Part shown: one piece after another, positions 1 through 64,000 of the stretch | How positions within the stretch are numbered: position 1 is the stretch's first letter | Layout: every line of letters starts with the position of its first letter | Assembly (NCBI RefSeq): GCF_006345805.1 | Contig: NC_043002.1 | Coordinates: forward strand, 94,984,001 to 95,048,000 | Reading direction: 5' to 3' | DNA from: Octopus sinensis | Taxonomy: Eukaryota | Length of the DNA stretch: 64,000 bases | Translations under genes and position numbers: made by a program | The notes under the pieces: generated by a model | Told to the model about the DNA's origin: nothing | Database searches by the model: none | What the model saw: only the letters and a program-made list of their open reading frames with translations

Positions 1-393
1 GAGTGAGATCGTTGCCAGAGCAACAAGCTGGCCTTCGTGCCGATGGCACATTAAGCACACCATTCAAGTGTGATCGTTACCACGTCGCCTTAGTAGCACT
101 TGTGCTGGTGGCATGTGAAACATTTGAGCGAGGTCGTCGCCAGTGCCGCTGGACTAGTTCCTGTGCAGGTGGCACGTAAAAAGCACCATTTGGGCGTGGC
201 TGTTGCCAGTACCACCAAACTGGCCAGTGACATGGAAAAGCACCCACAACACTCTCGGAGTGGTTGGCGTTAGGAAGAGCATCCAGCTGTAGAAACTCTG
301 CCAGTTCAGATTGGAGTTTGGTTCGCCAGACCTCAGTCAAATCGTCCAACCCATGCTAGCATGGAAAGCGGACATTAAATGATGATGGTGATG
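1..393 (+). mobile_element. Non-autonomous retroposon/SINE, family B, with RTE-type 3' end and (TGA)n tail; 5' part outside the window
   Basis: Ends in ccaacccatgctagcatggaaagcggacattaaatgatgatg. Similar copies at 9605-10006, 4065-4277, 13617-13950 and 45797-45948. Confidence 0.8.
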
Positions 394-457
394 ATATATA
401 TATATGTGTGTGTGTATATGCATATATATATATGTGTGTGTGTGTGTGTGTATATGC

Positions 458-493
<36 letters not shown>

Positions 494-708
494 ATGCATG
501 CATATGTGTATGTGTGTATGTAAATATATGTGTGTATGTATATATATGCATATATGTATGTGTATATATGTGTGCGTATCTGTGTGTATATGCATATATA
601 TATGTATGTGCATATGCATGTGTATGTATGTATGTATGTGTATATATATATGTGTGTCTATACACGTGTATATATATGCATGTGTATATATATATATATC
701 TATATGTA
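394..708. repeat. Compound (TA)n/(TG)n microsatellite
   Basis: Read directly; it explains the Y/I/H/T/C/V-rich ORFs at 356-824. Confidence 0.95.
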
Positions 709-1094
709 CTGCAGGCTTCCACACAGTTTCCATCTACCAAATTCACTCTCAAGGCAATGGTCAGCTCAGGACTGTAATAGGAAACACAGAAGTTAGCATG
801 TAGTGGAACTGAACCTGAAACCAAATGAATTTCTTAAACACCTTTGCTTTCACAAAATTTTTCCTATCCTCATTTAATATTACTGTAGTAGACAAATTTC
901 CCCATTTTCATTTTAACTGACCACTTGATATGGTATCAGGCTAGCCAATTTCTTAATGGCATCTGAGAGATTGGCTTTCATATACTGCTTACTGAGTTCA
1001 ATACTGAGTGGTACTCTACTCTAGATTTTAAGAAACACATCAAGAGCCTTAACTTTGCCCCCACTATATTCCTACTATTTGGGGAATTGGTTAA

Positions 1095-1314
1095 CCCTTT
1101 AGCGTTGAGATTACTCTGTCAAATATAATGCTTTTTCATTCACATCGTTTTGAATTAATCTTGCATTATCTTGTAGCTCTGAGAATTTGATGATGTGATG
1201 GTTTATTTTTAGGATGACATTGTAGGATATGAGTGAGAGGCCAGATCTAGATGGTTTGAACATAAAAGAAGTAGAAAATTTGGGCCGGATATGGCCGGTT
1301 TAAATGCTAAAGGG
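1095..1314. mobile_element. Non-autonomous piggyBac-like element
   Basis: TTAA at 1091-1094 and 1315-1318 flank the TIRs ccctttagc / gctaaaggg. Confidence 0.85.
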
Positions 1315-2344
1315 TTAAACATGACCTGAGCTGGATTCCCAGTAAAGTAGTAACAAAGAATACTCATAGAAAAAGAGGGTGCAGCTGATTCTGTCCATTA
1401 GTTTGCCTACAATCATAAGTCATGAGCTGTATTTGCAACTATTTATTTATTTTTTTGTTTGTTTTGCTCTGGAGCCAAGGTGGAGGGTAAAGTAAGACAG
1501 AGGGGCCCAAGTCTGTGAAGGTTAACTGAGGTGTTACTGTAGTTGTTTGTATGAATTACATATTTTGTTCACCCATTTGTTGAATGCTGTTTTTCCATGC
1601 TAACATGGGTTGGGCAGAGATCTATTTGAATGTAGCATTTTATGGCCAGATGCCCTTCTTGTTGCCAGCCCTTACCTCATGTGTGTCAGCACACACACAC
1701 ATACACAAATTCTTTCAAGTAGCATCTACTATATCCATTCATAAGGCTTTGATCAGCCCAGATCTATAGTAGAAGATACTTACCCAAGTTATCATGAAAT
1801 GGGACTTAACCCAAAACCATGTTGTTGTGAAGCAAACTTCTCAAAAGCAGCAACATCTGCTTATATATATGTTGATAGATAAAAGATAGATAGATATGTA
1901 GATGTAGGTAGATATTGATAAATGGACAGGTATATAAAGTATGTATGTCGCTATTTTTGCTTACTATATGGAATGTATTATACAATATTTGTTTTCACAA
2001 TATTCATAAAATGAAGCTGATAACCAACAATGCAAATCATGGTATGTTCAACTTCAAAGTATTATTATGTGTTTGATACAAATGGTCAATTGCTATTAAA
2101 TTATTGGAGATTATTTCTAGCCTGTCACTCTTTAACTCTTTCATGACCATTTCTCAAACAAAATACATAGTTCTAGGTTTCAGTTAGTCATGAAACTTAT
2201 CAAATATTTACAGAGAATTAGTTAAATAGTTAATTTTTTAAAATTAATTGATGAAGATAAAAGATAATGTTAAGTCAGTCTGTTATACTTAACATTGAAG
2301 CTCTTGTCCAAAATGGTGATGAATATTTTAATTTAAATATTTTT

Positions 2345-2670
2345 TTACCTTTTCCTTGTTTCACTCATTATACTGCAGCCATGCTAGGACACCGCCTTGA
2401 AGAATTTTAGTCAAACAAAATGATCCAGTACTTATTTGAAGCTTGCTGTTTATTCTATCAATCTCTTTTGCCAACCTGCTAAGTGACTGGATTGTAAGCG
2501 CAAACACATACAAACACAAGCATCTTTCGGCTTCTATCTATGAAATCCACTCACAAGGCTTTGGTTGGCCTGAGGCTATATTAGAAGACACTTGCCTAAG
2601 GTACCATACGGTGGGACTGAATCAAGAACCATGTGGTTAGGAAGCAAACTTCTTACCAGACAGCCACGCC
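2345..2670 (-). mobile_element. tRNA-derived SINE family A, diverged copy
   Basis: Reverse complement resembles 23603-23997. Confidence 0.7.
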
Positions 2671-4064
2671 TTCACTAATATGAACAATTTAAAGGACTAG
2701 AGGTGGTCTCAGTCAAGTTAATATCAATGTGGTTTCACTTAGTTTTATAGGAATGGCGTGGAGGTGGTTTCAGTCAGGTTGGTATCAAATGACTATAGGC
2801 AGTCTCATGAGGGTTATTATCAAATGGATTTAGGAGTTTAGAAGTTAACCGCTATTTAAAGAATATGAAGTGTCTATCTTTTCAAAGATTTTGAAAGCAA
2901 CAGCCTTACTCTTTTATAATGTGGAATACAAAAGAGCTTTCAGCATATGTATATGGAACATTAATGTTGATATATTTATTAGGATTTTGATAGGAGTCAT
3001 AGAATTACCATGACATAATATGCAGGTTAAAGCTACTGTTTGGAAGCCAAATTAATATTGATGTCTTACTGAAGCTATTCTTTTGTAACAAATGCTGAGT
3101 TTATGTATTATGTTATAGTTTTGATGTTACCCCATAATAAAGCCATTTATAGGAGTACTACACTGAAAGTGAACATTTAATATACTACTGTATTTTCCAG
3201 GTATTGTTGTCAGTTCAAAGTGGCTATTTATCTCCTTTTTAAGGAAATGTTAATAAAATAGCCAACGAATATTAAGCGTTTCAATCTATGCTCTCAGTAA
3301 TTATAGTTGATTCAATTGTTGGAATGAATATTAGGAAGTTGAACCTATTGTTTAGTACGTCAATGAAAGAGTGACTGATCTTATATATTCTCTTGTGAAT
3401 ATCGTTTATGTTACTGTTGGTTGTTGTGTAGCCCACTCAGCTTTGGTTGAACAGAGCTCAGCCAGTTTTTAAATATTCCATCTTCATTGACTTTTTTTTT
3501 AAACTTTTATTTTCAAAAATAAAATAAAAATTTTATGGTCATTAATTCCTTATTTTGAGAGAGCAGCTAGATTTAAAACCAGCAAAGTAGTATTTATTGA
3601 CTAAACTATAAAAATACTCTGCTTCTTCAGATCCTATAAAGTACTAGTTTTATTGTATTATTAATGGTTAAGCTGTTCGCTTTTCATAACCGTTTATATA
3701 TTGTCATCACTTAAACGATATCATAAAACTTTGACTTAATAAATTATAGTAAATACTGTGTGAGTGACTGTATACAGATAAGTACATGTGTCCTTTTTAT
3801 CAAATTGCTATAGTGAACTATTTTTACTGGTCATTCATAATTCCTTTTAAAGGATAACAATTATTGTGTGAAATTAGGAACTATATTTTATAATTGTAGT
3901 TTGTTGTTATTATTTTACTGTTGGCAGTTGTTCCATTAATGCAGTAATGTTACTTACATTAATTAGTTTCACCTTTATTCCACTTTGATTAATATTCTAG
4001 AGATAATCAAGTTTAACTTGAAAATTTCCTGAATGTAGCTGCCATACATACATATATATATATA

Positions 4065-4275
4065 TCATCATCATCGTTTAACATCCGTTTTCCGTGCTAG
4101 CACGGGTTGGACGGTTCGACCGGGGTCTGGGGAGCCAGGGGCTGCCCCAGGCTCCAGTCTGATCTGGCAGTGTTTCTACAGCTGGATGCCCTTCCTAACG
4201 CCAACCACTCCGCGAGTGTAGTGGGTGCTTTTTACGTGCCACCTGCACAGGTGCCAGAGGGGTCTGGCATCGGCC

Positions 4276-4277
<2 letters not shown>
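4065..4277 (-). mobile_element. Family B retroposon, 3' fragment
   Basis: catcatcgtttaacatccgttttccgtgctagcacgggttgg is the reverse complement of the family B tail. Confidence 0.8.
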
Positions 4278-4342
<65 letters not shown>

Positions 4343-4746
4343 GACAAGAATATTCAGATTATTTGGCATAAAAATAATTAATTGATTATGATTATATCTT
4401 TCTTAAATTTTAACCTCATCTTTAGAAGTAAAACATTTTAAATACTCATATATTAAAATTGTTTCAGTTAGTTTGATTCCAATCTTTGTTGTTGGCATCA
4501 GGACCCGCACTACTGCCACTACCACCACCATCATAATCACCCCCCACCACCATCACAATCATCATCACCATTGTTGTCGTTGATCCTGAATATTTATATG
4601 TCATGGAATAATGTGTAAATGTAAATATTTTTAAATGTTTCATCTTCAAAAAGTAAGGTAAATTACCTGGAAAACTATTGGGATCTTATGAACAACTTGT
4701 CTCCAGTTTTTTTTTAGAGTATACAGAGTATATTCTGTATATGTAT

Positions 4747-4806
<60 letters not shown>

Positions 4807-4811
4807 TATAT

Positions 4812-5160
4812 GTCCCACTGCGTGGCATCTTGGGCAAGTGTCTTTTACTATAGCCTCGGGCCGACCAAAGCCTTGTGAGTGGATTTGGTAGACGGAAACT
4901 GAAAGAAGCCCGTCGTGTATATGTATATATATATATATATGCGTGTATGTGTTCGTGTGTCTGTGTTTGTCCCCCTAGCATTGCTTGACAACCGATGCTG
5001 GTGTGTTTATGTCCCCGTTACTTAGCGGTTCGGCAAAAGAGACCGATAGAATAAGTACTGGGCTTACAAAAGAATAAGTCCCGGGGTCGAGTTGCTCGAT
5101 TAAAGGCGGTGCTCCAGCATGGCCACAGTCAAATGACTGAAACAAGTAAAAGAGTAGAAG
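4812..5160 (+). mobile_element. SINE family A, 5'-truncated
   Basis: gtcccactgcgtggca...aaatgactgaaacaagtaaaagag matches 23603-23997. Confidence 0.85.
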
Positions 5161-5398
5161 AGTATATGTTTCTGAGAAAAGTCCTAATTGCGGAATTTAA
5201 TTGATATCTATTTTCTTACAAATCCTGTAGCTTAATTGAAGCCAAGTTATGTTATCCATCGTTATTGTAAATTATATTAATGACCTGTAGGGACAGTGTA
5301 TTTCATTATGCAACCATAATATACAACAAAGTATGTTAAACAGTTTTTTTTTTGTAAGTCAGTACTCTGTTCTACTGTATTAGTAGTGCTGTTATTAC

Positions 5399-5576
5399 AT
5401 CACTTGTTAAGGTTTCTCTACAGATTTTCTATAGAAATTATAACCAGCACTGATTTTTCATTTTCAATCTCATTGTTGTTTACACCTGGCATCTTAGATA
5501 CGAAACACCGTCGTGACAAATCAGTGCAGGCTATAATTCCTATTAAAAGTCTGTAGAGATAACCTTAACAAGTGAT
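5399..5576. repeat. Imperfect inverted repeat, about 58-bp arms and 60-nt loop
   Basis: Arm 5399-5456 (atcacttgttaaggtttctctacaga...gcactgattt) pairs with 5518-5576. Confidence 0.85.
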
Positions 5577-7629
5577 TATATAAACCACGCTGAGACAAAA
5601 TTCACAGCTTAATAATTATTATTCTTATTTCTGAAGTGGTGTGTATTACCTACAAGAAGACACTATTAAAGCAAAGCCTCTGTCCTTACTTTGTGAATCA
5701 AATTACCTTAGCCTTTTCTTTATCTATTTATTTACATAATTTAACCGGCCCAATTTCAGGTTTCTTTTTACTGTTCTAGGAGGCCTTTATTAATTGCGTA
5801 AATTCTCATCTGAAAATTTGTATGAGCTGTTATTGTTGTTGCTCTAGCATTAATCAATTTTACTTGCTCTTCGACTTTAGTCCAGCAGCTGAGTAAATAA
5901 TCTTCTCTTCCATGCCATTTATTTTAGATAATCTTTGCTGTTTAAAACATAACATGAATTTTATCATGCTGTACTTGTACCTTAATTGGATTGTAACTAT
6001 TGACATGTTTCCTTTTTTTCCCTTGCTTTCTTTGACAGTTAAAGTGTTCATGAACATTAGTCGTCATTCTTGTAAGCTGACTACTTCTATCAATTTTTGC
6101 TGATACTGCATTCTCACTGAGTAAGTAGATTTGCTTTTTCCTAAGGATTATCATATTTCATGTTTCCTCTGCACTTCACTTTGCTAACACATTTCCCAAC
6201 ATGTACCTTGTATTTACCTCCATCACCCTGCCAAATGTTTCCTTCTTACAACCTTCCTGTCACCAAACAAAAGAAACAGAGAATTCTTATTTGAAACAAT
6301 CAACTCTTTTGGAATTTTAGATTCCAGGCATTCTTTTAATCTATTGTGTTTTGTAGCTATCAAAGACATGCTTTATCAGATCATACCATAGTTGATAGCT
6401 TTTCTGAGAGATACATTACTTATTGCTGAAAGTGCTCAAGACAAACAATACCTTTAGTGCTAAAACAGTTTAAAATCCTAGACAGACAGACTGGAAAGAA
6501 ATGTTATGAAAAGGAAAAGATCTTTAATAGTCACTAGTGTGATTGATTTTCTAGGTCAAGGGGTTAAAAGTAATTAAATAATCAGTGTAATTAGGTTACA
6601 AAATTACAAAACAACTTGGACAGTTTATTTGAGGGTAATATGAAAAGGCTCTGTCACTTTGTTTGATGAAAAAAATTTTCTCTATAGTTTTAGCTTACTG
6701 CATAGCAAGTGCCTTTTACAAGCTTATCTCTTCTTTGTAAGTGAAATTGGTTGATGGAAACTGCTTGGAACTTATTGTGTGTGTGTGTGTGTGTGTGCAT
6801 GCGTGCACATAAGAGAGAATATATATATTCTATGCTCTGCATGAAAATGTTGAACTAAAATTGGCCACATTTGTGACTAACAAATTGCCCTCTAGCTCTT
6901 CAAGATGGGTAGACTAAAAAAATCACTTACTTGAAAAGCACATGCTAATGATAGGAAGGGTATCTTCTTGTAAAACAATGCTTCATTAATATATATTTGT
7001 CTAACCCAAGATTGCATGGAAAACTGGAAGCAAAACTGTAACATTTATGTACTTAGTCTGAACATCCTTGACTAAATTACTCAAAAACTAGAAACTATTT
7101 AATGCATCTTCTCTTTAATAGTTGGATTGGAAATTCAGTAAATAAGCTCTGTAGCTAATCTTCTACTCAGTCAAATACTTTGTTGCTTATTGATTTCTTT
7201 TTTTCAAAATTGCCTTTATAATTATGAAAGTTACCTTGGATGCATGTTGAGGTTATCTTGACTTTGTCTGACCAAGTTCAAAATATTTCATGCAGTACAT
7301 CTTGGTTTAAAAACCTTTTATTTAGTTTTTCAAATGTAAAATAAGTAAGCTTCTTGTATTTTCCTCATCTACATAACACATTTATAACCTTGAATTCCTA
7401 TTTTGAAAGTGTACACAAATATGTGTATTTTGCACTTAATATTGGTATCAAATTTTGGCATAAGGCCAGCAATTTTGAGTGGGTGGGTTAAATATATTAC
7501 ATTGACCCCACTGTCCTACTGGTACTTATTTTATCACTGCAGGAAGAATGAAAGGGAAAGTTAACCCCAGCAATTTTTGCAGCATGGTAACGATTCTGCC
7601 GGCTGGTTGGTTTATTTATTTACTCTACT

Positions 7630-7830
7630 CTCTTTTACTTGTTTCAGTCATTTGACTGTGGCCATGGAGAACCACCTTTAGTCGAACAAATCGCCCCCAG
7701 GACTTATTCTTTGTAAGCCTAGTACTTATCCTCTCAGTCACTTTTACTGAACCACTAAGTTACAGGGATGTAAATACACCAACGTTGGTTGTCAAGCAAT
7801 GGTAGGGGGACAAACACAGACACACAAACA
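7630..7830 (-). mobile_element. SINE family A, 3' half
   Basis: ctcttttacttgtttcagtcatttgactgtggcc is the reverse complement of the family A tail. Confidence 0.8.
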
Positions 7831-7842
7831 TATACATATGTA

Positions 7843-7890
<48 letters not shown>

Positions 7891-8172
7891 GAGGAGCAAT
7901 GGTTCAGTGGTTAGGGCAGCAGACTCGCAGTAGTAGGATCGCAGTTACAATTCCCAGACTGAGTGTTTATTGAGCGAAAACACCTAAAGCTCCACAAGGC
8001 TCTGGCAGGGGGTGGTGGTGATCCCTGCTGTACTCTTTTGCCACAACTTTATCTCACTCTTTCTTCTGTTGGCCTGCTCGCTTAGCCAGTGGGGTGGCGT
8101 CATTTGAAGGCTAAAACATTGTGAAGCACATTGTGACCAACAGTGTGTAGCAACATCTGATAGCCTGGTCGG
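7891..8172 (+). mobile_element. tRNA-derived SINE family C
   Basis: A-box-like ggttcagtggttagggca and B-box-like gttacaattccc; near-identical to 19845-20143. Confidence 0.8.
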
Positions 8173-9604
8173 TCTTTTTCTTTTTTTGTAAATAATAGTA
8201 ATAGAATTAAAGCAGTAAGCCAGCAGAATTGTTCCTGCGCCAGATAAAATACTTAGCAACGTTTCATCCATTTTTACATTCTGAGTTCAAATCCTGCTGA
8301 TGTCAACCTTGCCTTTCAGTCATTTGAGGTTGATAAAATAGCACAAGTTGAACATTGGGATCGATGTAATCAACTTACTACCTTCCCCTAAATCTGATGG
8401 CCTTATGCCAAAATTTGGAACCACTGTTAATAACAGAATTGGTAGTATGCTAGTCTTATTCTAGCAGTTACACTTTCAGTGCACCCACCCCCGCTACTAA
8501 CTTCGTCACCTCGGTAACGGAAGCTATCAACTACTTCTAGTTTTTCTCCCTGGAATGTAACAAGATGGATGTAGACACACATGTCATTTGCAGTGTTTTG
8601 TCTATTAGTGAAAACAGATATGTGACTGTGAGGTTAAGAGGAAAACTGTGCAAGATTTAGCCTTACTATGCAGCACCTTAGGCCAGTGTCTTCTACCATA
8701 CATAGCCTAAGGCTGATCAATGCTTTTTGAATGAAATTTCATAAACAAAGATAATGTGGAACTGTTTCTCTACCTGATAGGTGGTCTTTGTCCATCACCC
8801 TGTTCACAATCATTATCTTGTCCTTGGCAGCTTTTGGCAGAGTACATTCCATTGTCTGTTGCTGGAATTCAGAGTGTCTTTCCATTCTGAGGATAATATC
8901 CTCTCCCCCTCCTGCCCACCTTAGACATCTTGCAAAGGTCACAGACACCTGCCCTTCCTTCTTTAAGCTATTAAAAATGAATCTACCATTTTCACTTGAT
9001 TAAAATTGTTATAAGAAAATTTCCTTATTATGAAGTATTTTATATTCATAAAGAATTGAAACAGTTTCATTGTTTCTTGTTTTGAAAGAAATAATCCTTT
9101 GTAGTTTAGAATAAAATGTTATCTTAGATTTTTTCTAATTAATTGAGATGTGATTATATTTCTTTATCCATTTTTTGAAATGAATATTCATTTAGTTGTT
9201 TATAAATGATATTCAGATAAGTTTGGTTCTCTTTGTTAGTTTTATCTCTGATGTTTATTTTAAACGTCATTTGTTGTATATACCATATTTTTCTTGTTGT
9301 TTATTAAAATAAAATAATTTAATAAACTGACTTATGAATTTACAGTTTAATTGGAATATATAAAATCTGTTATGTATGTAATTTCTTGGGTGTAGAAACA
9401 GAATGGGAGTACTAACTGAGAGTTAGTCTGAGCACTCTTTCATAGAATATTTGAAAATTAGCATGGGGACTATAGAAAAAATAGGGATCATTTTGACATG
9501 ATCTTGATGCAATTAGACTGGTACTTGAAAGAGAAAGAAAGGATTACAGTAGTTTACAACTATTTTCTTTGAGTTTTTCAAATATTTACAATGATTTTTT
9601 TCGA

Positions 9605-10006
9605 TGACTGGCATCCGTGCTAGCGGGGTGCAAAGAACACCATCTGAGCGTGATCGTTGCCAGAGCAGCCAACTGGCTTCCGTACCCGTGGCACGTAAAA
9701 GGGCACCATTCAAGCGTGATCGTTACCAACGTTGCTTCACTGGCACCTGTGCTGGTGGCACGTGCAAAAAGATCCGAGCAAGATCATTGTCAGTACCGCC
9801 TGACTGGCCCCTGTGCAGGTGGCACGTAAAATGCACCCACTACACTCTCGGAGTGGTTGGCGTTAGGAAGGGCATCCAGCTGTTGAAACTCTGCCAGATC
9901 AAGACTGGAGCCTGGTGCAGCCATCTGGTTGCCAGCCCTCAGTCAAAATCATCCAACCCATGCTAGCATGGAAAATGGACGTTAAATGATGATGATGATG
10001 ATGATG
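9605..10006 (+). mobile_element. Family B retroposon with (GAT)n tail
   Basis: Internal ggcacgtaaaa repeats and the same tail as 1-393. Confidence 0.8.
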
Positions 10007-13000
10007 TTGGCTATTTCTTATAAGTATATTGTAGTTGATGTTCTGTTTCAGTTTTTGTTATTTTAATCAGTATTAGGATGGTTGTCCTACCCACTTACCC
10101 AGCAGGGTGGAAGCTACAACAATGTGAGGAAGTGCTTTGTGATCAGAAGTGTGTAACAACAGCCAATTGTTTTGTCGATGCATTGAAACAGTGATTAGGA
10201 TAATGATTGGCAGAGTTGTTAGGTTTCCAGAAAAAAATGTCTTCCATTATTCAATTTGCTTCTTTACAGCCCAAGTTCAAATCCTGTTGAGATGATCTTT
10301 GCTTTCATCCTTCCATGGTTGATAAAATCAAGTACAAGTCAAGTACTGGAGTAAACGGTATCAACTAGAACCCTCTCCTGAAATTTGCTAGCCTTGTGCT
10401 TAAATCTGAAATCATCATTTTAAAAGATTATGAATTTCTAAGGAAATGGTATTCAGTTGGCAGGGATAAATTTTATGACTCTATTACCATGTTTTCATTT
10501 CACTCTACACTTTAAAATGCAGCTGTTTAAGATTGTAATACAGCATTCTGCATTGGTTACCTGTTATTCTCAGGAAGAATATATCAAATTACTTGCCTTG
10601 GCTTCTGTAGACTTAAGATATTAAAAACACCTTTCATATTATAATAGATAATACTATTACCATAATATATAATATATATATACAAGGTGGCATCAAAATA
10701 TTCCTGGACTAGCTCTGTAGCACGCCAACAGATGGCAGCACATGGCTGCATGCACAGTGGGAGCTAGCAGTGACCTTCATGAGGCAGTGGGCTGAGTGGC
10801 ATAGCTGTGCTCACTTCACAAGTTGTGAAATTTGTGTTTTTGTGATCATGTGCTGTTATGGCTGTGTGGTTAGAAGTTTGCTTCCCAACCACTGTGTTTT
10901 GGATTCAATCTCAGTGCATTTGCACCTCAGGTAAGTCCTCTACTACAAGGGCTTCAACTACAAGGTCTTCTTCTATGGGGTTGACCAAAGCCTTGTGAGT
11001 GGATTTGTAGAAAGAAACTGAGGACAAACTTCAACACAGTTTCCATCTACCACATACTACTCACAAACTATTGGTCCACCCAAAACTATGATAGAACTCC
11101 AAGCTGCCAAAGTATAGAATCAGATCCACAGCTTTGAGGTTGTAAAATGACTTCTTAACCAAATAGCCACTTAATTCAAATTAACCTTGTTTTAGAATTT
11201 TTCTGTTTGTTATCTCATTAGCTGATCCTATAGTAAAGTTTGAGCTCTCTGTCACTGAATATTCAAAAATTAATATGGGGACTGTAGACAGATAGTGGTC
11301 ATTTTGACATGATCTTGATGCAATTATATTTCGTATACAATATCAAAGGACAGAGATGCCTTCTGTTGGTTAAGTTTTTTTACGCTATACTATGGATCCT
11401 GTGAAAATTAATCTTTCTTATTCAACATAATTAACTTCTGTTGACCTATCCAGATCTTGACATCTCATTTTCTAATAATGTAAATGAGTTTTAAGATAGA
11501 TCTTAGAATTTTCAACCATACATTTAAAGTTGTTTGATCAACTGTACTACCAAACGTATGAGATTAGTAAATAGTGTGTATATGACAGACATGAGTACCT
11601 GTAATAAAATCAGCATGACATGGGGTCAAGGTTGGACCTTTGAATTACATGAACAATCTATTTGATGGGTGTCTGTACAGGTTCCAGATACCCAATTTCA
11701 CTCACAAGGCATAGGTTGACCTAAGATTATAGTAAAAGACTCTCTCCCAAGATGCTACACAGTGGGATTGAACTTTGGGCTTTGTGATAGTGACGCAAAC
11801 TTCTTAATCATTCGGCCAGGCTGCATCTATGTGTTAAGTAAATTATGTTCTATAAATCATCAAAAACCTAACGTTGTACTCATTAAATAATATAATAACT
11901 CATGAAAGGGGAGAAAAAATGATTTCTTTTCATTCTTTGGGCATTACATCTATTTTCTTTTTCTTTTTTTTTTTTGTACTGTTAACAATTAGGCTTGTAT
12001 AATTCCACATTCTACAGTCATCAACCATAAAAAAGTGGATCACAGTTCTAGTTACAGGAACCATAATTAAAGCCAGAATTAATGTTCATAAAATTAATTT
12101 GGATTGTTTTGCCAGGGGAAGGGAATGAAGATAACAGGTTTCATGAGTCACTGCTAATTTCCATATTGACCCCTATAGGGAACCCAGCAAGAAATTAGGT
12201 GCTACAAGTGTACCTCTTGACATTGTGTTTTCTGGGGCAACAGTTATAAATTAGCTAAAGGAGTATAGCACCACTTACATATCAAGTGACTCCCTCTGAT
12301 CACTCTGATGGCAACCCTTCCTTAATTGCATCAATCTTTTGAGTTTTTAGTCACAAATTCTAACTTCTGATCTAGCTGGTGGCTGGCCTTTTTCACCTAA
12401 GTAAAAGTGCTGCTGGACGCAGTATATCCTCAAACTGTTATTCTAGGAGCAGGATCCTATCTGGAACACAAATGGCAAATTGGCAGAATTGTCAGAATCT
12501 GGAATACCTCAAGATATTTGTTCCCACTCTCTGTGCCCCAAGGTCAAATTGCACTGAGGTCAACTTTGTTTCTCATCCTCTCAGAATCAGTAAAAAACAA
12601 AAAAAAACAATCCAGGATGTGGATTGGCAGGACTAGAAGAATGCCAGATCTGATACCCTGCATCATTTGTTCTCTCTCTTTGACTTCTAAGTTTAAATGC
12701 TGCCTTGATTGCTTTGCTGGTAGACTTAATATGTCATTCAGTTTAACATCATCACCTGGTACCCTTTGTACTTTATAGAGTTCACTCTATTGCAAGCATT
12801 CAGGCCATGACCCTGGTTTGAGGATATCTCCTTCGAACCAGTCTTTGAGTTTCTGTAAAGGGTTATAGGCTCTACATACCTTCTGAATTAAAATATAAAA
12901 AAAAAAGTCCCTTAAATTCATTCAAAGGTTGTCTTAAAGTTATTGTTGTTTGACTCCAGGTCATCTTTGACAAGATTTATGATCAAAAATATACCAACTG

Positions 13001-13616
13001 CGACCACTCTATCTGTTGTATATCTGTGAATATATTACCTAGTATTTGCAATGGCTCTATATAAGAACAGTAATTATTATTAGTCATCATCATAACTCAT
13101 CATTTTGATGTCCACTTTACATGGGTCAGACGAATTTATTGAGGCTGTTTTTCTATGATCAGATGTTCTTCCTCTTACCAACGCCCGTTTCTAGGAAAGT
13201 CAATATTTCCCCACCTTTCAAAACAAAAATTTAGTGGCTTGATATGTTTTCACAAAAGATTGCGAACAAATAACACTGTTTGTATAGCAGGGATTTTTTT
13301 TTTTTTTTCAACTTAAGATGTTTGTACATTAATTTTGCCATCTGTTTTTCATGCTTGTATAGCTTAGCTAGGGAGAGGTATTTGAGCCAGTCTTTTTATA
13401 GCCAGATGCTTTTCCTGTTGGCAGCCCTTACATTTCAAGTGAGAATTTTTTAATAATTTATTCCATAAGAATTCAAAAGAACAAAGCTAGCAGATGATTG
13501 GTGACAGGAAATGTCAACAAATATGTCACTGGTTACAGCCCTGTCACAGTAACATTAATGGTTATAAGTGTAGGCTATAAACACACACACACATATACAC
13601 ACTCACCCATATATAT

Positions 13617-14130
13617 CATCATCATCATCATTTAACGTCCGCTTTCCATGCTAGCATGGGTAGGACGGTTCGACTGGGGTCTGGGAAGCCAGGTGGCTGC
13701 ACCAGGCTCCAGTCTGATCTGGCAGTGTTTCTACAGCTGGATGCCCTTCCTAACGCCAATCACTCTGTGAGTGTAGTGGGTGGCTTTTACGTGCCACTGG
13801 CACAGGTGCCAGGTGAGGTTGGCAACGGCTACGATCGGTTGGTGCTTTTTACATGCCACTGGCACGGAGGCCAGTCGGGGCGGCGCTGGCAACGGCCACG
13901 TTCAGACGGTTCTTTTACGTGCCACCGGCACTGGTATCACAACTACAGTTTTCATTAATTTTTGAGCGATTTCGATTGCCTCAACAGGTCTTCGCAAGCA
14001 GAGTTTTGTGTCCCAAGAAGGAAAGGTATGCATAAGTGGGTTGGCTACATCCCAGGAAGAGGCCACGGGTTATGGTCTCACTTGTCCTGCCGGGTCTTTT
14101 CACGTACAGCATACTTCCAAAGGTCTCGGT
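13617..14130 (-). mobile_element. Family B retroposon / RTE-like 3' fragment
   Basis: (CAT)n then ttaacgtccgctttccatgctagcatggg; homologous to 4065-4277. Confidence 0.75.
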
Positions 14131-14144
14131 CATATATATATATA

Positions 14145-15155
14145 TCTATATATATAAAACTGTAGTTGTGTGAGTGTCTGTCCCCTTTGATTTAGATTCC
14201 TAACTACTCCCACATTTTGCGGTGCAGTTTAATCAAATTCGGGTATCTTATAGTCGTGATTCATATCGAGCCCGTCTGAGTATTAGCGCGCGTCTACGAT
14301 TTTAAAAATAATTTAACATCATTTTTTATTCCATTTTAATGCACAATTTTTCGTGTGTCGATGGCGGCGGAGTTGGCGTCCATGGTCACACCTGCACCTG
14401 TGTTCTCCCCCTTCTTCCCTCCCTCGTGAAGCTGTGGGAAAGGGAGTGTAAGGAAATCAACGTTGTAAAGCGTTGTCAAGGAGACCAGCGTTCTTTTAGA
14501 ACAACGACTTCATGGCTTGAAGACACCAAAACAGAAATGGCTAAGAAAGCCCGAATTGGCATCTATAAGGGAAGTAACTCTCTAAAAATGCTTATATAGT
14601 TATTTCCCTTACAAACCCGAGCAACGCCGGGCGATACTGCTAGTATAGATATAAAACTGTAGTTGTGTGAGTGTCTGTCCCCTTCGATTTAGATTCCTAA
14701 CTACTCCCACATTTTGCGGTGCAGTTTAATCAAATTCGGGTATCTTAGAGTCGTGATTCATATCGAGCCCATCTGGCTATTAGCGCGCGTCTACGATGAG
14801 TCTACGATTTTAAAAATAATTTAACATTATTTTTTATTCCATTTTAATGCATAATTTTTCGTGTGTCGATGGCGGCGGAGTTGGCGTCCATGCTCACATC
14901 CGCACCTGTGTTGCTTTTCCCCCTTCTTCCCTCCCTCATGAAGCTGTGGGGAAGGGAGTGTAAGGAAATCAACGTCGTAAAGCGTTGTCAAGGAGACCAG
15001 CATTCTTTTAGAACAACGACTTCATGGCTTGAAGACACCAAAACAGAAGTGGCTAAGAAAGCTCGAATTGGCATCTATAAGGGAAGTAACTCTCTAAAAA
15101 TGCTTATATAGTTATTTACCTTACAAACCCGAGCAACGCCGGGCGATACTGCTAG
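14145..15155 (+). mobile_element. Two tandem non-autonomous Helitron-like units (14145-14643 and 14644-15155)
   Basis: 5' TC (tctatatatataaaactgtag). Each unit ends in the hairpin cccgagcaacgccggg, then CTAG|T. Units are about 500 bp and nearly identical. Confidence 0.75.
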
Positions 15156-15160
15156 TATAA

Positions 15161-15522
15161 TATATATAGATTAGAGAAAAACCACTATTATGCAATTCAA
15201 ACAATGATAGACATAAACCAAATCGTAAATAAAAAATAAGATATGTTTTAAAACATATAACTAGATCACAAAATGTATAGAAATGAATAAACAATACTTA
15301 TTATATATTGTTTATTCATTTTTGTACTTTTTGTGATCTAGTTATGTTTTAAAATATATCTTATTTTTTATTTATGACTTGGTTTATGTCTATCATTGTT
15401 TGAATTGCATAATAGTGGTTTTTCTTTAATTTATATATATTATATATTTATATTGTGAAATTTGATTTAATGCTAAATTGAATTTTTCCCTGTAAGTTTG
15501 GAGTTATACACCCTAATATTAT
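15161..15522. mobile_element. Foldback (palindromic) repeat family, copy 1, in (TA)n
   Basis: About 135-bp arms at 15161-15440 plus a unique flank at 15450-15522; reverse-complement homolog at 45966-46250. Confidence 0.75.
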
Positions 15523-15527
15523 ATATA

Positions 15528-15582
<55 letters not shown>

Positions 15583-15591
15583 CACTCACCC

Positions 15592-15647
<56 letters not shown>

Positions 15648-17445
15648 TCACCCGTACATATATACACACTCACACACATATGTATCCGTACACACACTAA
15701 CACAGATGTATATGTACTAACAGATGAGTGTGTGTGTGTGTGTGGGTGCATATGAACAGCTTTTTTAGCTTCTGTCTAGCAAATTTGCTCACAAGACTTG
15801 ATCAGCCTGGGGCTACAGTAGAAGACACTTGTCTAAGACACTGCACATTGTGGCTGAACCAGAAAACCATGTGGTTTTCAAATGGACTTCTTAACTACAA
15901 ATCTACACTGTAATTTCTTTAAGCAGAATAGAACTACCTGCACTATAATCATGAACAATTCCAATTCCAGGGAATTCATTCTCCTAATATTCACATTCAT
16001 TTACATTTACACACAGTTCTCCTTTCCAGATTTTACCTGAGACGGCTGTTCTATTGATATAGCAGAATGAATAGCTGGCTAAATTGCTTGGTTGCATTCG
16101 GGAGCCTGTGGTTCATTAGAGATTATCTCTATTTGTTTGTCCATATGGTATTACCCATACAGTTAATCAAAGATTTGGCATTCACCAGCAAAGGAGTAGT
16201 GAGAACTTGTATGAAGTAATTTTAGTTTCTTTCATATCTGAACTTGCTTACATTCTTTTTGTTTACATTGCCCGTCCTCTTTTGGTATTATTATTATTGT
16301 TGTCATTTTCATGGCAGTAGCTGCACTGCTAATAGCAATTGAAACATATTGTTTGTGATATACAATTCACAACAAGAGTACTTTTCGTTTTCTCTTAATG
16401 AGTTATTGTTGAGTGTAACACAGCTTTATATTCTTCCTTCTCTGTAAACTACATACATAAAGCTGTCCTTAAAGAGATACTTAACTGATGACTGTCCCTA
16501 TGTATACTACCATCCTTTTAATATATCTTGCAACACTTATTTCAATTGAATTCTTTATCAACAGTTTTGCAGTCAAGAAAACACACACTGTTCAATTTAA
16601 GAAACAATCTGTCAGAATTAGAAAAAAAAACCCAAAAAAAACAAAAGCAAAAAAACCCAGAAAAACTAATGCTAAAAACATTTCTTAATATCTCATCATG
16701 CCATTATACATTGACTCCTAATTTATTTGTGATGAAATTTCTTCCTAATGTTTTGCAAATTAATTAGGGTTTTTAACATGCAGAGACATACTTTCTTAGC
16801 TATATATACGCATGCACATACATACATACATACATGCATGCATGGAAGAATCCTTGAGATTGCTATCTGTCAACAAGCATTTTTAAGGATAGGTAATTAT
16901 ATATCATTAAATTTTTCTAAAGAAAATTTAATGAAGTAAAATTGAGAAAAGTACCAGAAAGATAAAGATATTTTTCTGTTTATTTGAATATATTTTCATG
17001 ATGAGTGTGTTTTACAAATCCCCAAAAGAACAAGTGAAGTTTTTTTTTTTTTTTTTTTTTTTTTTTTGAGAAATTAAAATTTCATTTCCCCCCTGTTAAT
17101 TTTCAAAGATCCAAGATGAACAACTATCACAGAAGGTTTCCAATATTTTAGACTAATTAGTAAACTATATCCACACTGGTTCTAGATGTTAATCATGTGA
17201 AAATGTCATTACCAACCTGTGTGATATTTGTTACTCTAATGGGTACAATAAAATGCTATTGATTCCATTCTTTAGTCATCATTGTCAGCATCATTATACA
17301 TCCATTTCTGCTGCTGAAGATTTATCAGTACAAGATGCTAATGACCTCTATCAATTATTCATAGAAGGGTTTCTCTTTTTGTTTGTCATTAAAATACAAA
17401 CCAGCTGAGGTTATGTTTACATTAATCTGTTTCTTTTTATGATGG

Positions 17446-17672
17446 TAATTGTTGTTGTTATTATTATTATTATTATTATCGTTATTGTTATTATTATTAT
17501 CGTTGTTGTTGTTATTATTATTATCGTTGTTGTTGTTATTATTATTATCATTGTTGTTATTATTATTATCGTTGTTGCTATTATTGTTGTTGTTGTTGTT
17601 ATTATTATCATTGTTATTATTATTATTATCATTGTTATTATTATTATCATTATTATTATTATTATTATTATT
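17446..17672. repeat. (TTA/TTG/TCA)n trinucleotide microsatellite
   Basis: Read directly; source of the poly-N/I/L ORFs. Confidence 0.95.
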
Positions 17673-18171
17673 GAGTGAGAGAACAGTGCATATATGAAGC
17701 CCAGTATACCCATCATGACTACCCATCTGATAAGGTTACACCAGGCACATGCATCATAACCAAATGTGTGTGACATGATGATCTCATATCAAGATAAACA
17801 GCACATGACTTTGCAGATGGGGCCCAGTTAGAATTTTCTTCAGGTCAAGTAGCCCATCCTGCTCAAAAAGTCACTGAATAAGAGTTGTTTGAGGATGTTG
17901 AATGAAACACCTGTGTTTCCTAAGGTGAATTATCCAAACCCCAAAGAATTCCTCTCAACACATGGCTATGAGGCTTCCCCACTACTTCTGCTCATGATCA
18001 GAAATGCACATATTATTAGCCACTAAGGGACATGCTCAACTGGTTACGGTCAAACAACTGACAAGCAAATTTGTAGTATTGAGCAGAATATTTACTGTAA
18101 CCCAACTTTTATATCAAGACAAAACAATGTACATAACACTTCCAGTCAGTTATTTACTATTATTATTATTA

Positions 18172-18207
<36 letters not shown>

Positions 18208-19743
18208 GCAAATGCTTTTACTTGCTAATTTAATTAGCATAAATGTTATCTTGAGGTTTGGTGACAACAAGTCTCCTCAAATCTAACTAATCATTTTTTG
18301 GGTTTTTGCAGAGTACAGAGTGGCACTTTTCTATAGGTTTACAATACCTGTCCCAATTCCAATACCCTTCAGCCCCGTAAGCAGATTAAGCATTGTGCCA
18401 ATTGTTTCGATTGCCATTCAAAAAATCCTTTACCTTTGTGTTCAATAATCTGTTTCTCTCCCTGTTTACATCCTGATGTATCTGAATTTTCTCAGTGTTT
18501 TTGACATCATCCCTACTCTCACATGAGATTGCAAAGTCATTGAGCTTACGCTGCTCTTTTTTTTTTCCTTCCACGATCATTTCTGATCTCTTTACTTCAA
18601 AAGTATGATCAATTTCTAAGGAGAATTCCTATAAAATCTTGTAATTATCATTTTCTGTAACAGCCTGTTGTTATTATTCAGAAATTGTTATCTTTGCAAA
18701 TATTTGACTAGATCTGAAATTCTTCATTAATATTTGCTTTGATTTTTTGACAATTATTACAGTCTTAGAATCTGTTCAATATAATATCTATGTAACTAAG
18801 TCTACTGCCGAACACGGAAACTTAATTAAAATAAGTTATATTTTTACATGCAGTCTTAACACATAAATTTCGCATCAATAATTTCGAAATATAAAATCTT
18901 GAATTTCTAAGGCCTTTGTTATGTAACAGGTTTTGTTGGTGATCAAAAGCACCACTAAATGGTTAAATACTTAGACCTAGGAATATTAAATAATGTTCTC
19001 CTCATTAACCAATCTCCCTACCTTTCTTTAGGTCAAAGGTCTTGGTGTTAGCTTTGTTAAATATGACCTTTAATCAAGATAGCAATCATTTGATCAATCA
19101 TTCATGTTGTCCCAAAACTTATTAAAATTTACATTATTCAAAGTCAGCCACCATCACTTCTCAAATTGACATTTGCAATAATGTAACTGTTCAGTTTAAC
19201 TCATTATTCTTTTAAAAAAGAAACCAATTGTGTGTTGCTTTGTAGGCGTAAACCAACATTAACTAGATTACAGAGTTTAACAAGGTGTACACCATAACTA
19301 TGTGGTTAAGAAGATAGCTTTCTGACTCAATCCCACTACATGCCAACTTTGAGTATACAGCCTTACTATATATATATAATACTTAATCATATCGAAGAGA
19401 AATGGAAATTAATAGAAATTCTCACTTCCAGTGGCCTTGCATGTAAAAATTTAGTCCAAAGACTATGTATTACTCATAAAATACAGTGTACATTTAAACA
19501 CATACGGAATCCACTCATTGGATTCAATATGCTAGAAAGAACAGCTAGCTTCTATAACCACAAAATTAGGGATAAAATCCCGACAGGAACGAAATGAAAA
19601 AATAAAAACTTTTACCATCTAGTTTCATGGACCAATTGGTTTCTGATTTTAGTTTAGTAGTTTAGCAAATAAATAATATTCGCTAGGTGAAATCTTCGTC
19701 AACAGGTACACCTTTGATTAAATGTATAAAACACGAGGCAATC

Positions 19744-19828
<85 letters not shown>

Positions 19829-19844
19829 ATATATATATTTATAT

Positions 19845-20141
19845 GTGGAGGCACAATGGCCCAGTGCAGTGGTTAGGGCAGCGGACTTGTGGTCAGAGGA
19901 TCGCGGTTTCGATTCCCAGACTGGGCATTGTGTGTGTTTATTGAGCGAAAACACCTAAAAGCTCCACGAGGCTCCGGTAGGGGGTGGTGATCCCTGCTGT
20001 ACTCTTTCACTACTCTTTCTCCCACTTTCTTCTGTTGGCCTGCTCTCTTAGCCAGCGGGGTGGCGTCGTACGAAGGCTAAAACAATGCAAACGCATTGTG
20101 ACCAGCGATGTGTAGCAACATCTGATGGTCTGGTCAGTCAT

Positions 20142-20143
<2 letters not shown>
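19845..20143 (+). mobile_element. tRNA-derived SINE family C between (TA)n tracts
   Basis: gcagtggttagggca...ggtttcgattccc boxes; matches 7891-8172. Confidence 0.85.
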
Positions 20144-20179
<36 letters not shown>

Positions 20180-20263
20180 TGTTCATCTTTATATTCAGTT
20201 ATAATAAAAACAATTTTACATTAATCTGCTGGGTTACTCTACACTTTTGAGGAGTACAAATTT

Positions 20264-20412
20264 ATTATTCTTATACTTGAATGTTGTTGATAGTGACTTC
20301 AAAGTTTTGGCCAGCTAAACCATCAACTGCTAGCTAATCCATTAGTCCAATGATGGATCAACTGGCTGAAACTTCAAAGTCACTGTCAACTACATCCTTG
20401 TATAAAAATAAT
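20264..20412. repeat. Imperfect inverted repeat, about 62-bp arms
   Basis: attattcttatacttgaatgttgttgatagtgacttc...ccatca pairs with tgatgg...gtcactgtcaactacatccttgtataaaaataat. Confidence 0.8.
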
Positions 20413-21000
20413 GTATGTGTGTGTGTGTGTGTAAGTATTGCTGTTAGGGTTGTTAATGTATAGTTAATTCTTTTATCTATAGATATTTATTGTTTATAAC
20501 AACAAACATTTGCTGTTGAAAGGACTCAATACTTTTAGTAGAGCAAAATTTGTTTTCCATATTTGGTTGAAAGGGGCTTCAAGTTTTATTAGCTGCTCCC
20601 CTCCCAGCAAAATACTTCATACTACAATTGAAAACATGCAAACATGTAATATTACATATCAAGACTGATTGTTGCATTTCTGTAACCCAGTTACTGACAC
20701 ACTTCCACTACATCTGTTGAAAGTCAGTTATTGACCTGATTTTATCAGCCTCTGGTGTTTTCATTCGTTTTTGTTGTTGTTGTTGTTGTTCCTTTCCTTA
20801 ATAATATTCCTCTTTCAACCTGACAGTAGTTAATGTCTTTTACATGTCAATTTAACATATAAAATAATTGTCTTGTGTTTTGGTCAGTTGTCCTTTTATG
20901 TATCTGTGTCCTTTCTTTTTCCCTGAATTTTTTGAGTTGTGGATCTATTGTTGCTTTCAGATTCTATTCCTCTTTGTTTCTCTCCTCTAACTCTCCTCCC

Positions 21001-21421
21001 GGATCTTTTCGGTTTGAACGGCAGTTTTTAACATAATTTCTAGGTATCTAAAAAATTTTAAACTTCGGATACTGGTAGAATATGTTTATAAAACATCTTT
21101 TTCCCTTGGCTTTATTGAGAAAATTCTATAGTTTGTAAGATATTCGTTGTTTTTTTTCTTCAATTTCTGCCATTTCAACCAATCACTGACATCTATTGAG
21201 TTAAAAAGCATTCTGTGCCATATGAATATGTCCCTCGTTTAAGAAACAGATTGGGTTTATTTACATTTGTGAAGAAAAAAAAATACTCTTCCCTCTAACC
21301 CTAACCAACCCTAACCCTCAAAGAGATTGAAATGCAATAGATCGATACTAGGGTCATAATTATGGGTGACAATTTCATATGACACCGCTAGAAAAAACTG
21401 CTGTTCAAACCGAGAAGATCC
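21001..21421. mobile_element. Non-autonomous DNA transposon with GG...CC ends and 8-bp TSD (Merlin/MULE-like)
   Basis: About 28-bp TIRs ggatcttttcggtttgaacggcagtttt / aaaactgctgttcaaaccgagaagatcc. TSD ctcctccc (20993-21000) vs atcctccc (21422-21429). Superfamily is uncertain. Confidence 0.75.
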
Positions 21422-23602
21422 ATCCTCCCACCTCTTTCCATTTTATTTTCTTTACTTTTTATTTCTTTCCATTATTATAGTAGTAGGCAGCAATCTGTTG
21501 GATAAAATGCATAACAGATTTTTTCTAGCTCTTCACATTTTGTGTTCAAATTCTGCTGAGGTCAACATTTCATCCTTTTGTGGTGGGGGTGGGGGTCAAT
21601 AAATAAAGTATCAATCAAGTACTGGGTGTTGATATAATCAATTATTCCTTCCCACTAAATTGTTGGCCTTGTGCCAAAATTTGAAACCATTATTGTAGTT
21701 ATTTTTGTTGATATTTTTCTCATGGGTGTGGCAGGTTTATCTGTTGGAAATGTCATTCTTTAAGTCTTTCTAAATTATTTCTGCCAGTGGTAATGTCAGC
21801 TATTATTGTTGTGCTGGTGTTGTAGTTAACTTTTTTTTAGCTAAAATGCAAACTATATATAAGTGTATAAATATATGTAAATGTTCTGTAGATGGATAGA
21901 TAATTGCAGATATTCAGTGTGGTGCATTGGTGTCATCCTCTTAAGATTTATTGTTAAGGTTTGGTTTGTTCTCTCAAATAATTCAGTTACCAGTGTGAGC
22001 AATGAATGGATCATAAGAATGTTGTAAAGATATGATATTAACTCTATTGATGGAACTGTCATATTTATCTAGGGTAAGTAATATAGATGGAGGTTTCTTT
22101 TCCATATAGCTGTTCCATCTGACGTTAGTCAAACTTTACACTAACATTTCAAGATATCACCCTGTGTTGGATTTCGAAGAGGTTTGTACAGAATTCTTTA
22201 TAGCACCTTGTATAGAAAATTATATTTCTTAGCTTACAATTGATATGTAGGCTTGCAGCAGTTCAATAAACAGAGATCGCTAAAATTAGTACCAGATTGA
22301 ATAAGTATTGGGGTTAATGTTTGACTAAAATCTTTGAAAGTGTCCTGTTATAGCTGAAGTCTAGTAACTGAAATGAAGAAACGAAAAAAAAGAAAACAAA
22401 AAAAATGGATTGACAAAATACCTGGTGGTATTTAAAACAGGCCTTTACATTCTGAGTTCATATCCCATCAAAATCTTATTTTCATTCTTTCACTATCAAT
22501 CAAATAAGTACCAGTCTAGTATTGGGATTTATTTCATTAACTATACCCTCTCCCTTTCATGCAAATATGGCCTTTTGCCTAAGCTAGAAATTAATGATAG
22601 ACCAGGACATCATCATTATCATCATCATCATTATTTAATGTCTGCTTTCCATGCTGGCATGAGTTGGATGATTTGACATGGAGCTGGCTAGCAGGAAGCT
22701 GTCCAGACTTCAACTGTCTGTTGTGACATGGTTTCTGTGGCTAGATGCCTTTCCTAATGCCAACCACTTAACAGATTGTGCCACCAGCATGGGTGCATAT
22801 ATACAGCACTGGCATGGGTTTGTTAAGCAGTGCCAGCATGGGTGCTTTTTAAGTGTTCCTGGCACCTGAAAGAGCAAGCCTATATGTGTGGAAATCAGCA
22901 ATTTTACTTAGCTTGACATATATATTATGAATAAAAGATAAAAAAACAATCAATATTTTGATTCTTTCTTTTCAGTATTTCTTTAAAACTAATTCTAATT
23001 CTTATTCAGTATTTGTTATGGGAAAAGATGCATATAAAATCATTATTCTGAAATGCTGCTGGACAATTTTCCTCTGCTGCTGATATACTTTTGTGCTTTT
23101 TAGCACTATACATCTATACAAGATGTTTTCTCAAGACAAATACTACAGCTGCATGGCTTTCTACTGTATATCCACATTGATTAAAATATCCAGATGCTAT
23201 TTTGAAATAATACTGCTTCCATTGATAATAATGAATTATTACTTTCTAAACCTAAAATACCAATACCACACTACCCTGCTCATGGACTGAATGAGGTACA
23301 ACTTTCTGGCAAACATTTTCAGTCCTTGGCTGTTCATCATATTGTATTCAAGCTTTTGTATTATAACTTTACCAACATTCAAACCTTTTACATTTTCTGT
23401 CTTTAGTACAAGTATTAGAGGAATGATTCTGACAAGATTATCATCATGTAGACTTAACACTAATGCTTCCAAAAAAATTACATCTGACTGTAGAAAACTG
23501 GCTCAACAGAATTTTGTCATATCCATGAAATCATGAAAAACTGGACATCAAAACAATGATGATGTATATATATATATATATAATATTTATTTATTGTTAT
23601 AT

Positions 23603-23997
23603 GTGCAGGAGTGGCTGTGTGGTAAGTAGCTTGCTTACCAACCACACGGATCTGGGTTCAGTCCCACTGCATGGCACCTTGGGCAAGTGTCTTCTTCTAT
23701 AGCCTTGGGCCGACCAAAGCCTTCTAAGTGGATTTGGTTGATGGAAACTGAAAGAAGCCCATCGTTTATATGTATATGTATATAAATATGTTTGTGTGTC
23801 TGTGTTTGTCCCCCCCCCAACATTGCTTGACAATCGATGCTGGTGTGTTTACGTCCCCATAACTTAGCGGTTTGGCAAAAGAGACCGAAAGAATAAGTAC
23901 TAGGCTTACAAAGAATAAGTCCTGGGGTTGATTTCCTCGACTAAAGGCGGTGCTCCAGCATGGCCACAGTCAAATGACTGAAACAAGTAAAAGAGTA
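23603..23997 (+). mobile_element. Full-length tRNA-derived SINE family A
   Basis: tggctgtgtggtaag (A box), gggttcagtccc (B box), internal TA/TG tract, tail gaaacaagtaaaagagta. Confidence 0.88.
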
Positions 23998-25312
23998 ACT
24001 GTTGCAAAAAAGATTACTCAATACCATAGCAGATAGTAATATTTTGTTTTGGTGGAGTCAGTCTCTTGCTACTCTGAGTTTCACCTGTGAGTACAGGATC
24101 TTCAGGCCAACTATGACTTATATTTACCGACATACAAACAAACAAAAAATTTAATACATCATTTCAATTCATTACTCAAATATGTTTTCGTAGAGGAATT
24201 ATAATGCAGGCAGTTTTATCCATTGCTTAATTTACCCTAGTACTACTAATTGCAATCAATATAATGTAATAAATATAGCAACACACTTAAATTGCAATGT
24301 TTAGTTTCAGCTGTTTATTTTTTTCCAACTTTATTGTTACTTGTAGAAGTAGGTCTTGAAACACTATTAAAATTACTTTTTCTTTTTCTTTAGATTTAAA
24401 TTAACATCTACCACAAATTTAACAAAAGTCAAACAAAATGTGAAACAAAGAGAAAAATCCATGGGACGTGCGTGTTTATGAAAATGCAATTTTGTTTAGC
24501 TAAATTATTTCAATAAAACTTTTATAGCTATGCTATAAACTGTAAACTACATACAACCCACAACACCCGCCCACCCCCACGACCACCACCATTATTAATA
24601 TTCATGGTATTGTAACTTAGAGGTAAATATGTTTTTCTTTTCTTTTTGAAGATTGCTACAGGCTATCTGTTGACTTGCACCATTTTCTAATGTAACATGA
24701 ACTGTCATACTATCTAAAACCTTTACTTTTTTTCCCCCGCTCCATTCTACTTTAACAACTGCTCTTTGGAAAGCTTTCATATTGATTTATTTCATCCATC
24801 CGTACTTTAATAATTAGCTTTACCTCTCTGAACCTTGTGGCATTATATTTTGTGTTTTTCTATTTAGGAGTCTTGATACAAAAACTATAAATCCCATTAA
24901 CTAACATCATATATATTTCAGTGATAGAGTTTGTGATTTACTGAAAACTACTGGTGTTCCTATTACTTTCCCTTTCATTACTTTAAGTGACAGACGTGGG
25001 TAGTGACATTAAAACTGTGGTTGAACCTAGGGCATGGGCTGTGACACTAGAGTTATTGCTACTGTTAAGTGTAGGCAGTGAACCCCAGAGCTATTATTGT
25101 TTCTTTTATACCTGCTAGGTGTAGAATATGTCATTAATTCACTAGATTTAGTATTTTAAATAACTAAAGCTTTCGATACTGGTTGAAATAAGTTTGTTTC
25201 ACCTAAACTATGGTTTTCGGAAAAGTAAAGGCATCCAAACTTCTTTACTCTCTCCATCCAAATCAGTGGTTCGCAACCATTTTTTACCTATGGACCCCCC
25301 CCCCATTTTTTT

Positions 25313-25612
25313 TTGTTCCTTCTTGAACCATGCCTGGCTCATAAGGGCCGGTTTCCCGGTTTCTTGGCATATAGGTTCCCCACCTGGACGGGATGCCGGT
25401 CCGTCGCAGGTGAGCTGCAAGATGCAGGAGGAAAGAGTGAGAGAAAGTTGTGGCGAAAGAGTCAGCAGAAGTTTCGCCATTACCTTCTGCTGGAGCCACG
25501 TGGAGCTTAGGTGTTTTGCTCATAAACACACACACCGCCTGGTCTGAGTTTTGAACTCGCGATCCCTCGACTGCGAATCTGCTGCTCTAATTACTAGGCC
25601 GTGTGCCTCCAC
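25313..25612 (-). mobile_element. tRNA-derived SINE, family C-related
   Basis: Reverse complement of 33428-33733. Confidence 0.85.
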
Positions 25613-25856
25613 ATGGACACCTTTGATTCCTATGTTACTCAAGTGGACACCCATAGCCATTTGGCATTTTAAAATATCCCATTATATTTTCATTATTAAA
25701 TATTATTAGGAATTGTATGAGAAATAATTATCAAAATATTTTGTGTTGTAGAATTATAACCAATTTACTTCAACAATACACAAAATATTTTAATAATTAT
25801 TTTCCATACAATTCCTAATATTTAATTATAAAAATATAATGGGATTTTTTTTTTTG

Positions 25857-26180
25857 CTGTGAAGTGCATGGCTCAGTATTTAGAGCGTCAGGCTCACAAT
25901 CTTGAGGTAGTGAGTTTGATTCCTGGACCAGGCTGTGTGTCATGTATTTGAGCAAGATACTTCATTTCACTCAGCTGTAGGAATGAGTTGCGATGTCAAT
26001 GGTGCCAAGCTGTATTAGCATTTGTCTTTCTCTTGAACAACATTGGTGGTGTGGAGAGGAGAGGCTGATATGCATGAGTGACTGCTGGTCTTCCATAAAC
26101 AACCTTGCCCTGACATATGCCTTGGAGGGGAATGTTCTAGGTGCAATCCTATGGTCATTCGTGATTGAAGGGGGTCCTTA
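25857..26180 (+). mobile_element. tRNA-derived SINE family E
   Basis: tggctcagtatttagagcg and gagtttgattcc boxes; homolog at 54930-55262. Confidence 0.75.
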
Positions 26181-26854
26181 ACCAATTTACTGCACATAAT
26201 TTTTAACAACTAAACCTTATATGGGCCCGCAAGGACCAAATAGACCATGGTTGAAAACCACTGATTTAAATCCTATCTATATGCACAGTTATGGTTGTGT
26301 GGTTTCAGAATAGAATTTCACTTTACAATTATATACGTCTGAGCTGAATCCCACTTTGTGGTACCACGGTCTCAGGTTGACCAATATCTTGTGAATGGAA
26401 TTTGGTATATACAAGATCTGTTTGTGCCTAATATATATTTGTATATTTGTTAATCATCATCATCATCATCATTTAACCATACTGGCATGGTTTTAATGGT
26501 TTGATAAAATCCAGTGAGAACCAAAGGTGTGTTAGGCTCCCGAGTTGGTTTTAGTATTATTTCTATGGCTGGGTTCCCTTCCTTATGCCAATTACTTTAA
26601 AGTTTGTTCTTCACCCCCACCTTTTTTCTTTTTTTGTTTTGTGCCACTGGTATTAGTATGGTCACTAAATGTGTGTGCATGCATGTATGTTTTTCATTAG
26701 CGATAGAAGCACTATTACTTCAAAATAGCATTCTGTATATCTTAATGTAGATACACTGTAGAAAGCTATAACTGTAGTATTCATCTTGTTAAAGCATCTT
26801 GTATAACTATCTATATGTGATTATTTCTTGAGATGAATGATACAGTTGTGTATT

Positions 26855-27075
26855 ACTCTTTTACTTGTTTTAGTCATTTGACTGTGGCCATGCTGGAGCA
26901 CCACCTTTAGTCGAGCAAATCGACCACAGGACTTGTTCTTTGTAAGCCTAGTACTTAGTCTATCAGTCTCTTTTGCCAAACTGCTAAGTTATGGGGGCGT
27001 AAACACACCAGCATCGGTTGCCAAGCGATTTGGGGGGGGGGGCAAACACAGACACACAAACATATACACACGAAA

Positions 27076-27128
<53 letters not shown>

Positions 27129-27295
27129 TACGGTGGGCTTCTTTCAGTTTCCGCCTACCAAATCCACTCACAAGGCTTTGGTTAACCCGAGGCTATAGTA
27201 GAAGGCACTTGCCCAAGGTGCCATGCAGTGGGACTGAACCCAGAACCATGTGGTTCGTAAGCAAGTTACTTACCACACAGCACTCCTACGCCTGT
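26855..27295 (-). mobile_element. Full-length SINE family A
   Basis: Reverse complement of 23603-23997. Confidence 0.88.
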
Positions 27296-27331
27296 ATGTA
27301 CGTGTTTGTACATTATGTACATACATACATA

Positions 27332-27388
<57 letters not shown>

Positions 27389-28440
27389 TGTGTATGTATG
27401 TATATCTCAGTCTGGTTTATAATGCAGTAAAATGTAAATGTTTGTGATAAAACCACTAGAAAGGTGCTTTATGAATAAAATGTCTCAAGATGTTTGTTCT
27501 GCATCACTTTAAATAGATTCTTGACACTCTTAGCACCATGAAATATACAGTGAATCAGTGATTGGCCTGTTGAAAACTTGTGAGCAACAATTTTATTGTT
27601 TGCAATTGAGTTTTCTGTTTGTAATATAAAATAAATGTAATATTTTAGAAAAAAATTTTAGCCTATCATCTGATTTCTTTTTTGTTTAAACTGTTTTACT
27701 TATGTCATTATTTGGAATGAACAGTTAGTAACAGAAGTAAAACAACTGATGCTGGTCTTTATGAAAAAAAAAAAAGAATAAGAGAAAAGAAAATACCCAG
27801 TTATTTCATTTTTGTTTAACAAGTTTGTATTAAAGTTCTCATTCATTCATTTTCAATGATTTAGTCAAGAGAAAGAAGATACACCCATGACATTCATAAA
27901 TCATCCAAGACTAATGAGATCGATAGGGTTAATGTTTGATCTGAACATCTGTCAGTCAGTCATTGTCTGCAAGGAAATATGTGGTAGGAGGAGATTCTAG
28001 ACAATTGATCTTCTGGGGGAAGGAAATGAGATAATGGTTAGTGGAGACCTTGGAGGAAGGAATGAGCACGGGTCATAAAATGAGAGACAAGTAGTGGAGA
28101 TACAGATGGAAGTTGTAAATAACTAACTAGCTCTGAGGGAGCAGAGACTATTGTAGAAGAGGTACATGAGGAGATAATGTGTCTGGACCAGATGCTGGAG
28201 TGTGTTGATAAGTGAATTCTTTGCCAGTCAGCAAGATAACTTTGTTTTGGATGTGATCTTCAATGCTTTTACATATAACAACAACAACAGTAGCACTGTC
28301 CCAAATATGTGACTGGTATTCAATTGCGGGTCTCAGTTGAGCTCTGGAAAAGAGTCATTAGCTACTTGAGGCTGAAGTATTTTCTGAACCTGAAGAGGAA
28401 AGCCAGTTTTTGGGGTTTCAGTTTTGGTTTTGCTAAAGAT

Positions 28441-29036
28441 GGTGCAGGAGTGGCTGTGTGGTAAGTAGCTTGCTTACGAACCACATGGTTCTGGGTTCAG
28501 TCCCACTGCATGACACCTTGAGCAAGTGTCTTCTACTATAGCCTTGGGCCAACCAAAGCTTTGTGAGTGGATTTGGTTGACGGAAACTGAAAGAAGCCTG
28601 TGACCTCGTGTGTACCGTTGGTGATTTTTTTCCCTCTGTCTTCCCTTCTCTGGATCTTTCCTTCTCCTATGTTTCCGACGAAGAGCTCCGCTCGAAACGT
28701 TAAACCCTCCTTCTTTCCTGAGCGTCCAATAATACTATATTTGTTCCACGTCCTCGCATTGTTGTGTTTTTTTTTGTGCTTTCTTGTTTGGATTAACTAA
28801 CTATATATATGTATATATATATATGTGTGTATGTTTGTGTGTCTAATTTTGTCCCCCAACATCACTTGATAACCAATGCTGGTGTGTTTATGTTCCCATA
28901 ACTTAGCAGTTCGGCAAAAGAGACCGATAGAATAAGTACTAGGCTTACAAAGAATAAGTCCTGGGGTCGATTTCATCTAAAGGCAGAGCTCCAGCATGGC
29001 CACAGTCAAATAACTGAAACAAGTCAAAGAGTAAAA
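28441..29036 (+). mobile_element. SINE family A interrupted at about 28599-28800
   Basis: Head ggtgcaggagtggctgtgtgg and tail gaaacaagtcaaagagta, with a foreign segment at the internal TA tract. Confidence 0.85.
28671..28705 (+). ncRNA. Minimal type I hammerhead-like motif in a probable Penelope-like fragment (28599-28800)
   Basis: gttt-CCGACGA-a-gagc-tcc-gctc-GAAA-cg-TT-aaac: stems I and II, palindromic acgt stem III, one core deviation (C for U4). Confidence 0.55.
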
Positions 29037-29960
29037 GAGATGTGAGATTGCCATGAGTGCTCATCATAGATTGTGAAGCGACTTTGAGAAGTTTTTAGGT
29101 TTGCTGCCCAAGACCAGAAATCGCATGGCCTAAGATTATTCCTATGATATATGTCTAGTGATTGTTTTGTCATCTCCATTGAGAATGTTTTCAATATATC
29201 TGTTTAAGGAGACAGTGCAGTTTGACATGAAGTGGTGGCTGGGTTGTGTGTGAATGATGTCTGTATTTGGATGGTGGAGAGGAGTGAAGAAAGGTGTCAT
29301 AGGTGCAAGCAGTCTGAAAGATGACAGCAAGTAGGTTAATGTACAAGAGGAGGAAGAGTTGGTGGAGTGACGTAACCAAAACTGTGAATCAGTGAGACCC
29401 ACCTCTACATGTGCCTTCTACTGATAGCATGATCTGACAGAAAGCCTCCAGTCAAAGAAATGAAGGAGAGATGAAGCCAATACATGGACAATTTAGCTAT
29501 AATAAAATTATTGTGCTGCATGCTTTCAGCTGCTTTGCTAAAATACAGTGTTGTAGAAAAATAGCCTTTATTGAACTTTACAAATGTAAGGAACAGTGAG
29601 TGACAAGGCAGAGTTCCCATTAGATCTGCTCTATGGAGGACATATTAAAGACTACTAAGAGGGGTGGAGATACAAGGTGGTGGAGAGGCTTATTCTTTTG
29701 AAGTTGTTTTCATCACTATTGACATTTGGAAGTGAAAGCACTAGGTTGATAATTGGTCATGTCATGAACTTGTCTTAAGGGTGGAACTCACTGTGGAATA
29801 TTTCCATGGATTCTGTAGAGAAAAGAAAAATTGAAGTTATTGGTAAATATATGGGCTAGCTCTGATGGTTGGTATTTAAGGGTTGGCAAATATATGCACT
29901 AGCTATTGAGCACAGCTTTTGGAGCTATGCAAGGAATATATGGACTTTTTTGTTTAAGGC

Positions 29961-30779
29961 AACAGTGAGTTTGGCTGCCAGTATTTCAAAAATTAAAGTT
30001 TATTGAAAATTTTAAAATTTTGTACATTAATATACTTTTCCAAGCTGAATTGCTGGAGTTATTTCACTTTTTCCAGAAAAATATTTTTGATCATTTTCAC
30101 CCAGTCAAAAAACAGGATTTGGAAGCTGTCATTTTATGCATGACTGCACATTTTGTCATCAACATCCTGAAAATAGTATGTGTTGTCAAGAAAGAGTAAA
30201 AACATAACTTTTGTTTTAAGCATTGCGATAGCATGAACTTAAAAGATTTATCCAAAAACGTTATTTAGCTGTTATTTTTTAGCACACCTCAATGACAAAA
30301 AGAAACAAGTAAACAACACATCTTTTCTAAAATAGCACATTACAAATTAGATATTTTTAAAACACAAACATTTTATTGACCAGTTCATTGAAAACAAAAG
30401 TTAGAAATGCATTCAATCAGTTTCTCAAACAAATCACAATAAATTTACATGTTCAATTTTCAACAGATAGGTAGAATTTCCAGATATTTAAAACAGTAGA
30501 ACACACCATCAACAAGTGGTTTCAATATATTTGTCAACAAGTGCTTTCTTGCAGACAAATGAGTTCTCATGCTCCACTGGAAACAGGCATGAATATATCT
30601 GTGGCTAACAATTGGCTAAAATTATCTAAAATTTTCAAACTTTAATTGCTAATATCTCTTTATTTATTGATTTATAGCAAAATTGGTTTGCATGTCATTC
30701 TCCAGCCTATAAAAGTATATCATTACACTGAATATGAAATGAATTCAAACAATTGATACTGGCAGCCAAACACACTATG
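29961..30779. mobile_element. Non-autonomous DNA transposon with about 22-bp TIRs
   Basis: aacagtgagtttggctgccagta / tactggcagccaaacacactatg; no clean TSD. Confidence 0.65.
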
Positions 30780-31091
30780 ACCCCTTGGGATCCATGTAAG
30801 GTTTTGGGGGTCAACGCAAGCAAGATAGTAAATTAGGTTCACAATAATATTTCATGGGTCCATGAAAAACTTCTGCTTTAGATTATTTATTGCAAGAAAA
30901 AACTAGGTTTCTTTCTCTGATGTCTTACAGAATTCAACCTACACAAGTGAATATGTGATAAGCAAAATAAGAATTTTAAAAGAAGGGTCTATAAAACTAG
31001 TTTTTAAGTATCAAATGGCTATGGGGGTCCACCAGAGTAAAATAGCAATCAAAGGGATCTATAGATAAAAAAAAATGGTTGATAAGCTCTG
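30780..31091 (-). mobile_element. hAT-like element fragment, same family as 25264-26263
   Basis: aaatggctatgggggtccac...caaagggatc is approximately the reverse complement of 25615-25664. Confidence 0.6.
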
Positions 31092-32941
31092 GTTTAAAGG
31101 AAACAAAAGTGTTATATATCTGATGGGTATGTCTATAGTGGTGAAAATGGGAAGTATAGATGGAAAGTTTTGTGTGTTGTAGAGCTGGAAATAAAGTGAG
31201 TAGTTATTGTGGGAGCTTTCTCAAGAGGAGTGCTGCTTATTTAGGTTGAGGAATATTGAGTAGAAACATTTCCACAAATTTGATAAAGACTCTCTTGTCA
31301 ACAGACCAAAAGAACTGATTGTAGTTTGATTGATGGGAGAGCTTGCAGGGCTGATGCATATTTGACCAATGATAATGTAATACTGGTGGAGCTCTGATTA
31401 ATTAACTGACATGAAGTGTTGGTATCCCACAGTTTGTAAATTCAAATTGGGTGTATGTGATGTATTAGGAGCAGAGATGGCACTGGCTTGGTAGCAGCTA
31501 GGTTTAGGGGTGGGAAAGAGATCAAGCATTTTGCAGTGTCTGTGTATATCGAAAAATAACATGAGATGATGATACTAACAGTTAGATGATATTACTGAAT
31601 GGGAAAAGATTCACCATCTGCCCTAGTAGTGTCAGTGTGAGAGGAGTGTGAGAGACAGGAAGAGTTGTGAGCATTGAAGTCACTGAGGACATTTACTTCA
31701 AAGTGAACTAATGCAAGATACATATTCTCAATGCAGGATGAAAGTTAGTTAAACGGTTATTGGTGGTGGTGGTGTATGTGGTGGTGCTTAGAGGAATTCA
31801 GTGTGATAGAGGTGGCAAAGGAATTTAGAGGAATAAGGAAGGCAGAGGTTGAACCAGAATAACTGGAAACCTTTGTTGCTGATATTGAGGTAAATGATGT
31901 GGAGAATGAATTCTTCATTTACACAGATGTCACCTTTCAGTTTCAGTGCAAAGTTAGAATATAGAACCAGGATAACAGAGGTGAGCTTTAAGAGGTAAGG
32001 GGTGAGAGATTTGTATTTTCAAAGGGAACAGGATGTATAACTTCTGTGGTAGCAATAGGCTTCAAATAATAAACATACACATGCTGAAGATACTGTGAAC
32101 CAGTATTGTAGATGGTAGCTGTTGATATTTACAAAAAAATCTTGAATTTGTAGTATGATGTTATTCTTCGCAAAATTTATCAAGAATGAGTCCTGGCTTT
32201 TGGTTTTCATAGAAAGATAAAAAAAAAATATACGTTTTACAACACCGGCATCACAGATATTGGGTTAAAATTTTCAGAAAACTATATGGCTTGGTTTTGC
32301 ACAAAACTAGTTTAAATTAAATTTAAGATTAAAGGCTAATTAGAGAATTATTACACAAGTTTCATTAGATGTTTATTTATTAGCAATCAAGTTTTAAAAT
32401 GCTTATTTAAAAAAAAATATTCATCTAAATAATTATAATATTGTATGCTTTTACATTTAGCTATACAATGGGGAAATAAATATATTTCAGGTCCTCATTT
32501 ACAGAGCTGGTGATGATATTTATGCAGCCTTCAAAGCTTTGATGTCATTATTATAATTATAATATGGTATAAAAAGTAATAATTGATAATTAACAAAGTA
32601 TTACTTCATTAAAAGACAGGGGGAGGGAGAGAGAGATGGAAGGGGAGAGGGAGAAGGAGAGAGAGTGAGGTGGAGAGAGAGAGGTATCACGTATGAGTTG
32701 TAGTTTAGCCTCCAGGTCAGCCCTGATTGAGCAAAAGCTTTCCAACTGTGACCATTCCATACTTTTCTAGGCATTATGTAACATGGAAAATATTGCCAGT
32801 GTGCCTTTCTTTCTAAGAATGTGGGGTATGTTTTAATAGAGATTTAGCTGTTATTTCTACTAGGTTGAATGAAAATGTAGAGGTTCACCATTGACTCGTA
32901 TCTTTATTAATCAACTAGAAGAGGAATGGCAATATTGATGA

Positions 32942-33171
32942 GTGGCGAATTGGCAGACACGTTAGCGCACCGGGCGAAATGCTTAGCAGTATTTCGTCTG
33001 CCATTATGTTGTGAGTTCAAATTCCGCCAAGGTCGACTTTGCCTTTCATCCTTTCGGGGTCAATAAATTAAGTACCAGTTACGCACTGGGGTCGATGTAA
33101 TCGACTTAATCCCTTTGTCTGTCCTTGTTTGTCCACTCTATGTTTAGCCCCTTGTGGCTAGTAAAGAAATA
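32942..33171 (+). mobile_element. Full-length tRNA-derived SINE family D with 11-bp TSD
   Basis: B-box-like gagttcaaattcc; central gcctttcatcctttcggggtcaataaattaagtaccag (Meta-domain-like, from memory). TSD aatattgatga at 32931-32941 and 33172-33182. Decayed copies at about 8200-8430, 10210-10410 and 21490-21690. Confidence 0.88.
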
Positions 33172-33427
33172 AATATTGATGATCCTTTTACAGAGTCTCC
33201 AAGAGAAGTAAATAGAAGTTGCTCTCAAATTGGAGACCCAACCTGAATAAATACAACAGAGTAGACTTTGCTAAAGAACACAAAGGGCAGAGAGTGGTGT
33301 TAAACTGAGCAATGGCTTAAATCTGTTACAGAAAAATAGGAATGTTCCCTCCAATGAGCTTTAACACAAGGTTTGAAATTTTAGGGGAGAAGGCTTGTTG
33401 ATTACATCAATGCCAATTGCTCAACTG

Positions 33428-33733
33428 TGGAGGCACATGACCTAGTGGTTAGAGTAGTGGACTCTCGGTCGAGGGATTGCGGGTTCAAATCTCAGACTGG
33501 GCGATGCGTGTGTTTATGAGCAAAACACCTAAGCTCCACACGGCTCTGGCAGAAGGTAATGGCGAACTTCTGCTGACTCTTTCGCCACAACTTTCTCTCA
33601 CTCTTTCCTCCTGCATCTTGCAGCTCACCTGCGACAGACCGGCGTCCCGCGTCCAGGTGGGGAACCTATATGCCAAGAAATCGGGAAACCGGCCCTTATG
33701 AGCCAGGCATGGCTCGAGAAGGAACAAACAAAA
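33428..33733 (+). mobile_element. SINE (family C-related) with 13-bp TSD, inside a decayed minus-strand family D SINE
   Basis: TSD aattgctcaactg at 33415-33427 and 33734-33746. Confidence 0.85.
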
Positions 33734-33934
33734 AATTGCTCAACTGGTACTTATTTTATCTTTATTGACTCTGAAATGAAGAAAGGCAAAGTCAACTTCA
33801 GCAAAATTTGAAATCAGAACATAAAGATGAACAAAATGCCACTAAGCATTCAGTCCAGTATGCTAACCATTCTGCCAGTTCGCTGCCGTTTTTGCTTACC
33901 TAATTTAAGACCAAAGACTTTCTCTCTTTCTCTT

Positions 33935-34745
33935 TCTCCAGTCATTTGACTGTGGCCATGCTGGAGCACCGCCTTTAGTCGAGCAAATCGACCCCAGGGC
34001 TTATTCTTTGTAAGCCTAGTACTTATTCTATCGGTCTCTTTTGCCAAACCGCAAAGTTACGGGGATGTAAACACACCAGCATCGGTTGTCAAGCGATGTT
34101 GGGGGGACAAACACAGACACACAAACATATACACACAAAAGCATATATATATATACGATGGGCTTCTTTCAGTTTCCATCTACCAAATCCACTCACTAGG
34201 CTTTGGTCAGCCCGAGGCCATAGTAGAAAACACTTGCCCAAGGTGCCATACAGCGGGACTGAACCCGGAACCATGTGGTTCATAAGCAAGCTACTTACCA
34301 CACAGCCACTCCTATGCCTTAGTCACTAAGAAATAATTTATCTTTTATCTTTTGCTTGTTTCAGTCATCAGACTGTGGCCATGCTGGGGCACCACCTTGA
34401 AGAATTTTTAGTCGAATGTATCAACCCAAGTACCTTTTTTTTTTTAAGCCTGGCATGTATTCTGTTAGTCTCTAAGTTATGGGGGATGTAAATGCACCAG
34501 CACCGATTGTCAAGCCATGGTGGAGGGACAAACACAGACACAAATACACACACACATACACACACGTAGTTATATACATATATACATATATACACATACA
34601 ACTGTTTCTGTCCACCAAATCCACTCACAAGGCTTTGGTCAACCCAGGTTTATAGTTGAGAACACTTGCCCAAAGTGCCATGCAGTGGGACTGAACCTGG
34701 AACCACATGGTTGAGAATCAAGCTTCTTACCACACAGCCACACCT
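33935..34745 (-). mobile_element. Two adjacent family A SINEs (33935-34318 and 34345-34745)
   Basis: Each is the reverse complement of the 23603-23997 pattern. Confidence 0.85.
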
Positions 34746-35326
34746 GTACCTGGAATTGCAGAACGTTCTTGGTCTAGATGCCACAAATTAGAATTAATCT
34801 GCAAAGAAGTTGTTCCAAAACAAACATCTTAACCACACAGTTATGCCAGAAGTTTTCATTAGAAATGTGTTAGAATGCAGGCACAAAGCATCTACAGAAC
34901 GATACAGTTGAGTCAGATTAACTACTATAGCTCTGGTTGACTGCTACCAGGTCTTAAGTATACTACGTTAATTCCATTGCATCTGTCTGAGACACTGCTT
35001 GAAAAAATGGAATATTTTAGAAGGTATACATGCAGAAAAAGATAGGGAAACCCATACGGACTCTTACACTATGCTCTCACTTCTTTCTAATGTTAATTCT
35101 TTAAAGTAACAGATGTGCTTTGAGATTTTCTTTCTACATGAGACATTAAATGAAACCAATATGAAGCAATAAAAGAAAGTAGCAATATTATGTAGGAAGA
35201 ATGAGCTCAATAGCCTTTGGTCAACTGGCATTCTTGATGCGAATAAACTTAACTTTATTGCCAGTAGATTAGCCTCAGATCTCTCTCACATATTCACAAA
35301 CACATGCACACACATCACCATCATTA

Positions 35327-35875
35327 TCTATTATATAAAATCCATTCTGTCTGTCTGTCTGTGTGTGTGGCTTCTAGGATCTCAGGCATCCTCCATCCAA
35401 TTGAGCTCAAATTTGATATGTAGATACCGACAGTATCAGAGTGTGTATAAGTCTTGAAAAAATTACAAAAATCGATTCCAGGTGAGAATGCGATCGATAA
35501 AGCCGTTTTTGTCCTACTTTTCTTCCGTCAACCTGTACATAACTGCACCTTCCATTATTTGTTGTTTTTGTACTGCTGAAAGGCACGTTTCTTTCCTGCC
35601 AAGCTTACTGTTTAAACCATGTTTGTGTTCTCCCAGTCAACAGCCTTATCATTACTGGTACTTTAAACTCTTCAGTTGCATATTTGTGTGAATAAAATCG
35701 TTTTTCTTTGGAATAGAAAAGAAGTCTATCTTTATTTCTTCTTTTGCTGGTGTCTCAAATTTAGGTTAAATCAGTGTTTCTCAAAGGGGAGGCCTATGGG
35801 ACAGTTGGACAAGTTTTGAGAAAATTTGGTTTAAATGTTTGATAACTCAGCATTGGACAGGGGGCATTTTGCTCA

Positions 35876-35910
<35 letters not shown>

Positions 35911-36248
35911 ATGGTATATTCTGTTACAAACATAGTAGAGTACAGTATAAAACTCATCCACCTTCAGATTTACCCTGTGCTATCCAGTAGTAGTATTATG
36001 CATTTTGGCATCTGTCGTGTGTGAATAGGTAACTGAAAAAATTGGAGTCAACAAGAAGGGGTACGGTTGAACATTTATTTTTAATCACTACAATTGTTTC
36101 CATGTAATGGAGAACTATGTTGCGCGGAAACAATTGTTGTGATTAGAAATAAATGTCCAACTGTACCTCTTCTTGCTGATTTCAATTTTTTCAATTATAT
36201 ATCTATACTAGCATTAAAGACCCGTCGTTGCCGGGTCATAGTGCTAGT
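35327..36248 (+). mobile_element. Helitron-like non-autonomous element; 3' limit ambiguous
   Basis: 5' tctattatataaaatccattctgtctgtctgtc; hairpin gacccg...cgggtc then CTAG|T at 36244-36248. Confidence 0.5.
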
Positions 36249-36377
36249 GCATGTATATATGTGTATATATATGTGTACATATTACATGTACATCTATATA
36301 TATACATCTACACATAAAATACAAAATACAAAGTTATATCTTGATATCGCTAGTGATAACAATACTCAAAATATATA

Positions 36378-36699
36378 ACAGACTGGAATTGTTATCCCGT
36401 CTCTTGTAATTTCGATCAATTGTATCTTGTCCTCCCTCTTGTATAGAAGTGTGGCTACAATCCAGCCTACCTCTACTTCGGGGAGGGGGGGGGGCATTAA
36501 AAAATTTTTTTCCAGGACGTCCTACGCCTCAGATATAAAGGTAAAAATAAAATATTTCCACTTTGTAAGTTCGAGTCGAGTACTCCCTTGCATGCTCCGT
36601 TGACTCAAACCTTGCTTCTATTGTGGCGAATTTACCGTCTCTGATTAGATACCTTTCATAGTTGCACCAAGACACTTTTCAATGGTGCTTTCCTCCATG
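36378..36699 (-). pseudogene. Element C: decayed L1/Tx1-type ORF1, downstream part (insertion target)
   Basis: Manual minus-strand translation across frameshifts gives MEESTIEKCLGATMKGI / RDGKFATIEARFES / SGNILFLPLYLRRRTS / PEVEVGWIVATLLYKREDKIQL. This is collinear with B ORF1 (IEEKKIEFCL, RYGTVEVRF, ENIVLLPLYREKRTS, PPEADAECLVAAV). Confidence 0.8.
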
Positions 36700-36947
36700 C
36701 TGTTTTATTATTACCCACAAGGAGCGAACATAGATGGGACAATACAATCTGATGATGGGGTCAGACACACAAATGGGTTTTTACAATAAAACGAATTTAA
36801 AAATTTTCATGAAATTACAATAAATGGACAGAAATCGAATGATGTAACAGACCGGAAGACATTACGGGTGGAGTGGGTGCGGGTTTAGCTCGGACCCCAC
36901 GAGCCCCGCCTCCCCACTGATACTTTTGGTTACGCTTGGTCTTACAT

Positions 36948-39900
36948 TTATGTTGTATCATTCACTCGCAACTTTCGTGCTACATCTTTCCATCGTTCTT
37001 CATACACTCTCCTAGTCAGGCATATTCTCTCCAGCCCTATCTTCCTTTTCAGGTGAAAGATGAAATAATTCATCAAACCAGGGCCGGAGATGAACTTGCC
37101 TGACTGTAGACCTTTCATTCTCGTCTTCCATATCACCTCTTTCGCAATTGCTACTACAACGAGAAAACGAAACTTACCTTCATTCATGAGGAAATCCGGT
37201 GGGTCAATTTTTGTAATCGACTCAGTCGACAGCTGTACTCTTCGTGTACCTGACAACAGCTGTTCGGCATAAACCCACACCTCAGACACGTCCGGACAAT
37301 GAACAATAGCGTGCGGGACGGTTTCCCTATCCCGCCCGCATCTTGGACATATCGGACTGTCTTGGCCACCGTGCCTTGCGAGTTTATCCCGAACAGGTAG
37401 AGCTCCTCTGTAGCATTGCCATGCCAGAGACTTCTGGAAGTTGTCCAGTGTCCTCGGCTTGAACGTACGTTGGAACAGACTGGCCAGCTGATTATCGTCG
37501 AGACCTAGGGTTTCCCCCAAGGTATCTTCACATTCCGCCTCTACCAACCCTCTATAGAAGAATGTGGTGGAACCCCCACCGCAGGCGTTGCCCGAGCGAC
37601 GGAATAGCAGGAGAGCCTTGCGACACTCCGTGTACCAAGTACCAAGTTTCGATCTACGATTCAGCCAGGTTTCCCATCCACCGAAACTAGTGAACTTGGG
37701 AAACATCAGTTTTGCTAGCGAGACCACACCCGTTCACCATCCAGGTAGAGCCACAGATGTCTTAACCTCAGCGCATGTCTGCGCATCATCAGCCAAGGCA
37801 TCCCTAGCCCACCCTTTAACGGTTGTTGACAGCAAGTAGAGCGTTTCACAAGTGGTTTCCCGCCCTTCCACAAGAAGTAGAAGAGCTGTCTTTCCAACTT
37901 GATCAACCACGAATCAGGGCAAGGAACGACGGAAAGGCGGAAGGTGATAACCGATGCGATAAACACATTGGCCACTTCCGCCCTCCCTTTCAGGGATAGC
38001 CACCGCCAAGACCAGGTCTTGGCTACTGCAGCCACCTTGCTCGTTACCTCGCCCCAATTCTTCTCTATTTGGAGGTCTGGACCGAACCAGACCCCTAGCA
38101 ATTTAATCGGACCCTCCGTCCAACGTCCCACGACGCTGTCAGGAGGCATCGACTTGCCTCTCCAGGTGCCGAGTTGCAAGCCGACTGACTTTTCGCGATT
38201 AACTTTTGCTCCTGTCACCGTCTCGTAAACCTCTATGGCCTTGCCTACTTTACATAGGTGGTCCATTTCGGTTACGATGATGGTGATGTCATCCGCGTAC
38301 GCTGACACTGATTTTCCATTACCTGGCTGTCTCGGGATGCCGCTCAGTTTTCGCAGTAATGGCTCTAGAGCCATCACGTACAAAAGCGGGGAGAGCGGAT
38401 ACCCTTGACGAACCGAGCGTTTGATTTTGAACGGCTTCGACAAGAAGCCATTCACCCGAACTACCGAGTCGATGTTATCATAAATTTGGATAATCCACCT
38501 GAGGAAGCCAAGGCTCAGCCCGAACTGTGCCAGGGCAGATACCAGGTAACGATGGTCGACCCTATCAAAAGCTTTAGATTGGTCTAAATGGACCAGTGCC
38601 CCACCCTTGCCAGAATCACTATTAAACCCCTCTATAGTGTACCGCATTAGATGGAGATTATCCTGAATGGATCTGCCCGGAACGGCACATGTCTGTGCCC
38701 CTCCGATCAGACCATCCGCGACACGCGCCAATCTTTTCGATAACACTTTGGCCAAAATCTTCAACTCTGTGTTTAGCAGAGTGATGGGCCTGAAATTATC
38801 AATGCACTCCCCCTTGCTCGGGTCCTTTCTGACGAGAGTCACTACTCCCCGGCACACAGATCTGGGTATAAGCCCGTTCTGCTGCCAGTTCGCATAGACC
38901 TCCGCCAGTAGGTGCCCGAACAAGTCTGGCATACTCTTATATAACTCATAGGGTAGACCATCCAAACCCGGCACCTTGCCCGCGCTGCAGTCCACCATTG
39001 CCTCAACCACCTCCTCAGGTGTGATTGGCCCTTCACAGCCCTCCGCATCTCGCCCCAATAAGCGCAGCAGCCCGTCGAGTAGGTCCGTAAAGGCCCTCCT
39101 CCTATCCAGTCCGCCGCACTCACCGAAAAGCTGAGCGAAGTGCTCCTGAAAGGCCTCACACATCTCCTCGGGTTCGTTTATCATCTCACCTTGTTGGTTC
39201 GTCAAATATCGAATCGTGGCATCGTTACCATGCTGTGCTTCCACCACTCGGGCCCATCTCACGGCGTTGATTCCTTCACATCCCATATGGCGGATTCTAG
39301 CCCTGACAATGCAGCCCATGTGTTTGGCCTTGAGGTGCTGGTTTAACACCAGTCTCTTGGACGCCACCTGAGCCGCAGAGCCAGTTTTCATGGCTTCCTC
39401 TAATTCCTTAACTAGAGTAGTTTCCCTTCTAGCCTCTCTAGCCACTACTCCTATGCTATATCTAATAGACTCAAACTTGATGGCTTGTTTGAGGGCGTAC
39501 CACCATTTGTTATTAATGATGGTACCAGATAGTGCCCTCTGAATTATATCCCTAATCCGGTCTTTGTACTCCTTAATCGCCAAAAGGGACGTATTAAGTT
39601 TCCAGTAACCGGATCCTCTATTTTTAACCTTATCTATGTCAAGCTTACAAGTGACCATTTTATGATCACTGTAGCTGATCGGGTAAAACTGTGGACACTT
39701 AGCTATTTTACTGTCTACTTTTCTAATTAGTATTCTATCTAAATATGACCTGGAAGATCCGTTGCTGTTTGACCATGTCCACAATGGAGCGTTCGGAAAT
39801 TCCAGCCTATAAGGATCTGCTAGCTCAAAGCGGCTTAGCAGTTCCATGAAGCCACTGTTACCTTTTCTATCTGGACGCGAGCCAACACAATCTACATCCG

Positions 39901-40341
39901 CTTTGCAAATTGTGTTAAAGTCTCCTAGCACAACTAATGAATGCGAAGTACCAAGAAAGTTTTCTAGTTCACAAAAATAATCACTTTGCCCTGTATGGTT
40001 GGGTGCGTAAATTGCAACCAGTCTGATAACTTTACCATTACTGAACGTCAAATCCATGACGACCAGCCTACCTTCTGGATCTGCAAAAATTAACTTTTTC
40101 TCAGAAACCCGGTTTCTTTTTATTAGGACCAACACCCCACTTCCACCGTAGGACTGCCAGGAGAGAAAAAACTCTCGTAGCCGTCAAACAGCGGGAGCAG
40201 ACCTTTTGGCCCCTCTAACTGGGTTTCTGTAGCAACAATAACATCTAAATTACGCGACCTGATATCATGCAGGAAGCGACCTTGCTTCCAGCCTGCTCCC
40301 AGGCCGCGCACATTCAAACAACCAACATAAATGTAATCCAT
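36948..40341 (-). pseudogene. ORF2 of element B: APE endonuclease, reverse transcriptase and C-terminal Cys/His motif; two frameshifts (near 40130 and 37720)
   Basis: ORFs 40123-40341, 37715-40135 and 36948-37727 carry LNVRG, ETQ, GDFN, LDRI, SDH (EN); PGLDG, FRPITLLN, DQSKAFDRV, RQGYPLSP, YADD (RT); CPRC..ETVPH...C. Confidence 0.93.
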
Positions 40342-40349
40342 ACTTACCT

Positions 40350-41723
40350 TTATATCAGTGGTTCGGTTTTCTCTTGTTCTTCTAACTCTTTTTCTGGGCC
40401 TCGTGGGGGAGTCCGACGTAGGCCCTCGAATATATGTGGAGATGTCACATCCAATCTAAGTGGGCCTACGTCATGGAAGAATTCGGATTTTATCCGCCCG
40501 TAATCCTTCCGGCCTATTCTGTAGATTACAAAGTCATTTTTCTTTTCCACTTTCTCCACTTTGGCCATAGCAGCCAACACGTTTCCTAGTCTGCTATTTG
40601 CTGCCTTTATGGCCATATATGAGTCCATTGTCTCTCTTTTCTTTTTTAAAATTATTCTGGGAGGGGTGGTTTCCGTTTTTCTTTTTTTTTTTTTCGGTAA
40701 TTTTTTTCCACCCCTCCTCATTTATCTTTTCCTCGCTCTTATTCTCCTCCGCCGCTGGTTCTGCTGTCACCGTCACCTCCACACCTTCGGTCTTCCCTTC
40801 TGGGCCGTCCGACGCTGCTTCTGGTGACACATTTTCTTCTTTTTCTCTTGGCTTCGGTGCTTCCTGCGGTTGGGGTTGGCATTCCGCCCTTACATGACCC
40901 TTCTTGCCGCAACCGAAGCACCTCGGCTTCCTGCCCTCCATGAAAACTGTTATTTTTTCATCTTCGCTGATTTTTACCGTTTCTGGAATTTCTTCCAGTG
41001 TTTGTACCTCCGCCTGAATGGCTATCACTATTTTTTGTCCTTTCCAGAACTCCTCTTCTTCCACTGTGGCCTGGAGGATGTTTATTTTTTCCTCCAGGCC
41101 TACCATCACTGCTGCCACCAGACATTCTGCATCTGCTTCTGGCGGTATGTTGTTCATTGTGATTTTTGACGTCCGCTTTTCTCTATATAATGGTAATAAA
41201 ACAATGTTTTCTGCTTTGATCGTCTCCATCAATAGTTTTTTCGCTATCTCTTCAGTGGTAAAACGCACCTCCACTGTGCCGTATCTTTTTCCTCTGTTTA
41301 TATAGGTTATTTTGTCCATTATCGGTTTCAGACAAAACTCTATTTTTTTTTCCTCGATTTTCTGTATCATTCTTGTTGCTGTGTTGTAAGTTTTATATAT
41401 AATTCTTTTCTTCTCTATATCGTTTGTTTCTGTATGTTTGTGACCACAGTCACCTCTGTGCCCTCTTTCTTTACACTGTCTGCAAATTTTTCCAGATTTT
41501 CAACATTTATTGTTTTAATCTTTTTCCCAGCTACTTCAGCAAATTTTTTCGCTGGAGTTGATGCTGGTACTGGTTTTTCTATTTTCTTGGGCGACGCCAC
41601 CTCTTTTTTCTTCGGCGACAACGCCTCTTTTTTTCTTGGTGACAACGCCTCTTTTTTTCCTGGCGACAACGCCGGGTATTCGTCCTCGCTCGTCACGGGC
41701 GAATAAGAGATGGAGGACTCCAT
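40350..41723 (-). pseudogene. ORF1 of element B: zinc-knuckle RNA-binding protein; frameshifts near 41425 and at the T-run near 40690
   Basis: Starts MESSISYSP at 41723, continues in 40594-41370 with CFGCGKKGHVRAEC (CX2CX4HX4C), ends in the 40350-40721 frame 8 nt before the ORF2 ATG. Confidence 0.88.
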
Positions 41724-41948
41724 CTTGAACAAATGGCTATAACAAGCCTTTGGAAATTCCAAATTAATTGTAGTTTTCCCCCACAGAGGGGGGAACACCA
41801 ACGTGAAGTCCTCGCGTGAAGGCTGACTTTGACAGTTAGACAGTAATGTACACAACGGTTGACAAACAATACAGAAAAACAGAGATAATACGACGAGAGC
41901 AAAATATACAAACTTACTAATAAACGCAAAAATAGCTTTCCTCCATGT

Positions 41949-43716
41949 AATTTTATTACTACCCACAAGGGGCGAACATAGATGGGACAGTACAGTCGGG
42001 GAACCCAAAATAAGAAAGCGAATGACAAGAAAAGGAAAAAATAAAAGTAAAAAATGACATATGAAAGAACATTTACAATGAGATGCAAATGCCCACTCGA
42101 TCCCCGGAATCGAGAGGTTACACCCTCGTCACATATATTTCACAAAATTTTCCTTTTTTTTTCTTCTTTCTTCTCTCTCCTCTCACAATTCTACACGTAT
42201 AGCTTTCAACTCTCTAAAGTCAATCACTGAGCCCTCAGGCAGCCGCTCTCCCACTCGAACACTCGTGTAAAATATTACACCCTCTCCGGCAGCTCTGAGG
42301 AACTCAGCGACTCTTTCTTCGGGGATCAGAGCAGTCTCCCGCCACCGATCGGTCATCCTGCTGACCCACACATGTCCCTCCGCACTACATGTCAAGTCCT
42401 TCATTTCGGGGCAGAAATGGAAGGTCACTAACTTGCAGAAGCAGCAATCCTGCTTCCGTCCCACGCTCTCCCTCGTCTTTCTTTTCGGGCCCACCTCTTC
42501 CTTGTTCTCCTCCCTTTGCTTCTCTCCCTCTCTCTCCCCGCCCTCCCTTCCCTCTTCTTCCCTCTCTTGTCCCCCTGGTTCCTTGTCCGCTCTCTCCCTC
42601 TCTCGCGCTTCACGCTCCCCTTCCTTTTCCTTCCGTGCGCCGTCCCTTCTTTTCGTTTGATTCCGATCTCTCTCTTGTTTTTTTCCCGTTGGTTCTTCTT
42701 CCCTTTTTCCCTCCTGACTCTGTTTTGGTTCTACTTCTTTCCCCTCTTTTATTTCTTTTTCCTTCATTGACCCATTATTTCCTTTCTCCCGTTGTTCTGC
42801 TTCCCCCTCCATGCTTTCTCTTTCATTTACCGCATTCTTCCCTTCTTCAAGTTCCCGCTCGCACTCCGCTACGAATTCGTATAACGGGCACTCCCCTTTA
42901 ATGTGCCCCCCCGCCCCGCACAGGTAACAGTTTGGTTTTCCTCCCTCTACAATTACACTGAGGGTCCTCTCATCTTCAATTTCCACTCTGTAGGGGAACC
43001 TTTCAATGTCCTCCCCTGTGGCCATCAAACACAGTTCCACCCCACATCCTCTCCAGTCTACCGCGCTGGACTCCTTAAAGGATTCCACCTCCACTTCCTC
43101 TTCCGCCGCTCCTAGAACAGCTGTTGCCAGCCATTCCGTTTTCACTTCTGGGGGCATATTCGGAATTCTAACCCGGACCCCTCCTCTTCCCCTGCATGAG
43201 GGCCACATTATAAATTTTTCGGCTCCCAGCACAGTGGTAGCCAGTGAGGCTGCAACTTCTTCCGCTGCACATCTCACCTCCACCGCACCAAACTTCTTGC
43301 CTCCACTCACGTAGGTTGACTTCCCCATTATGTCTCCCAGACACTTCTCGACCTCGGCCATCTCCACTCCTGCCAGCCTCTTCGTATTTTCGTCCTGGGT
43401 TCCACATGTCACCGTCTTGTTTTCCCTGTCCTCCTCTGCCTTCGCGGGGGGGACCAGCTTCACGCTATCACCCTCCCCTTTGAATAGCTTTTCACATTCC
43501 TTGAGTTCACTCTTCTCAAAGAAAACATCCCTCATGATTATCGACGAATCACTTTTTTTCCCCGTGACCCCCGCGCAAGTCGCCATGACCAGAGGGTCAA
43601 TTCACCCTCTTCGGAAGGTTTCCACACGTGGAGGCAAACGCCTCGCGCGATATTAATCACTTTACACAACAAAATTTCAACGTCTAATCACAGATAACAA
43701 CACGTATAGCTTGGAG
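41949..43716 (-). mobile_element. Element A: ORF1-only non-autonomous LINE derivative (HAL1-like), about 1.77 kb
   Basis: About 130-nt 5'UTR, a single ORF, and about 230-nt 3'UTR ending in the same tail as B. Candidate 6-bp TSD ccatgt (41943-41948) / ccacgt (43717-43722). Confidence 0.82.
42183..43586 (-). CDS. ORF1 protein of element A (467 aa, CCHC zinc knuckle), apparently A-to-G hypermutated
   Basis: Open ORF homologous to B ORF1: TYVSGGKKFGAVEVR vs TYINRGKRYGTVEVR, NMPPE vs NIPPE, EGGKPNCYLCGAGGHIKGEC vs EGRKPRCFGCGKKGHVRAEC. Confidence 0.85.
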   Translation of the reverse strand: MATCAGVTGKKSDSSIIMRDVFFEKSELKECEKLFKGEGDSVKLVPPAKAEEDRENKTVTCGTQDENTKRLAGVEMAEVEKCLGDIMGKSTYVSGGKKFGAVEVRCAAEEVAASLATTVLGAEKFIMWPSCRGRGGVRVRIPNMPPEVKTEWLATAVLGAAEEEVEVESFKESSAVDWRGCGVELCLMATGEDIERFPYRVEIEDERTLSVIVEGGKPNCYLCGAGGHIKGECPLYEFVAECERELEEGKNAVNERESMEGEAEQREKGNNGSMKEKEIKEGKEVEPKQSQEGKREEEPTGKKQERDRNQTKRRDGARKEKEGEREARERERADKEPGGQEREEEGREGGEREGEKQREENKEEVGPKRKTRESVGRKQDCCFCKLVTFHFCPEMKDLTCSAEGHVWVSRMTDRWRETALIPEERVAEFLRAAGEGVIFYTSVRVGERLPEGSVIDFRELKAIRVEL

Positions 43717-43775
43717 CCACGTGGGCAAATCTTCTTTTTTCTCTACATTATAGACAATAGTCTTTTCTTTAATTT
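43717..43775 (-). pseudogene. Element C ORF1, upstream part
   Basis: Minus strand reads IKEKTIVYNVEKK, then (frameshift) RFAHV, which joins EESTIEKCL at 36699. B equivalent: IEKKRIIYKTYNTATRMIQKIEEKKIEFCL. Confidence 0.6.
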
Positions 43776-44039
43776 AATTTTTTATTATCCATCTGGACTA
43801 TTCCATTTCTGCATGCTAATTTTATTTTTAATTTATTCCTATTCATGTGAAACCACTTATTCAAGTTCAAATCATTGATGCAATTTTATACCAATTGCTA
43901 TTTTTACTTTTGTTATGTTACGATTATATTATACTTTAGTTTGATTTTAATTATTACTTACTACATATAATTCAATTGTTATTATTATTTTTATTGTTAA
44001 AGTGAAAGTATCTGACATAAAATAGAGAAACGTTTTTGT

Positions 44040-44405
44040 TTATCTTTTAACACGTAATACTGAAATAGTGGAGAAGATATGATATTGCTATGGGCTCGCT
44101 CTAGGCAAGAAGGTGAACATTTGTTTTGCCCATGAAACTACATGGACCCTAAGTAAGGCATGTGTAAAATTTGAATGGAATTGGTTGTGTAGTTCTCAAG
44201 TTTTTGGGAATCGTAGTGGAGAAGATATGATATTGCTGTGGGCTCGCCCTAGGCAAAAAGTTCAAAATTATTTTTGCCGATGACACTCCCCGGACCCTAA
44301 GTAAGGCATGTGTAAAATTTGAATGAAATTGGTTGTGTAGTTCTCAAGTTTTAGGGAAACACACAGACAGACAGACACACATTCTCAGTTTTATATATAT
44401 AAAGA
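44040..44405 (-). mobile_element. 5' part of a Helitron-like non-autonomous element with an internal 148-bp tandem duplication
   Basis: Minus strand starts TCtttatatatataaaactgagaatgtgtgtctgtctgtc; duplicated units at 44066-44213 and 44214-44358. Confidence 0.6.
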
Positions 44406-45227
44406 TATATATATTTATTATATATATATTTATATATATATTATATATATGTGTGTGTGTGTGTGCGTGTACATATGTATGTGTATATGCATATATTCAT
44501 ATATATATGCACGCATGGAAAAGCTGATGCAAAATGTTGTGTATACATGTGTACATGTATAATTGGATATGCGTTGCATATGTGTGTGTGTGTGTGTGTG
44601 TGTTTGTGTGTACACACATACATATGAGTGAGTAAAAGAAACATCTTGTGAGAAATTTACCAATTGATAGCAAACCAAACAAACAATACGAATTGTCTTT
44701 ATAAATATTTCAAAGAGAACTTATTCAAAATTGATTTTTATTAAACTGAATGCTTTATTTATTAAATTATCTTTCAAATATTTGAAGTTTTCATTCTTTC
44801 GAAACCATATCAGAATGCAAACAAACACAGACTACAAAAAATACTAGTCTTTATGTACATTTCTACATTGTACAAGTAAAATTCTATAATATTCAAAATA
44901 ATAAAGAAAGCTAGTTGTACAATAAGTTGTTTGATATAATTCTCATTTCTAATACCCTTCTACATATTTACCTTAATTTTTTTTCTTCTGTTTTGTTGTT
45001 TTCTGTTTTTTTTTTGTTTTTTTTTTTTGGTTTGGTTCTTTCCTTGTGATTTTGAAATTTTATCTTTATTTAACACATCTTGAAATTATTTTCAAAAATT
45101 TATTTGTCATTAATATTATGTATTGTAGTAATAGACAAAAATATTCTTTACATCTTGCATGAAGATCCACGCAAAAAAAAAAACCCCATGCATGCACATA
45201 CACACATACACACATGATTATAGATGC

Positions 45228-45263
<36 letters not shown>

Positions 45264-45367
45264 GTAAATATTTTTGATTCATGCAATTAAATATTTTTTA
45301 AATGCTCAAATGTATCAACCTTTTGTCATGCAAATACATGAACATTAGGAATTTTCTTCTCTCTCTG

Positions 45368-45399
<32 letters not shown>

Positions 45400-45796
45400 C
45401 CTTCCTTAGCATGTTCATATTTATGAATATATAGACAATGATGATATACACACACACACACATATATATATATATAATCATAAATACATATATTTATGTG
45501 ACATGTAAAATCAAATTATGCTTATATGCACACACATTACATACATACAGGTACACATATAAACACAAAAGCCATGGATTCCATACACACGTCTATACTC
45601 TTACACATACTTGATACCTACATTTGCAACACCGTTATTAAGATATACAAATATGTATATGTACCAAAGATTTCTCTTTATTATTTTCATATGTATACTG
45701 TTATGAATATTCATATGACTTTTTCATTTAAAGTATACATATTTATTTACATGAGCACTCAGTCATCATTCTGAACATCATCATCATTATAAATAT

Positions 45797-45948
45797 CATC
45801 ATCATCATCGTTTAACGTCTGCTTTCCATGCTAGCATGGGTTGGACGGTTCAACTGGGGTCTGGGAAGCCCGAAGGCTGCACCAGGCCAGTCAGATCTGG
45901 CAGTGTTTCTACAGCTGGATGCCCTTCCTAACGCCAACCACTCCGTGA
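45797..45948 (-). mobile_element. Family B retroposon, 3' fragment
   Basis: (CAT)n then cgtttaacgtctgctttccatgctagcatggg. Confidence 0.8.
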
Positions 45949-45965
45949 TATATATATATATATAT

Positions 45966-46250
45966 AATAATATTAGGAAGTAAATCCAAACTTACAGGGA
46001 AAAATTAGATTTAGGATTAAATCTAATTTTACAGTATAAATATAAATTAAATTAGAGATAAAACCACTATTAGGCAAATCAAACAGTGAAAAGCATAAAC
46101 CAAAACATAGAAATAAAATTAATTAATATAATATACAAAATTTTATATTTTATATATTTTGTATATTATATTAATTAATTTTATTTCTATGTTTTGGTTT
46201 ATGTTTTTCACTGTTTGATTTGCCTAATAGTGGTTTTATCTCTAATTTAT
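45966..46250. mobile_element. Foldback repeat family, copy 2, in (TA)n
   Basis: About 90-bp arms at 46048-46250; the ccaaacttacagggaaaaatt flank is shared with 15450-15522 in reverse. Confidence 0.75.
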
Positions 46251-47239
46251 TTATATATATATATATCATCTTTCCATGTTGGCATGGATTAGATGGCTTT
46301 TCACAGTCCAAGACATTTCTTGTTGGGAGGCACTGCATCTATAGACTGGTGCTCATACTTGTCATTTGGCTAAGTTTCTATGGCTGGATATACTTTCTGT
46401 TGCTAACCATTTTACAATGTCTACTGGGTGCAGTTTTTGTGGACCCAGTTTTAGATGGATAGTCTTTCTTTCCATTCACTTGTAGGGGGCACTGCAGATT
46501 CTGTTGTAACACCAGCACAGGAGGTAGAATAATTTGTGCACTGTAAATATGGTGAGTATTTTGAAACTTAAAGCAAGCAGTCTAAGGTGGGGAGTAGAAG
46601 AGGGACAGTTACAGCCAAAAGGCCTGAAATGGGTAGTTGAGTGAGAAGATAGCAGTGTAAGTGTAAAGTGTACTCAATATCGAAGGAAGGGTACATTTGT
46701 TCAGGTAACTGAAGAGGGAAACAGGAGAGAGAGAGAGAGAGAGAGAGAGAGCAGTAAGACCAGAATAGGATGGAAGTCAAAGAAGAGTACAATTGGAAAA
46801 AGTAGCGATATCTAGGGGTGGAGTTTGGAGAAGAATAGCAGAAATGGATAGAGGTAAGGCTAAATGATGAAATGTTAGCAAGAGTAAGTGATAAATGACA
46901 GAAGAAGTGGCCCACAGGGAGACAGGAAGGAGTGTGATGGTTAGTTGCACAGCAGGAAAAAGTTAGTGTGTAGAGGGATGCGAGTGCTTCAGTGTCTTAC
47001 ATGAAGGTTTTGTGAAGGTCAAAGAAGTGAGAGTGAAGCGGATGGTGTGGTCAAAGCAAGTGGTGGAACATTGAATGATGGAGAGCTGTGAATGATAAGG
47101 AGATTGGCAAAAGGTTGGACTGTGAGCAATAGGTAGATAATAAGCAAGAGTCAAGAAGGCAAGGTAACCTTTGCAAGGTACAAAATATTTCAGCTTCTAA
47201 CACTATATTTCTGTCAGGATAAAGTGCTCTGGTCATCTG

Positions 47240-47710
47240 TAATACTGAATATCACCAGTCAGTGTGCTGTCTCCTCCATGAGACTCAGCATCTTCAGTTC
47301 ATCTCATGGTTAGCCTTCACCACTTTGTCCCAAGTCTTCTTTGGTTTCCTTCTTCTACAGATTCTGCTTAGAGTTCGTGGCACTTCATTATGCCATTATC
47401 ATCCTCCATACACATCATATACTTATAGAAGCATTGCTTCCTCTCTTGTACACTACGCTCAATTCCCATTGTACTGTCTTTCTCTCAGCTCATTTGTACT
47501 TTGGCATTCATGCATACTGACATTACACATCCATCAGAGCATGCTGGTTTTATTTCTTTGCAATTCCTCTGCATCCAAGTCTTCTGCATCACCACTGTAT
47601 TATATGACAGTTTTAACACAAGTGTCATACAATCTACCCTTCACTATAGAAGAAAACTCTTTTGTTGCCTGCAGAGGCAATTGCTCCTTGAACTTTATCC
47701 CTCCTTTTCT
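47240..47710 (-). pseudogene. Decayed RTE-clade LINE 3' fragment
   Basis: Shares motifs with 60240-60745 (cacatccatcaga, cacaagtgtcata.aatct.cc). Confidence 0.55.
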
Positions 47711-48565
47711 GATTAACAAGGAAAGCTGTATGCTTGACAGTACTGGAGTTCTGTCTTCTTCCCCTCTTACTAATGTAATTTTGAAGCCTCTTAATTCTAG
47801 GGTTTTGATTCCATGCAAACTAGTTGACAAACGGAGACAACATTGGTTTGAAAGAACCCTTCAGTCTTATTGAGGACATAGCAACCTCTCTATTGCTGGT
47901 ATCTCAATAAAATGCTTTCAACACACCCTGTAAAATGATTTGTCTCAGGAAGGGTTTTCAGCCATAGAAACTATGCTATAAGAACTAGTTCATTGGCTTA
48001 TATAATCTTAAACTCCCCTTATTTTTTTATTCTTTTCTTGCTAAGTAGATCTATAACTTTGCTTGCCTTCAAGTTACTTGGTATAGTTCTTTACTCTGCA
48101 CTTTCTCCAGTCTTTCCAATCTCATCTCTTTGCTTTTGTGATTCTGTTTACCTAACATTCCAACATGTCACCATCAGTCTAGTTAAGTGAGAGACTTGCC
48201 TCAACCACAGAACTAGCCTGTAAGCCTCAGCAGGTTGTCTATAGGACTTTCCAGTTGTTCTCTATGATTTAAGGCCCTATACCCCACTTTCACCCAAGGT
48301 TTCAACTAGAAATACACTTCTAATTGCTTGTTAGTTCTTCAAGCTTCCATATCTTCCTTTTTATTATTGTCTTGTACCTGTGAGTCTGTCTAGCTCTATC
48401 TCTGAAGTTACTAATCACTAACTAATATTAGGTAGTACATTCTTCACCTGGAAAAGACCTAATGTTCATAACCATTTGTCTGTTCCATTTTTGTTTTCTT
48501 TCTGAGAATGTAATCTATTTGGTTTGTTTATCCACCAAATTGGGTTGATTAGGTAGTTGTCTAGT

Positions 48566-48825
48566 TAATTATTAACATAACAGAACTTGAGGAGCCTTGT
48601 TCCATCTTCATCTTTTGAACCAAAGTTTTATTAAATATATAACCAAAATTATATTAATTATTAACATAACAGAACTTGAGCAGCCTTGTTCCATCTTCAT
48701 TTTTTGAACCAAAGTTATATTTTGAACCGAAGTTATATTAATTATATAACCAAAGTTATATTAATTATTAACATAACAGAACTTGAGGAGCCTTGTTCCA
48801 TCTTCATCTTTTGAACCAAAGTTAT
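48566..48825. repeat. Three tandem copies of a ~62-bp unit with AT-rich linkers
   Basis: taattattaacataacagaacttgaggagccttgttccatcttcatcttttgaaccaaagtt occurs three times. Confidence 0.9.
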
Positions 48826-49544
48826 AGTCTCTATACTTATATGGAATCTCTCATGTCATTGTCCAACATGTCTGTTGAAGTCACCAGCTATAATGAGGAT
48901 GCTGTCATCAGATAGACAGCACAATGACCTAATGGAGTCTTTGTTTTCATCTGCCGGTCTAGATTGTGGAATGTATGTCATTATAACATCCAAGTCTAAG
49001 GTTAATTATTACAAACTCTGACCTCCTCTGACCTCCTCAGTTACTTTACCCATTTCTCTACCAATATTATGCCTGTTTTACTCATAATTTTTATACCTGC
49101 TCAGAGGAATTTATGCCCTGGCACACGCACACAGTACACATCTCTGTGCTTTTACGCTAGCATCTCAACAATTTTTGTGTGTGTGTGTTTGTGCATGTGT
49201 GTGTATGTGTGTGTTTGGTTGCCTATACGGACACACACTGACAGTCTTGTGTGACTGCCTGTCTATGTCTATTTTCTATGTCTTATTTTATGCTTATCAT
49301 AAGGTGTTGTGTATAGAAATAAATAAGGAAATGTAATTTAGCAATTTGATAAATATATAGATTAATAAGTGCTAAATTGAAATGAGGACACAGCAGTATG
49401 ACTAAAAGCCCTTTGAGATGGCATCCCAACATTGCTGCCATCCTGTGACTGAAGCTATTAAAAGAATAAAAGAGCAAACGTTTTCAAAATATATGTGTGT
49501 GCAGGCATGCATGAGTATTCTATGTATCATATACTGAATAAATT

Positions 49545-49727
49545 GTACATACATACAAAGCACACATATAAATATGTATATATATGTGTATATAATGTAT
49601 CTATATTTATATACAAGTAAATGTGTGTATGTAAATGTATGTATGTTTATAAATGTATGTGAATATATGTGTATGTATGTATGTATATATATATATATAT
49701 GTATGTATATATAATATGTGTGTTGTG

Positions 49728-49759
<32 letters not shown>

Positions 49760-50047
49760 GTACACACATACATGTATGTATGTATGTATGTATATATAAT
49801 ATGTGTGTGTGTATATATATATATATATATGTACACACATACATGTATGTATGTATGTATGTATATATAATATGTGTGTGTGTATATATATATATATGTA
49901 CACACATACATGTATGTATGTATATATAATATGTGTGTGTATATATATATATATGTACACACATACATGTATGTATGTATGTATGTATGTATGTATATAT
50001 ATGTATGTATGTATATATAATATCTGTGTGTGTGTATATATATATGT

Positions 50048-50082
<35 letters not shown>
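49545..50082. repeat. Compound TA/TG/TATG microsatellite with a higher-order ~60-bp period
   Basis: Repeated gtacacacatacatgtatgtatg...tatataatatgtgtgtg blocks. Confidence 0.9.
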
Positions 50083-52544
50083 AACCTGTACCCGAGGTTT
50101 TCAAATTGAGGAACTCTTTAGGGGTATATAAAATAAATTGCAGCAGCACATGATGTTTGTAAAAACAACTGGAATTTTGAAGGAATCAAAATTAACTAAA
50201 TACAACTCAGGCATGCCTTAGAGACGTTTTTGCTGTTTTCATCTTCTGATTATGAACGTGGGTTTTCAGTAATGTATAATCTTTTTAATTTTGCCACAAT
50301 ACCAGAAATTTTGATGGGAGGAACACGATGCAGTTATATTCACTCCTGTGCTCAAATGATGTTTATTAACTTTGATCATAGATCTCTTCCTTTAGGACTC
50401 ACCTAGGGTTAAACAATGGCAACAATTCTGATGTAAAGTGCATTTATAATGAAAGATATGTTATGATCTACATGTATGTGACTGTACCTTTCCTGGACTA
50501 TTACTGATCTGTCTCTTTATCTTCATGCCATTTCATTTCTGTTCTTTCCTTTCTTCAATTATTTCTTCCATCTTTTCTCTTTGCAATCTTTCTTTCATGA
50601 CTATTTCTTTGCACAATTCTAACCCATTCCTTATAATTCTCCTCTTTTTTTTTTTTCATCAACATAATCCTTATTTTCAAAGTAGCTTTACAAATTCTGT
50701 TACGAAACTATATTTCTGCTAAGACAGTAACTCTGTATTTTTCTCTTTCATTTTTTTCTTTTTTGTTTTAATTTAGCTACACCTTGAAAATATTTTCAAA
50801 TACTGTGAGATACATAAGTTTTGATAAACAAGAATTTAACTTTTTAATTATAAATAATATTGTCTTCTTAGAACTTAAAATTTGTGAAAGAAACTGGAAA
50901 ATGCTATTAAAGATGAAAAAAAGAAAGAGTAGAAAATCAAGGAATCCTCAGTAATTTTATATTAGATTTATGCATAATGAAATGTCTATAAAAAAATGGG
51001 GTTATATGTAAACAAGTTAATACTCTGCAGGCTTTTATGGTATTTGTTTTCCATATGTGATATGGTATTAGCATCACCACAAAGTAGTTCAATAAGGTAA
51101 AAAAAAAGAGTAAGAACCTGTTTTTTCAAACTGTAATGTAGGAATTGTTAAAGAATTCTAAAATATCTAAGGGTATATGTGATTGATGAACAATTAACAG
51201 ATTTCTATAAAATATCAATGAACCAAGTCATAAAATGGGAATATGAATCCATTTTTTAACATTTTATTACAGAATAATGTTTTTTTTTTAAAAATCTGGT
51301 TTTAGGATGCAATGGCACGTTATGTATAGCTAATATGTTTAGCTACCGACTATACAATAGCTTTGAAGCCTGCAGCAACAGTTGTGGTCATATATCGTTA
51401 CTCTATTTTCTATAGACAAGCTAAGTGAAAAATCATCATTTATTGATGGTTGGCAGCATATGAAATGATGCACACCTCTAAAAAAGGCTTGTTTCAATTT
51501 AAGAATAATTCAATCCCTAACGTTAATGGAAAGCCAGTTAAAAAAAAAAAATCAAATGCATTGCATTAAGGCAATATGTATAAAAGCATCAGAGTATTCT
51601 AAATAATAAGACCTTGAAATGATTTGCAATCCATAAGTTTGAACAAGTTTATGATCTCTGTTATGTGCTAATATCCAGGGGTTGTATTTTAGTTAGAAAT
51701 ATAGTAATGGAAAGGTTGATGTTTTGTTAAATGTAAAATAATCAATGCTGTATCTGTAATTGGCTTAAAGTTTATTTTCCATGTCGATATAGTTAGACAG
51801 AGGAAATGTTTCCTTGTAATTAATTGAGAATGTTGGTGAATACCATAGATATAGCAGTTAGCTTCCAGCTAGGCAATGCTGCAGCATGATTCAGTTCCTG
51901 CTAAAGCAACTTTACTCATGCCATTAGAATAAATCAGGGGCTCTTGTTGTTTCCTATTTCTTTAATATATAGTGCCATTATGCCTTAGTTGGCAGAAACT
52001 AATAGTTTAGAATATTCCAAGTAACTTGGAAATGAAGACGAGATTTCAGACATTTATTTTTGTGTTTGATATTCTGTGTCATTGTCTTTTTGTTTATTAT
52101 TTTAAGATGGTTTATGTCTGGAATTCAGCGAACCAAAAGAAATGTCTTAGGTTTGTTTGCACTTGTTGTCAACCTCTCTGTCTGACCAACCTCTTTTACT
52201 TTTGAGAGGCAATAAAAGGAAGCTAAAACAAGCTTGCGGTCACATTTATCTGCCATCATGGCAATTATTGAATGGAAATAGCATGCATTTATATTTTATA
52301 GAATACTGAAAAATATTGAATATTGTCATAAAAAATACATTTCTGGACATGAATTGATGTGGTAAAATTTCCATTACATGTTTTTGTGACATAAAAGCAG
52401 GTTGGTTCACCATTGGCCATGGGGTTGTGTAAGGCTGTCTCTTATTAGCTACATCTTGTTAAGAGATGTGAAATACATTTGAAAGCTTTTAATGTACTGT
52501 AAAGCTGATGGGAATATATATATATATAGATGACTAATCTTTGT

Positions 52545-53030
52545 TATGCAGGTGATATATTATTAATCGGTGATTCTATGAAAGAATTAGAGGATCTGTT
52601 AGTTAAAATCAGAAAAGTATGTGAACAATATGTATTATATCTAAAAGCCAGCCAAACAAATCGATTATGATTATAAAAGATAAAAGCCTGCAAGATCAAG
52701 AACAAGAAGATTTGTTTATTAATGATGAAGAGATTAAAAATGTCACCGAGTTTGTCTAGCAATGAATTGGCATTCTACACACTTATGGTAACAGTAACAA
52801 AAACGAAGCAGAATGCATTAGTCTGAAGTGCAACAATATTACTAACCACTGTTTGGAAAAATGTTGCAATATTTCTGAAACAGTAAAAAAAAAGGCAATG
52901 TCTACAGACAACTAGTAATCTAGATGCTATCTATGTATATGGCTTATGGCGATCAAAAAGTGGTATAGCAAAATGAATTGAAGCATTTGAGCTGTTTTGG
53001 AATACCACTGACTTCAAGTTAGGTGAATGG
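52545..53030 (+). pseudogene. Old RTE-like reverse transcriptase remnant
   Basis: 52545 reads YAGDILLIGDSMKELEDLLVKIRKVCEQYVLYLK (decayed YADD region); IEAFEL near 52977. Confidence 0.65.
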
Positions 53031-54929
53031 AAAGAAATAAACTATAAAGAACACTGAGAAAATTGGTAAAAGCACCCAGAAATTTTACACAAAAAAACTG
53101 AATTGAACTAAAGAAGGAACAGTAGAAGTAATTTTTAAAAAATGAAAGCCTAAACTTCTAATTATAATATTGTTTAAAATTCTCAGTATTTGGCATTTCA
53201 TGAATATATTTAATTGAAGTCTCCAAGAAGTATTTCGGTCCTTGTTCAGAACAATTGATTCTTTGCAATAGTAGTTCAAAAGATATGTTATTTAGCCCTA
53301 GGTCAGCCCTGATAGAGCAAACATCTGATCAAAGGCATTCCATTAATTTTCTATATCAGTAACTACATTACACAGTGTCCTTTTTCCAAGATAATGATGA
53401 TTTGAAGGAGATTTAGCTTCTATTTCTAGCAAGGAGTGTAACTTATAGTAATGCTTTCTCTTAATGGCTCGTGAAAAAATGCTTTTTGCTCTTTTTAACA
53501 AGTCCTGTAAATAAGGATTTTTAATTAGTCGAACTTATGTGTAATAGTCTGAAGTCACAGCAACCATTTTAATTCTTGGATGACAGATTTAATTCTTTGC
53601 CTAGTTTAATACCACTTTTTGGCCTTTACATTTCTTTAGCAGCATTTGTTCTGTTGCATGCATTCAGGCCAGATTTTCAGTGTGTGGATAACTTTCTCTG
53701 TACACCTTTCCAGTGTTGGAAACCCAGGAAAGAATCATCAGCCCTGCTTTTATTGCCATAAAAGGAAATATTTTTATAGCTTTTCTGCTCATGTACGTTG
53801 CCATTGATTTTTTGAAAAAGGGAAAAGACTTGGTAAAATTATTTAGCTGTTCACTTTCCTATAAAATCTGAATATACCTGTTTATTTTGTTAAAGAGGCT
53901 AACTTCTTGCTTGCTGGAGATAAATTAGCGAGCTGGCAAGACAAAAGAGTAATATTAACTTTGATTATCCGAGGTGTATGGATATATTACACATAAGAAA
54001 ATTCAAGAAACATACATTCACATTGACACACACATACATACATTATTTTCTCCCCCCCACCTCTCTCTCTCCCTTTCTCACACACACATGCAATGTATGG
54101 ATGTCTAATATACTCATATAAATGTTTTGAATATCAACATAAATAAAAATGATCACAAAAATTCTTCACATATTGGAATAATCTTTCTAATATTAATTTA
54201 GTTAAAAGATTGTTTTCTCTTTTGTTACTTTTAAAAATTTTATTTCTCAAAATCTTTTGAGAATTTATGAAGTAAAAGATATATTGTTCTCTTTATTTCG
54301 AATTTGAATATTTTTTTCTTCCTATCTATTTCCTAAGTTGTGATATATTTAATTTCATGTTCCTTTCATGAAATAAAATTATAATATATCTAATAATTTA
54401 AATGAAATGAAAAAAGTATTAGATGATTCAATCTCATCTCCTCTAAGCAATAATTCAGTCCTTCTTTGATAGTACATAATTAAAATATACTATCAATACA
54501 CTATTGAGAGAATATAATCAAAAGCTGTAATTCTCTTGCGTACAAATAACAGAAGACGGGTATTTTGATATTTAGAAGAGTTTTAACTTGTTAGCATTTT
54601 ACTATTGAAACCTTTTACAAGCCTTTTCTAAAACTATTAGAGCATATTAACCACAAACACTGCCATTTGTTAAGAAACCTCTGTAAAATCATGTCACTGA
54701 GCTGTTCATCATTTGAAATAGGAAAGGAAATATTTATCTTAGACAGAAATGAGGGTTGGCAACAGGAAATTGCTCCTATCCATTGAAAAATTTACCTAAA
54801 GTTTATCTGGCCCCTGCAAGTATAACTAAGTGGATATTAATCTGATGATGATGGTGATGATTATATAGCAAGCAGCAAGTACTTTAAGTCAAGTAGTTAT
54901 ATAAAGGAAGTTTAAATGGAATATTATCA

Positions 54930-55262
54930 TTGTGAAAGCATGTAGCATCAGGCTCACAATCATGAGGTAGTGAGTTCAATTCCCGGACTGGGCTGTGCAT
55001 TGTATTTTTCAGCAAGACACTTTATTTCATATTGCTCCAGTTCATTTAGCTGTAGAAATGAGCTGTGACATCACTGGTGCCAAGCTGTATTGGCCTTTGC
55101 TTTTCCCCTGGATAACATTGGTTGCATGCAGAGGATAGGCTGGTATGCATGGGTGAATGCTGGTTTTCCATAAACAACCTTGCCTGGACTTGTGCCTCAG
55201 AGGGAAACTTTCTAGATGCAATCCCATGGTCATTCATGACCGAAGGGGGTTGTTACCCTTTA
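54930..55262 (+). mobile_element. SINE family E
   Basis: Homologous to 25857-26180. Confidence 0.75.
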
Positions 55263-56860
55263 CCCTATCATCACCATTTTACAATGGCCATTGATGAAAT
55301 ATAATCTAGTCTAGAATTACTCTAATTTGGGATCAGTAACTGCTTTTGTATAATGGCCTACCTTTTGAATTTTAAAACTTTTCCCATGGTTGACATGTAT
55401 ATTGCATAATATCTTATATCTGAAAATATCCTTACCTTTTCTCTTACTTCCATTCTTGACAATGTATATTTAAACAAAAATTAAAGAAACCTTAGCACAA
55501 AAGTTTGTCACCAACTGCTCAAATGCTCCACAAACCCCTTAAAAATGCAAGAAATTTTTTAGAAACTATCTGTGAATCACAAGGAACATCTTATTGACCT
55601 ACCTGTAGGCTATGATTCTCCAGTTTCTAACCCCTACTGTAACTCAATGAAATTTTCTCTAGACAGTAGTTTTGTATTCATTTTTGTACCTTAGAGTTTA
55701 TATACATGTATATATGTATGTGTGCTTTCCTGTCTTTACACGATAGTTGTAAAAGAGCATCACATTCTTATAAACAGTGTCATTTGTTTCCAATCTTCCA
55801 AAGCAATATCTGTTCATGGAGAGATAATACCTTGCTTGGAATCTTGTTATGGCTGGTGACATGAAGGGTATTGCAGCATAAAAATATCTACCAAAATGTA
55901 TTTTATTTGTGCCATGCAAACATGGAAATGTGGTTGTTAAAGCGATGATGATTATGGTATCTATTTAGTTTAATTAAGGAGAACTCAGCCAAGCCATGTC
56001 AAACCAGTATGATCTCAAGCTCAAGTTCACAGCCTCTACATCAGACCATGATTGGTGGAGAGAACATGTTGAGGCAATCCAGTCGAATTCAATTGAAGAA
56101 TAACTCTAAAAATATGGTTTAATCATTCTATAATTAGAGACATAAATTTTTGAAACAAGAAATTACGTTTATCCTTTTAAAGCTCTTTATACTTGTTACA
56201 TAGACTGGGTCCCACAACTCAGGATTTCTGCATGATCCCTTCCTATCAAAATGAAAAAAAATTAAACAGAATTTTCTAAAATTTAATACAAATCACATTA
56301 GTCACTTTTCTTGGAGAAATATTCCTCAGATTCTGTTTGCAATCAATGTTGTGTTATGGTCATTATTCCTCCTATGGTTATTGTACAACATATTTATGAA
56401 CATATCAGCCATTCAATAACACAAAAAAACTTAACTTCACTTAAAGATTTATTATTTGATGGTGAAATTTTCCTTGCACTAATTGCCTGCCACAGTTTCA
56501 AATCTCTTCATTCCCTGACCAGAAAGTTGGATTTTTTAACCAAGAGAATACCTCCCATTTTTCTTTCTCTTTGGTGACTTGTTTTTTGTACAGCCCGAAT
56601 TTTAGCTTTGTTTACTAGGAAAAGGAGTTTCAGTAGAATTGTATCAGTGACTGGGTTGCAACTTGTGCGATGGATATTTTGACACCAAATTGTAAATGTT
56701 TAAGTGACGTTCAAAATTTTATGTGTGTTTTTGAATGGCCAGTCTGTGTTTTACATGCTGTAATTGTTTTAGATTCAACACACACTCACATCATATCACT
56801 TGCCACACAAGTCCATTCAGGAATAGTTTGCATTTTACTAAATGGAAATTGCTGATTTAA

Positions 56861-57079
56861 CCTTTTTGATACCAACCCACCTCATACCACCTTTGCCCCT
56901 AAGATACAGACTTCCTGTTTTATAGTGATCTAAATTAAAACCTTCCTTCAAAATTTCATATTTATTCATGTCCCAAGTACCAGCTTAATGACAAAATTAT
57001 TTCACTAAATTCTCCATTATTTTTCGAATTGATTGAAACAAAGGCAGTGTATTTCTATAGAAATATGGTATTGGAAGGG
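56861..57079. mobile_element. Non-autonomous piggyBac-like element
   Basis: TTAA at 56857-56860 and 57080-57083; degenerate TIRs cctttttgatacca / tggtattggaaggg. Confidence 0.65.
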
Positions 57080-58010
57080 TTAAGCAATGTCACCGGGAAA
57101 GTTTTTCAAATTGTCATGTTTTAATTTAAATGTGCATGTGTGTGTGTTAGTCCAACTATAATTGACCTAATATTGTTATATTTTCTTGTAATCGTGGCCA
57201 TTAATACAATGTTAAGCTCAAAAACATTGTTATATGTGTATTTTAAAATGCTTCTCCTTTTAGGGTTTTATTATTTATTTATTTACTGTATCTAGTTAAA
57301 ATTCAAATGATTTCAATTGTTTTGAAACCTCTTTCCAGAAATTATGAATATTCCATTTTATTGCTTTAACAGCTTTTAATATATATATTTTTTAAGTGCC
57401 TCGAATATTTACTTCCATATTTTCTTTTTCCATTACTCTAAAACTAGCTTTATCTTTGAACATTATTTTTATGATAAATGTCTTCTAGCCTTGATTCTTT
57501 TTATGTGCAAGATTCCTTTTACTATTATTAGAGATATTATCGCAAAAGTGTTAAACATCTCACAAGTTCATATGTATTTATGTATATGTATTATATACAC
57601 ACGTCTGGTTACATAAAATAGGTATTTTCTTTCAGAATAATTAGGTGGAAGTAGATGTTCACTGATGCATATTCTCTTTGCACAGAGTTACAGGGTGAAT
57701 TGTTTCTGCAACAGAAAACACAATGTTCTTGATAGTGCATTTAAACTTAGATACTGCTCCATGTACAAGCATTTATCTCAAGGTTATATGCTAGAGGTCA
57801 TAAAACGGGTGTTTGCAATGTTCACACCTCAAACATCAATTTCATTCATTGTTTTCTCAAAACTTTTTCGAAAATATTTTTAATACTTCAATGAGGATAA
57901 GTCTATTATTATTGTTGTGGTTATTGTTATTATTATGTTTATTATTATTATTATTTCAACAACTATGGTTATTTTCATGACCATAAAGTATAATATTTAA
58001 TACAATGTAT

Positions 58011-58052
<42 letters not shown>

Positions 58053-58062
58053 CATATATATT

Positions 58063-58119
<57 letters not shown>

Positions 58120-59339
58120 ATGTATGTATACATATATAAAAACATGTATATTTGCATGTATATAACCATATATATATATATTAACAGTGATTTATATTTC
58201 AAAAATATTGCTATCTTTATTTAATAATGGGTATTAAAAACGCTTATTAGATGTAAACTTTTTTTTTAACAATTTTTATTTCTCTTTATCTACCCTCTAC
58301 TTTAAGAAAACTAAATTTTGTAAAAACTGCTGCTTTCCCCCATTTTACATTCTTTCTGGCAAGTTTAAATGCTCGTTTAAACTAAATGCAAATACTTTTT
58401 CATAAATTTAATTGGATTATTATCTCCATGTGAGACTCTGCTTCCAGTGAATACTAGATTGAATACTGCACTCGGCTATGGTTCTGATATTGTTATCAGT
58501 GATTTGAAAAGATGCAGTGTTAGATCAATGATAGTTTTATTTACAGACCTGAAAAGAATCAAATTTTTGACTGATAACTATGCAAGAGTTTTGTCTGTAT
58601 TCTTATGGAATTGGATATCAGAAGCATTTCTCCTGCCATAGACCAATTATTTGATGGAGTAAATAGTGGCATGTCGATAATAGAATTATTTTAAAGCTTC
58701 TATCTTGAACATCCGTCTACATTATAGTGGCAGTGAATTGGCCAGATCAGTAGGACATTACACGAAATGCTTTGCAGTATTTGTTCTAACTCTCTGTTCA
58801 CTAGTTTCAAATTTCACCACGGCTGACTCTGCCTTTTGTCCTTTCAAAGTCAGTATAAAAGTATCTCTCTACGACAGTAGATAGACAGAACTATGTAGCT
58901 CTGCTAGTGATATATATAGAATCACAGTAGCAGAACAGGTACTGGTGTTGTGAATGACCAGCATGATTAGTAAAAATTAAATATTAGCAACAGAAACAGT
59001 ATTAATTACGAAAGTTAATAGTCATGACCACTTAAAAGTGGATGTTGTGTTAGAACAGAGAATACTGTGGTAGTTATCATGAGTGAAACTGTCATCTTGG
59101 CTTTTGGTGTATTGCTATCTCTAGTGTCAGAGTGGCCACTATTGACAAGGCCAGGAAAGGCCAAAATCACAGGATCTGGTGGTCTTGGTGCTGGCAGTGG
59201 TGACTGATTTATCCCTCTACTAGTGATATAAACAAAAGCACTTTTATGTACCAAAAGCCAACATGCGAGTTTCTCTCTATTAAATGGCCACTGTATTCTG
59301 TGTTCTAACTGAACATCCACTTCTGAGTGGGGATAGTCA

Positions 59340-59665
59340 TACTGTGGGACACCTTGGGCAAGTGTCTTCTTCTATAGCCTTGGGCCAACCAAAGCCTTGA
59401 GTGGATTTGGTAGACGGAAACTGAAAGAAGCCCATCACGTATATATATATATGTTTGGGTGTCTGTGTTTGCCCCCACCACTACTACCACTATCATCGCT
59501 TGACAACTGATGTTGGTGTATTTATGTCCCTATAACTTAGCAGTTCAGCAAAAAAGACCAATAGAATAAGTACTAGGCTTACAAAGAATAAGTCCTAGGG
59601 TTAATTTGTTCAACTAAAGGCAGTGCTCTAGCATGGCCACAGTCAAATGACTGAAACAAATAAAT
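59340..59665 (+). mobile_element. SINE family A, 5'-truncated
   Basis: caccttgggcaagtgtc...aaatgactgaaacaa. Confidence 0.82.
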
Positions 59666-60239
59666 GAATATATATATATATATATATAATCATTTTATTT
59701 CTGCTTCCTTTGTCCACATGGGTTGGACAGGTCATCACATTCCAAGTCAGTTCTTAGAACTACTGCCCTCCTTGGCATGGTAGTAGGCACAACACCTTGC
59801 TAGGAGCTGTTTTACAGAAGAGGCACATGGCTTCTTCAGCTGGAAAGGAAGGGATGGTGAGGATCTATTGTCAATGTACAAAATAAATAAAAAAGAGAGA
59901 ATAGAGGTAGGGGATTAAAAAAACCTTGGCTTGGTAGGTGAGTTTGAGAGAGTATAAAAGGAATGTGTTTGATGGTTACAGATAGGGATAGAAGTGGATA
60001 AAATGAATGGGACACTTGGAAAACATCAGTTTGGGAGGAAGTGAAAGAAGTATGAGTGGTCAGGGAGGAGGAGGCAGTGATAAGGGATAGTTTTAATGAG
60101 AAGTGTAATGGGATAAATAGTATCATTCACAGCACTTGAGTAGGTAGTGCCTTAGATAGGAGAGATATGGAAGGATGATTGTTTAAAGACAAGTCTTTAA
60201 AGATGACTTGACAGGACCTCAATTTTGTTGCATTGAATA

Positions 60240-60745
60240 GGTTTTGTCAAGCACCTCACCAATCACCTTGGTCTTTTGTCATCTCCTCTGTGATGCACAC
60301 CATCTTGAGCTTGACTACCACTGCACCCAACATCTTTCTAGGTCTACTTCTTTCACAGATTCCAACCATGTTCAGCAACTGGCACTTCCTTATACAGCTG
60401 TCCTCAACTGCATGCATCACAAGACTATACCAGCATAGTCTCTCTCTCTCCACTATCTCTCTCCCTTCTCTCTCTCCCCCTCTCTCTTCCCTCTCTCTCT
60501 CACTACATCTGACACCTCTTATGCTTAATTGTTCTCTCAACACATTTTTACTTTGTCATACATGCACACAGACATTGCACATCCATCAGAACATAATAGC
60601 TTCATTTCTTTCTTGTCTTCACATATCTTCTGCATTCATGGCCCATGTTTGTCAACCATGTAGCATTGCTGTTCATACACAAGTGTCATATAATCTGCCT
60701 TCTAATCTGAGAGAGAAACTTTGTTATCACCAGCCATTCGTCTAC
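60240..60745 (-). pseudogene. Decayed RTE-clade LINE ORF C-terminus
   Basis: ORF 60256-60543 RERLCWYSLVM...RSRPRKML resembles the RTE pattern RLRWYGHV...RGRPRKTW. Confidence 0.65.
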
Positions 60746-63437
60746 TTCTAGCTTCCACTGTGATCCCTAGATCAAGAACCAAAGGACCCCATTGAAGGCT
60801 TTCTCCAAGTTGGCAAGTGCCAACACTCCATTAGGTTATTAACAGATGACCTAATTAGGATCAGAGCAGGTGCTCTGAAAGCATAGTAGCCAGAATAAGA
60901 ATGTAAGGGTAGGTTTTTGGACATCCAGGGAGCGATTATTTCTGTTGGCATCAAAAGAAATTCTCACTTTGAACGAAGGGTAAGTTTTATGATGCTTACG
61001 CATGAATTGCAAAATGCTGCCAAGTCGTTAAGCATGGGCACTGAATGCGGTAGATGTGCAACAGCTGGAAAGAAATAATGCAAGCTTGCTTCACTGCATA
61101 TGCTTGAATAATGCCATCAAATGAGCTGAGAGAATAATTTGGTATTAGAGGAATCAGATGTGCAAAGAGAGAAGCTGCGCTTACAGACATGTGACGTGTG
61201 TGAAGGATGATAGTTGGGTAAAGAAGTGACAAGATCCAAGTGGAAGGAAACTGTGCCAGACTGAGACAGATATGGACAAAAGTGGTAAACCTATCTCAGG
61301 ATGCTAAACTTCATAAAGAGGATGAGTGGTCACGACAAATGATGTGATTGTCTTAGATACAACCTGTCCAACCCATGAAAGCATGGAAAATAGATTTAAA
61401 AATTATATTCATTGGTTATTAGACTTGCACCAAAATAATTAAGGGGTCATATTCTATCACTAGCATTGAATTGTTGTTCATGAATAAGATGCGTGGTGTA
61501 TGCAAGAGATTTGAAATAAAGGCACCTACCTTCTCTTCGTCGACGCAGACCTCTCCGGCGGTAACGCACCCTTCCACATGGCCCAACCTGAATGCTAAAA
61601 ATAGCAGCTGCTTTTCCCTTACCTCGACAAAGCACTCACATGTCTAGCTCTGTTGGCTACCCTGATCGAAAAGGCCCAGTGCCCCCCTGCCTGCACGCGC
61701 ATCACTCCTGCCCCTTCCTCTTCCAGTCAGCCCCAAGTTCCTGTCAGCTCCCCAGCTGCTGACGTCATCCCACAAGATGTTTGATTATAAAATAGCTCTG
61801 TCTATTTAATTTGTAATAGGTACAACTAATTAACATTGCTTCTCCATCACTAGAACTCAGCATTCCAAATTAACAAACAGGAACTCAATCCTCTATTTAC
61901 TCTCAGACCAGAGTCCCCCGACACCTCAGTCAGCTTCACCATTGAATATGATCTCTGATTCATTCTGTGGTCTGCATTTGAAGGCTGGTGTGTAAGTGCA
62001 TACAGCAGATAAACAAATAACACTGTGTAACAAATTCTTTTTTCTTTGGTCAGTAAGTGTTATTTCTTATTTGCTTCTATCAGGAAATGAAAGGGAATGA
62101 CTGCTATTCCTTTCAAACTTTACTTTTGTGATATGGACACCAGTGATTTGAAACTGACCTATTTTCCATTACATTTCAGATAGATTCAGCACTGAGTTGC
62201 TGAAGCAAAAATATATTCTGCTCAATACCACAGATTTGCTTGTCAGTTACTTGACCTTATCCTTTTGAGCATGTCCCCTAGTAACTGAGAATATGTGCCT
62301 TTCTGATCATGAACAGGAGTAATGGGGAGCATCATAGCCATGTACTGAGGGGATTTCTGTGGGGTTTGAGTAAATGTAACAAAAGCAAAGTTTGAAGGAA
62401 ATACTAGTGATTTTTCATACTTTGTGTGTGGAAGCACTCCGTCGGTTACGACGATGAGGGTTCCGGTTGATCCGAATCAACGGAACAGCCTGCTCGTGAA
62501 ATTAACGTGTATATAATATATAGATGTGTGTATGTATATATTTATATGTATATCTGTGTGTGTTTTGTAACACCAGCTAATGTTTAAACATCCAAAACTG
62601 AATTTCTTTGACAGAAAGAAAATGGCAGCTGAAAACCTAGTGCAGTCTTTGACCTTATTTATTGACCACTCATCTGTTTAACCTCAGTTGGGATTGATAA
62701 GTTTCCAGTATATACACAAGAAATGAATTATTTTTGCTTTACTCTTGTACTATTCAAATAAGTAACTCCCTAACAAAGAAACCTTAATTTCTTCTGCAGA
62801 TAACCCCTGGGTAGCAATTTATTTTTAAGGAAGTTCTGCAAAGTTAATTAAATTGGCTGTGATTTGTAAATGTTGGGTGAGTGTACAAAGTACTTTTCTT
62901 TCTTTTCTTACCATTCCTTGTATTCCTAATGACCTCAATAAATATCTCTCTTCTGTTATGTAATTCAATCTATTTTGATAATGAATGTAGTTTTGTAAAA
63001 TATATACTTATTTTTACCAAAGTGTTTTGTTTTATGTTTTTTTTTATATGGATTATTATTTATTTATAAGCAAAAATGGTCATTTTGTTATCAAAAGTAT
63101 TTTGAATTTTTTTTTCTTGTCCTTTTAGATTTAAAATATTTTCCAACTGCTATATTTCAGCTGCTTTATGCCTTTTAGGGAAACATCCCTGAATTGTTTA
63201 TATTTATGTCATTAAGATTACCATAGCAACACACATTTAATTTAAGCAAAACAACCAGCTTTGAAAGAGATATATTAATGTAGAGTATAAACTCTTCATC
63301 ATTTGTCAATTACTTTTTCTTGATTAGATGCACATTTATCAGTGCACGCACATGCAAACGACTTTGAAAACGTTCATGTAAATCACTTTGCCTTCCATTC
63401 TATAGGAATTCTCTATTATCTTTAGTTTTACCATTTA

Positions 63438-63652
63438 CGAGGAGATGCTGAAAAGTTCCTGGCTTTAGGTAAAAGAAAATACAGGAGTATTGGTTAATTA
63501 TGATTTTATTCAATATATACTCCTCTCAGATTCACACACTTATTGCAGTGGTCCTTCAGTTTTGCTAAGCCCTGTAAAGAACTTGGAACATTGGGCCTCC
63601 AGCCAGGGTTTTCTTGATACCCTCAAAGCAACGAACTCTTGAGCACCCCTCG
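63438..63652. mobile_element. Tc1/mariner-type MITE
   Basis: TA flanks at 63436-63437 and 63653-63654; TIRs cgaggagatgctgaaaagttc / gaactcttgagcacccctcg. Confidence 0.75.
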
Positions 63653-63864
63653 TATGTATATTGGTTGTTTTCCTAATCAGCACCAGAATGTGATCTTATT
63701 ACTGGAATTATGCAAAATCATATTACTACTATTTGTAGATGTCTAATTATACAACACCCAAAATTTTGAATCTAAAAAATGTCTTAGATTAAGTATAATA
63801 GAAACTTTTCCAATTTCATGTTTCAGAGATTTATATTTATTAGCAAACAATTCATACAAGATAC

Positions 63865-64000
63865 TCTTTTACCTGTTTCACTCATTTGACTGTGGCCATG
63901 CAGGAGCACCTCCTTTAGTCAAGCAAATTGACTCCAGGACTTATTCTTTGTAAGCCTAGTACTTATTCTATCGGGGTCTTTTTGCCGAATTGCTAAGTTA
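63865..64000 (-). mobile_element. SINE family A 3' end, continues beyond the window
   Basis: ctcttttacctgtttcactcatttgactgtggccatg. Confidence 0.8.

Follow-up and report, generated by a model that had tools for sequence, protein, structure and literature searches.

A nested L1/Tx1-type retroelement stack in a Helitron-like repeat of Octopus sinensis, with an ORF1-only copy that most likely derives from hyper-edited RNA

Introduction

An APE-type LINE nested in a transposon is reportedly the arrangement of Xenopus Tx1L within Tx1D, where the specificity of Tx1L is said to have been shown biochemically; element B of the octopus locus described here is nested in the same manner.

A closer parallel comes from crocodilians, in which SINEU-3 tandems sandwich a TSD within Mariner-N4_AMi, as described in the excerpted text of PMC4494074. 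The octopus locus resembles that system (Tx1-Mar and SINEU-3) in combining a Tx1-type LINE and tail-less or non-autonomous partners within an abundant non-autonomous DNA transposon, in having two places of (here putative) preference in the host, and in containing tandem copies that enclose a TSD (PMC4494074, excerpts). It differs in its host, which is a Helitron-like repeat, in its site, which is inside an ORF1 relic of the inserting lineage itself that the host had captured, and in its partner, which carries ORF1 only. The Tx1-Mar preference was counted at 313 of 347 (PMC4494074, same excerpts); that of the octopus lineage is putative. The partner, element A, is like HAL1 (half-L1), a non-autonomous L1 derivative that encodes only ORF1p and keeps the LINE tail according to the portion of PMC5753468 at hand, and unlike HAL1 in that its ORF1 combines tandem RRMs with a CCHC knuckle and its genome is that of an octopus, not a mammal. 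Targeting of transposable elements with TSD-separated stacks for Tx1, and ORF1-only derivatives such as HAL1, are known already.

Cephalopods carry out heavy A-to-I editing of RNA, and a flow of such edits back into the genome has, to our knowledge, usually been argued and not shown. Hyperediting by ADAR that became fixed in integrated DNA is described for the avian retroviruses RAV and ALV in excerpts of PMC12925331, and genome screens, in the portions of PMC4866542 (on LTR elements) and PMC2873906 at hand, concern APOBEC G>A changes. Element A is like RAV, ALV and the APOBEC-edited LTR elements in bearing deaminase marks of a retroelement intermediate in integrated DNA, and unlike them in being a non-LTR element of an invertebrate genome with A>G on the sense strand. 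Human L1 RNA is bound by ADARs, and editing of it was not detected in the work covered by the excerpts of PMC8677026 and PMC12925331. Across animals, young repeats are the main editing targets, and metazoan ADAR, with octopus among the species considered, disfavors a 5' G (PMC9989829, excerpts). L1-Tx1 is reported active in O. vulgaris, with Helitron families also among the active ones, and the supplement to the repeat annotation of that species contains no mention of 'edit' or 'nested' (PMC13282606). Our literature search, of incomplete coverage and hence weak as to absence, returned no report of a germline hyper-edited non-LTR (LINE) copy and, for Tx1 targets, no matching report.

Results

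Anatomy of the nest

The window, by which we mean the whole 64-kb stretch of O. sinensis DNA that was analyzed, contains a nest of two related insertions, A and B, in an ORF1 relic, C (Table 1). The insertion points of A and B lie 1-6 nt apart within C, and every part reads on the minus strand, in agreement with an earlier note on this DNA that had given A, B and C one orientation. Exactly two copies of the 13-mer catggaggaaagc exist in the 64 kb (41935-41947 and 36687-36699); they bracket B and form the exact 13-bp TSD that the same note had proposed. A 47-nt tail is common to A and B at 91% identity, and a SINE at 32942 bears the same tail at 80-83% over 40-41 nt, so that the tail sharing noted earlier among the three elements holds. 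This SINE, which the note had placed in an unrelated AT-rich site, lies outside the host repeat with an 11-bp TSD of its own. A search of 32800-44500 against Rfam gave 0 matches at gathering score.

Table 1 Features of the nest and its surroundings, in window positions.
Feature	Position	Strand	Basis
H 5' part: TC start after A at 44405; internal 148-bp tandem duplication 44066-44358	43721..44405	-	
C 5' piece (IKEKTIVYNV region)	43721..43775	-	profile score
acgtgg, A 5' TSD copy of the earlier note; possibly from A's edited RNA leader	43717..43722	-	
Element A, ORF1-only HAL1-like non-autonomous L1/Tx1 element, 1768 bp, A-to-G hypermutated	41949..43716	-	
A ORF1, 467 aa, open; tandem RRM fold, CCHC knuckle, charged linker, C-terminal domain	42183..43586	-	
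A 3' tail, common to B and SINE	41949..41997	-	
Spacer A/B: B 5' TSD copy (13 bp) plus one base, target sequence	41935..41948	-	
Element B, full-length L1/Tx1-type LINE, 5235 bp, both ORFs frameshifted	36700..41934	-	
B ORF1, CCHC knuckle (below cut-off), three frames	40350..41723	-	
B ORF2: APE endonuclease, RT (YADD), C-terminal zf-RVT; frameshifts near 40150, 37720	36948..40341	-	
aacag, between B tail and B 3' TSD; possibly target-derived	36700..36704	-	
B 3' TSD copy, 13 bp	36687..36699	-	
C 3' piece within H	36380..36698	-	tblastn
Second H place, with B-type tail joined in other copies	36389..36393	-	
H 3' end: hairpin, then CTAG before T	36208..36237	-	
SINE, related tail, 11-bp TSD (32931-32941, 33172-33182), outside H	32942..33171	+	

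The host repeat and its ORF1 relic

Whereas the earlier note took C for a third member of the LINE family, we find it to be a decayed ORF1 fragment within a high-copy Helitron-like repeat, here called H. On its 3' side, C (36698 to ~36396) reads as an ORF1 relic spread over several frames, with tblastn E values down to 1e-11 against ORF1 relatives. The 5' piece has a profile score of 13.3, which a single one of 2000 random window stretches and a single one of 2000 shuffles attained, and the tails of A and B score about -14 under the same test; its IKEKTIVYNV corresponds to IKEKNVVYKV in the relative P0231. C ends at the start of the second RRM, with nothing beyond, and a protein search with one 49-aa frame from it scored 0 of 2 candidates. 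The claim that removal of A and B restores a continuous ORF1 segment is therefore upheld as to ORF1 homology on both flanks and not as to the join itself, since three registers of the 5' piece score 13.3-15.7 and the junction register is not fixed.

Contig depth sets C apart from the elements inserted in it. Using summed depth only as a ratio, as it does not equal copy number, we obtained for X1, one of two genome-scale contig sets of public runs that were compared (the other being X15), values of 697k and 543k (the latter at 43812-44040) in the H flanks, an estimated ~560k for the 3' piece of C and ~0.5 million for the C pieces that adjoin the nest, against 11-29k in the bins of A, 4-20k in B ORF1 and 42-224k in B ORF2. 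H is thus ~20-40 times deeper than A in genome contigs, and this ratio of flanks to nest indicates that C is part of a far more abundant repeat. In the contig sets, other copies join 36392-36394 straight to 43730-43796, which makes both flanks one unit. Deletion variants of H share a break at that same place, 36392-36394.

Non-autonomous Helitrons that have captured fragments start with a 5' TC, end in a 3' hairpin and CTAG and lie at an A/T insertion point, and they may carry an internal tandem duplication along with the captured coding fragment. All of these features are found in H, which begins with TC, ends in a hairpin plus CTAG and sits between A and T. The 5' end of H resembles a Helitron-like element at 14144-14645, and the 3' end is of the same orientation and style. 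With the nest removed, H would measure ~1.17 kb. We consider it quite probable that H is a non-autonomous Helitron with a captured ORF1 fragment, in which we infer the link between two ends that lie outside the stretch compared with contigs.

Elements B and A

ORF2 of B contains the Pfam domains Exo_endo_phos, RVT_1 and zf-RVT, and among solved structures its closest match is human L1 ORF2p (E 8e-57, against 2e-24 for R2). The N-terminal APE endonuclease, RT and cysteine-rich C-terminus of ORF2 are features of the L1/Tx1 group, as are an ORF1 chaperone of nucleic acids (RRM, CCHC), a 3' tail and a TSD of ~10-20 bp; B conforms to these, with the RRM fold modeled in its homologue A. No named Tx1 reference stood among the relatives looked up, and B is called L1/Tx1-type at group level. 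Its ORF1 is 83% identical over 206 aa to the O. sinensis protein P0149. Other B copies in the contig sets have indels at 40147 and 37719-20, and the window copy keeps frames of 822 and 261 codons without an internal stop.

Element A is HAL1-like in that it has ORF1 only, is without ORF2 and, after a pyrimidine-rich 3' region, ends in a LINE tail. Its long frame has no internal stops, with one likely short deletion at the ORF end. For residues 20-270 the AlphaFold model has a pLDDT of ~90, and the top Foldseek matches are RRM1-2 of IMP3 (E 1e-5); the predicted architecture is of two RRM-type domains followed by a CCHC knuckle, the latter with a zf-CCHC E value of 0.031 that falls under the Pfam cut-off. 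Because A ORF1 is only 29% identical to B ORF1, A is not a simple deletion product of B. All six relatives of the A protein are Octopus vulgaris entries, and many near-identical ORF1 proteins, together with the depth across A (11-29k), mark a multi-copy family at the level of protein and depth, whose members may share the ORF1-only structure. Several of the O. vulgaris family proteins have consecutive accessions (CAI9715245-49 plus 51, CAI9739099-101 and three pairs), each set on a single chromosome; the sequences differ in 4 of the 6 members of the longest run, and such runs may include isoforms. An 89-aa MTEQ ORF was considered as the C-terminal domain of a sister ORF1 and rejected, each score being reached by at least 34 of 500 shuffles.

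A-to-G changes in element A

The strongest feature of the locus, missed in the first reading, is the probable hyper-editing of A. Compared with the family protein P0001, A differs at 77 residues, of which 67 have G in the window and A in the family and 1 has the reverse. Against 15 O. vulgaris family proteins, 66 of the 377 residues covered are private to A; 64 of them are explained by window G and family A, none of the 66 by window A and family G, and the remaining 2 are single transversions. From this comparison, which is with O. vulgaris proteins and covers residues 87-463 of A, we place 76 A>G sites in A ORF1; they are spread over residues 95-446 and amount to ~24% of scorable adenosines.

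None of 18 O. vulgaris members is skewed: they reach no more than 6 A>G, with 5 G>A, as compared with 45 and 1 for the window copy, and B shows no skew relative to its relatives (5 versus 9 and 31 versus 35). At the DNA level, plus-strand C>T accounts for 19 of the 20 difference rows listed for A and 1 of the 20 listed for B. When B ORF1 is used as outgroup, it agrees with the family at 8 sites, with the window at 3 and with neither at 11.

The sequence context of the changes follows a neighbor rule. At codon position 2, where the 5' neighbor is unambiguous, 0 of 77 adenosines were edited after G versus 34 of 93 otherwise (Fisher P 7e-11). Overall, the editing rate by 5' neighbor is 0.41 for T, 0.33 for A, 0.24 for C and 0.10 for G, and by 3' neighbor it is 0.36 for C, 0.31 for G, 0.16 for T and 0.15 for A, so that the 3' preference of ADAR, which is for G, fits in part. 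A thus displays what is expected of an ADAR product, namely dense, derived A>G changes on the transcribed strand and a depletion of 5' G. A>G on the sense strand points to editing of the template RNA and not of the first-strand cDNA; since A>G creates no stop codon, the ORF of A stayed open.

In X1, a set presumed to be of DNA and perhaps the very source of the window, one contig of 545 nt matches the window exactly over 42328-42872 and stands at a depth of 36.9, the single-copy depth, as compared with 18,169 and 46,860 for family alleles; in X15 the edited allele was not seen at 42574-42634. A genome-wide T>C excess, sought as a sign of other edited copies, was 0.095 versus 0.077 per base in X1, too weak after composition correction.

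The target site and its junctions

Other copies of H preserve the site without the nest in three forms. The first joins 36699 to 43727 (depths 99 and 114), the second joins 36698 to 43726 via CTGTT (depth 198.7 in X1) and the third joins 36687 to 43726 via TT (depth 195). The 13-mer is therefore target DNA, and the possibility left in the earlier note that it belongs to the element consensus is answered in the negative by these forms, with depths of 99-199. Because CTGTT reads aacag on the sense strand and is present in an empty H variant, the nick for B may have been 5 nt further upstream than the 13-bp TSD implies. Either the TSD of B is 18 bp long with its first five bases replaced by A, or aacag was brought from a like donor site. 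The statement that the site is not of the L1 type is accordingly unestablished, as aacag would place the B nick at an A-rich start.

The other end of the stack is similarly ambiguous. The acgtgg 5' of A differs from acatgg by a single mismatch, which is A>G, the direction of editing in A. Ordinary divergence in A is ~0.2%, and the chance of one such change in 12 bases is ~3%; since editing changes about a quarter of the adenosines, acgtgg may have come with the RNA of A, and the 6-bp TSD formerly assigned to A becomes doubtful. On either reading the two nicks are no more than 6 nt apart, and one of the two odd stretches at the junctions (aacag, or acgtgg with its presumed edit) seems to have been passed on from a donor in a site of the same kind.

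A second place in H also carries a tail. The joint of 36389 to 36701 has a depth of 628 in X1 and 613 in X15, with one contig per run and a short side of 22 letters, and this tail may represent a single insertion that was amplified with H. The starts of the junctions are A-rich throughout: aacag at the alternative B junction, aacaa at the second H site and aatat at the SINE site. No second independent tail of A or B was found at the 13-mer among the 15 of 431 joints and 21 of 3263 loose ends listed, nor among the 12 of 77 fill-in rows and 40 of 1262 difference rows listed; two raw-read runs, X20 and X21, contributed 92 and 24 partial reads, which were uninformative. The target pattern had 0 matches in viral contigs and 0 in prokaryote contigs, and the tail pattern had 1 match in metagenome contigs, in unrelated GC-rich coding DNA, taken as a chance (bacterial) hit.

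Discussion

The explanation that we favor overall, and hold to be somewhat likelier than not, is that B inserted into the relic in H and that A, copied from hyper-edited RNA, then inserted into the duplicated site. H would have carried the decayed octopus L1/Tx1 ORF1 fragment, at high copy and in a Helitron-like unit of ~1.17 kb, into which B would have inserted by target-primed reverse transcription, duplicating 13 bp or more and leaving a second copy of the nick site 5' of B. A, which has the tail of B, may have been mobilized in trans by ORF2 of the B lineage and have inserted into that upstream copy, giving a head-to-tail stack. ADAR would first have hyper-edited the RNA of A (A to I) along at least 1.05 kb of its length, and reverse transcription, reading I as G, would have left about a quarter of its adenosines as G in the genome. 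The double-stranded RNA might have been provided by an antisense or inverted copy at the donor locus; within the 64-kb window there is no antisense or inverted copy of A. The order of B before A is no more than likely, since neither element has internal stops in its long frames, and a single event keeps some probability.

That A was retrotransposed from hyper-edited RNA is the most likely reading of its skew, and we have high confidence that ADAR was the cause. It could be objected that the comparison crosses species or samples and that the contig set confirming the G allele may be the source of the assembly, such that the skew would instead reflect a loss of G in the family, by APOBEC-like action or CpG decay, or an assembly artefact. 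We regard this as very improbable. CpG decay was rejected because only 9 of the 76 A>G positions are CpG sites, and a family-wide G>A change was rejected as well; the outgroup sides with the family by 8 to 3, a 5' G is avoided (P 7e-11), one contig set shows the G allele at single-copy depth, and Trp residues are kept in the family proteins. APOBEC-type DNA editing, for its part, was at noise level in 19 invertebrate genomes according to the excerpts of PMC4866542. The single-copy depth of the edited allele also rules out a fixed composite of A and B that contains the edited A, in answer to a point raised in the earlier note.

The insertion site is within a true ORF1 relic, and the second tail junction, too, is at the end of the C relic, as would be expected if the endonuclease of the lineage recognized ORF1 coding sequence in any related LINE and built stacks there, as had been suggested before. 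We think this improbable: neither A nor B has the 13-mer in its ORF1, and the relic is carried along by a repeat whose depth is 20-40 times that of A and whose abundance is the simpler explanation. A loose, L1-like preference for A-rich DNA is a stronger contender, albeit one that we would not bet on: B would have landed in H by chance, followed by A through re-nicking of the TSD or through a template jump in the same event. The A-rich starts of aacag, aacaa and aatat and the location of the tail-sharing SINE outside H speak for such a loose preference, and the uninterrupted B frames of 822 and 261 codons, which may make B as young as A, for a single event. A plain template jump, however, does not leave target sequence between A and B, and the tail at the second H site, together with the one odd junction stretch (aacag or acgtgg) that appears to have been carried from a like donor site, argues against indifference to H. 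On balance we lean slightly toward an endonuclease preference for H that is lineage-wide.

The novelty of the locus comes mostly from the edited retrocopy A. It is a clear single case, in which a young LINE-family copy has ~24% of its adenosines converted according to the ADAR neighbor rule, with unedited paralogues and the unedited neighbor B as controls. It offers a simple genome-wide test, a search for sense-strand A>G clusters with 5'-G avoidance, and such clusters would also report ADAR activity in the germline. When repeats are dated, hyper-edited copies would pass for old ones or for subfamilies of their own. Taken alone, the targeting is a modest addition: one more Tx1-like lineage that would target TEs, its candidate target being an ORF1 relic borne by a Helitron-like repeat. 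More speculatively, and with doubt on our part, ADAR-hyperedited L1/Tx1 transcripts might be retrotransposed regularly in octopus germlines, yielding open, G-rich ORF1 variants in one step, in combination with homing and stacking at the lineage's own Helitron-amplified ORF1 relic, where stacks would supply both landing sites and edited read-through RNAs.

The stacking itself, which the earlier note described as two insertions at one site in head-to-tail order, finds a counterpart beyond this locus. Elsewhere, at a depth of 197, an A-type tail leads through acatg and 14 further letters into an A-like 5' end, and the consecutive accessions of A-family proteins point the same way. Under rough assumptions, a second insertion that struck at random would fall within 5 nt of the first with a chance of ~4e-7 to 2e-4.

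Divergent copies and the end of the A reading frame

Within X1, one of the genome-scale contig sets compared with the window, a 557-nt contig spanning window positions 42443-42978 occurs at single-copy depth (39.9) and carries 80 differences from A, the A-to-G hypermutated ORF1-only element. Judged by depth sums, the family allele is absent from this contig at three of the 12 sites listed (42588, 42624 and 42633), all of which are synonymous sites in A. The contig may represent a second, independently edited copy, or else a different subfamily. A similar contig over window positions 43281-43620 has a depth of 40.8 and 64 differences from A.

An exact 13-mer is common to the 5' leader of A (43700-43712) and the end of its ORF (42193-42205), where the C-terminal residues read AIRVEL in the window copy versus AIMEYV in the family. 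A short deletion at the ORF end would be consistent with this difference.

Relatives and neighbors of the LINE-like elements

Five O. vulgaris gene models (P0134, P0138, P0139, P0005 and P0152) join an 89-aa repeat ORF to a downstream A-family ORF. Because these fusions are spread over four chromosome-size contigs, with the same P0132-type ORF in each, they suggest that the 89-aa ORF is a recurring neighbor of A-family ORFs; it has no significant homology to ORF1 C-terminal domains. The ORF2 of B, the full-length LINE, has a fish relative in Coilia grayii (P0079 cluster), which is likewise represented by three accessions in succession on a single chromosome, a pattern to be expected of tandem elements with a site preference. 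The 5' half of the SINE at 32942-33171 has at least eight other matches in the window, at 70-75% identity, but the LINE-like tail is present only in the 32942-33171 copy.

Helitron-like repeats

Several variants of H, the Helitron-like host repeat, lack the ORF1 relic, 36392-36394 being joined to 43730-43796; among the joints listed, their break always lies at 36392-36394, adjoining the second tail junction.

Helitron-like features in the window and at the 3' end of H
Feature	Position	Remarks
Helitron-like element	14144-14720	second copy starts directly after (tandem)
Further Helitron-like 5' end	35330	plus strand
Imperfect palindrome	36030-36197	168 bp, 81%; just outside H 3' end
Hairpin of H 3' end	36208-36249	followed by CTAG on both strands

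Follow-up and report, generated by a model that had tools for sequence, protein, structure and literature searches.

The DNA analysed here, which we call the window, is a 64,000-nucleotide stretch of the Octopus sinensis genome (NCBI RefSeq assembly GCF_006345805.1, contig NC_043002.1, positions 94,984,001 to 95,048,000 of the forward strand). Between positions 36,195 and 44,405 of the window lies a host repeat that carries two insertions, a LINE (element B) and a shorter, hyper-edited unit (unit A). The features are listed below by window position.

36,195–36,690, plus strand: left arm of the ~1.2-kb host repeat that houses the B and A insertions; joined to the right arm in four empty-site loci
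36,691–41,940, minus strand: element B, a full-length LINE, not hyper-edited, with ORF1 (with knuckle), APE endonuclease, reverse transcriptase (RT), and zf-RVT
41,932–41,947, minus strand: 3′ junction of unit A, the family target motif CATGGAGGAAAGC, common to the start of element B
41,945–43,723, minus strand: unit A, a 1.78-kb ORF1-only, non-autonomous non-LTR retroelement, hyper-edited, with full-length match to paralog units
42,005–43,607, minus strand: tract of A>G hyper-editing; by family comparison, 152 A sites out of 676 in the unit are changed
42,183–43,586, minus strand: ORF1, open, gag-like, 467 aa, CCHC knuckle kept
43,608–43,723, minus strand: 5′ ~117 nt of the unit, edit-free in all four edited copies (0 of 84 A sites versus ~18 expected from context)
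43,724–44,405, plus strand: right arm of the same host repeat, containing two internal repeats of 145 bp; an unedited control flank (0 of 269 A changed)

Unit A, its LINE neighbor, and their insertion site

The 467-codon frame that the preliminary description had reported at 42,183–43,586 was found there, on the minus strand. Pfam gives zero families for the edited ORF1, and neither the open reading frame list nor Pfam places an RT or an endonuclease inside unit A; element B matches PF03372, PF00078, PF13966, and, weakly, PF00098. The nearest named proteins to unit A ORF1 are from Octopus vulgaris, and its identity to element B ORF1 is 32% over 181 aa. The latter was the one other ORF1 returned by tblastn over the window, so the separate "element C" of the preliminary description was not recovered. 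The start of element B ORF1 (41,500–41,730, minus strand) apparently lies in another frame, reading MESSISYSP... with short Lys-rich repeats; this ORF1 looks frame-broken in the present assembly and may be what had been called element C. In its domain content and site specificity, element B resembles the Tx1 clade of non-LTR retrotransposons, to which it may belong.

Both the LINE and its ORF1-only derivative insert specifically into the ~1.2-kb host repeat. Its empty site is the family target motif, exact empty sites number 341 genome-wide, and its right arm is present at 31 of 59 loci. Insertion in the family is target-specific, and target-site duplications of 10–17 nt, such as target-primed reverse transcription leaves, were observed at the C11, C12, C8, and C9003 loci; the edited copy on C11 has inserted into an empty host site and carries a duplication of 13 nt. 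At the window copy itself, the two junction motifs agree just in part, and a clean target-site duplication is absent. Because it has no RT, a specific empty host site, and such duplications, unit A is a non-autonomous, target-specific, ORF1-only non-LTR element comparable to HAL1. Element B is likely the type of its autonomous partner, and we infer that unit A is mobilised by B-type LINEs. The ends of the host repeat appear to resemble those of Helentron/DINE-1-type non-autonomous elements.

Across the genome, unit A is found singly or as head-to-tail arrays of the ORF1-only unit with a 1.78-kb period, the target motif at each unit's start, and up to seven units (for example, loci L040, L049–L052, L069, and L079). 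Variants common to the units of one array suggest local expansion. Two arrays on C7, at 96.72–96.75 Mb and 96.83–96.86 Mb (L060–L063), lie ~112 kb apart with near-identical variant counts, either because the segment was duplicated recently or because the assembly contains it twice. At L088, L089, and L065, A units adjoin a second family whose identity to unit A is ~70% across its 5′ 450 nt. Within the window, the 3′ tails of A and B (41,950–41,990 and 36,700–36,740) resemble by eye the 3′ end of a common short repeat at ~33,140–33,170, which makes a SINE-LINE tail partnership possible. Near-perfect, MITE-like inverted repeats lie at 46,045–46,252 (97 nt, 98%) and 36,025–36,202 (77 nt, 86%), and an Rfam search over 36,000–44,600 gave zero matches at the gathering score and no ribozyme.

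Spectrum and context of the A>G changes, and their presence in DNA

When the window copy was compared with the family column majority (columns with at least 70% agreement in the larger panel), 152 A>G changes were found at 676 A columns; everything else came to 12 changes (2 G>A, 3 T>C, 2 C>T, and 5 transversions). The A>G hypermutation signature claimed in the preliminary description is thus borne out against the unit's own paralogs. In a smaller panel, 1,745 columns yielded 163 A>G, 2 G>A, 4 T>C, 3 C>T, and 6 other changes, and A>G made up 171 of the 181 substitutions relative to a single paralog (L009). The preliminary description had itself named a symmetric spectrum and a family consensus carrying the same G residues as outcomes that would speak against it; the spectrum is one-sided (152 A>G versus 2 G>A), and 120 of 124 family units hold only 0–14 A>G. 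With 2 G>A in the copy, sense G>A clusters of the APOBEC type are absent.

Within ORF1, 142 A>G changes fall in 114 codons and lead to 82 amino-acid changes. Most of the Y>C, R>G, and T>A examples in the preliminary description are true A>G changes, and about one third of its codon examples are family residues rather than edits. Against the unit's own family, Y>C holds in CAGV, TVTCG, SCRGRG, and WRGCG, R>G in YVSGG, EGGKP, and SCRGRG, and T>A twice in GAVEVRCAA, and T>A, R>G, and K>G in the knuckle are likewise true A>G. Residues of the family itself, misread because the comparison had been made with a relative of 32% identity, are the GGG codon in CAGV, the V and S of YVSGG, the C and first A of RCAA, and the Cys of ELCL. 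Five proteins named from O. vulgaris in public databases retain the unedited residues of ORF1.

The changes stop at the element boundary, as had been expected: 0 of 269 A sites in the upstream host flank are changed, the 5′ part of element B has a symmetric 6 A>G (among 167 A) and 6 G>A, and a self-comparison of the window gave no further skewed repeats. The window insertion is young, since the copy has just nine non-A>G differences from its nearest unedited relative.

The edit rate in the window copy depended on the 5′ neighbor, being 0.35 after T, 0.28 after A, 0.19 after C, and 0.02 after G, the last of these being the depletion that the preliminary description had anticipated; G was the top 3′ neighbor (rate 0.29). 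Pooled over the four edited copies described below, edits by 5′ neighbor numbered 385 of 1144 (A), 90 of 319 (T), 44 of 319 (C), and 16 of 765 (G) (p 1e-69), and by 3′ neighbor 212 of 687 (G), 73 of 331 (C), 198 of 1164 (A), and 52 of 365 (T). A 3′ G therefore stands at 212 of the 535 edited sites (40%) versus 27% of A sites, and AA pairs in the edited copies became AG 259 times versus GA 69 times. The 120 unedited units have no comparable exclusion of a 5′ G (0.0029 after G and 0.0014 after C).

The host genome encodes an ADAR2-type deaminase domain on C6, a PF02137 match with CHAE, PCG, KIESGEGT, and SCSDK. With the motifs HAE, PCG, the base-flipping GEGT, and SCSDK in place, the deaminase is catalytically intact by sequence. 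A second such domain, multi-exon, is also encoded. As described in PMC3113232, ADARs favor a 5′ U or A and take C and G less, and ADAR2 favors a 3′ G; according to PMC5625713, the 3′ G preference is linked to Ser486 of ADAR2. Because of this link and the Ser within KIESGEGT of the C6 domain, an ADAR2-type enzyme is a plausible source of the edits. Counter to an ADAR reading, the 3′ G share of 40% exceeds the figure given for bulk octopus brain hyper-editing, in which the 3′ G preference is weak (20–25% of sites; PMC5625713).

The edited letters are present in DNA. Between 61 and 72% of sampled words of the edited stretch occurred in 3 of 14 listed runs, from two studies. Two short-read DNA contigs, X1 (545 nt) and X3 (563 nt), which come from one sample that is possibly the assembly's source, span 80 edited sites without a single difference. 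From the second study, X2 contigs cover 9 and 20 edited sites with 0 differences and another 12 sites with 2 differences, and an X4 contig at depth 2 covers 18 edited sites with 0 differences; X2 and X4 are two samples with organism labels differing from X1, with 2–4 Gb of contigs and a run kind that is not on record. The comparison with the X2 contigs covers ~76% and leaves out 42,393–42,854, and no contig spans the whole stretch. No RNA run was listed as carrying the edited letters, which counts neither for nor against editing. The contigs carry G where the preliminary description had allowed that DNA might show A, and they do so in more than one sample. An assembly or sequencing artefact, arising from RNA-read polishing or a systematic base-calling error, could still lean on the best DNA run being possibly the assembly's own sample; it is scarcely credible, as the X2 and X4 contigs, from two other samples of the second study, agree with the edited letters and the neighboring repeats have no skew.

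Four edited copies in one family

The panel of 124 units was drawn from the window and 58 fetched stretches, which comprised the first 100 of 126 genome matches to a 29-nt unit A pattern with each A allowed as G, together with additional unit loci. Four of the 124 units are hyper-edited, with 106–161 A>G each, and the remaining 120 have 0–14:

Window: 153 A>G (124-unit panel)
C4:117.40 Mb: 161 A>G
C10072: 137 A>G
C11:75.87 Mb: 106 A>G

The further A>G-skewed retrocopies that the preliminary description had proposed to look for are, within this family, these three sister copies of the window unit. Three genome-wide patterns requiring G at a hot site matched only those four copies or three of them. 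The edited strand is the sense strand in all four, no T>C-edited unit is found in the 124 units, and a mirror T>Y pattern (121 matches) gave no C among the 100 matches listed. The 124 units represent 55 loci; every edited unit is the 5′-most of its locus, none has an edited twin, and at C10072 the tandem neighbors of the edited unit are unedited. Hyper-editing was found in 0 of 30 B-like pieces, all of them from loci chosen for unit A and thus no census of B.

Because their edited-site sets and haplotypes differ, the four copies probably represent four separate events, as judged from the sequences. Pairs of copies have 61–78 edited sites in common, and 35 sites are edited in all four. A single editing event, or a partly edited master copy ancestral to all of them, would account for these 35 sites and for pair overlaps above the context expectation (403 versus 275–330 expected from neighbors up to 4 nt away), and the excess could reflect a degree of common history or structure outside the model. 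Such an ancestor is nevertheless unlikely. The sharing pattern is star-like, with equal two-versus-two classes (24, 25, and 22 sites); at non-A/G columns, no allele is private to the four, and the haplotype of every edited copy also occurs in unedited units, which have A at the edited sites; the nearest relative of each edited copy is an unedited unit; and the three hot-site searches returned no copy with just the 35 common edits. A tree of 109 full units, weakly resolved, needs four changes and rejects a single clade (p-AU 0.022), a test that is soft because the family is mosaic and just two branches are starred. A single event would alter the number of events and leave the ADAR origin intact.

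Non-synonymous edits, pooled over the copies, numbered 356 against 357 expected; they are not depleted, and purifying selection on the edited ORF1 was rejected. The lack of depletion is what would be expected if ORF1 is supplied in trans. ORF1 is open in three of the four edited units versus 13 of 101 unedited full units. The open frame, which the preliminary description had counted in its favor, is weak support and was set aside as evidence for editing, as most unedited units are frame-broken in the assembly. The difference is probably a polishing effect, with near-identical A-rich repeats being polished worse than unique copies.

Origin of the edits and comparison with known systems

In addition to the edit-free 5′ ~117 nt, two of the edited copies have 0 edits over their last 400–500 nt (the 3′ end), where 25–31 were expected. 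Such differing tract ends fit duplex partners of unequal length or protected cis elements. Intramolecular fold-back was rejected as the source of the duplex: the longest predicted helix is 13 bp, the longest exact inverted match is 12 nt, and edited sites are paired no more than other sites in the predicted fold. No inverted unit copy lies nearby among the 25 longest inverted pairs listed for 30,000–50,000, and the unit occurs on both strands in none of 59 loci. Because the sense RNA (40% A) cannot self-pair and two-strand loci were not found, an antisense transcript acting in trans is the likely substrate.

If no duplex were involved, the changes could be attributed to error-prone reverse transcription without a deaminase, either through dC placed opposite A under nucleotide imbalance or through adenine mutagenesis of the diversity-generating-retroelement type. 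Such an error would account for the sense strand and the element limit without the partner that was not found here, but it is most improbable. A>C and A>T occur once each versus 152 A>G, which excludes A-to-N mutagenesis; the 15-fold exclusion after a 5′ G, together with the 3′ G preference, is the ADAR pattern; and the tract ends are sharp and differing, with the 3′ 400–500 nt, which are copied first, clean in two copies and the 5′ 117 nt clean in four.

A similar strand and neighbor bias would appear if ADAR or another adenine deaminase had acted on sense DNA, in an R-loop with antisense RNA or in a replication intermediate, and work cited in PMC12925331 describes in vitro deamination of dA by ADARs when the substrate is a DNA/RNA hybrid. 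The chance of such DNA-level deamination is very small, as the edits end at the unit, leaving all 269 upstream A sites unchanged and element B symmetric, and as the tandem neighbors at C10072 are unedited. Editing of first-strand cDNA would predict sense T>C, which was not seen in the 124 units or among the 100 mirror matches listed. Since sense A>G is bounded by the unit, and since cDNA editing would give T>C, the editing would have taken place at the RNA level, before reverse transcription.

The best explanation, to which we assign a probability of about 0.87, is that double-stranded RNA of the element was edited by ADAR and fixed by a LINE RT in the germline, leaving ~150 sense A>G changes in genomic DNA. 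The A>G feature is real, inherited, and recurrent. Its one-sided spectrum, its neighbor bias, its limit at the element, its presence in DNA, and the four differently edited copies are direct observations, and they support the claim of the preliminary description that a hyper-edited transcript was reverse transcribed and fixed, of which the enzyme and the duplex partner are the parts that we infer. The process could have proceeded as follows: (i) the sense RNA of the unit would form a duplex 1.2–1.6 kb long with a complementary transcript, probably antisense RNA from another copy; (ii) an ADAR, plausibly of the ADAR2 type, would deaminate 15–25% of the adenosines of the unit RNA; (iii) the endonuclease and RT of a B-type LINE would mobilise the edited RNA in trans, with inosine being read as G; and (iv) with the germline or early embryo as the presumed setting, the copy would be inherited. 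Editing followed by retrotransposition would have taken place at least four separate times in the subfamily.

A more general proposal, for which our confidence is low, is that octopus germline ADAR acts as a routine mutator of non-LTR retroelements and corresponds, at the RNA level, to APOBEC. The RNA behind about 1 in 14 insertion loci of the family (4 of 55) would then have been hyper-edited while paired in a trans sense-antisense duplex, and a hairpin would not be needed; the edited copies, which have no edited daughters, would be the ends of their lineages; and each would be a single-molecule record of germline ADAR2-type activity, readable from any assembly.

A-to-I editing is regarded as non-heritable. 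The edited copies show how RNA editing can lead to a heritable change in DNA, one step bringing ~150 mutations and 82 amino-acid changes. Whether and how often germline ADAR edits retrotransposition-competent RNA, and whether the edited copies are dead ends, can be tested from genome sequence alone. The copies also have practical consequences: they appear ~10% diverged although the figure is ~0.5% outside the edited positions, and repeat dating is distorted as a result; in editing screens, they can masquerade as hyper-edited RNA.

A literature search that covered subscription journals thinly turned up no paper describing non-LTR copies that had been edited by ADAR and become fixed in an animal genome, and the precedents that it returned were the avian-retrovirus and APOBEC cases only. 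ADAR-type A>G hypermutation has been described in avian retroviruses, namely, Rous-associated virus as well as avian leukosis virus (Felder 1994; Hajjar and Linial 1995; per PMC12925331). These cases are like unit A in that dense sense A>G on retroelement RNA was ascribed to ADAR and kept through reverse transcription. However, the viruses are described as infectious and edited in U3 and an inverted-repeat region, whereas unit A is an endogenous, inherited non-LTR element edited over 1.2–1.6 kb without an internal hairpin and in four copies. The "DNA-edited" LTR elements, in which APOBEC G>A scars are common among vertebrates, likewise have clustered, strand-biased deaminase scars found by paralog comparison; the account in PMC4866542 omits non-LTR elements and uses invertebrates as a negative control. 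In APOBEC editing, the target is cDNA and the outcome is sense G>A in vertebrate LTR elements, whereas unit A has sense A>G, made at the RNA level, in an invertebrate non-LTR element.

At the transcriptome level, ADAR hyper-editing of repeat-derived double-stranded RNA is described as strongest in octopus (PMC5625713), and transposon RNAs are edited in Drosophila spermatocytes (PMC12599553). These reports have in common with unit A the chemistry, the 5′ G depletion, and the repeat substrate, and germline expression is shown in the fly. Their edits are at the RNA level, whereas those of unit A are in DNA and have a 3′ G preference above that of bulk octopus brain. In human cells, ADAR1 is reported to restrict L1 independently of editing, with L1 RNA editing undetectable according to PMC5224506, a finding that weighs against the present reading. 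With regard to the element itself, HAL1 (half-L1) is also ORF1-only and mobilised in trans (PMC5753468), but it derives from mammalian L1, while unit A accompanies an octopus APE-RT LINE and forms head-to-tail arrays. Sequence-specific Tx1-clade LINEs, like the unit A family, occupy a specific site in a multicopy repeat, next to their own kind (PMC4494074). Beyond these systems, the locus offers a long edited tract that lacks a hairpin, one substrate represented by four independent molecules, unedited sequence to either side as a clean control, and a rate (4 in 55 loci) that can be put to use.
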